This document shows positions 1 through 64,000 of a DNA stretch of 64,000 nt, in pieces. The notes under the pieces were generated by a model, which saw only the letters and a list, made by a program, of their open reading frames with translations, made no database searches and had not been told where the DNA came from. Origin of the DNA: Tubulanus polymorphus (taxonomy: Eukaryota > Animalia > Nemertea); assembly GCF_964204645.1 (NCBI RefSeq), contig NC_134034.1, forward strand, positions 1,426,072-1,490,071, written 5' to 3'. Position numbers and translations under genes: made by a program. The stretch's first letter is position 1; every line of letters starts with the position of its first letter.

Positions 1-1113
1 AAATCCTCAATCTGGGTGACAACCACCATCGTTACAATGAGAAACCATGGTTATAATTGACAAATTTCAAAATGTTCCCAGGGACTATTTTTCGTCCACG
101 TCTATGAAACCCAGCCCAGGATAATACATTATGCATATTTTTCGTGGAAAGATTTCGAGTTCAATGTTGATTTGACGTTTACTGTATATTTGCCCGGCAA
201 CGCAGGCGGCCGCTAAACGCATGAATACTAAATGAAACGACCATTATTCCGAGAATACGGTCCCCTAATTAACCTGACATCGATGTCGTTATGATTGACG
301 GACCGACCGGTTGTATAACATCATTGTTATCTGTAGACAATGAGATCATATATCATAGGAAATATCGGATAGTTAATCATTTAAAAGGTCAGTTTTACGA
401 TAGGCAGTTCAGGATGAAATGGATGCATATAGTTGCCCTGACGTTTAGCTCTGATTTCAGTTATTGATTTAAAGTTCAATATGAACTACAATTCTAATTC
501 ATTGATGATGAGCTGATTCTGACTCAAGAGTTGACTCTAATTCACAACTGTGGAACTGGATCCTGAGTTCACAGTTAACTCTAACTCACAACAACCACTC
601 CCTCGCCTTCTCCTTCCCTCTCTCCCCCTCTCTCTCTCCCCTCGCCCTTTCCTTCCTCTCTCCCCTTTCTCTCCCTCGCCTTCTCCTTCCCTCTCTCCCC
701 TCTCTCTCCCTCGCCCTTTCCTTCCTCTCTCCCCCTTCCTCTCCCTCGCCTTCTCCTCCCCTCTCCCCTCCCCTCTCCCTCTCTCTCTCTATGATCTTAT
801 CTCTCCCTCTCTTCCTCTCTCCTCTCCCCTGTCCATCTCCTCCCTACCCTTATAGGTCCACCCCTCCCACTCCCATTCTCTCCCGCTCTCCCTTCTCTCC
901 ATTTCTACACCGCAATAATACCAGATTCACGATAATTCATCGCAGACATGCAGGAAACCCCAGCTTATTACTAACAAACTCAATAAAAAGGCTTCAGTTG
1001 TTTTACATCGAATTTGTCTCGTATTTCAATCCACCCGTGTGCATACCGCCACAGACAAAAACATGAAAAGATTTTTCCGTCGCCTCTTTTTTCCTTTCAA
1101 ATACCATTTTTAC

Positions 1114-1251
<138 letters not shown>

Positions 1252-2919
1252 GCGATCTCTGCCATCGGATGGCTTCTTTTTCATCCGTTCGAAAGGAGGA
1301 TGGCTCCGACGAGAAAATCGATCTATCTAACAACGGACGCTCGGAAAACGTAGAAGTTCGGAGGCTGCGAGTATGTATCGATCAGAATTCGAACAATTTT
1401 CTGAGAAAAGCCTATTGTACAATTCGTTTTTGAGGAAAATTTTCAAAAATGAAACCGTCGTCGGTTACTTTAGTTCACATAATGCAAATATTCGGGTTCG
1501 TCAGAATATCGATGATCGTATTTTCGAACTTTTTTAAGTTGGCGAATCCAAAAGGGTTACTTCGTTTTTATTTCAAATGAACTTATACTGCATGGTCCTG
1601 GTTTTTAATCGCTGAAATAAAACTAACTTCCCGCTCATTATTTTTCACACTCGGAGCCAACCACTCGGAACCAGCCGTTCGAGTGTTTCTCCGATAATGA
1701 CGGTGTTTATACGCGTCTGCTGTCGATTTATTCAATTTCCGATTGAAAACTTCCTCAAACAACAGAAACCGTGCGCAAAACATGAAACGTGATTACATCA
1801 GGAAACAGCAAACAGAAAAACAGAACCGACTGAACTCTCACCTCCCCATCCACTCTCCCTCCTCTCACCTCCCCATCCACTCTCCCTCCTCTCACCTCCC
1901 CATCCACTCTCCCTCCTCTCACCTCCCCATCCACTCTCTCTCCCCACACACCTCCCCATCCACTCTTTCTCTCCCTCTCTTACTCGTCTTCCCTTCACTC
2001 TCCTCCTCTTCCCACTCTCTGCCCTCTCACCTCCCCATCTCGGTCTCCGTCTCTCCCCCTCCCTATCTCTGCTCCCCGCCACCAGGCCACCCCACTATCC
2101 CCCTTCAATTATCTAATAATCTGATTTTAGTGTGAGATATTCTTTGTAATCACGTTCGACGAATTAGGAGTATACGGCGCCTTTTTTCGACTCCCCTATA
2201 AGAAACAGCGAAAAGCCGTTAAAACCGTTAAACCGTGTAAATTACGAAATTTAAATCGCATCTCGACGTCATCGTCGTCGTAAACGAAGCGAAAAGAATT
2301 AATTTCCGAAGCCGGAACGATACTTCGTTCTATAAAACGGAGGATAAAATTCAAAAATTCAAATTCAACCGTCGCCCGTAACCGAATCGGCGAGAGATCT
2401 CGCGCGTACACTCGTTAAATCGCGTTAACGGCGAGAATATAAAACCGCCGTGCTTTATGTCGTACCTGACTGATTTAGTGCGGGCCTTCACTACGAAATA
2501 AATTAACTCGGTTAACCGACGTATTTTCGGGCATAAACAAATCAATTTAGCCAGCCGCTTACTCGCCCGCCAATATCCGGTTACTAAATCAATAGTTACG
2601 ACCACCGAGCTGCCGTAAACCGGCGTATATCAACGTCGTAAAATTCGAACTACTTTAGACGCGCTCGGCGCGCGTGTGAAACAAATCGCCTCTTTAACCT
2701 ATCGGTGCCCGTGTGTATTAGTACGCGTTGAGCGTTTGGTTTTCCGATGAAACGGCGATAAAGATAGCGAAGAGTTTATTGGCAGTCGCGGAATACCGGG
2801 GGTCATAAACAAATACATCAATCTCTTGAAATTTGCATATACGCAAATATTGATTAAACGTATTCGGGAAAACGTGCGTAATATCGAATCTGTCGCCAGA
2901 TGGCGCGACTAAAAGCCGA

Positions 2920-3245
2920 TAGATTATGTCCCACCCGTAACGTTTTAGGCGACGAACTACATTTCATTTTTGACTGTAAATTACTTACCGTATTCCGTGA
3001 AAGCTACCTAAATTCTAATACCTTTCGGAATCTTGATGTTTTAATAAATCCAACCTTTAAACTTGCCAAATTTAACAAATTAGGTCTAGATGTATATAGA
3101 TCCCTCCGGTAGTGTGTGTAAATAGTATGTTGTAAATAACGTTTGTTTTGTTTCAAAGTGCTTTTATCTACTGTTTTTGTAAATAATTGTAAATACTGTT
3201 TTTTTTCCTCCATATACCACGGGAATGGTTGGAGTGTAATAAATA
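2920..3245 (+). mobile_element. 3' fragment of a non-LTR retrotransposon (ORF2 C-terminal Cys/His remnant plus 3' UTR)
   Basis: Translation LCPTRNVLGDELHFIFDCKLLTVFRESYL matches the C..GDE.HF...C......R..YL end of many invertebrate LINE ORF2s. An AT-rich UTR follows, ending CCTCCATATACCACGGGAATGGTTGGAGTGTAATAAAT. Confidence 0.65.
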
Positions 3246-3921
3246 TTAGTATTCGCATTCGTTGCGCGATTTAATGACCAGTTACAATATTTCTTCTTTC
3301 GGTGTTCTGCATTGATAATTGATTTACTAAAAGTTGATTCGATTTTGATTAAAATCGAAAAGAAATCGAACGCGGAAGACCGAATGACGACCAGCGACAC
3401 CTGGTTGAACCTTACTTCGATGTCCTACTGCACGCTAGTGACACCTAGAGGATCTTCACTTGCCACAAGCGGAATTACCTGTCCCCGGAACGGCGTTACC
3501 GAGGTTCTAAGCGAGCGGATATCTTTTACTCGAAAGATCTGCAGACATTCAGACATGCGTCGTAAGGTGATCTACGGAGGCAACATTTCTAAATGATAAG
3601 AGCGAGTAGGAGTTGACATTACACATCGACGACAGGTTTAACTTCAACAATGATCGGTACCGGAGTCCGTGCGCACGTAGGTTAGAAATACATTATCTAT
3701 GCCTGACGATCGTGAGTTCAGACACTGGGATATCAAACCGTGTCCGCCCTGGTATAAAATTCCGATATCTATTAGTCTATAATGATGTAGCGGTCGCAGC
3801 GGTCGCCTGGTCAAATCAATCTGATACAGCTAATTATTTAAATTGGACGCAAAACTAAATTGCATCTTGCTGTCCCTGATAATGAACGCGTATTGTCGGG
3901 CCAATCAAGGCGCCGCTGAAT

Positions 3922-4430
3922 GGTGATGTCATAGGGGGCATTAGATAGAGATAGCCAACTTCATTGGAAGGGTTTTTATATTGAATTACTGATCGATGAT
4001 TTAGATGATGTCATAGGTGGATTCGTGGAGGCATCTTTTCTAGAGCTGTCAATGGATTAAAATACTAGTTGACAACTTGATGATGTCATAGGGGGATTTA
4101 CGGAGGCAGACATGTTTTCTAGAAGTGTCTATAGATCAAATCACTAGTAGGACAGTTTGATGATGTCATAGAGGGATTTATGGAGGCAGACATGTTTTCT
4201 AGAAGTGTCTATAGATCAAATCACTGCTAGGTAATTTGATGATGTCATAGGGAGATTTGTGGGTGCTGACATATTAATATCTTAAGTGTCTAGATAAAGA
4301 TAGTAGGTAACTTTATGATGTCGGACATTTATGGAAGGTTTTTAGATCCTAGTAGAAACATTGATGATGTCATTAGGGGATTTGGATCTTGAAGTTCAAA
4401 TCACTTGTAGGAAGTTCGATGAGGTCAACA
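3922..4430 (+). repeat. 79-bp dispersed minisatellite family (GATGATGTCATAGGGGGATTTATGGAGGCAGACATCTTTTCTAGAAGTGTCTATAGATCAAATCACTAGTAGACAATTT)
   Basis: About 6 degenerate tandem units. Confidence 0.9.
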
Positions 4431-4868
4431 TGCGACTGGCAGAGGTCAAGGCCTTAATGATAATGGTGATTCGGAGATAAGAATTTCGTGGAACCGGCTG
4501 CGATCAAATTGAGATCGTATCGAGATATCTACGTGCATGATTTAGATGGCAAATTTAGATATAGATATATTTAGCGCCGGTCTGACATATTCACGCACCA
4601 CGCACAACGCACACGCACTAGGTTGTGTATGACCTGAGATTAGAGTAGAGAGGAATATACAATGACAAAATCATCAAATGATATAATGACATTTATTCGA
4701 GTTTATTACAGTTCCCGAATAAGTAGTTTATTTATTTAACGGTTCGACTTTATTCCGACAGTCGGATCTTCAGAATTACTAGTTCTTTAACGAAATACCG
4801 GGATACATATTACGCAATCCAGACTCTTCATGCGATGTTAGATACCATAAACTAGGAAATGCGGATAA

Positions 4869-5228
4869 CAGTCGAAACCTCGAACTTATATAGCCCGAAT
4901 TGGTGACACTCAAAGAACGCGCGGCTCAGATTTCTATTGTGCGCCTATCGCGCGCTGCGCGTGAATCACTTACGTAATCTTTTCTGTAAATGTGAAGACC
5001 TCGGGGGCATTATGTTCTCTAAAGCCCGATATTATCCCAAATTGCGGACTGTTAATAGGTTGATTTTACGGCAGAGTCGACATGTTTCAACAATTTTTAA
5101 CTGTTCATTTATGAATATTTGAGGACTTATGAACTAAAAATTAGTTAAATTTTTGATACATTTTGAGAAAGTCACAAAACATTTGAGACTGCGTTTACAG
5201 TCGAAACCTCGAACTCATATAGCCCGAG
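4869..5228 (+). repeat. Two direct copies of a Tc1/pogo-like terminal motif ACAGTCGAAACCTCGAACTYATATAGCCCGA
   Basis: Copies at about 4868-4898 and 5197-5227. Confidence 0.4.
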
Positions 5229-5710
5229 TTCATTCTCATAGCCAGGGATTTATAAATTACGAGTCTCGCTAAGTAACAACGGAACTAATGAACTGCAGAT
5301 CCGTCTAATGTTGATTAGTATCGGTATATTGTGTATTCTCAACGGCGCCGATTGTTCCGCTGACCGATACGTGACACGTGATACGCGGGCTGCAGGTGCC
5401 AGTTACGGTGGCCACGTAACGAGTTTCGAGTCACGCGATATTCGTCACCTGTGGCCACCGCCGCCGCCACGCTCTGTTCGGCTCATCATCTGTTTTTTCA
5501 ATGTTTTTTTTTTCATTCGAGGTTCTGTCAAAAACGTGTCAGCTGCATCGATTCAGCGCCGATGAAAGTCGAGAGGTGGCAATCGTTCCTAATGGATCTT
5601 ATTCAATTGTTCATTCCGACTATTCTGTCACCAGGCGGCGCGCCTGTAGATTGTGTCATTACGGATCTCAACTGAAGACTGCGTGAAACCTTCTTTCACT
5701 GTTGCAACAG

Positions 5711-5874
5711 TTAGCGACCCCTAGTGACTGGAATTGGCAACTCGGAGCGCGATGTTAGCGCCCCCTAGTGACTGATTACTTACAGTGAGACATGGATTGA
5801 CAACTTGAAGCGTGTGCCCTCTAGTGACTAGAAATGAATATTCAGCAGGGCGACATTCAACGCCCTCTAGCGAC
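5711..5874 (-). promoter_or_regulatory. Cluster of four co-oriented CTCF-like motifs
   Basis: Minus strand: GTCACTAGGGGTCGCTAA (5728-5711), GTCACTAGGGGGCGCTAA (5772-5755), GTCACTAGAGGGCACAC (5828-5812) and GTCGCTAGAGGGCGTTG (5874-5858). The intervening spacers are unrelated. Confidence 0.55.
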
Positions 5875-6438
5875 AAGAGTGGCAACCTCTTGGTGAAGCC
5901 TGCTTTCTTGAGAACGATAAGAAAAATGATTTTCCGAAGTTTTTTCAATGGAAAAGTCTTGAGCGGTTGAGATGGGAGACTTGGCGGCACTGAAAAAAAC
6001 GATCTCTTCAGATATCACAATCGACAGTTTCATCTGCCGTATCCGAGTCCAACAATCCCTCTCTCTCTCTCTCACTAGGAGATCAGTACGCCGCGCTACT
6101 TGACAACCGCCTCGGGCCAAACAACACCCGTTATAATTAACAACAGCGTGTACCTACGCGATGATTGAGGCTCACACGGTTCGCGCGAGCGGCGCAGTGA
6201 TATCATACTGGTAATAATTGAGAGATGGTTTTTATCTGGCGTTTGTTGACTTTTAGCTGAAGGCTCTGATTTTCTGAAGGTGCCATTGAAAGTAGAAAGC
6301 GCCTCATTCTCTCTCTCTCTCTTTCGTCGCTGGCGCCGGGTTCTTCTCTTCGTACTGATTCACGAGTGAAGTTCGACGCGGAAGTGAGATGATGATGACG
6401 GCGGTCAAGAGGAATCACTAGAGGCTGATTTAAAAAAA

Positions 6439-6439
6439 G

Positions 6440-6528
<89 letters not shown>

Positions 6529-7300
6529 AGGGAGAGGGAGGGAGGGAGGGAGGGAGGGAGGGAGGAAGGGAGGGAGAGAGAGAGAGAGAGAAAGGGGAGA
6601 GGGAGAGAGAGAGAAAGGGAGAGGAAGAGAGAGAGAAAGGGGAGAGGGAGAAAGAGGGAGGGAGGGAGAGGGAGGGAGGGAGGGAGGGAGGGAGGAAGGA
6701 GGGAGAGAGAGAGAGAGAGAGAAAGGGGAGAGGGAGAGAGAGAGAAAGGGGAGAGGAAGAGAGAGAGAGAAAGGGGAGAGGGAGAAAGAGGGAGGGAGGG
6801 AGAGGGAGGGAGGGAGGGAGGGAGGAAGGGAGGGAGAGAGAGAGAGAGAGAAAGGGGAGAGGGAGAGAGAGAGAAAGGGGAGAGGAAGAGAGAGAGAAAG
6901 GGGAGAGGGAGGGAGAGTGTCAGTGAGTACGAAATATAGACGGAATGTGGGTGCAAGATAAATAGTCAGAGAGGGAGGGAGGGAGATAGGGAGGGAAAGA
7001 GGGAGGGAGGGAGGGAGGGAGGGGGGAGGGAGGAATGGATGAATGGAGGGAGGGATAGGGAGGGAAGGAGGAAGGAAGGGAGGAAGGATTTTTTAATTAA
7101 GAGGGTGAAGCAGACAAGGAGACGAGGAAGATAGGAGAGAGTTTGTGATAGTAGTAATGAGGGGGGCAGCCAGTGAGAGAGAGAGAGGGGAAAACGAATG
7201 AAGACAGAGGTAGAGAGAAAGAAGAGGGAAATTTTAGGGAGCAGAGATGGAGGAGAGAGAAGGAGTGAGAGAGAGAGGGTGGGAGAGGGTAAGAGTAGCA
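6439..7300 (+). repeat. (GA)n microsatellite and polypurine tract
   Basis: Direct reading; internal duplications of the GA/GGGA pattern. Confidence 0.95.
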
Positions 7301-7920
7301 GAAAGGAATTTCTGTTGTTGAATATCTCATAACGGGCCGTCATTATTGTGATCACATGTGGATAAAACTATTGAAAACAAAACGATGCGATCCACCGCAA
7401 ACACTAGGCATCATAGCAAACGATGATTTAGAACGATATAAAATGTCTCTGGGTCAAAGTCGGTTGTCAGTGCAGCTTAGGTAGAAATCGGTTTTTTTTC
7501 ACCGGGATAAATTACGTCATTCGTCGTCTGCCGAGATGACGTAGTTCCGGCGAGTGCCCGGATTTAAAACATCAGAGCCGTTGAGGTTTAAATTCGGGCG
7601 TCACTAATCCGCGGCTACGGACGAACAACGCGTAGAAATAAAAGAGGGAACGAATAAAGGAGGGATTGTTTGATTGGCAAACTAAGGGGAAGAAGAAAAG
7701 TGCAATGGTTTGAAAGATGAGTTCTATCTCTTGTTGTCGTTGAAGCCGGGGAAGATGCGGTTCTTTGAAAAAGACCTCATTAGTAATTGATCAAAAGTAT
7801 AACATCGGGGTCGAAATGTTATTTAGGTCACGTGTGCATCGTTTGTTTTTTTTTCATTTGACGCGGTTTAGAATCTATTGAAACATTTCATAAGTATAGA
7901 ACAAATAAGTCAAACTAAAT

Positions 7921-8385
7921 ACACACAACTGTGGAACAGGGTTTAAGAGTCAAATTGAACACACGCAACTGTGGAACTGGGTTCAGAGTCAAATTAAACC
8001 CAACACAACTGTGGAACTAGGTTCAGAGTTTAAATTGAACACACACAACTGTGGAACTGGGTTCAGAGTCAAATTGAACCCACACTACCGTGGAACTGGG
8101 TTCAGAGTTCAATTAAACACACACAACTGTGGAACTGGATCCAGAGTCTAATTAAACCCACACGTATAGGACTGGGTTCAGAGTCAAATTGAACTCACAC
8201 AACTGTGGAACTGGGTTCAGAGTCTAATTGAACCTACACAACTGTGGAACTGAGTTCAGAGTCAAATTAAACCCACACAACTGTGGAACTGAGTCCAGAG
8301 TCAAATTAAACCCACACAACTGTGGAACTGAGTCCAGAGTCAAATTAAACCCACACAACTGTAGAACTGGGTTAAGAGTCTAATA
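7921..8385 (+). repeat. 39-bp minisatellite family (CCACACAACTGTGGAACTGGATTCAGAGTCAAATTAAAC), about 12 units
   Basis: Direct tandem periodicity. Confidence 0.95.
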
Positions 8386-9502
8386 AGTTCCAGTCAGTGG
8401 ATCTATGAAAAAAAACCTGGTTTTTTATCTAGAATCAAATTGAACAATAGCGTCTACGCATCCACCCCCAACAGATCTTCAATGATTCCTCGAATTTCGA
8501 CGAATTCCTAGAAGAGAATTCGCCCTTCGCAAAAACGCGCGCCAAGAAACTCTAGGTCTCTCGCTGTATTCGTCATTCCGCGATATGAATATAGAATTCC
8601 GACAACCGTTCGCTCGATGGCCTCAACACTTCAGGTGCGTGGTGTCGAGAGCCGTTTGACATTTCGCCATTTTGTTGCGCTTAAACAGATCAAAATATAC
8701 AGGGCAAAATATCCTGTTCACGGTCGATACTTTTTACGACGATGATAAAAAACTAAATCTACGTGTTCGTGACGTGATTTCGTGGGCTCCGTCGCGATTC
8801 ACAATGAACTTAAAGCATTTTTACTTACTCACATGGCATTTTTGGTTCATGAATCTTCATCTATGGCATTATTACTTATGGACTATGCTGCTGGCATTTC
8901 AGCCATGGTAAGCTGATATTTTTAACTCTGTCACTATCGTTTCATTACAAACTACGCATCGCTCTTGACCCATCCCCTCAATACTACTTAAATGACTATC
9001 GAACTGAATGGATAAGACAGAAGTTCTATCATCCACAACTCTACGATGCTTCATTCGCGCTCTCATCCTGGCGTCGATCGCCAGTTCGGCCCATCGGATC
9101 CAGTCGCCAATAGTAACAATTTCTAATTATCCATCATATTTATAGTCATCTCTAGAGCTACTTAGCTCTGATAATAATTCATTATTACTTCGCAATCTAT
9201 TTCGGCCCCCGAAGCTATTAGCGATTTTTTTCCTCCGTCGCGCAGAGCGATGGATGACCGCTCTCGGCAGACGGCGAAATGGCGTTAGACATCAGAGAAA
9301 ATACTTATCGGACACTCAGGAAAAGTATTCGCTATTTCCGGCGCCCCGGTTGAGCTGTCGTCGACGGAGCTAAGCTCGGCGCTCGTTTAGAAACGGTACG
9401 GACACATCCGTACGGTGACGTCATGAGTATGATCGGACATCGACAAGAATCACTCCAGTAAAAATGATGAGATATCAATAATATCAATGTTGTCTGCTTC
9501 TG

Positions 9503-9756
9503 CAAATCCCCCTATGACATCATTAAGCGCCTAGTCGTGGTAAAATGTATAGACATTCCGAGAAAAGATGGCTTCCTGTAGAAATCCCCCTATGACATCA
9601 TCAAATTATCCGCAAGCGATTTCATAGGCGCTTCCAGAAAACATGCCCGCCTCCATAAATCCCCCTATGACATCATCAAATTGTCTACTAGTGATTTGAT
9701 ATACAGACAGGTTCAGAAAAGATGTCCGCCTCCATAAATCCCCCTATGACATCATC
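9503..9756 (-). repeat. 79-bp family cluster
   Basis: AAATCCCCCTATGACATCATC units. Confidence 0.9.
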
Positions 9757-10182
9757 ATTGGGGAGGGAGGCGAGTAGGAGTGAAAGCTGTCAATGTCTGA
9801 TGAACGGGGGATATTGCCAATAAAAAGTAGTGCGTATTATACATAGTGACACAGTGTTCGATGTATCGATGCGCGCACACAATAGATCTGTCAACAGAAT
9901 CGAGGTTTATTGAATCTTGAGGGATGTTTGATTTCGACAGACCAGACAGACAGACAGGCAGGAATCGGGAGTTCGGCGCTACCGGCGATATCAATCAAAA
10001 CGCAGACGACAAGCACAAGACGCCGGTCGACAAGCCGACACGTAGACCGACAACAGAAAAAACATATTGCAATGTTTACACCGCTTTCTACACAGGGATC
10101 AGTTTATACAATTCGAACTGCTTCCTCTATTGAATCTTTCCCGCTGAATTTCGTTTTTGATCTTTTGAATTTGCAAAAAGCG

Positions 10183-10640
10183 AGCTTTAATTTCATCGTC
10201 TTTTCTTCGCGTCTGGTCGCGCGGGGTCTATTCGACTAATAGGTGGTGCTAGTAGTCATCAGTCGATATAACTTTAAATTCGATGATTGAATTCTATTTT
10301 TCTATATTTAAAATGTGTACGATGTGGGTTTTAATTTCATCGTCTTTTCTCCGCGTCTAGTCACGCGGGGTCTATTCAACTAATAGGTGGTGCTAGTAGT
10401 CATCAGTCAATATAACTTTAAATTCGATGATTGAATTCTATTTTTCTATATTTTGAATGCATACGATATGGGTTTTAATTTCATCATCTATTTTCCACGT
10501 CTGGTTGAACGAGGGGCTATTGTACTATTTCACTGGTAGATGGCGCTAGTAGTCATCAGTCGATATAACTTTTGATTCAATGATGGAATTATATTTTTTC
10601 TATATGTCCACGAGGAGGGTTTTAATTTCATAATTCTTTC
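10183..10640 (+). repeat. About 144-bp tandem triplication
   Basis: TTTAATTTCATC recurs at about 10186, 10330, 10474 and 10621. Confidence 0.85.
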
Positions 10641-11789
10641 CAAAAAGCGTGAAACACGTACGAAATCAGAAAATGACATATTATCATACAGCGGCACGAA
10701 TCAGTTCTCGATCAGAAGAAAATTCAAAAGAAAAAAAAAGGATAACAAAACAAATTCGTTTTAAAGTTTAATCCGAATCGATTCTGAAAGTCGCCAATAA
10801 AACGAGAGGAGCATCTTTTTATCGCGTTTGATGTTCGCCGCCTCTCACCAACATCAGACAGACCCATTAGCGCCATTTCCGGGCCCCCTGCGACGACTAT
10901 TAATGATTGGAGGACGATTATTTCGAAGACTTCTCTTCGCGGACTGACTTCGCATTTTTATAGTTATCTTTCAGCCGCGCTGTCTTTTTGGTTATTCTTA
11001 CTTTTGCCGATTTCTCGATAGAAAGTGGAGGCTCCAAAGATTCGAATTGGTGCGTCACGCACGACCGAAAAAATCTTAGGGGTCGCAACGCCACCTGTCG
11101 GTTAACAGACGACCATGAAGTTATTTCAACGAATTGAAACCGTCGAAGTCAAAGTTACAATTGGCGCAGCGCGATCTCAGCTTCAGTTACTGACCTTACA
11201 GCTTTCTCCTGCTGCAAGAGCCCTCCTCCTTCCCTCTTTCTGCTCTCTCCCTCTTTCTCTCCTGTCCGTTCCCCCTCCCCTTCTTTCAACTTCCAATGCC
11301 CTATATATATCTAACCCTCTCCCGCTCCCCTCACCATGCCCTATATCACTCCCTCCCTCTCACTCTCTCCCTCTCCATTCTCACTGAACCACATCGGTTC
11401 CGTTTTTTTACCGCTTACCGATAAAATTCAACGTCGAACGCGTAAACTCTTCGACGAGCGCGCGCGGCCGCAAATCATTATCAGAAAAAAATAGAGAATA
11501 GACTAACGGAATAAAATACTCACTATACCCCTAGCTGGAACGACCGTAAACGCGAACGACTCGAACGTCGTCGATTCTCGGTAACCGTCAATTAGGCAAA
11601 ACAGTCATTTGATTAGCAAGTCAAACATCGTATAGTGGTTTAAATACCTCGCGTCGAACGCCGGAACATCGAATACTCATTAAATATTAACAGCGCTACA
11701 GGAAATCAAACAACGGATAAAACTATGGGTTTAATTACTGCACCAAACAAACGTCACGAGAGAGAGAGAGACTGTCTGATGACTAGTTG

Positions 11790-11854
11790 ACTTATTGACT
11801 GGGTGGCTGGCTGCTGGCTGGTTGGTGGGCTGACCTGGATAGCCGAATCACTGA

Positions 11855-11900
<46 letters not shown>

Positions 11901-12180
11901 AGCTGGCTGGCTGACTGACTGACTGACTGACTGTCAGACCTTGGAGTAACTCCAAGGTCTGACTGACTAACTGATCGACTGGCTGGTTGATTGGCTGACT
12001 GACTGACTAGCTGACTGAATGGCTCGCTATCTGGATGGCAAGCTGGCTTGCTGGCTGGTTAGCTGACTGATTGATTTTTGAACTGGTGAGCCTAGGAACT
12101 AGCGAGGCTGGGAACTGGCGAGGCTTGGAACTGATGAGGCCGGGAACTGGTGAGACTGGGAACTGATGAGGCCGGGAACT
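11790..12180 (+). repeat. (GGCT)n/(GACT)n microsatellite followed by a 16-bp GGAACTGRYGAGGCY repeat
   Basis: Direct reading. Confidence 0.85.
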
Positions 12181-12704
12181 CGCATTTCGATACATCGCGG
12201 CGACAGCGTTATCAAATTACGGTTTAGGATCGGTGTACACTACTAAACGGCCGTCCGAAAGAATAACGTATTGAGTATCGTCAGAAAACGATAGTAACCT
12301 TATAGACTGGTGCCCGCGAACGCGCGATCGAAATTATGACAAATGGCGTGACGCGGATGTGCGCGGTAACAATAGCGGCAGAGACGACAGAATGATGAAA
12401 TCTAGTAACGAATCGCCCATCAATAACGACGCGCTATTCATTCCCGCGTACCGGTATATATTTCCTACGACGTCGGCCGAACTCAGTCTCTCTCCGCGCG
12501 CGACGACCGAACGGTGACAACATGCCATAACAAAGTGACTAAATTTGATGAATAGGTTCTTTACATCGAGACAGCGTGTGCGTGAAATCTATCTGTGCCC
12601 ACTTTTACTAATGACAAGAATTTGTAAAGCTCGCGTTCACGAGTGTGGGATGGGGATCTGCTTGGGGATTTATGGGGATAGCCATCTCTCATAATGTCAG
12701 TAAA

Positions 12705-13100
12705 TGATGTCATAGGGGGATTTGTGGAGAGGTAGTTTCCTTGTACTTCCAACAATCAGATCGGTAATTTGATGATCTCATAGGGGGATTTATGGACGTA
12801 GACATCTTTTTCGGAAGTGGTGTCTTTAGATCAAATCAATAGTGGGCAACTGAATGATGTCATAGGGAGAATTATGGAGGCAGACATCTTTTTCGGAAGT
12901 GTCTATAGATCTAATCACTAGTACACAATGATGTCATAGGGGAATTTATGGAGGCAGACATCCTTTCTGGAAGTGTCTATAGATCGAATCAATAGTAGAC
13001 AATTCGATGATGTCATAGGGGGATCTATGGAGGCAGACATCATTTCTAAAATTGTCTATAGATCAAATTAATAGTAGACAATCAGATGACGTCATAGGGA
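12705..13100 (+). repeat. 79-bp family cluster
   Basis: About 5 units. Confidence 0.9.
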
Positions 13101-13924
13101 AATAGGAGTTTGAAATAAAAACGGTTTTGTAACACGTGACGGTGAGCTGTCAGACGATCGCGTCGGTTTTGTGTCATATTGTAATAAAAGACGCGGCTGC
13201 TGCTGTTCGGCGCGGTGTGGGATGGGATTCAGTATCCATCGGGGACAACAAGAAATATCTCTTCTTTCCGCGTCTTCCTCCGTCGAGAGAGAGAAAGAGA
13301 GTGAGAGACGAGAGAGACGAGAGAGGGAGAGAGAGAGGGAGGAGAGGGAGGAAAACAATCAGGATATTTTGACATTTGACATATTGTAGATATAATGTCC
13401 TGGTATCAGTGCAGTAGATCTACGCGTTTCCACCACAGCGAGCTAGTGGTACTCGAACGAGCCGGCTCACAATCACAGGGTCTCTCTGATTCCACATTCG
13501 ATTCCACCCACCGTGAGGATCGGAATTTCACCGATCCAGTTCCACATTTTGTGAGTCGGAGTGAACCCTGAGAGTTAGAATCAGTTTAATTTTCGATGTA
13601 CAAACTCAAATCTGGAATTCAGAATTGCGGAACTGAGTTCTCAGTGTTTCACGAGACAAACGATTCTATGATTCAAAGAAGTTAGGCCTGATCGACCCTT
13701 CTCGAAGTCTTCAACGACCCAGTTATAATAAGTACTAGAATATGACGACCTTCTCATTTTCAATGACTTCAACGATTCAGTGAAATTATGAATAGTTACT
13801 TTAAACGTCAAAACGTATTCAGTTTCGTCGCCGGTATAGTGGCGTCATAACGATGACTCAGCTAGTTGTCGTTTGTTCGGCTGTTTGGTCATTGTATTGA
13901 AAATTCCACCGTAAAAACCAAGAT

Positions 13925-13996
13925 TCCTCGGTAGTATAGTGGTGAGTATCCGCGCCTGTCACGTGCGAGACCCGGGTTCGATTCCCGGCCGGGGAG
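13925..13996 (+). tRNA. tRNA-Asp(GTC)
   Basis: TCCTCGGTAGTATAGTGGTGAGTATCCGCGCCTGTCACGTGCGAGACCCGGGTTCGATTCCCGGCCGGGGAG, 72 nt. Full cloverleaf, A and B boxes, and a T5 terminator 2 nt downstream. Confidence 0.97.
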
Positions 13997-14469
13997 GCTT
14001 TTTACCAAACTTTTTCTTTCGCCGACCAGTTCTAAAGGTTTTCGGTGTCGTTTTAGACGACGATCGAGGGGAGATTATTTTTGGTCGGATTCTATTTTCA
14101 CAAATTTTCATAGAATCTAGATTCACAATTTGATTCTACGTAACGCAACTAATGCGCCAAAACGAGTGATAACTCTTCCTCCCGCGGAGGCGACAATCCG
14201 ATGCGATAACTGGCGACGCGAAAAAAAATTGCCTGAATAAAAAAGATGTTTGTTTATTAGGTCGAGTTGAAACGGGTACTTTATTGATGATCGCGCGCGA
14301 CACATCGTTGTTTTATGAGATCAATAGAGAAGTCACCCGCAGTGAGTCCCGTAATAAACTTGAATTCGTTCCAACGCTGGGAGAGAGATAGACAGTTACT
14401 TAGTCGGGTAGGCGGTGGCTGTCAGATCGACTGAGAGATACGGGCCAACGCCTACAACTGTGGCGATCG

Positions 14470-14892
14470 AGGATTCCGTTTGTGGTGAGTGAGGGTCCAC
14501 CAGGTGTCGTTAGTGCGCAGTAGGATATCAACGCCCGCCGTAATGGTGGATTCCACTTGCAGCAAGTGAGGATCCAGCAGGTGTCGCTAGTGTGCAGTAG
14601 GACATCGACTACTGCGGTAACATAGGATTCCACTTGTGGCATGTGAGGATCCACCAGATGTCGCTAGTGTGCAGTAGGACATCAACTACTGCGACAAGAG
14701 AGGATTCCACTTGTGGCAAGCAAGGAACCACCAGATGTCGCTAGTATAGTGACTCGGTCTTCCCCGTTCAATTTTTAACTATATTTCAATGTAACACCTG
14801 ATCAACTTTCCTTCCCTTTAGCTAAGCAAATCGATGGGACTTCCAATAACGCTACTGCGGCAATAGAGGATTCCACTTTATGGCAAGCGAGG
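14470..14892 (-). repeat. 77-bp dispersed minisatellite family (GTAGTTGATGTCCTACTGCACACTAGCGACACCTGGTGGATCCTCACTTGCCACAAGTGGAATCCTCTATTGCCGCA)
   Basis: About 3.5 units plus a fragment. Confidence 0.9.
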
Positions 14893-15917
14893 AAGCAATT
14901 AACGCATTTCAATTTCTACTACATTTCAGTTAAAATCGAATGAAGTTTTCTCTTAGAAATAAATCGATCATTAATGAAAATCGTACCAATTACTGAGTTG
15001 AAACATGAACATTAGAGTGTATTTGGTGGGTGTATCTCGACCGGTGTGTGCGACTGCATGGTACACAACTAGTATGATTACTGTATATATAGGAGTGTTC
15101 TTAATCAATTAAATAAGAGGGGAATCAATACTAAACCTAGTAACAGATCAAAACAAAGAAACAATCTGCACTTCGATTACTGACTTCAAAATCTAACCCG
15201 GTTTCGTTCCCGGTTTATGGGGGAAACTTTACCAAATCAAATCAAACCAAATCAATCAAATCAATAAAAAGGGCAGTGTCGCCCTTATTTTGAGATGGAA
15301 AAAAATCAGCGTATAACAGACGACATTGCAGCGGGCTAGTGGCGGGCGCATGCGCACTGATATGTAACCGGTAAGTTATTGATAAAGTGCTGTTGACCCC
15401 GTGGGAAATCACGGAATTCTACACGGCGGATTAGGTCTCCGTCGAAGCGTCGCTCGACGTTTGCAGCGTTGCTGACGGTTGACGTTGAACGTATTTAACG
15501 TCAACAGAACGACGCCCGGATTTAGACGTTCGGCGCAGCGTAACGTAACGCCGCCAGTCGAGCCGTTTTGGTTGTTCGTTGTTGATCGATGGCAACGGAT
15601 CAAATCAAAGACGTCAATGGGGGATGGGGGGAGTCAATCGGGGAGTGAGGGGGTCTATGGTATCCGATGAAAATAGCAAAGAATGACGGAGGTTTACATT
15701 GTTTCTAAGTCAAACTTGAGCCAAGTTAGAAAATCGTGACTTAATTCCAAAAGTGGTAATAAATCTTAAAACTGGTCTTGGGGGGGGGGGGGAAGGGAAA
15801 ATTCGAACGCTTAACGAATGCTGAAGCATCGAGGAGTGGAGTGCTGGCCGAGATAAGCTGTCCTCGCTGGTAGGGGGTCGGGTACATTGAGTACGCGGTG
15901 CATGGTCACTTACCTCA

Positions 15918-16170
15918 GGTGGAATCCTCTATTGCCGCGGTAGATTAGTCATACTGCACACTAGCGACACCTGGTGGATCCTAACTTGTCACAAATGGAA
16001 CCCTCTATTGCCGCAGTAGTTGATGTCCTACTGCACACTAGCGACACCTGGTGGATCCTCACTTGCCACAAGTGGAATCCTCTATTGCCGCAGTAGTTGA
16101 TGTCCTACTGCACACTATCGACACCTAGTGCCGCATCCTCGCTTGCCATAAGTGGAATGCTCTATTGCAA
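15918..16170 (+). repeat. 77-bp family cluster
   Basis: About 3 units. Confidence 0.9.
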
Positions 16171-16759
16171 CAGCAGTTACAAAGTTTATTTCATTTGCTC
16201 CTTTATTGAAAAAAAGATTGAACACAGATCATTTTGTCATACAATATACATATGCATCTGCTGCACATTAACTGCATCCTCGCTTGCCGCAGTAGCTTGC
16301 GGAGTTCTCATTTAGACAAAAATCGAGTCGAATCGAAAGAAACCGTTTCGCTCTCATTAAACATTAAACATGCTTTGCGAAACTACGAAATTACGTGTCG
16401 GCAAAATCCGTCGACAACAATTTGTTTTAATCATAAAACCATTTCTAGTAGGCTCGTATTTTCGGATTCGTGAAATATTCATGCATCCAATCGAGTAGGG
16501 AGTATTAGGACCTGTCTACTTCAAGCGCCGTTTCACTCACAATGAAAACAGTGCGAGCTGCGCACTAAACTTCGAATGTTATTTTAATGAGGCGAAAAAC
16601 TGGCGCGTCACGAGGGTTCTTCAAACGGCGACGACGAATCTTTATGCCACGGTTTTTGTACGTTTAGAAAAATAAAATCACTCGATAAAGTCGTGAATTT
16701 CGATTTAATTTTTTATATTGTTAAGTTATTTGAAAAGAAGGAACATTATTTCATTGCAA

Positions 16760-16940
16760 CAATCCTAACAACATTCAGTTCCCTGATTGTCAACTCGGTG
16801 AAATATTAACAGCAGTCCTAACACCACTGAGTTCCTTGATTCTCAACCCGGTGAAATATTAACAGCAGCCCCAACGCTACCGAGTTCCCTGATAGTCAAC
16901 TCGGTGAAATATTTACAGCAGTCTCACTACCGAGTTCCAA
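16760..16940 (+). repeat. About 53-bp tandem repeat x3
   Basis: GTTCCCTGAT.GTCAACTCGGTGAAATATTAACAGCAG units. Confidence 0.8.
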
Positions 16941-17525
16941 CAACATCACGCCCTATCCAACTACCGAATTACCGAGGCCGCTTAAGACCGACTCTCCGTC
17001 GCGCCGTCTGGTGGGAAAGTCGGTATAACACGACGCAGTTAGCCGTAACGTGGGAGTAATGTAGATGATTTATTGTAGGTGCGAATCGTTTCGTACCGGG
17101 AATAGCTAATTGTGTATTCTACTTAATTCGTATTAGAAGCTTAGATTCTTTGATTACTGAAATAAGTCTAAACACCCTCCTCTAATCAAGGCTAATGTTC
17201 GCATTCAGATCGTAATGGTTTCCATCTGATGAGAAAACGCGAAGGTTTTTAAGTACGCCGACATTATAAAACTCGCCCGACTCGAAACCTACGCTCTCGA
17301 ATTTTATGGCCGAATTTCATCGGCGCAGGTTCGGCAGAAATTGGTCAGCCAATCGACAGCTAGACGTTCCGTAATTAAAGCTATTTTAATACTAACCGGT
17401 GTAAGGGGGAGAAACAAGCAGATTTCAGAAACTGACCAATGTAGACCAGCCGTACTATTTTAAAACGGGTTCTTTAGTAACTTGCCATCAAACAACTTTT
17501 CAACAACTGTCCACTATAACGTGGA

Positions 17526-18706
17526 TCCTTTCAGCAACTGGTCCCTGTACCGTGGTAGCAAAACACTGGCCTTTCAGTAACTGAGCCCTGTACCGTGGTA
17601 GCAAAACACTGGCCTTTCAGTAACTGCGCCCTGTACCGTGGTAGCTAAACACTGGCCTTTCATTAACTGAGCCCTGTACCGTGGTAGCTGAACACTGGCC
17701 TTTCAGTAACTGAGCCCTGTACCATGGTAGCTAAACACTGGCCTTTCGGTAACTGATCCCTGCACCGTGGTAACTAAACACTGGCCTTTCAGTAACTGAG
17801 CCCTGTACCGTGGTAGCAAAACACTGGCCTTTCAGTAACTGAGCCCTGTACCGTGGTAGCTGAACACTGGCCTTTCAGTAACTGAGCCCTGTACCGTGGT
17901 AGCAAAACACTGGCCTTTCAGTAACTGATCCCTGTACCGTGGTAGCTAAACACTGGCCTTTCAGTAACTAATCCCTGTACCGTGGTAGCTAAACACTGGC
18001 CTTTCAGTAACTAGTCCCTGCACCGTGGTAGCTAAACACTGGCCTTTCAGTAACTGAGCCCTGTACCGTGGTAGCAAAACACTGGCCTTTCAGTAACTGA
18101 GCCCTGCACCGCGGTAGCAAAACACTGGCCTTTCGGTAACTGAGCCCTGTACCGTGGTAGCAAAACACTGGCCTTTCAGTAACTGAGCCCTGCACCGCGG
18201 TAGCAAAACACTGGCCTTTCGGTAACTGAGCCCTGTACCGTGGTAGCAAAACACTGGCCTTTCGATAACTGAGCCCTGTACCGTGGTAGCTAAACACTGG
18301 CCTTTCAGTAACTGAGCCCTGTACCGTGGTAGCAAAACACTGGCCTTTCAGTAACTGAGCCCTGTACCGTGGTAGCAAAACACTGGCCTTTCAGTAACTG
18401 ATCCCTGTACCGTGGTAGCAAAACACTGGCCTTTCAGTAACTGATCCCTGTACCGTGGTAGCAAAACACTGGCCTTTCAGTAACTGATCCCTGCACCGTG
18501 GTAGTTAAACACTCAGCAACTGGTCCCTGCACCGTGGTAGCAAAACACTGGCCTTTCAGTAACTGAGCCCTGTACCGCGGTAGTTAAACACTCAGCAACT
18601 GGTCCCTGCACCGTGGTAGCAAAACACTGGCCTTTCAGTAACTGAGCCCTGTACCGTGGTAGTTAAACACTCAGCAACTGGTCCTTATACCGTGGTATCT
18701 GAACAC
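17526..18706 (+). repeat. 43-bp minisatellite (CACTGGCCTTTCAGTAACTGAGCCCTGTACCGTGGTAGCAAAA), about 27 units
   Basis: Highly homogeneous tandem array; a few terminal units lack TGGCCTT. Confidence 0.97.
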
Positions 18707-19292
18707 TTGTTAACACAATGATAGTACAAAATATAGTTAAGCGCTGGATATGTTGCGATGTTGCATCTATATAGGATTAACTAGATAAACTACAAGCTAA
18801 AGCCTGGTGAATAATGTAGCGTAGAATCGTCTGTTTAAACAGTGTTTAGTGTAAGGTGTAAAACATGACGTATGAAAACAACGCGCGGCGGAATCGTTAC
18901 TCAACTAGAGCGATGTCGGCTTTAGTATATACAGTTACTAAATCCTCATTTGTTATCATCATCATCATCATGATCATCATCATAACTCTATTGTTTTCGG
19001 GAGAATAAATGGCGCCCGTAATCTAGTTTAGGAGTTTGATGAAGCCGGCCGGAATTTACGACCCGGTGTGGGAGGCAACGCGCGTTTAACGTAAACATCA
19101 ATCGTGAACTAGAGTAAACACACACACACAGTGTTACCGGTGTATTCCGGTTATCGGGTTGATATATCGACATCCGATTATATCTTTTTTATTCGCTACT
19201 GACTTACCATACCCCTAACCCGCCAGGCTACATTAACGCCCCCTATATGTAATCCGCTATTACCGCAATAGTTCTGATGTAACATTCCATAC

Positions 19293-19775
19293 GAGCGACA
19301 CCTGGTGGATCTTCACTTGCCACGAGTGGAATCCTCTAGTGTCGCAGAATTCGGTGTCTTACTGCGCACTAACGACACCTGGTGGATCCTCACTTGCCAC
19401 AAGTGGAATCCTCTATTGCCGCAGTAGTTGGTGTTCTATACTGCACACTAGCGACACGTGGTGAATCCTTACTTTCCACAAGTGGAATCTTCTATTGCCG
19501 CAGCAGTCGATGTCTCACAGCACACAATCGACACCTGGTGTATCCTCACTTGCCACAAGTGAGTGGAATTCTCTATTATCGCAGTAGTTAATGCCCTACT
19601 GCACACTAGCGACACCTGGTGGATCCTTACTTGCCACAAGTTGAATCTTCTATTGCCGCAGCAGTCGATGTCTCACTGCACAAAATCGACACCTGGTGGA
19701 TCCTCACTTGCCACAAGTGAGTGGAATCCTCTATTATCGCAGTAGTTAATGTCCTACTGCACACTAGCGACACCA
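19293..19775 (+). repeat. 77-bp family cluster
   Basis: About 6.5 units. Confidence 0.92.
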
Positions 19776-20214
19776 CGCGGATACTCGATGATGACCGCTT
19801 ATGAAACCTCTATCGTCGTTACAAACGGGTACAAGTAAAAAGTTCGAGGGGTTGAAATGTGAATTTTTGGAGCAAGCGCGTACTTTTCGACGAGGTTTAT
19901 TTGTATACAGCGCTGGATAGAAATTGATTGAAATGCACTCCAGTCAGTAAGTAATTCAGGCAGATGGTTGAGTTTACGTAGGTATAATTGTATATTAGAA
20001 GTATTTAGATGTTTTATAACAACTGACGCAGTAAAACGCGCTGGAAACTACAGACGGGCTGTTCTCGCTGCAGCGTCGACTTGTTGTTGTCAATAGTGTT
20101 ATGTACCCGGCCAGATCCCTCTCTCCTCTACCCTCTCCATTTCCGTTACTCTTTAAAACTATGTCTATTAAACTGTGTATGTATACAATTGTGTAGGTAT
20201 GCGAGATGGAAGTG

Positions 20215-20505
20215 AGGAGAGAGGAGTGAGAGGAGAGGGGAGAGGGGAGAGGGGAGAGCAGAGAGGGAGAGGGGAGAGGGGAGAGGGGAGAAGGGAGAGG
20301 GGAGAAGGGAGAGGAGAGAGGAGAGAGGAGAGAGGAGAGGGGAGGGAGAGGGGAGAGGGGAGAGGGGGAGAGGGGAGAGGGGAGAGGGGAGAGGGGAGAG
20401 GGGAGAGGGGAGAGGGGAGAGGGGAGAGGGGAGAGGGGAGGGAGGGGAGAGAGGGGAGAGGGGAGAGGAGAGAGAAGAGAGGATAGAGGAGAGAGGAGAG
20501 AGAAA
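20215..20505 (+). repeat. (GGGGAGA)n polypurine tract
   Basis: Direct reading. Confidence 0.95.
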
Positions 20506-20547
20506 GTAATTAGAGGGAAAGGGAGGTAGAGAACACAGAGAACATAA

Positions 20548-20742
20548 GCAGGGATTTATGACAAGAAAAATCCCTGTTTGTTCCATAAACGGAAAATCTC
20601 CATGACCATGTCCCAGCTCGACAGTCGGGATAAGCCTAACGGGACTCGAACCTGTGACCCCAGTCGAGTTTGCTTACCACTACCATAGACCAGAGCTATA
20701 GAATATCATGGTCGGTGCGCTGACCATCAAGCTATTGACTAA
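20548..20742 (-). mobile_element. tRNA-derived SINE-like element or tRNA pseudogene
   Basis: Minus strand has an A box TAGCTTGATGG (20734-20724) and a B box GGTTCGAGTCCC (20652-20641) about 70 nt apart, a degenerate acceptor stem, and a 9-bp hairpin CAGGGATTT/AAATCCCTG downstream. Confidence 0.45.
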
Positions 20743-21651
20743 CAATACCCGCAATTATTCTCAGATCACCAAGCGTTTCTCGTATCAGAATAGTCCAGGG
20801 TTTTTCTTAGTTCGAATTACATAGCAGTTTCCCAGGGGCGTCAGTGTGATTTTAAAGGAGCGAACTATCAGCCGTACGTTGCTCGATTATTCACCGACAT
20901 TTCCGAAGTCATCAGCAAGCATTTATGAATCCTTCAAATCGGTGAAATATTCTTAAATAGTTTTTTTTTTAAATTCAGAAACTTGGGAGGGACGTTTTCT
21001 CGACCTTTTAAGGCGAAATATTTCCGTGAAAAAAAAACAAAATTTGGAACTGAAAAGGGAGGTCGTCCGCACCCCCTAACCCCCTCTGGTTTCGCCCATG
21101 TTCCCCACCAAACGAGCAAAAAAATGTCATATTTGAGGGAATTGAAAATATGTGAAAAATGCGAAATAGTCAGTGAAAAGGTAATTCCGGACCTGAATAA
21201 GAGTCAAACTTGCGGCAATGGGGGAAAGTATGAATTCATAGAATTACACTTTTCATCCAGCAGTAAGCGGCAGCGCAAACCACAAGTTTTCGATATTCTA
21301 AAATATAGCTTTTAATCAAGCGTTGATGCGGGCTCGTTTTCGAATTTTGAATTCAACCGATTTTAACGGAAAAAATATATAAAACTGAATGAACAAGGAT
21401 TTCCTGCTTCCGCGTTATCTGAGTGTACACCTGAACGTGTCGGTCCGATATTCCCCCATCCTAAACGACACTTCCCCGTTTCAAACTAATGTCACACAAT
21501 TCCAAATACAATACCTACGTCCTGTCTTTAGTTATGGATATCCGCCAGGAAATTGATTTACAAAAAAAATTGTTATTTTCATTTTGGTGTGGTGAGGCTT
21601 GCGGGGGCGTCGTTTAAATCTATATACCATTTAATCACCGAACTGTAGCCA

Positions 21652-22378
21652 ATTTTATAGACTGGTCATCAAAGTTATCCCTAGGGATAAATCCTTAACC
21701 CGGGCCTGGTTTTATAGACTGGGTATCAAAGTTATCCCTAGGGATAAATCCTTAACCCGGGCCTGGTTTTATAGTCTGGGTATCAAAGTTATCCCTAGGG
21801 ATAAATCCTTAACCCGGGCCTGGTTTTATAGTCTGGGTATCAAAGTTATCCCTAGGGATAAATCCTTAACCTGGGCCTGGTTTTATAGACTGGTTATCAA
21901 AGTTATCACAAGGGATAAATCCTTAACCTGGACCTGGTATAATAGACTGGGTACCAAAGTTATCCTTAGGGATAAATCCTCAACTTGAACCTGGTTCTAT
22001 AGACTGGGTATCAAAGTTATCCCTAGGGATAAATCCTTAACCTGGGCCTGGTTTTATAGACTGGGTATCAAGTTATCCCTAGGGATAAATCCTTAACATG
22101 GACCTGGTTTTATAGACTGGGTATCAAGTTATCCCTAGGGATAAATCCTTAACCTGGGCCTGGTTTATAGACTGGGTATCAAAGTTATCCCTAGGGATAA
22201 ATCGTTAACCTGGACCTAGTTTTTATAGACTGGGTATCAAAGTTATCCCTAGGGATAAATCGTTAACCTGGACCTAGTTTTATAGACTGGGTATCAAAGT
22301 TATCCCTAGGGATAAATCGTTAACCTGGACCTAGTTTTATAGACTGGGTATCAAAGTAACCCTAGGGGTAAATCCTAA
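21652..22378 (+). repeat. 57-bp minisatellite with internal palindrome TTATCCCTAGGGATAA, about 13 units
   Basis: Unit GGGTATCAAAGTTATCCCTAGGGATAAATCCTTAACCYGGGCCTGGTTTTATAGACT. Confidence 0.95.
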
Positions 22379-22467
22379 GTTATATACAGAATTTTATCAT
22401 CCACGGTGTTTTTATATTGTAAAGCGCAATGAGCTTTTCATATCAGAAAAAAATGAAGATTATATCC

Positions 22468-22791
<324 letters not shown>

Positions 22792-23887
22792 ACACATCTC
22801 CGGGTTGCTACTGTACCGAGGCTCAACCGGACAATGGCGCTGACGTAAACCTATTGTTTGGCCGTGAATTATTCAAACAGCTAATCGATTTTTGTGAAGC
22901 CTTTTTTTTTAGATGTCATTTTACTATTCGCACTCTCAATATCTATATGTATATAAATATTTACCAGAACAATTCAGACGATGATTTAGACATTTTCTGA
23001 AGAGCCGACAAGTGCTACTATTTCCTCGTAACCAGATTGCGCGTCAGATTGCGCGTTCGTGTCTATTTCGAGTGTCGGTTGTGCAAATATGAATGGAGAA
23101 TAAAAACGGCCCGAAAAATATAAGCACAACGATAATAAAAAGAATTGGAATTCAAACTTTTTTTTCAGCATGCAAGATGCATTTAATTAAGTCATCGTGT
23201 ACTATATATAGTACACAGAGCATTATGGAAATATCACAATTTTTTCAATCAATGTCCGCTATACGCGAGAAAATCCCACCCGCCAGATGGCGTGACGAGC
23301 GTTTAGTCGGATATCAAATTTAAACCGGATTTTAAGACTCCCGAATTCATACACTATCACAGGACCCGTCACCAAGTATATATCAAATTCATTTTCTACT
23401 CAATGATTGGTTTAGTTTTCATCACAATAATCGATTTATTTAAGAGATTAGTTTATTCGATTTTAATTGTGATCCAGAAGAAACACCGATTAACAACTAG
23501 CGACACCTGGTGGATCCTCGCTTGCCACAAGCGGAATCTTCGATTGCCGCAGTGTAGCGTTGGCATCTACGAAAAATTGTTCGTTTCTATGCGATACTGC
23601 TGCTGCTGCTGTTGTTGTTGCTGTTGCTGTTGTTGCTGCTGTTGCTGTTGTTACTGGTTCGATTTAATTACTGTTTAATCACTTAAAACCCGACAAATGT
23701 TCGGATTCATCAACGATATTAATGGTGAATGAAACGCGCAGCCGAGAGAGAGAGGAGAGAGAGAGGAGAGAGAGAGCGGAGAGTAATGAATGAATGTTTG
23801 AATTAACGTGAAAATCACGCGATATATTTATTATCCCAGCTCAGATACACGTCGGCTTACTGTGCTAAGACCTTACTCACTCTGGCT

Positions 23888-24060
23888 CCCATTCTCCTGC
23901 CTACTGACCTGAGACTCTGAATCCCATTCTCCTGCCTACTGACCTGAGACTCTGAATCCCATTCTCCTGCCTACTGACCTGAGACTCTGAATCCCATTCT
24001 CTTGCCTACTGACCTGAGACTCTGAATCCCATTCTCCTGCCTACTGACCTGAGACTCTGA
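23888..24060 (+). repeat. 35-bp minisatellite (CCCATTCTCCTGCCTACTGACCTGAGACTCTGAAT) x5
   Basis: Near-identical tandem copies. Confidence 0.95.
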
Positions 24061-25044
24061 CTAACTCCGAGTCATTGTGGTCTGGTTTAGCAATACATAT
24101 CTTTATAATAAATAGACCCTTGGGCGCCCTAGGGGAATGGGTGTAGGAAAAAGGGGATGAAATGTTGCAGAGACTGGGGCGGGAGAACGGTGAGAGACGG
24201 AGGAGGCAGAGGGTAGGGCAAGAAAAGTCAGGGTGTGAGTTTGGATTGAGAGTGCCTGCAACACATGACATCAGCGGCCCACCATCCAGTTCAACAGTGT
24301 TTTGAGTTAAAATTAGTTCATTTTCGATGAGTTAACTCTGAGTCAAATCTTAACTCATAACTGTGGAACTGCGTCCTGCAGAGTTTTCAAGGAACGGAAG
24401 CCGTACAGAAGCTATACGATTTTCACAGACAGCCAGTCAGACAGTCAGTCAGTCAGACAGATTCGAATCATCGATATTGATATAAACACCGGCCAAAAAA
24501 ACGAAAGATAAGTTAAGATTAATTGAGCCTGAATAATGCAGTGTTACGGTTACGATGAAAAGCGACGTGCCATGAAAGGGGGCGAGGGAACGGGGGGGTG
24601 AACGGAGGAACGGGGTGAGGGGGAGTGGGCGAGGGGTGAACGGGGGAACGGGGGAACGGGATGAAGGGCCAGAGTGAGTGACTGAACACAACAACTCGAT
24701 ATTAACACTAAAACGTGACGTTGAAACGCCGTTCTGTTTTAGTATCTCGGCTGCCATAAAGCGAGAAATGATGATAAATGCGTTCCCTCTCTCTCCCCTC
24801 TCTCCCGAGAGACCTATATACACCTCGAAACTTTCGTTTTCTGCTTGCGGAAATAATGCGAAAAATTCCGGCCAAACCTTGAATTTCGACAGATCGCGCG
24901 TCGAGAAATTCTTCCGCATGAAGTTTGAAATGCATTTCCTTTCTCTCGACGCAGTCAGTCAGAAAAACCTTGAAATTCATTTCATTTTTAAGAACTGTTG
25001 TTTTTAGATATATGTTCTCGTGAAATGATCAGCAAAACACCAGA

Positions 25045-26222
25045 AATTTCCATATGACATCATCAAATGACCTACAGAGACAAAGACGTCTTTCTTTATA
25101 AATCCCCATATGGCATCATCAAAATATCTACGGGTGATAAGATCCCAAGACCTATTCATAGGAAAGATGAAACACTCCATAAATCCCCCTATGACATCAT
25201 AAAATTTCCTACAAGTGATTTGGTCTATAAACACTTCCAAAAAAGATGTCTGCCTCCATAAATCCCCCTATGACATCATAAAATTTCCTACAAGTGATTT
25301 GGTCCATAAACACTTCCAAAAAAGATGTCTGCCTCCATAAATCCCCCTATGACATCAAATAAGTAATGATTTGACTTGTAGACCTTTCTATGAAACATGG
25401 GTTGCAGGAAAACCAGTGGGCAGTTTGATGTCGTCACCGGGGGCATAACCGTAGGGAGAGTTATAGTTGTTAAATTAGTCCCGATAGCGGATGGATACGT
25501 GTGTATTGCGGCTAATGATTTAAGGAATAAATCACGTGTTACAGTCCTCGGCTAATAGCCTCGTTACGGGAGGTCGTACGATATGCATAATCGTAAACGA
25601 CAAATCGTCAATATACGACGGACGTGGGTTTACCGCTACTACTGGTCAAACTCAACGGTCATTTACTCCACGAGTACTGCTTAATCCGTACAGTGCTTTA
25701 TACGTTACCTATAAACGGCGAGTCATTAACGCGTTGACTCTTTAGGGAATCCCGCCGAGACTGAAGGGATTCGACCCCTCCCTCATCGATCTCAATTTAG
25801 GGGATAAAACCAGTCTCGCTCCTACGTGTTTGATCTATCGACCCTACAAGAAAGCGTGTCCGCCTTTTCCATAAATCACCCTATGACGTCATCAAATTGT
25901 CTACTAATGATTCGATCAATAGAAAAAGATGGCTGCCTCCATAAACCCTCCTATAACATCATCAAATGGTTAAGTATTGATTTAATCTAAAGCCACTTCT
26001 ATGAAAGATGTCTCCCTCCATAGATCCCCTTATGACATCATCAAATTATCTACTAGTGATTTGATCTAACACTTCTAGAAAACATATCTGCATTCCTAAA
26101 ACCCCATAATGACATCATCAAATTGTCTACTAGCGATTTGGTACATAGACATTTCTAGAAAAGATGCTGCCTTCATAAATCCCCTAATGGCAACATGAAA
26201 TTGTCTACTAGTGATTTGATCC
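25045..26222 (-). repeat. 79-bp family, two clusters (about 25045-25400 and 25868-26222)
   Basis: About 4-5 units each. Confidence 0.88.
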
Positions 26223-27649
26223 GCGACGACCCTGAAGATAAGTTTCTCAATAATGAAAGGCTACGATCTCTCGAAACACTTTGTGAAATTCACCCTCGGG
26301 TCCCTTGTGGGATTTTGCTTTTCTAGTTTTCGCGAAAGAAAAAAAAATCCCCGGAATAAATTCCTATTCAGATCGAGAAAAATGATGATAATTATTTCTG
26401 TGTAACGCGCGTCCGTGACCCGCGAGGAACCGAGCGCCGCGATGTGCACTTCAAGATTACCGAGCGGAAAAATACACGAAACATCACACGACAGCGGATT
26501 TCAATGTTTTTGCCTTCATTTGCATACGATTTGCATCTAATTTGCATAAGTCGACATGTACAAAGCGAGGTTATCAAAGCGGCGTGTGTCGGTGAGATAA
26601 ACAGTATACATGATGATGACATGGTAGCGGTGAGACTTCGAGAAACGCGGGGCAGCGGGTCCTCAGCTGCCGCTGCTGCGGCGGTGCTGCTTGAAAAGAA
26701 AAATCATTATCGTCGCTCCGAGATATTTTGAAGGTTGAACGACAACGAATGTCGACTTTTGAAAACGTGAATTCATTTGAGGACCTCATACCAACCACGA
26801 GGTCACCCACCAGATGGCGTGCGTATCAATATGATGACTAAATCAAATTTAGTTGATTTGCAATGAACTTTCATCTAGACATCAGAACTAAGGCAAATCG
26901 GGTCTCTTGATAACCTCAGGCTTAATGCCGAGAACATGTGTCAGAAAACCCGTTATCGCTGCTTTGCGGCTATATTTAGATATCATCTTAAACTTCCTAT
27001 CGCTTTTCACGAACATTCGTGGCTTCCAGGGGTGAATCTAGGGGTATTCCCCAGGAACTATGGTGTCCAGGCACCGGCTTTTAGTTCATTGATGTGGCCC
27101 CTCTTATCATGACAGGCATCGAATCCGACGTATTTAATCAAAAAAAAATGTCTTCTAACATCGTGGGATGGCACCCAGCCTACAGCGTGCCTACTTCAAC
27201 AGAGAAAGCCTTAAACCTTTTTTTACAGGAGCCAATCCTTCCAATTTGCCTCGGTCTGCCCCCTTGTAACCCGAATCGAAGCTCGTTTAAATTACCCATT
27301 TGAAAACTGAGAGCTTTCAATGATAAATCGAGTAGTTATAGAGATAAAGGGAGGAGAAAACATTAATTGAAAATTGTTTCGTTCTGAATTCACAGACGTC
27401 GAGAGTGTAGCGGGTTTCATATCCAGAGGCTACAAGCGCAGACGAACACAGACGAAAACAAAGATTACTGTTATCCCAAGTCGACAGACTGCAAGTGTGA
27501 TGAAAAATAAGTTTGAATACCACTTTGTCAGTTGAAGAGTCTGACTCTGTGGTTTATAGAGTTCCCGTCGACACAAAGTTGGCATTGTTACTAACAACTC
27601 ACCGTTAGTGGATAGAGGCGGAATTGTTGTGCACATTGTGAAGGGGTAT

Positions 27650-28135
27650 TGCCTCCATGAAATCCACTATGACGTCACCATCTGACCGTGCCTAGTGATT
27701 TCGATCTATAGAAAATACCAGAAAAGATGGCCGCCGTGATAAAGTGTCTGCTCCATCCCCCTATGACATCATCAAATAACCTACTAGTGATGTAATCTAT
27801 AGACCCTTTGAGAAAAGATGTCTGCCTCCATAAATCCCCCTATGACACCATGAGGTTTACCTACTAGGGATTTCATATGTACAGTCACTTTCAGAAAAGA
27901 TGGATACATCCTCCAGTATATTTATATGCACTTTTCAGAAAAGGTGTCTGCCTCCATGAATCCCCCTATGACATCATCAAATTACCTACCAGAGATTTGA
28001 TCTATAGACCCTTTTAGGAAAAGATGTACGCCTCCATGAACCCCCCTATAACATCATCAAATGATCTAACAGTGATTTGATGTATAGACACTTCTAAGAA
28101 AAGGTGTCTGCCTCCATAAATCCCCCTATGAAATC
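27650..28135 (-). repeat. 79-bp family cluster
   Basis: About 6 units. Confidence 0.9.
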
Positions 28136-28707
28136 ACTGACATAGGAGTGTGTCGGATTTTCTGAGCTCGTATACCGATCAAATTACTAGTAGTCGCCAT
28201 ATGACGTCTTGGGGGGGGGGGGGGGGGGGGGATTATACGACTTTTTTTCGAATGGAATGTTTGAGAGACCGAGAAGTTATGACCGTCCGTTTTCAGATGT
28301 CACCTAATGAAACTGCTCCTCGACACTGTGGCATGCGAGGTATGCTATCCGCGGCGCGCGCTGGTCAGATCGTAAATAACCCTTATGAGATATACGAAAC
28401 GTCGATGGTAGAAAAAAATACGGGAAATAACTGCGCTCCTAGGCTCCCGCAGCCCCCCCATTGGAGTGCTTTACCAATCCCGTCTACGGGGAATTGGGAA
28501 AAAACATATTATCAAATATCTTCGTATGAGACCGAAAAAAGTCTAAAGGAATTTACTCGAATAGTATAGGCGTAATCAGTCTGTCCATCATTGAGTTTAG
28601 AATAGTAGTGTGGTGGTTAATTGGCCGTATCAGCTAAACTATGTATCTACTAATAATCATCATAATACCTGGAATACACGTTACATCGCCATTTACATAA
28701 CCTGAAT

Positions 28708-29670
28708 AACTGGATCCAGACAGAAATGAAACCCACACAACTGTGGAACTGGATCTAGAGACAAATTAAACCCACGCAACTGTGGAACTGGATTCAGAGT
28801 TAAATTAAACCCACACAACTGTGGAACTGGATTCCGAGTTAAATTAAACCCACACAACTGTGGAACTGGAATCCGAGTTAAATTAAACCCACACAACTGT
28901 GGAACTGGGTCCAGAGTCAAATTAAACCCACACAACTGTGGAACTGGGTTCAGAGTCATATTAGACCCACGCAACTGTGGAACTGGATCTAGAGACAAAT
29001 TAAACCCACACAACTGTGGAACTGGATTCAGAGTTAAATTAAACCCACGCAACTGTGGAACTGGATCCAGAGTCAAATTAAACCCATACAACTGTGGAAC
29101 TGGATCTAGAGACAAATTAAACCCACACAACTGTGGAACTGGATTCAGAGTTAAATTAAACCCACGCAACTGTGGAACTGGATTCAGAGTCAAATTAAAC
29201 CCACACAACTGTGGAACTGGATTCCGAGTTAAATTAAACCCACACAACTGTGGAACTGGATTCAGAGTTTAATTAAACCCACACAACTGTGGAACTGGAT
29301 TCCGAGTTAAATTGGCCACACAACTGTGGAACTGGATTCCGAGTTAAATTAAACCCACACAACTGTGGAACTGGGTTCAGAGTCATATTAGACCCACACA
29401 ACTGTGGAACTCGGTCCAGAGTCAAATTGCACCCACACAACTGTGGAACTCGGTCCAGAGTCAAATTAAACCCACACAACTGTGGAACTGGATTTAGAGT
29501 CGAATTATACCAGCACACTGTGGAACTGGATCGAGAGTCGAATTAAACCCACACAACTGTGGAACTGGATTCAGAGTCGAATTAACCCCACACAGTGGAA
29601 CTCGGCTCAGAGTTATATCAGACCCACACAGTTAATGTGGAACTGGGTCTAGAGTCGAATTAAACCCACA
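28708..29670 (+). repeat. 39-bp minisatellite family, about 24 units
   Basis: Tandem periodicity; 13-aa period in the spurious ORFs. Confidence 0.95.
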
Positions 29671-31219
29671 CCCAAACTCCCACGCTATGCAACTGCTATA
29701 TCCCCAAATTGACCCATCATTTATGAACGTACAGTAATTTTCTGTAAAACTTTAAAAAAAACCCACGAAAGCCGCGACAATTTCGTCAGAAATTTCCCTC
29801 GCGGCATCGCTACCAAACACAGCCGTATCATTTTTATAGCGATTAAGTGAAAAAGAAATGGTCCTACCTTAATTATCGTCAACAACACGGGACGAAGGCG
29901 GTGCTTGAGACGCGGTAGAATCTATCGCGTTTTTAAATCCAAACATGCTGTAATCATCGTCTACGATATGATAATTATGTTATGGTTGTGGTATAGCTAT
30001 GATGATCGTTTGTATTTGTATCGTACGGTAATTCTGCTGACGGCCTGCGGCGGCGGTGGCGGGCGAGTTACACTGAGATACACACTCAGATACATTGCCG
30101 CCGCTTGCGTTTAGTGTCTGCTCACGCGTAGCGACCTGCCTCCCGCTTCGAAATATTATTCAATCAGACAATTAGACCGTTATTTCAAAATCTCGGGCAC
30201 TCGGCCACAAATACTTGACCGTCCCTATTCGTTCGAAATAGTATTCAATTTGGGATGAGTTAGTCGACTATTTGCGCACAAAGTGAAACCGAATGTCAGT
30301 TAGTCGGAAATATAAAATCCGCAACTTCGGACTTATTTCCGAGATGGCCGACTCTGTGAATTTCTTAAGACCGAGCGCGTTCGATTATTAGGACTGACCA
30401 GTTCGCCGTTCAGGAGCGGATCTGGGGTCAGTTTTTTCTCGGAAGGGTGCACCCCCGAAATAGAGCTATCAAATACATCATATTAAAAGGGTACCCCGAA
30501 TGAAAACTAATCGAAAAACAAAAACTCATTTTTGGAAATATAGACAAAAATTATGAATAAGCACTTTAAACAGTTAGATATGTTTCATTGGGCCGTAAAA
30601 TTTGATTTAGGGGTGCGCATTTCCTGCGTCTCCCTGGAGCGTCCCTGCCATGAGTGCATATTCCCTTCGAGCCTATAAACTCAAGGACACATTCCAGCTT
30701 CCATTTTCATTATTAGCGCGCAGGGATTTTCTTCACAACACACTTTCTTTTAAACGGATAGAAAAATGATTCTACGTTGAACAGAAACAGGCAGCCGGCG
30801 CGCGCACGGCGAGCTGTGCGGAGAGTCGACCGACGATCTCTGACGAGATGATGGTTTTATGCGCGGTCGGGAACTCCTACCGTTCTCAACAGGTATTCGC
30901 ACGGGATTCTGAGAGCTACCGACTAAAACAGATCCTATCTCTCTAAACGCATCAACGATGTTTTTAAAAGTGACTCACTCCTTATACTTTTTGTTTTGTT
31001 TTACTCCGCAATATTTTTTTTGTTTTTACGCTATGTGATTATTAGGGGGTGTAAAGGGGTTGCGAGGTACGCAGAAATTATGTTCAAGAGTATGAATGAA
31101 GCCTGTATGTTTAGAAGTAAAGAGCTCACGTTCTACAGATCCACACTTCCACATAGTTCTACAATTCTACAGTACCGCAGTCTCATATTTCTACAGATCA
31201 CTAAGTTTACATTTTTTTC

Positions 31220-31364
31220 TCAGGGCAATCCCCCTATCAGGCTCAGCCCCCGGGGTTTGGCACTGTCCTTCTTATATATGTCTATTTATCTATGCAAATA
31301 TATCCAAAGAAATTATGTTTATAATCTTGTACATATTATAAGTAAATAAATCATTCATTCATTC
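31220..31364 (+). mobile_element. Probable LINE/SINE 3' end with (ATTC)n tail
   Basis: GC-rich segment, then an AT-rich UTR ending AAATAAATCATTCATTCATTC. Confidence 0.4.
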
Positions 31365-32477
31365 AGTTCCACACTTCCATAGTTCTACATGTCCACACTT
31401 CCATAGTTCTACAGGTCCACGGTTCCACAGTTTTACAGTTCCGCATTTCCATCGTTCCACATATTCACGGGTCTACAGTTCAGTTCTACCTATATAAAAT
31501 CGGTTGATTTCTGATGTTCGAACTCTGGAGTCAAATATAAAAACTAATCGTTCCAAAATCAACACCTAAAATCTAAATCGGAATTGTTCAGGTCTGTTTC
31601 AAGCTCGAAGAATAATCAATCAACTTTAGAATCATATTGAACCGTTAGAAATGAAATCGATTAATTACCAATGATTTAATTTAAGTCTAATTTCAACTGA
31701 TTTCTTCGCAATCGGATCCGGACACTCCATAAGTAAAACCCGTATAGATAACCGTTTGAATCTTGAATTGATAATTAGTTCAAGCTCGTGCACCTGACAC
31801 TAACGTCTTAAACTGTGTGAACTGGATCTATGCTGGTATTTTTACTGGCACCCAAACCCTCAGCTGACCCGCGCGGTATTTTAAGAAAAACTTTATCAAG
31901 TTCGTAAACTCTTCTTCGACCCCTCCCGAAGAGTAGATTCCTGTGAGCTAAAAGCTCGCACAAAATATAGAATACACGTTCGGCTACTCCGGTTAAGTGC
32001 CTGCAGTCGAAATCATGGCTGTGACACCTCTGAAATATGTACATTATAATCATTTTTACCCACTATACACAGATTAAAAGTGTTAAAATCGAGAATTTAT
32101 TCAATCAAAAATAAATTAAAACAGACATTCACGAGGTGTCGATCAGACACCAGGGATCGTTATCTGTTGTCACCGAGGCATATTTTTAATTATACTTTCA
32201 TTTTGATAACGTTGACCAAAACCCTTCTCTGAAAACGATTAGAACCCGGTCAACCGTCCTCGACCAACCAATTACATGGCCGTATTTGCCGTTTCTACTT
32301 CGTGTCCGAGCTCTGCCAGTTATAGAAAGAAGCCGGGACGCTCTTAAACCTACGCCTCAACCACTTCGAGCCACGGAGGATTGATACAGAAGCCTGTATT
32401 TCATAAGCTATAGTTTTGGTCGGGTGGTCACCATTATAGTCATCATTGTGTGTATTATCTGCGACATGAATGTCATT

Positions 32478-32642
32478 ATCTACAGATTAAAATAATTTAA
32501 AACCAAGAATTTATTTATTCAATCTAAAATATATAGAATACACGACGTAGAAGACTGTTGTATCAAAGTTAACGTCGTGTCTTCTATATATTTAAGATTG
32601 AATAAATAAATTCTTGTTTTTAAATTCTTTTAATCTGTAGAT
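32478..32642. mobile_element. Foldback/MITE-like inverted repeat, 71-bp arms with a 23-bp spacer
   Basis: 32478-32548 and the reverse complement of 32572-32642 differ at 4 of 71 positions. A related half-copy lies at about 32057-32110. Confidence 0.75.
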
Positions 32643-33649
32643 AGTGGGTTTTTATCTAATTATCCGTTCACCACGTTTGAGTGTGGTTACCGTTCGATGA
32701 ATGTCATTTTTTTACGAATGGTTTCGAACGAATAATGATTTTAGGGTGTATGATGTTTCTATGTTTGACCCGGTTCTATAAGTCAGTTAGATCTACGCGT
32801 CGAGTAGAACGCGTCGCAACTCCGGTTTCTAACCTTACACGTGTAGATCATGTTCAAGATGAAAAATCCTTTCAGACCGCGCATCATCAGATAGTTCAGA
32901 TAGTTCAGTTTTTGATAGTTCTGGTCTAGAACCAGTTCATTGCTTGTACGACGGAAGGTCACGCTGTTGAAGGCTCTGTGGACTCAATTGTGTACACGAG
33001 CATTTCACTATGAATGCAGCATATCATTAACAGGATAAACTCTGATTAATTTCTGAATATCCTTCAACCTATTATGACATGGAATTCTTAAGTCACATGC
33101 TTGTCCAATTAATAGGATAGGGATACATTTTCCTACTCGGAAATGCTGTAAAATGCGTCTAACGCGATTTTTCATAGGCGACGTCTTTTAAATTCCTTAT
33201 TGTCTTCGCCAAGGCTTTTAGATAAAAATGCCCCTGAAATGTATATCAAGACCTTCAGAAGTAGATGATAGACCTTGGACCCGCTCTACTGCTTCTGACA
33301 GTTCGCGCCCGAGAAATCAATTACTTTTGATTATTTTGTAAATTCTCGTCACGATTTTCAGTCGCGTTCGGTCTTTAATTATCGGCCCTAAATCGGATCT
33401 TAGCGACAGTAAATCAGATATTTCGCCCCACTGACAGCCGGAATGGCTATCAACAAGCTGGTTATTTATTAACGCGAAGGATCTGCCGCCACACGACCGC
33501 GGCTCAGTCCCGCTTTTCATATATTTCCCCTTACACGATATATAAAACATAATTACCGATTTTACACAACACCCCCGGGATTCAGATTATGGAAATACAT
33601 ATTGAACTTTTACAAACGGCACGATCCGCGAAGAGAGGAAGTTAATTCG

Positions 33650-33965
33650 TGGTTATTTGATGATGTCATAGGGGGATTCATGGCGTGAGCTATCCTTATC
33701 TAGAAGTGTCTGTAGATCAAATCACTCGAAGACAATTCGATGATGTCAGAGGGGATTTATGGAGGCAGCCATCTTTCGCCGAAGGGCCTAAACACTAATA
33801 GGACTAGTAGGTTATTTGATGATGTCATATGGGGATTCGTGGAGTCAGCCATCTTTTCTAGAAGAGTTTAAATAGATCATCACGGGCTGATTTCTGCGGG
33901 TAACTATCTTTACTAAAAGGGTCTATTCAAGTAGTAAGTAATTCGATGACGTCATAGGGGGATTA
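33650..33965 (+). repeat. 79-bp family cluster
   Basis: About 4 degenerate units. Confidence 0.85.
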
Positions 33966-34604
33966 TCAATTAAATCTCTTGAAAGGATCAAGGATACTTA
34001 TCTCCAATGCTGTTGCTAATTAAGGGAATTTAATTACAGTTCTGGCGTCGCCAATGAGTGATGAATATCGAAAACCTCGATTGTTGACCTCTAAATGACC
34101 TCTAGAGGTTGACCTCCATATGACTTCGCTTCCGACTCATTTCCGGTAACAGACTTGTGACAGAGATGACAAAAAGGCGACTCGGATTCTTTCGTTCCGA
34201 ATTATCAATGGAGGCATTGTTTTTTATCAAGCCCAGGGGGGACCGTTTCGTAAAATTCGTCATCTGAAAATTAGATGCAACTCCCTCTCCCTCTCCCTGC
34301 GTCGATCGCTGCGTCATTCAAAAAGTAAGAGTCACAAAACATGAACGGCTGCAAGGAAGATACCATTCTCTCCCGACGGGAGTTAGGGAAAGTGCTTAAT
34401 TGACATTCTTTCGACGAAGTGACATTGCGTACAAGGACAACGCAGCGAAACCCCGGTGCTAACACGCCTCAGGGCTGTTTTATGCGCGCGATTGAAGGTC
34501 CCGGGACGCCGATAATGACTCGATGACAAAAACGTGCGCGCAACCAAAATGAACTTAATGCCGACAATGAGGTATGTATATAGACGAGGAGAAATAACCT
34601 GTAC

Positions 34605-34642
34605 GCCTGATGATGGCTAACAATTGTTAGCCGAAACGTCGC
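34605..34642 (+). ncRNA. Solitary minimal hammerhead ribozyme motif (Penelope-like element type)
   Basis: gc-CTGATGA-T-GGCTAAC-AATT-GTTAGCC-GAAA-CG-TC-gc. Perfect core, 7-bp stem II, ACGU palindrome and GUC triplet; stem I is short. Confidence 0.65.
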
Positions 34643-34737
34643 TCCTCAAATACAATCATTCTGATATAGAATCTTGGCTTCGTGATTGTGGGAATTCTCG
34701 CGACGAGCTATGTATATGTTAGCACATCAGTACACGC

Positions 34738-34925
34738 GCCAGTTCCACATTTGCGCGGGTTTCATTTTTTACCCTGGATCCAGTTCCACATTTGCGTGTA
34801 TTCGATTCAACTCTGGATCCAGTTCCACATTTGCGTGTATTCGATTCAACTCTGGATCCAGTTCCACAGTTTGCGAAGGTTTTATTTGACTCTAGACGCG
34901 GTTTCACCTACAGTCGTGTGGGTTT
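34738..34925 (-). repeat. 39-bp minisatellite family, about 5 degenerate units
   Basis: GGATCCAGTTCCACA units. Confidence 0.85.
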
Positions 34926-35180
34926 AATATTAGATTAATATTACCATGTTCTGCTGATTACGCACTAATTGATTGATTTTATTTTCATAGAACATTGTTT
35001 AGTATAATAATATCTTACAAAATACCACAATGAACGATGAACTATGAAGGACTCGTCCAGAGCCTGAAGGCTGTAGCTCTGAACTGAGTGGACGAGCCCC
35101 GGTGACTATGAAACTAACGAAATGTAACTGGAAATATCCAAATTTCACCAAATTGACCAATGTGGTCCGATAAAGGCAGA

Positions 35181-35449
35181 CGTGATATTAGCCACGATCA
35201 CTAGCCCGATCAGGCTCGGGCCAAATTTGGTAATTAGAGAACGCATTCACACGTAAACCATTCACTCGGTACTAAACAATGCTCAAACAAAGCTGAGTGG
35301 ATCATTTCCGGTGCCAGTTGCAATTCAAACGCAATCATTTGTCTGGTGCTTAAATTTGGCTCGGGCCTAACAGGCTCGGGCCCATTTGGCACCCGTGTGA
35401 ACAGTTGTTCCGGGCCAAATTTGCACGTGTGATCGCGGCTATTATCACG
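35181..35449. mobile_element. MITE-like element with 21-bp inverted ends upstream of the MATE gene
   Basis: CGTGATATTAGCCACGATCAC ... GTGATCGCGGCTATTATCACG (2 mismatches). Internal repeats of GGCTCGGGCC(A)AATTTG and the pair TTCACACG/CGTGTGAA. Confidence 0.55.
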
Positions 35450-35945
35450 AGCTTTCACTTCATTCAGGGATGAACCTTTTAAACAGCCGCTATATGCTCG
35501 CAATACTCATTTTTTTTATGCTAATCGATATTAGTATATATTAGGATAGATTTCAGCGATCTCAAATCCCTTTCAATATGACGCACGCCTTGCATTTCAT
35601 TCAACATCTATAACGATTTAGATACGTTTATCGTTGAGCCGCGTGGGCTCAGTTGCACTTTCAGCAGCTGAAATTCAATTCTCGTTCAACTGGGCGGTTT
35701 TTTCTCAGTCCACCCGAAGATCTGTCATGACTCGCGTGTTAAAAGGCTATACAAATTTACGTATCGTTAATCGCCTGGTTACCGTCGATCTAATCTGGGT
35801 TTATATACCTGTTGGTCGCTCGCGTATGAAATCGCAACCTGTTCGTATTGTAGTGAGCCTATACGGTCGTCGTTTGGTGTCGATTCCGCCGAATTCGGGA
35901 GAGAATAACACATTTTGCCGCAACATCGAGCGACGGCAAGTAGAA

Positions 35946-37397
35946 ATGAAATCACTTCCGGATTGGTTACGCGAGGAATTGCGGTTCTTTTTCGTGACGT
36001 CGTGGCCGATATTGACTGTTCCGATTCTGACCCAGTTGCCCTACTTGATTTGTACGATCATCGTCGCGCAATCGAATCTGATCTCGCAAGCCGCCTTCTC
36101 TCTGATAGACACGCTTAACGGACCCATATACTCGGCTGGTATAGGCATGGCGATGGGTATCGAAGGACTATTCTCGCAAGCTTTCGGCGCCAAAAACTAT
36201 CATTATTTACGGTTGTTGCTACAGAGAGGTTTGTTGATACTGATTTGTAGCGGTTTGTTGTTGATGCCGCTAAATTTCACAGCCGACAAAATATTCATAC
36301 TTCTCGGACAAAATGCAACCGTCGCAGAGGAAGCTGGAAAGATGCTGATGGTGCTGTCGCCCGATAACATCTTTTTGTTTGCGTTGAACGTTTTTTCGCG
36401 TTTTCTAATGTGTCAGGATATTGTTTTACCGGTGGTTATTGTAGCACTATTCAACAACGCTCTCATCGCGGTAATCTGTTACGTCACTGTGATTGTCCTA
36501 CGTTTCGCCAGTCTAGGGGCGGCCGTCGCTTTACTTGTGTACTTTTTCATCGGCGCAGTTTTCATGGCTATTGCATCATCCGTGTTTAACAAAGACACTG
36601 TCGCGATATACAGAATTAATACGGATATATTTAAGAATCTATGGGACGTCGCTAGTATGGCTCTCGGCTCAGCAGTATCGGTAATGTGTAGTTCAATAGC
36701 TCTTACAGTAGGTATCATTTTGACCGGTACTTTTGGAGTGGTCGAACTTGTAACATTGAGCGTCTCGTTGCAAGTAATTTACATCAACCTGAATATATAT
36801 TTTGGTATAGCGGAAGCGTGTTGTATGAGAGTCGGTTTCCTGTTATCGTCCAGGGACGGTCCCGCGGCCAAACGAGCTTTGTTCTTGTATCAGGGTATTT
36901 CGATGATAGTCGCTGTAGTTATCGGTGTTTTAATCTGTTCGCTTCACGTTGTTTTAGCTCGCGGACTCGCTAGCGATAGTTCGGTCGAAACCAAACTGAA
37001 ATTCATGTTACCGTACGTCGGGTCAACTTTGCCGCTTTTCGCTGTAGATGTGATATTCAATGCCGCAATTCGAGGATGCGCTAAAATAGCCATAATAACT
37101 AACACGTCTTTCGTAACTTTAACAATAGGAACATCGTTAGGATTGATTCTGTTATATTTTACACAGTTAGGTGCTATTAGTGTGATAATAGGATACCAGA
37201 GTATGAGCGTTCTAAATGCGTTAGTATTCGTACCGTACGCCTTATTCGTTCTAGATTGGGACGAACAATCCGGACTAGCGCGCCAAAGAACCGCCGACGA
37301 TCTGAAGTTGATCCGAGACGGAATCGAAAATGGAGAATTGGACTACAGTACGTTCGAGTTAACAAAAAGCGCCACCTTGAGACAAGACTCGACATAA
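35946..37397 (+). CDS. Intronless MATE family (SLC47A/MATE1-like) multidrug and toxin extrusion transporter, about 483 aa from the probable ATG
   Basis: Only long non-repetitive ORF (35634-37397). From ATG 35946 (MKSLPDWLREELRFFFVTSWP) it has about 12 hydrophobic segments and animal MATE-like motifs: LFSQAFGAKNY..LLLQRG, LLGQNATVAEEAG, GTFGVVEL, CMRVGFLL, AAIRGCAK and WDEQS..AR. AATAAA lies at 37410-37415. The upstream 104 codons (non-ATG start) show no MATE-like character. Confidence 0.9.
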   Translation: MKSLPDWLREELRFFFVTSWPILTVPILTQLPYLICTIIVAQSNLISQAAFSLIDTLNGPIYSAGIGMAMGIEGLFSQAFGAKNYHYLRLLLQRGLLILICSGLLLMPLNFTADKIFILLGQNATVAEEAGKMLMVLSPDNIFLFALNVFSRFLMCQDIVLPVVIVALFNNALIAVICYVTVIVLRFASLGAAVALLVYFFIGAVFMAIASSVFNKDTVAIYRINTDIFKNLWDVASMALGSAVSVMCSSIALTVGIILTGTFGVVELVTLSVSLQVIYINLNIYFGIAEACCMRVGFLLSSRDGPAAKRALFLYQGISMIVAVVIGVLICSLHVVLARGLASDSSVETKLKFMLPYVGSTLPLFAVDVIFNAAIRGCAKIAIITNTSFVTLTIGTSLGLILLYFTQLGAISVIIGYQSMSVLNALVFVPYALFVLDWDEQSGLARQRTADDLKLIRDGIENGELDYSTFELTKSATLRQDST

Positions 37398-37969
37398 CTA
37401 ATTGAAAATAATAAAACAGAAAAATGTGTAATGACCAAGGTATCTGTTCGACTTCTAATGCGCAGTTTCTACGTGTATCGTGTCTCGGTTTCGATAATTT
37501 ATTCTCGTAAAAGATAAATTTCTCCATTTTTCCAAACAGAAATGACAGTTTTGATGTTCATATTTCACCGCTTTACCCACGTTTCATTACGCGTGATGCA
37601 AAGCCTACGACATCTGTTCCAACCTATTGAGGTTAATCTTATTTATGACTTTTATTGAACATATGAACATTAATAAAATTGTCACATCATCAAGTTTTTC
37701 TATTCAATCAGTCATACTTTCCATTCAGCCCGTGCAGGCATTCAGAGTTTTTCGAGGTGCCTTTTTATCTATTGGAAACCTTTCAGATCGCGTATCAGAC
37801 TTCCAGTTTTCCTTAGACTTGCAATTATTTTCTAGGGTGAGTGACCGCTATATCCAACCTCCTATAGCCTTCGCTCTCTTAGCTCGCTTGGTTGCTCGAA
37901 TCGCAATCGACGCGTCAGCTGACTGTCCGATTTTAGAAGGCAGTTACAAAACTTGTATCGCTCCTGTCT

Positions 37970-38130
37970 AGATAAGATAAGATAAGATAAGATATTTATT
38001 TCACTCCAACCATAAGAGTGGTATCGTGGAGGCAAGATTGAATACAAAATATGAAATATAATAATCTACAAAACGTGAACAGAATTATATACATATATAC
38101 AAAACAAGATAGGAATTAACAAAATTTAAA
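37970..38130 (-). mobile_element. LINE 3' end with (TCTTA)n tail, same family as 2920-3245
   Basis: Minus strand CCTCCACGATACCACTCTTATGGTTGGAGTGAAATAAATATCTTATCTTATC aligns with 3208-3245. A similar tail occurs at about 49021-49085 and a related fragment at about 39380-39402. Confidence 0.6.
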
Positions 38131-38651
38131 GCTGCTGCACACTAGCGACACCTATTAACGCAGTTAGCATTTACTGGGTTCTCGTTAAAATGTAAAGGAA
38201 ATTGAAACCGCGGTGAAAGGGAGATCGGGATGGTTGAAGGAACCTTTTCCTCATTTCCCCTGATCTGAATAATCGTTATATCACCTGAGACAAGTTTTCT
38301 TCATTTCATCTGCAACGAACGTGTTTTCATTTCAAGGGGAGAAGAAAATACCGACGCGCAGTTCGCGCACACACGCACACACACGCGCACGCACACGCAC
38401 ACACGCGAATAGAGCTAGCTGAGATGAGCGAAATGAGACTCGTTGAATCGGGCCAAGTAGACGCTGATTGCCGCACACAGAAAACACTTCGAAATACCAT
38501 TAATCTTCGGTAAATCGTAGCTCGATCCTGGCAACCTCCTCTCCTCTCGTCTGTGGAGAATACGTCAATCATCATTCAAACCAATAAACAATCGTATAAC
38601 AACAACAACATGTGTTAAACCGATCGATAATTCGGCTGTCGGAAAAACAGT

Positions 38652-38853
38652 TCTCTCCCTCTCCCTGTCTCTCTCCCTCTCCTGGCTCTCCCTCTCCTGG
38701 CTCTCCTGGTTCTCCCTCTCCTGGCTCTCCCTCTCCCTCTCCTGGCTCTCCCTCTCCCTCTCCTGGCTCTCCCTCTCCCTCTCCTGGCTCTCCCTCTCCC
38801 TCTCCTGGCTCTCCCTCTCCCTCTCCTGGCTCTCCCTCTCCCTCTCCCTCTCC
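38652..38853 (+). repeat. CTCCCT/CTCCTGG polypyrimidine repeat (21-bp period); related tract at 49934-50290
   Basis: Direct reading. Confidence 0.9.
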
Positions 38854-39650
38854 GACTGGTGGAGATGGTCTTTACGGGCTACACCAGAAATATCTATATA
38901 AAAAAAACTGAACGTCTTATCGGCCCAATTCCGCAACGTTGTATTCTAAGGCCACGTTGTTTACACCGCGGTCGGGAAATCATGTTTATAACACGAGAAT
39001 CGTCGCGGCAGCAAAAGAAATAAAAGTACGGCGGGGAATCTTTGCGGCTGAGAACAGAAAGAGTCGAGTAAAGGTCTGAAGTTTGAATGTTTCGTTGTGA
39101 TTAATGATCAAATCGCACCGGTACCCGAGGTTGTAATACTATTAGATACGCACGGAGTAAACATCGCTGATGTTTGACTTCGTGTCGACTTCAGCTGCAA
39201 CCGAAGTGTACCCAGGTAAACCTGAGCACGCGTTTTAGGGAACACACATCCACAGATGCCGAATATCCACCACCAGATGTCGTAACGAGCAGTCGGTCTT
39301 AAGCTAAAAAAACGTTTGTTATGTTTTTATGATATTTCTGTCAATCTTTTTTTTTTGATTGATTATAAATACTCATTTTCCTCCATGTACCTTGGAAATG
39401 GTAACTCCGGAGAAACCGAATTCCGCCACCAGATGGCGTAACGAGCAGTCGGTCTTAAGCTAAATAACGTTTGTTGTGGTTTAAGATGATATCATTTCCT
39501 GTTCTTACGATCTCTATTTTCCCTCCAAACACGGCATTATTCATTCGACCATTGTTCATAGGCCGCGGTCCGGTCGTCGGGATAAACTTAATCTTGTTGG
39601 AAACTAAAACGAAATTTAATTTATTCAATGGTTTTTTGAACAAAAGTAAT

Positions 39651-39722
39651 CTCCCCGGCCGGGAATCGAACCCGGGTCTCGCACGTGACAGGCGCGGATA
39701 CTCACCACTATACTACCGAGGA
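39651..39722 (-). tRNA. tRNA-Asp(GTC), identical to the copy at 13925
   Basis: The reverse complement is the same 72-mer. A T4 run lies 5 nt downstream on the minus strand. Confidence 0.97.
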
Positions 39723-42439
39723 CCGTTGGGCAAGAAGTTCATTCTTTAGCTATTAATCGTTGGCGACTTCGGCCAGGGCTTGTGGGAACTAATAACCGAA
39801 CGCACGGGTTCGGTCTCAACGCGTTCGGCGCTCGATCGTGCGGTCGGCCATTTCCGGACTATAGTTCCGACTAACTGATATAGATATATTCGATTTCACT
39901 TTGTTCGCAAATAGTGGACTAGCTCTGATAACTGAAGTTCGCCCTCTGTATCAGGGATTAGACCTCGCCGTCTAACTTGGACGTTCGGTTGTGGTCACCT
40001 GGGACTTTTGACTAACCTAATTTGGGATAGAAACGAAATCATTATATCGATGTCTTGATGGTGATCCTTGACATTTTCAACCAACCTAGTGATTAGCTTG
40101 ACCAGTTATTTTGTTATCTTGGAGAATAGCCCCGCCCCTGCCCTGCCTCCCTAGGTACGTCGACCATACTACACTCGAAATGTAGTCATTAAACTAATTA
40201 TCGTCGCTAGGCGGCGCTTTATCTAAAAAGATGATTGATGAGATTTGTGTAGTTCGCGCAGCGCGGATTGCTCCATTCCACCGAGTCCGATACGTAGTCC
40301 GTAGAGTAATCACGGCAACCAGTCCAACTATTACGGTACGTCGACTCGGCGGGTCCCCGGGCGGATATCTATCAATTAAGACAAAAAAACCAATGAAATA
40401 CGAAAACAACAAACTGTCGATATTGGTAAATGTATTATCGCAACAGACGTAAAAATGACGTCGACTATGGCATGCGAGCAAGACGATTGATAGCACTCTC
40501 GGGTTCAGTGAGAACCAACTGATAGCAGCAGCTGCAGCGTTTCACACCCGTGTCTGATAAACTGATTCTTATTTATTGTTTTGAAGTTTGAATGCTTTTA
40601 ATTTCTCCATTTCTCTGTTTATCGAGTTTTCCATAAGGGGGGGGGTACATTGCGCACGCGAACTTTAAAGTTAGTTTTGTTTTGTGGGTGATACTTGTAA
40701 GAGTGAGAGCCTTTGGGCTTTGCTGGACCAGCACTGTGTGTCGTGTAACTAACAGATAATCAATGCAAGATTGTTGGACCTTCTGGACCAACAGAGATCC
40801 AATAAGTCTATTGGGGTAAAGTCTTTATTCTATTGGTTTTAGTTTTTCTTCTTTCGTTTCTTGTTTGAGGTGGACATTGCTACCAAGTCCGTCCTCGGAT
40901 CCCCGGGGATTCCCCAGTCCTCTATAGTCGCCTCTGCGAATCGACTAGAACTTTACAAAATTACTTACAAAAGTATCTGTGGATTCATTGATCCCAGCGT
41001 TGTGAGTCTGGAAATGTAAGCCTACCGTGGAGCTGAGTTCAATGACTCTTATCTCTCAAAAAGTTTTTTTTCTTTCAAATATCTAATAGCTCTCAGTTTT
41101 TGCTGATAAAAAATTCCGAATTTCCAATCTCGGAATCTCTGTCGGCGACGTGTAGGAAGTTTCAGCATCGCCCCATAAAACAGAACGCTAACTGTTACTG
41201 GCGCTGTAACGAGCGCGTTTCGCTAATTCGAAGTTAATGCCGCATTTACGTGTTCGAAATGAAACGACGAAAATTAACTCCGAAATTCCTCCTTAACATC
41301 GCCTGGGACCTCGTTATAAAATAATTATACCTTGTTACTAGTTTGATCGATAGAGCTTTAAAGATTGAAGGTGCCTCTCTCGTCTAAATGGTGTCAATCC
41401 CCTTAGAAATAAAACATTTAACGGGCAATATTCTCGTTTCTTGTATTCAAATTTTTACAAACGGTCGTATTTAACATCACGAAAACATCATCAAAGGTAA
41501 CGTATATGAAATTCGAATCCCGGACGACCGTTAAACGGGAATTAACGGCTCTTATTGTCGTTTCGGTCTCCGGGGCGACTGTTGTCGTTTCGCTTATCGC
41601 GCGGGGAACGACGGGACTATTTGAAATTTAAATGACGAACGTTTGTTAACGACGAGTTTGGCGCAGTTAAAACGATCTTCTGCGAAGAGCGAGTGGAATG
41701 TTTTTCCCAGATGACTGTATACAGCTCGAATGTGTTACCGAAGACACGTCTGCGCTAATCTCGGAAATTCCGGCTCCACGTTCATTAACGAAGGCGCAGT
41801 TCTAACAAAATGGCGATTATTTCGAGTCTGGAATCTTAATGATTTCTGCACTGTCCCCGATCCTGATCTCTGCAGTACATATATACAATGAATATATTGT
41901 GCTCTCATTAGAAGGTCGACAGTGGGCGGTACGTGCCATTCCGGAATGGAAATTAACTCCATTCAATTAACAGGTGCGTTGGAAGCATTTTTGATTGCCG
42001 CGGCCAAATACCGATTTTGGACAGGTTCTAAATATTGCCGCGGCGAATTTACTTAATTTCTTCAAAAACGTGGTATTCAAAGAACAAAAAACGTCATTCA
42101 GTAAATCATTGCACCTGCGAAGAATCCCTCTATTTCACATGCAGCTTTTGATGATGTCACGATGCGTTTATTGTAGGCGACCATCTTTGAAACGACCATG
42201 ACCAAATAAATTTGATGATGCGGTCGATTTAAATATACCTACCGGTATTACTCGGTATATTTTTAGTGATAGGAGGCCTAATATAGGTGGAAATCTATTC
42301 TAGAAACTAGGTCTATAGATCAAACCATTAGATAGACTTTATTTAATGCTTATCAGTGTGAGATGTACAGCGGGGCGTCCATCTTTTTGGACGAGTCTAT
42401 TGCGCAAAGGCACTGGTCGTTGATTTCTAAGTGTCTAGA

Positions 42440-42935
42440 CAATTCGATGACGTCATAGGGGATATATGAAGACGGACAACATATTTTCTGTCTATAGTTA
42501 AATCACTAGGTAGACAATTTGATGATGTCATAGGGAGATTTATTAAATTAGACAATTTTCTAGAAGTGTCTATGATCAAATAACTAGTAAACAATTTGAT
42601 GATGTCATAGGGAGATTTATTAAGTTAGACAATTTTCTAGAAGTGTCTATGATCAAATAACTAGTAAACAATTTGATGATGTCATAAGGGGATTTATGGA
42701 GGCAGACATCTTTTCTAGAAATGTCTATAGATCAAATCGCTAGTAAACAATTTGATGACGTCATAAGGGGATTTATGGAGGCAGACATCTTTTCTAGAAG
42801 TGTCTATAGATCAAATCGCTAGTAAACAATTTGATGATGCCATAAGGGGATTTATGGAGGCAGACATCTTTTCTAGAAGTGTCTATAGATCAAATCACTA
42901 GTAAACAATTTGATGATGCCATAGGGGGATTTATG
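42440..42935 (+). repeat. 79-bp family cluster
   Basis: About 6 units; the best-conserved copies are at 42675-42935. Confidence 0.92.
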
Positions 42936-43819
42936 CAGGCAGGGCTTCCTTCTGGATGGCCCATGGCGCGCCGATGGTTTCTATTCCGCCAACACGCCGG
43001 GATCGTCTGTGCATCTGAAACTTATGCCATCAGACCGATAAATAACTTCAAACGCTCTCGGGCTCCACGTGAATACCGCGTGTTCATTTCAATTATACGT
43101 GATAAAATATTACTCCAAAACCGTCCCTGGCACGTAATTACTTCGCCCGCTTAAGCGTGATTAATTACCGCATTGAACCGACAAAACCAGTCGCCGTCCC
43201 GTGCGGCAGTATTTCATTCTTGAAACTGAATTTAAAAAAAAACTGCTCCGAACAATTTTCTATTTATCATATGGAAATTCGGGACCGCAGTCTGGTCTTA
43301 TTCCGTCGGGTCGACTGGCGGTCCAACGACCTTGTGCGTTGACGACGTGACCTTCGTGGCGAGGTGTCGTTAATTTCGAATCACATATATAAAATATATG
43401 TATAAATATAATCCGGGCTCGATCAAGCCGCGATCTCTCGGCGCTCGCTCGCGGCGGATAATTAGCTATTTGTTGCTTTTATTTATTGCCAGCTTTGTCA
43501 ACAAACCAATTTAGCGCTACACCTTAATTTCTCGAGACTGCATACATCATCCGTCTTAGGTTTCAACGCCGCCCAAGCCGCCGCCGCCGCCGCCGACACC
43601 GGCGTGCGGCACGCACGTTTGTCATTGTGTTCAAAGTTGAATTGTTCCTCTCTCTCTCGCGCTCGCTTTCTTAATCCCGAGAAAAATAATAACATTGATG
43701 AATTTGACTGCGAGTCGAATGAATTATCGATAGACCTTTCACTGCTCGTGGGCTCTCAATCACCTGCTCACTGTGTTCACCCGTTCATCCAGCTTCCGTC
43801 AGTCCTCTCCACTTACCCT

Positions 43820-44290
43820 ATCTCTTCTTGCCTCTCCCTTTGTCTCTCATCTCCCTTCTCTCCCGTATCTCCCTCTCTCATCCGATATAATCTCTCTTTT
43901 TTCTCTCCCCCTCGCCCTCTCCCCTCTCTCCTCCCTCCCACCATTTTTCCCTCTCTCTCCTCCATCCCTCCCTCCCTCCCTCTCTCTCCTCCCTCTCCCT
44001 TTACATCCATCCCCCTCTCTTCCTCTCCCTCTCTCTCCTCCCTCCCTCCCTCTCTCCTTCTCCCTCCCTCTACATCCATCCCCCTCTCTTCCTCTCCCTC
44101 TCTCTCCTTCCTCCCTTCCTCTCTCCTCCTCCTTCCCTCTACATCCACCCCCTCTCTTCCTCTCCCTCTCTCTCCTCCCCCTCCCTTCCTCTCTCCTTCT
44201 CCATCCCTCTACATCCATCCCCCTCTCTTCCTCTCCCTCCCCCTCTCTCCTTCTCCCTCCCCATACATCCCCCTCTCCCTCTCTATCCCC
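43820..44290 (+). repeat. Polypyrimidine low-complexity tract
   Basis: Direct reading; other such tracts at 595-900 and 1838-2060. Confidence 0.9.
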
Positions 44291-44924
44291 ACTAAGAAAT
44301 TGAGAAAGCATCAGGCATAAACTCTAGTTGACTTTGTTTTTGATACGAGTCGTCAATCTGCGTCACAAAATGCAACTAAACGACGAATTATTCCGAGATC
44401 GTGGTAAATATCAACCACGCCGAAATCCGTCGGGACTCGACGCCATCAGATATACTTTATCAACATTATCACTTATTATACGAATTACTATTCTCCGCAT
44501 CGAGCGCGGTATATATAATATATACACACCACCTGTTACTAGAGGGCGGTGTGGGCGAATATATTCTATTGATTAGACGCAGCCACGGCCGGGTCGTCGT
44601 CCGGGGATTAGTTCGGCGAATTTCTGATTTATGTACGCGCGTCACCTTCCAGCAGGTTTCCAGAGCTGTTTCTTTTCCTTCGAGAAGCGTCGAAACGATC
44701 GTAAATAATTGAGTTTTCATTCCGTAATATTCCGGTTCGTATATCGCGGCTCCACACATACACACGCGGGAGATTAATCGCGCGGCTTAGATTCGGTTTT
44801 CTGTTGGTTCCGTAACCGCGTAGTTTAGCGAGGAGCAAAACGTAGTCTGTTTAATTTTTGTTGACGAAAAAAAATGGTTATGAATTTCGAAAGTATAATT
44901 TTGAATCCAGGCTCTGGGGCTGCA

Positions 44925-45345
44925 GTCACCAGTCTGGGGTGTGGTACTGGTCATCAGTCTGGGGTGTGGTCACTGGTCATCAGTCTGGGGTGTGGTCACT
45001 GGTCATCAGTCTGGGGTGTGGTCACTGGTCATCAGTCTGGAGTGTGGTCACTGGTCATCAGTCTGGGGTGTGGTCACTGGTCATCAGTCTGGGGTGTGGT
45101 CACTGGTCATCAGTCTGGGGTGTGGTCACTGGTCATCAGTCTGGAGTGTGGTCACTGGTCATCAGTCTGGGGTGTGGTCACTGGTCATCAGTCTGGGGTG
45201 TGGTCACTGGTCATCAGTCTGGGGTGTGGTCACTGGTCATCAGTCTGGGGTGTGGTCACCGGTGACCAGTCTGGGTTGTGGTGACCGGTGACCAGTCTGG
45301 GTTGTGGTGACCGGTGACCAGTCAGTGTGGTGACCGGCGACCCGT
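44925..45345 (+). repeat. 26-bp minisatellite (GGTCATCAGTCTGGGGTGTGGTCACT), about 15 units
   Basis: Tandem periodicity. Confidence 0.95.
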
Positions 45346-46220
45346 CCGGTATGGTGACACCCTCCAGATTTACCAATAGAGTCTTCCATCAAGTTCAGAA
45401 AAGCTGACAATCATTTTCTCGAATTTCAAAAATAGCGACAGGTAAGTCGAGTTTTGAAAATCGTTGCGAATAAGTAGGCGTGGCCTCGGGGCTGTATAAA
45501 TGTCAATCAAACCGCAGCCGACGACGGCGCCCACAAAACGAAAACTTTACACACGCGAACACACGAAACGTCGTTTCGCCGTTCTGAACGTACAACTTGA
45601 ACGGCTTCGCGGAAAAGTCGGTCTTTGATTGAAATTGCTAGTGAAATTATGCTCAATTAGAAAATTCGCGGCTGCCGTCGACATCAAAAGAACCCCACGA
45701 AACACACTCCCTCGTCGAAGTTACATCTCGCGGAACTCGGCAGTTTTTATAGTTTACCCCAGGCGCCCGGACCAAACGACTCTGTCTGAATATACATGAC
45801 TCCGCCGCGTAACGCGACAAGCAATTCATTTGCAAACGAAATAGAAAAAAAAAGATGTTAGATTTGTTCCGGGTGAGGCTTTTTTTTTCGTTGTTTTATC
45901 GCACGGAAAACCATCGAGTTTGCGATAATTTAGTTTTCGGTCCTGATTCGCCGGAATTGGCCAGAAAAAAATTGACGGTTGATACAGATATTTTTTTTAA
46001 CAGTGAGAATGAACTGAATCGTAAATTCCGCGCAATATGGTGCAGAAATTACTACTTGGTGAAAAGGTTACTCCGATGATGGTCGGCTCCGAACTAGTTT
46101 TTCATTATAAAATTTTTTTATGGCGTTTCCCAAATAAGGCACAAAATGAATGTCGATGAAGGACTATCCCGATGAAGGGTGGCTCCAGACTTTTCCTCTA
46201 GAAAAAACTATACATACTAA

Positions 46221-47076
46221 AAGGAATACAGTATTCCTGAAGATGACTATTAGGATATAGTCGAAACGTTGAATAAACTACACTAGCTCAAGGAATACAG
46301 TATTCCTGAAGATGACTATTAGGATATAGTCGAAACGTTGAATAAACTACACTAGCTCAAGGAATACAGTATTCCTGAAGATGACTATTAGGATAAAGTC
46401 GAAACGTTGAATAAACTACACTAGCTCAAGGAATACAGTATTCCTGAAGATGACTATTAGGATATAGTCGAAACGTTGAATAAACTACACTAGCTCAAGG
46501 AATACAGTATTCCTGAAGATGACTATTAGGATAAAGTCGAAACGTTGAATAAACTACACTAGCTCAAGGAATACAGTATTCCTGAAGATGACTATTAGGA
46601 TATAGTCGAAAGGTTGAATTAACTACACTAGCTCAAGGAATACAGTATTCCTGAAGATGACTATTAGGATATAGTCGAAACGTTGAATAAACTACACTAG
46701 CTCAAGGAATACAGTATTCCTGAAGATGACTATTAGGATATAGTCGAAACGTTGAATAAACTACACTAGCTCAAGGAATACAGTATTCCTGAAGATGACT
46801 ATTAGGGTTAGTCGAAACGTCGAATAAACTACACTAGCTCAAGGAATACAGTATTCCTGAAGATTACTACTAGGATATAGTCGAAACGTCGAATAAACTA
46901 CACTAGCTCAAGGAATACAGTATTCCTGAAGATGACTATTAGGATATAGTCGAAACGTTGAATAAACTACACTAGCTCAAGGAATACAGTATTCCTGAAG
47001 ATGACTATTAGGATATAGTCGAAACGTTGAATAAACTACACTAGCTCAAAGAATACAGTATTCCTGAAGATGACTA
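46221..47076 (+). ncRNA. Tandem array of 12 (+1 partial) 69-bp units, each containing a minimal type I hammerhead ribozyme (Penelope-like/retrozyme type)
   Basis: Unit AAGGAATACAG-TATTC-CTGAAGA-T-GACTAT-TAGGAT-ATAGTC-GAAA-CG-TT-GAATA-AACTACACTAGCTC. It has the CUGANGA core, a 6-bp stem II, GAAA, a palindromic ACGU mini-stem III, a UH cleavage site (GUU; GUC in the units at 46773 and 46841), stem I TATTC/GAATA, and AATAAA just downstream. Confidence 0.8.
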
Positions 47077-47868
47077 CATCTTGCACAATACCAACAAAAC
47101 TCTTTGGACCAACGCCCGTGCCCCCAGACGTATTACATCTAAACCATAAAGAAATCTTACATCATTCGAATTTTTTCAACCGTTAACGGTTTTCACCAGC
47201 GCGCGACCAATCAACGCGCTCGATCGGGGCGGTTTTGAAATTTAGCCGTGTCGGATAATAATTGATTGAAAACCCGACGCGTCGTGGCGACGTGCTCTTC
47301 GACACCGAAAACACGGTGGTGACTTCGGATTTAATTGAATTGCGGTCTGGTTATAGGACTAACACATCCGGCGCCGTTTATTAGCGATACTTTATTCGAA
47401 ACATGTTGGCAAGAAATTGCATTTTTGATCCCTGGAGACCCGTCACAACAACTCCGCGCCACGTCGAGTTTACTATACTAGAAGCCATTCTTTATGCGTG
47501 TGATTAAAACGTTTCAATGAATATTGTTGAAAACGTATATCGCAGACGATACGATACGCAGACGATCGGTCGCTGGGCGGTTCGAAATCGCTGACGCGCG
47601 AATTGGCTCGAAAGAAACTATTGTAACTGATTTCGACGTATTTTCGGTGTCGGAGCCACGTGCGAACCTATTTTCGTCTCCGAGATCATGAGCGTCGCGT
47701 CAATGATGCCGGAAACGCTACCGTTGAAATCGATAATCCACCAGGTGTCGCTAGTAGTTACTGCTGAAATTCGAATAGACGTTTTTCTCTAAGATTGAAT
47801 TTTCATTAAATCTATACCGATCACTGAAATCAACGCATGTCTCGGATCCATGATAGAGTTTTAATTCA

Positions 47869-48035
47869 CGATGTTTCGACCAAATTCTATGAGTCATTTT
47901 TGAAACGTTTTTGAGAAAATGATATGGAATCGAGTCACTACTCTCTTAGTCCTTGAAATTGGCTCACAGAATTGAGTCTAAGCGCCACTACTCTTTTAGT
48001 TTCGAAAATGGCCGATAGAAATGATTCTGAACGTT
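47869..48035. repeat. Degenerate hammerhead-like/Penelope pLTR-like motif copies (1 on minus, about 3 on plus)
   Basis: Minus strand 47869-47903 reads TCAAAAATGACTCATAGAATTTGGTCGAAACATCG. Plus-strand relatives are CTTGAAATTGGCTCACAGAATTGAGTCTAAGCG and TCGAAAATGGCCGATAGAAATGATTCTGAACGTT, separated by ACTACTCTYTTAGT. Confidence 0.35.
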
Positions 48036-48544
48036 TCTGATTCTAAAGCAGAAATATTTCTAGTCAGATTTCTCTTTGTATTTCCACATTGTGGATGTTT
48101 ACACTTGTAACACACCAACAAAATGTGACGATTCTACATCTTCTGTGATGGCGAGCTTCAGAGAGAAAGAGAAAGAGAGAGGGAGAGAGAGAGGCATCGT
48201 GGGCGAGAACACTGTAGGCATCCCTCAAGTTCCTATAAAACGCCCTTCCCCTGGAGAGCTGATATTTAGGCTTATCACGCATTCGCCAAGCTCGATGACG
48301 CCGGATAGAAGTGACGTTTTTGACACACACCTGGGAAACGAGCTCTGCGCCGACTGGAAATTGGAATTTCAAGCCGAATCGCGACCGATATTGTCAGTAG
48401 CGGCGTTATGACATTTTGTTAACGTCGCGCGCCTGTGACGACGACATCGAGTCTCTCGGTGAAAGCGTTCATTGTGTTCGCTGTCACGCGATATTCCAAG
48501 GGCATTTTGAAACTTGGGTTTGAATTCAGTCCCTGCGGCGGCAA

Positions 48545-48812
48545 AAGAAGATTCCACTTGAGGGTCCGCTAAGTGTCGCTAGTGTTCAGTTGGACATCAA
48601 ATACTGAGGCAATAGAGGAGTCCACGCGTGGCAAGTGAAGATCCACCAGGCGTCGCTAGTGTGCAGTAGGACATCAAATACTGAGGCAACATTGGATCCC
48701 GCTTGTGGCAAGTGAGGATCAACCAGGTGTCGCTAGTTCGCTGTAGGACATCAACCACTGCGGCAATAGCGGAGTTCACATGTGGCAAGTGAGGATGACC
48801 CCAGGTGTCGCT
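48545..48812 (-). repeat. 77-bp family cluster
   Basis: About 3.5 units. Confidence 0.88.
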
Positions 48813-51800
48813 TGCAGTTAATCGGTCATCCACGCCTTGATATCTTCCACATTTCGATCGGGGAAATCAAATCGAAATCACCTTTTCCAGCCCTTTTTAA
48901 GTTAATCAATTATGAATGATAACTAGTGCCAACCTTACGCAGAGGGTAGAATAATTCGATTTTTCGAACAACGACAATGTAGATAGTTTGACCACTTAAA
49001 GTCCCGAAGTCAAATCGGTTGAAGAAGATAAGACAAGATAAGATAATTTCATTACTATCCTACCGCTTCCATTGGTGGAAGGAAAAATAATTTTGTTTTA
49101 CAAGTATTTAATATCAAGAGAAAAACAAATTTAAAAACTTAACACGGTCAACCGTAAGGTCACGCCATCTGGTGAGATTGGCTTCACGGGTCGACGATCT
49201 CGCGCGGGGAGTTTAGCGGATTCGGACGACGGCGTTGAGACGAGGTCGGAGCCCGCCCGATCGAGACAACGCTAACTCGTCGTGTCGTGTTTGACAGCTA
49301 GGAACGAGCGCCAACTGATTAAACGTTCACGCCGAATCGACTTTCATTACATCCGCGACGCAATAACTTTTCGATTTTTTTTTTCAAAAACGAACTCGAC
49401 CTTTTTCGAAAGCTCTCTCGAGAACGATGCGAAACGCGAATCAACGATTCCTCCCCGCGCCCTCTCCCCCTGCACTCCCCCCGAACACACATTGACTACT
49501 GCTGCCCACGCGTTGTTAATTTTTTACCACACGTCAAAATTAGATTTTCGCGCGCCGAACGTAAACTCGATAAAGTGAAAAAAAAGTACTTTATTTATCG
49601 ACGAAGCCGTCGCTTTATTAATTTCGATAAGTTACGAGAACTTGTGTTGGTCGCGTCGATTCTCCGCGGGATTTGCGTTACGACTTTTCCGACGAGTTCC
49701 TCACGAGGGAATTCTACCTAACGTGTGCGTGTGTGCGTTAGAACAGACAGAAACGTGCCGGAATTTCTCTTCACACGCTCGAGTTCATTTCGGTTTTTTA
49801 AACAATGGACATCTAATCGTCATCGCTAATGGCGTGAATCTCGTGGGCGTCTCGAGAAGTCTCGCGGGTTCTCGTGCGTGGGAGGCAAGGTTCAGAGATG
49901 ATACGATTTTGTTTTTGCTACATGTAAAAACTTCTGCCTCTCCCTCCCTCTGCCTCTCCCTCTCCTGGCTCTCCCTCTCCCTCTCCTGGCTCTCCTTCCC
50001 TCTGCCTCTCCCTCTGCCTCTCCTGCCTCTCCCTCTCCCTCTCCTGGCTCTCCCTCTCCCTCTCCTGGCTCTCCCTCCCTCTGCCTCTGCCTCTGCCTCT
50101 GCCTCTGCCTCTCCCTCTCCCTCTGCCTCTCCCTCTGCCTCTCCCCCTGCCTCTCCCTCTGCCTCTCCCTCTGCCTCACCCTCTGCCTCACCCTCTGTCT
50201 TTCCCTCTGCCTCCCCTCCCCCATTTTCTCCCTCTCCCTCTCCCTCTGTGTCTCCCTCTCTTTCTCCCCCTGTGTCTCCCCTCTCCCTCATCCACTCCCC
50301 CCATTTCCTCAGCCCCCCCGCTAATTTAGATCTCGTTGATTAGGTAGCAAATGAAGCGATAGTAACGGAGTTGGAACACGAGGGAATAAACGACGAAAAG
50401 CCCGTCGCCCGTGCAGCAGCTTCTCGATCCAGCCGCCGCCGCCGTGCGTGGTGCGCGCCGCCGATATCGCCGCTGTTTCACATTCAGCTGATTAACTACC
50501 CGAAAAGCTAACGGCCCAATTAACTCCGCCGGCGGCGGAAAACACACAATTCGTCAGGCGAAACGTCGAATTTAGCAAATTCGTTCTTTTAACGCGAACG
50601 ACGACAAGCGACGAATAACAATACGACTCTAAACCCTAGAACTCTTTTAGTTTCACTTTTTATCCTCCGCGAACGAACGAATTGCATTTTTCTTTTTTTC
50701 CGTTCTTTTTTTTGTCGGCTAATTCGACTCTTGATATCGAGCGAGCGACTGAGTTCAATCAATCGTAGCGCCGGTCGTAATCTGTTAAAATGGCTGCGTT
50801 TGTTTTTGTCGCTGCTGCTGCTGCTGCTGCTGTCGACGCTTCCACCGAACGGAGATCGACTGTAAAAACGACCAACTTCAAATGAATTACAGATAACAGG
50901 GATAGGGTTTAAATAGACCACTCGCTTTGAACTTCGGAGGCCGCAGTTTTTTTATAAGATGACATGATCGGACGTGAGTGTCGAGAGAGTGGAAAAGAGA
51001 AGGAGAGAGAGGGGAAGAAATAAATAGCGGAAGAAAGAGGAGAGGGAATCCGCAGGGAGAAGGGAAGCGTAGTGAAGGAATGGGAGAAGAAACATCAGTG
51101 AGAAGGGGAGGGAGACAGGGGGTGAGAAGGGGAGAGGGAGACAGGGATAGAGGGAGACAGAGGGAGACAGGGGGTGAGAAGGCTAGTTAGAAAGAGGAGA
51201 AAAGGAGGAATCATAGGAGACGAGAGCGAGTGAGGAGGAAAGGAGGGAGAGAAAAAAGGAAGGGAGAAATAAAATAGATGGGGATGGGGAGGTCGAGGAT
51301 AGGAATTTAGTGGATGGTAGAGGGTAAGAGAAAGGAGACGTGAGAGAGTGAGAAAAGGGGGTGTTGGGGTGGGGGGGGGGGGTTGAGAGAGGATAGAAAT
51401 AGTGGAGAGAGAGGGAGAGGTATGAAGTATTGTAGGATTAGTGTAACTGTATTATGTGTTGGCGCGAGAGAATAGAGATAAAGAAATAGAAGCAGCCAAC
51501 CGACCGACCGATCCGACCGGGAGGGAAGGAGGGATATTAGTTGTTTGTAGGTGAACGGCTGATGTCTAATTGTGCGTGCGACGGAATCTTAATGAAATAG
51601 ACACCGCTACCAAATGTGAGTCCAATACCGAGTTGTTCACTCGACCGGAAATGACGTATGCGCAACGAGACAGGAAGTCGTAGATCGACTGCGATAGCTA
51701 AATTACATTTAGATAAATCGTTATGTGTGTGTACAGTGTGTTTGTTAGAGCCTTCAAGGCCACCGCGACTGACTCCACAAATTACTTTGACTTCATTTTT

Positions 51801-51916
51801 ATCGCTATTGTGTCAGAAATGGTAATGTAGGACTGTCTACCTGCTGTGACTAGCTCATCTATTTCCTCTAGTTCTCGGTAAACTCTTAATACGAAACCCG
51901 GCCAAAAAGACCGGGA

Positions 51917-52175
51917 GAGATCCCGCGGGAAACCCCTAGAGATCCCTGGAGAAACCCCTAGAGATCCCGCGGGAATCCCCTAGAGATCCCGCGGGAATCC
52001 CCCGGAGATCCCGCGAGAAACCCCTAGAGATCCCTTGAGAAACCCCTAGAGATTCAGCGAGAAACCCCGGGAGATCCATTGAGAAACCCCTAGAGATCCC
52101 GCGAGAAACCCCTAGAGATCCCGCGAGAAACCCCTGGAGATCCCGCGGGAATCCCCGGGAGATCCAGCGAGATCC
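51917..52175 (+). repeat. 22-bp minisatellite (GAGATCCCGCGGGAAACCCCTA), about 11 units
   Basis: Tandem periodicity. Confidence 0.9.

Positions 52176-64000: not shown

Follow-up and report, generated by a model that had tools for sequence, protein, structure and literature searches.

The 69-bp hammerhead array in the window

Positions 46221–47076 of the window, the whole 64-kb stretch of DNA analysed here (1.43–1.49 Mb of a 14.3-Mb contig), contain a tandem array of 12 full 69-bp units followed by a partial 13th one (Table 1). TRF describes it as a repeat of period 69 with 12.4 copies, 97% matches and no indels, in agreement with the 12 near-identical units plus a partial one reported in an earlier note on this DNA. 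Each unit is composed of a 44-nt hammerhead and a 25-nt linker, and its consensus on the forward strand reads TATTC-CTGAAGA-T-GACTAT-TAGGAT-ATAGTC-GAAA-CG-T-T/C-GAATA, followed by the linker, which starts with AACTAC; an AATAAA motif spans the hammerhead/linker boundary in each unit. Both ends of the array are non-canonical, without the long-unit tail described below, and the right one falls inside helix II. Two large open frames near the array have no Pfam match, which is consistent, for the surroundings of the array, with the earlier statement that the window holds no reverse transcriptase (RT) ORF. The 64-kb window is also crowded with unrelated minisatellites.

Table 1. Coordinates of the array and of its hammerhead units in the window
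Feature	Coordinates	Strand	Evidence
Tandem array, 12 full 69-bp units and an 18-bp partial 13th	46221..47076	+	TRF, sequence, end mapping
Unit 1, minimal hammerhead, intact; predicted cleavage 46270/46271, GAAACGUU/GAAUA	46232..46275	+	R1 54 bits, E 7.3e-14
Unit 2, minimal hammerhead, intact	46301..46344	+	R1 54 bits
Unit 3, minimal hammerhead, A30: A.A mismatch inside helix II, 4 bp beside the core remain	46370..46413	+	R1 49.7 bits
Unit 4, minimal hammerhead, intact	46439..46482	+	R1 54 bits
Unit 5, minimal hammerhead, A30 variant	46508..46551	+	R1 49.7 bits
Unit 6, hammerhead, damaged: GAAAGGTT, GAAAGG, C15.2>G breaks the ACGU palindrome; helix I 3' strand GAATT	46577..46620	+	R1 46.3 bits
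Unit 7, minimal hammerhead, intact	46646..46689	+	R1 54 bits
Unit 8, minimal hammerhead, intact	46715..46758	+	R1 54 bits
Unit 9, minimal hammerhead, helix II/loop 1 nt shorter (5 bp), triplet GUC	46784..46826	+	R1 44.7 bits; strict descriptor passed
Unit 10, hammerhead, damaged: G10.1>U and a second helix II change; triplet GUC	46852..46895	+	R1 39.5 bits
Unit 11, minimal hammerhead, intact	46921..46964	+	R1 54 bits
Unit 12, minimal hammerhead, intact	46990..47033	+	R1 54 bits
13th unit, truncated (TATTCCTGAAGATGACTA), stops inside helix II	47059..47076	+	sequence

The hammerhead core (C3-U4-G5-A6-N7-G8-A9, G12-A13-A14, A15.1/U16.1 and H17) is found as CUGAAGA...GAAA-CG-U-U/C in 10 of the 12 full units, where the motif is intact by inspection, two of these ten carrying a U30>A variant; units 6 and 10 are damaged. 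In the array hammerhead, helix I is 5 bp long and helix II, closed by the pair G10.1-C11.1, is 6 bp long; an additional U separates A9 from G10.1, and a palindromic ACGU stands in the place of stem III, which is not closed. The minimal hammerheads of Penelope-like elements (PLEs) were defined by a 4–5 bp helix I, a long helix II and palindromic positions 15.2–16.2, which imply action as dimers (Cervera & de la Pena 2014, PMC4209133). All the traits that define this type are present, including the extra U and the ACGU palindrome to which the earlier note had drawn attention.

A strict descriptor of the motif found 215 matches in the window and 20 further loci, and none in each of five shuffles; a genome-wide descriptor gave 2,859 matches against 3 for the reversed pattern. 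Among the matches listed (the first 100, all on contig C1) there are at least four hammerhead sequence families, whose helices I and II differ and yet pair (CCAC/GTGG with GGCTGT/ACAGCC in one family, ACAC/GTGT with GATCTC/GAGATC in another). Seven family representatives from this one genome, chosen by eye from the C1 matches, show both sides changed in 8 of 11 pairs of helices I and II, and 88% of their paired cells are complementary, compared with 24–46% when the partners are slid; the core being fixed by the pattern, this support is limited to the helices. The extra nucleotide, the G10.1-C11.1 pair and the palindrome are invariant in all the listed families, but they are fixed by the search pattern itself.

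The search with hammerhead models proposed in the earlier note gave a divided result. The Rfam models (RF00163 and others) produced no hit at gathering score in the whole window, nor any at E ≤ 10 around the array, which is the expected outcome, since stem III of the motif is not closed. A covariance model built exclusively from other minimal-hammerhead families of this genome (R1 in Table 1), on the other hand, recovered 12 of 12 units with 39.5–54 bits and E values from 7e-14 to 2e-9, and the Rfam miss is thus attributed to a limit of those models. Judged by sequence and structure, the array motif is a bona fide PLE-type minimal type I hammerhead.

The 167-bp unit and its Penelope-like parent

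The array is one member of a genome-wide family, as a search for further arrays revealed. Arrays of the unit, estimated to number ~140 in all, are present at dozens of loci on at least nine contigs (C1, C2, C3, C5, C6, C8, C9, C10 and C60) of the 268-Mb, 77-contig genome, and units from different chromosomes differ at 0–3 of 69 nt. Among the matches listed on C2 and C3, two contigs of known length, 86 of 87 lie within ~1.8 Mb of a contig end, and the arrays in general are found mostly near such ends. Many arrays pass at their 3' end into a common tail (...AAGGAA/ACATTTCAGACTCTTTTATTCTTAGTGTGCAGGGATTTT...), and an 85-nt segment, formed by the 3' half of the hammerhead and the start of this tail, is repeated every 167 bp in a very large number of arrays, above all on C8. 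Direct reading covered 21 arrays as well as three complete and several partial 167-bp units, with no pure 167-bp array among them; one array (L046) mixes long and short units and contains in addition an exact 167-nt unit.

The 167-bp unit comprises the PLE minimal type I hammerhead and ~110 nt homologous to a PLE tail. In the short unit, TA takes the place of the ~100 nt that separate AAGGAA from CAGTATTCC in the long one, which makes it 98 nt shorter on balance. At the sequence level, the 69-bp unit is an internal-deletion derivative of the 167-bp hammerhead repeat. The description of the array as a free-standing ultra-minimal element has to be abandoned, since the 69-nt unit derives from the 167-nt one by deletion and both are mixed in the same arrays. 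The short junction (CTCAAGGAATACAGTATTCCTGAAGA, one mismatch allowed) occurs 1,443 times in the genome (715 + 728) and one long-junction word 174 times, with no occurrence of either control. The flanks, family sequence aside, are unrelated at the 21 loci examined; relatedness was judged by direct inspection and by mapping the ends onto the long unit, an all-against-all BLAST of the flanks being confounded by inverted and divergent family copies. As a single junction is common to ~1,440 units at dozens of loci whose flanks are unrelated where read, the deletion occurred once and was followed by dispersal, and independent local amplification at each site cannot explain the spread. The shared junction is an internal tag by which dispersal can be told apart from local amplification.

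The repeat also occurs in four sequencing runs, all from one study, all in the form of contigs and none recorded as RNA. The run X1 looks like whole-genome DNA, with a depth of ~24 on the unique flanks; in X2–X4 the flank cover is patchy and the repeat depth is high, which is no evidence of transcription. Loose ends in these runs confirm the long-unit junctions genome-wide, and strand-switch joints close to the GGAATACAGTATTCC palindrome agree with the head-to-head arrangement of arrays in L035, L045, L048 and L049.

A PLE with the matching hammerhead, whose search had been suggested in the earlier note, was found. At locus L034, a 391-aa open frame containing an RVT_1 fragment and a GIY-YIG domain is followed, ~300 nt past its stop codon, by the very hammerhead of the arrays, which here lies ~545 bp downstream of GIY-YIG, and then by a tail homologous to that of the long unit. 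On contig C1, five GIY-YIG matches have the same hammerhead 535–551 bp downstream on the same strand, and a different PLE, which has an 817-aa frame, is followed at ~480–550 bp by another hammerhead family. The genome contains at least 150 GIY-YIG matches, many of them in open frames of 817–841 aa. In three copies the PLE-type tail ends at ~156–160 in long-unit coordinates, so the 167-bp unit is essentially the terminal stretch of the PLE, starting at the hammerhead and running up to the 3' end. In many dispersed PLE copies the cleavage site is followed by GAAAT and helix I has 3 bp, whereas the arrays and the L034 copy have GAATA and 5 bp.

In the 21 loci searched, no RT ORF is consistently found beside the arrays, the only exception being the truncated PLE of L034; the other large open frames scanned near arrays encode GPCRs, a VWA domain or a weak PI-PLC-X match, or have no match. 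The non-autonomy attributed to the array agrees with a multi-locus, dispersed family that has no consistent adjoining ORF and coexists with PLEs elsewhere in the genome. Regarding identity and origin, we consider it highly probable that the array is a non-autonomous hammerhead repeat that derives from a PLE and belongs with the non-LTR retrozymes.

Unit order, array ends and predicted self-processing

The 229 units of the 21 arrays diverge by ~2%. Position 30 is U or, in 46% of these units, A, which breaks one pair of helix II and leaves 4 bp. In all 21 arrays both variants follow each other in a near-random order (TT 62, AA 48, TA 46, AT 43), and the rare variants are limited to one or two arrays each. 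The order of U30 and A30 units could serve to test models of array assembly. Positions of the catalytic core vary no less than linker positions 48–60 among the 229 units, and we attribute the lack of visible selection on the core to the youth of the family, given its divergence.

The array ends are not distributed evenly along the long unit. The 3' ends of 10 of 21 arrays cluster at long-unit positions 79–112 and two more are in the PLE-type tail, so that 12 of 21 end in a piece of long or PLE-type tail, and the 5' ends cluster at positions 3–10 (9 of 19) and 18–26 (6 of 19). Only one array in 21, that of L048, ends at the cleavage site, exactly at GAAACGT(C). Target-site duplications were not detected, the mean longest shared word being 5.8 nt against 5.4 nt for mismatched flanks, with uncertain insertion boundaries. 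We infer from these ends that the templates copied were multimers, in many cases with part of the tail still attached.

The explanation that we favour as a whole, with moderate confidence, is that the arrays constitute a young, dispersed, non-autonomous family that originated in the 3' terminal region (pLTR) of a PLE, mobilised in trans and with RNA that would process itself, this last part being a prediction held with low confidence. The short form, which arose once, would then have spread, most likely in trans through the action of the PLE reverse transcriptase/GIY-YIG endonuclease on multimeric RNAs that often kept the long-tail end. In a transcript, neighbouring units could pair through the palindromic ACGU into a nested double hammerhead, in which the ACGU of unit n would contact the ACGU of unit n+1 and the outer strands would pair together. 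Helix I would join the 3' strand of unit n to the 5' strand of the next unit, with the 25-nt linker as its closing loop, so that the active sites would use strands of adjacent units. The earlier proposal that head-to-tail neighbours supply the dimer partner in cis is supported by this model, where the double hammerhead is properly nested and its two predicted cuts would release exactly 69 nt. Cleavage after GAAACGUH would yield RNAs of 69 nt (or 167 nt) that carry a 5'-OH and a 2',3'-cyclic phosphate and could be circularised by a tRNA ligase, as has been shown for animal retrozymes. The model as a whole is in line with published accounts of animal retrozymes (PMC7229834; 10.64898/2026.07.22.740005). 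The ends of the released RNAs are predicted at the GAAACGUH/GAAUAAAC junction.

The active fold is not the most stable one in either unit. For the short unit, the double hammerhead has a predicted energy of -12.3 kcal/mol bare and -16.9 kcal/mol with the rest folding, and the minimum-energy fold has -25.1 kcal/mol; for the long unit, the values are -32.0 (active) versus -43.6 kcal/mol (minimum-energy), the active fold being 8–12 kcal/mol less stable in both. In the minimum-energy fold of the short unit, the linker AGGAAUAC pairs with GUAUUCCU, sequestering helix I and C3-U4. This competing hairpin, GGAAUAC/GUAUUCC, was created by the 98-bp deletion. Because it competes with helix I and sequesters C3 and U4, cleavage of the 69-nt unit is predicted to be probably inefficient. 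Published PLE minimal hammerheads cleave poorly in vitro (PMC4209133), with which the disfavoured active fold agrees, an agreement that cannot settle the situation in vivo.

A chance resemblance, that is, an AT-rich minisatellite that happens to spell CUGANGA...GAAA, was considered, as Rfam gave no hammerhead even at E ≤ 10. It is so improbable as to be excluded, given the 2,859 descriptor matches versus 3 for the reversed pattern, the empty shuffles, the compensatory changes in the sister families, the identical motif at a fixed distance downstream of PLE GIY-YIG domains and the E value of 7e-14 from an independent covariance model. A more serious alternative, still rather unlikely in our view, is an inert minisatellite, namely a PLE pLTR fragment that became tandemised and spread at the DNA level only, through unequal crossing-over, extrachromosomal circular DNA or subtelomere exchange, with the hammerhead as a passenger and no 69-nt RNA. 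The arrays are indeed concentrated in repeat-dense distal parts of the chromosomes, the window itself being full of unrelated minisatellites; moreover, target-site duplications were not found, the catalytic core has no excess conservation, the predicted energies disfavour the active fold and the confinement of rare variants to one or two arrays is what local amplification predicts, a process also invoked, as unequal crossover, by a 2026 preprint on retrozymes (10.64898/2026.07.22.740005). However, one junction in 1,443 units on at least nine contigs with unrelated flanks demands an efficient dispersal route, the preferred 3' end in the tail and the clustered 5' starts resemble template-directed copying more than random breakage, and a U30/A30 mosaic almost devoid of runs is unlike the product of slippage or unequal exchange.

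A further alternative, in which each array would be the reverse-transcribed and integrated copy of a single self-processed 69-nt circular RNA, appears improbable. Successive predicted cleavage sites are exactly one unit length apart, arrays start and end at many phases of the unit, as rolling-circle copying allows, the L048 array ends exactly at the cleavage site, and animal retrozymes are thought to move in this manner (PMC7229834). Nevertheless, one circle should produce a homogeneous array, whereas 21 of 21 arrays are near-random mosaics, long and short units alternate within one array and 12 of 21 arrays end with tail sequence absent from a 69-nt circle; the mosaic and the tail ends contradict the simplest version of the rolling-circle origin put forward in the earlier note. 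A variant of the scheme, in which the 69-nt units would be transcribed and cut by neighbour-assisted double hammerheads into 69-nt linear or circular RNAs, and the arrays built by a template-hopping PLE reverse transcriptase from a mixed pool of monomers, would explain the U30/A30 mosaic as well as the fact that the tail-less short form outnumbers its 167-nt parent, and we regard it as an unlikely, although somewhat less improbable, possibility. The favoured reading remains the trans-mobilised, PLE-derived family described above.

Comparison with retrozymes and other hammerhead repeats

The new points of this family are the origin of the unit by deletion, a short form that outnumbers its parent, a hammerhead identical to that of its PLE and a variant mosaic in every array. 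The identical hammerhead in the autonomous element, in the 167-bp intermediate and in the 69-bp derivative forms one young set within a single genome, and represents a very clean case for the origin of retrozymes from PLE terminal repeats, which was proposed for animal retrozymes by Li, Clavereau & Pollet (2026; 10.64898/2026.07.22.740005) with direct sequence evidence limited to Xenopus frogs. If the 69-nt unit were processed, it would lower the known minimum size of natural self-cleaving or circular RNA elements, being far smaller than any experimentally shown retrozyme circRNA (~170–400 nt), and would show how little besides the ribozyme a PLE-dependent parasite needs.

The array hammerhead resembles the PLE minimal hammerheads (PMC4209133; Lunse et al. 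2017, as cited in PMC6765202) in being of type I, with a 4–5 bp helix I, a 6–8 bp helix II, an unpaired nucleotide between A9 and G10.1, the G10.1-C11.1 pair and the ACGU palindrome instead of a closed stem III. Like them, it lies within the PLE terminal repeat, on the downstream side of the RT/GIY-YIG ORF, and occurs in many families per genome, which show compensatory changes. Unlike them, it recurs in head-to-tail order with a spacing of 69 bp (167 bp in the parent) and not once per pLTR at a distance of ~3 kb, and the array lineage has GAAUA and a 5-bp helix I, unlike the many dispersed PLE copies with GAAAU and 3 bp. Minimal hammerheads in tandem have been mentioned for axolotl PLEs (PMC7229834).

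Animal retrozymes studied so far have units of 150–450 bp, canonical hammerheads with loop-loop contacts and circRNAs of ~170–400 nt (PMC7229834). With animal non-LTR retrozymes (PMC7229834; 10.64898/2026.07.22.740005) the family has in common the AT-rich tandem repeats with a type I hammerhead in each unit, the dispersed distribution, the absence of LTR, PBS and PPT, the coexistence with PLEs, the resemblance to pLTRs and the enrichment of multimers at chromosome ends. It differs from the experimentally studied ones in its 69-bp unit and minimal hammerhead. The 2020-type retrozyme form (canonical hammerhead with loop 1–loop 2 contacts, 150–450 bp) is absent from the array, in which the 25-nt linker is all that closes helix I; the 167-bp parent has a length within that range. 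The operational definition used in the 2026 preprint (10.64898/2026.07.22.740005), a tandem repeat in which two or more consecutive units have a complete type I hammerhead, covers the 12 consecutive units in the window. The same preprint computes retrozyme consensus lengths of 51–972 bp with canonical and minimal models; the earlier view that such short monomers lie beyond the described range stands for the studied elements, 69 bp being well outside their 150–450 bp, but is weakened by these purely computed lengths. Eight of nine Xenopus dimers tested in that work did not cleave.

The predicted arrangement is also related to the double hammerheads that newt satellite 2 and ASBVd form (Forster et al. 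1988, as cited in PMC4209133 and PMC6765202), where stem III is unstable and tandem copies supply the partner. In those systems the units measure 250–330 nt and cleavage has been demonstrated, whereas here the stem III partner is 69 nt away and cleavage is predicted. Finally, the family is comparable to the SINE-like Sm-alpha and Sj-alpha of schistosomes, as a non-autonomous repeat with a type I hammerhead in an invertebrate genome. Sm-alpha, with a unit of ~335 nt, has a canonical hammerhead and a Pol III promoter.

A solitary hammerhead and a hammerhead-like remnant in the window

Besides the array of 69-bp minimal-hammerhead units, the window contains a single isolated minimal hammerhead, which belongs to a different family and is scored by R1, a covariance model built from minimal-hammerhead families of the genome other than that of the array. 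It reads TACGC-CTGATGA-T-GGCTAAC...GTTAGCC-GAAACGTC and is followed by a tail resembling a Penelope-like element (PLE; ...GTGGGAATTC...), which reaches about position 34720. Together, the two look like an isolated terminal piece of a PLE. Downstream of the array by ~800 bp, and on the other strand, lies a weak, decayed remnant (...ATGACTCATAGAATTTGGTCGAAACATCG...) that resembles a hammerhead but lacks CUGANGA.

Repeats and genes around the arrays

The window is dense throughout with unrelated dispersed minisatellite families, which have units of about 79, 39 and 77 bp and each form several arrays in both orientations, and long CT/GA-rich tracts are also abundant; it resembles the repeat-rich distal part of a chromosome. 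Two inverted tRNA gene pairs, the second with an intron-like insert of ~19 nt, suggest large inverted duplications. Elsewhere in the genome, two loci with 69-bp arrays (L033 and L048) each carry a GPCR frame within a few kb of the array.

Features in the window and at other loci (minisatellite positions are examples)
Feature	Position	Strand	Evidence
Solitary minimal hammerhead	window 34602-34645	+	R1 37.9 bits, E 6e-9
Hammerhead-like remnant	window 47865-47904	-	R1 E 0.004
Minisatellites, first group	window 3999-4258, 12766-13099, 25098-26221, 42489-42942, 54004-54445
Minisatellites, second group	window 7908-8384, 28708-29671, 57064-57597
Minisatellites, third group	window 14488-14745, 19294-19774, 59580-60709
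tRNA pair 1, inverted	window 13925-13996 / 39651-39722	+ / -	identical sequence or score
tRNA pair 2, inverted	window 58149-58240 / 62653-62744	+ / -	identical sequence or score
Rhodopsin-family GPCR open frame, single-exon	L033:175-1350	-	7tm_1, E 3e-12
Rhodopsin-family GPCR open frame, single-exon	L048:2060-3334	-	7tm_1, E 1e-17
Inverted hammerhead pair (example)	C1 273227/273315	-/+	genome-wide descriptor match list
Inverted hammerhead pair (example)	C1 1110967/1111014	-/+	genome-wide descriptor match list
Inverted hammerhead pair (example)	C1 6116994/6117055	-/+	genome-wide descriptor match list
Inverted hammerhead pair (example)	C1 7856481/7856535	-/+	genome-wide descriptor match list

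Variant order and inverted pairing

The U30/A30 polymorphism in helix II of the unit (46% A) follows a near-random order in each of 21 arrays (L031-L050 and the window), whereas rarer unit variants are restricted to one or two of them. Template switching, an old polymorphism shuffled by recombination and a hypermutable site are all candidate causes of the near-random order.

Among the matches listed for genome contig C1, head-to-head inverted pairing of dispersed minimal hammerheads, 50-700 bp apart, is very frequent. The 69-bp arrays have inverted neighbours too, at L035, L045, L048 and L049. Head-to-head inverted pairs have likewise been reported for PLE fragments of Schistosoma.
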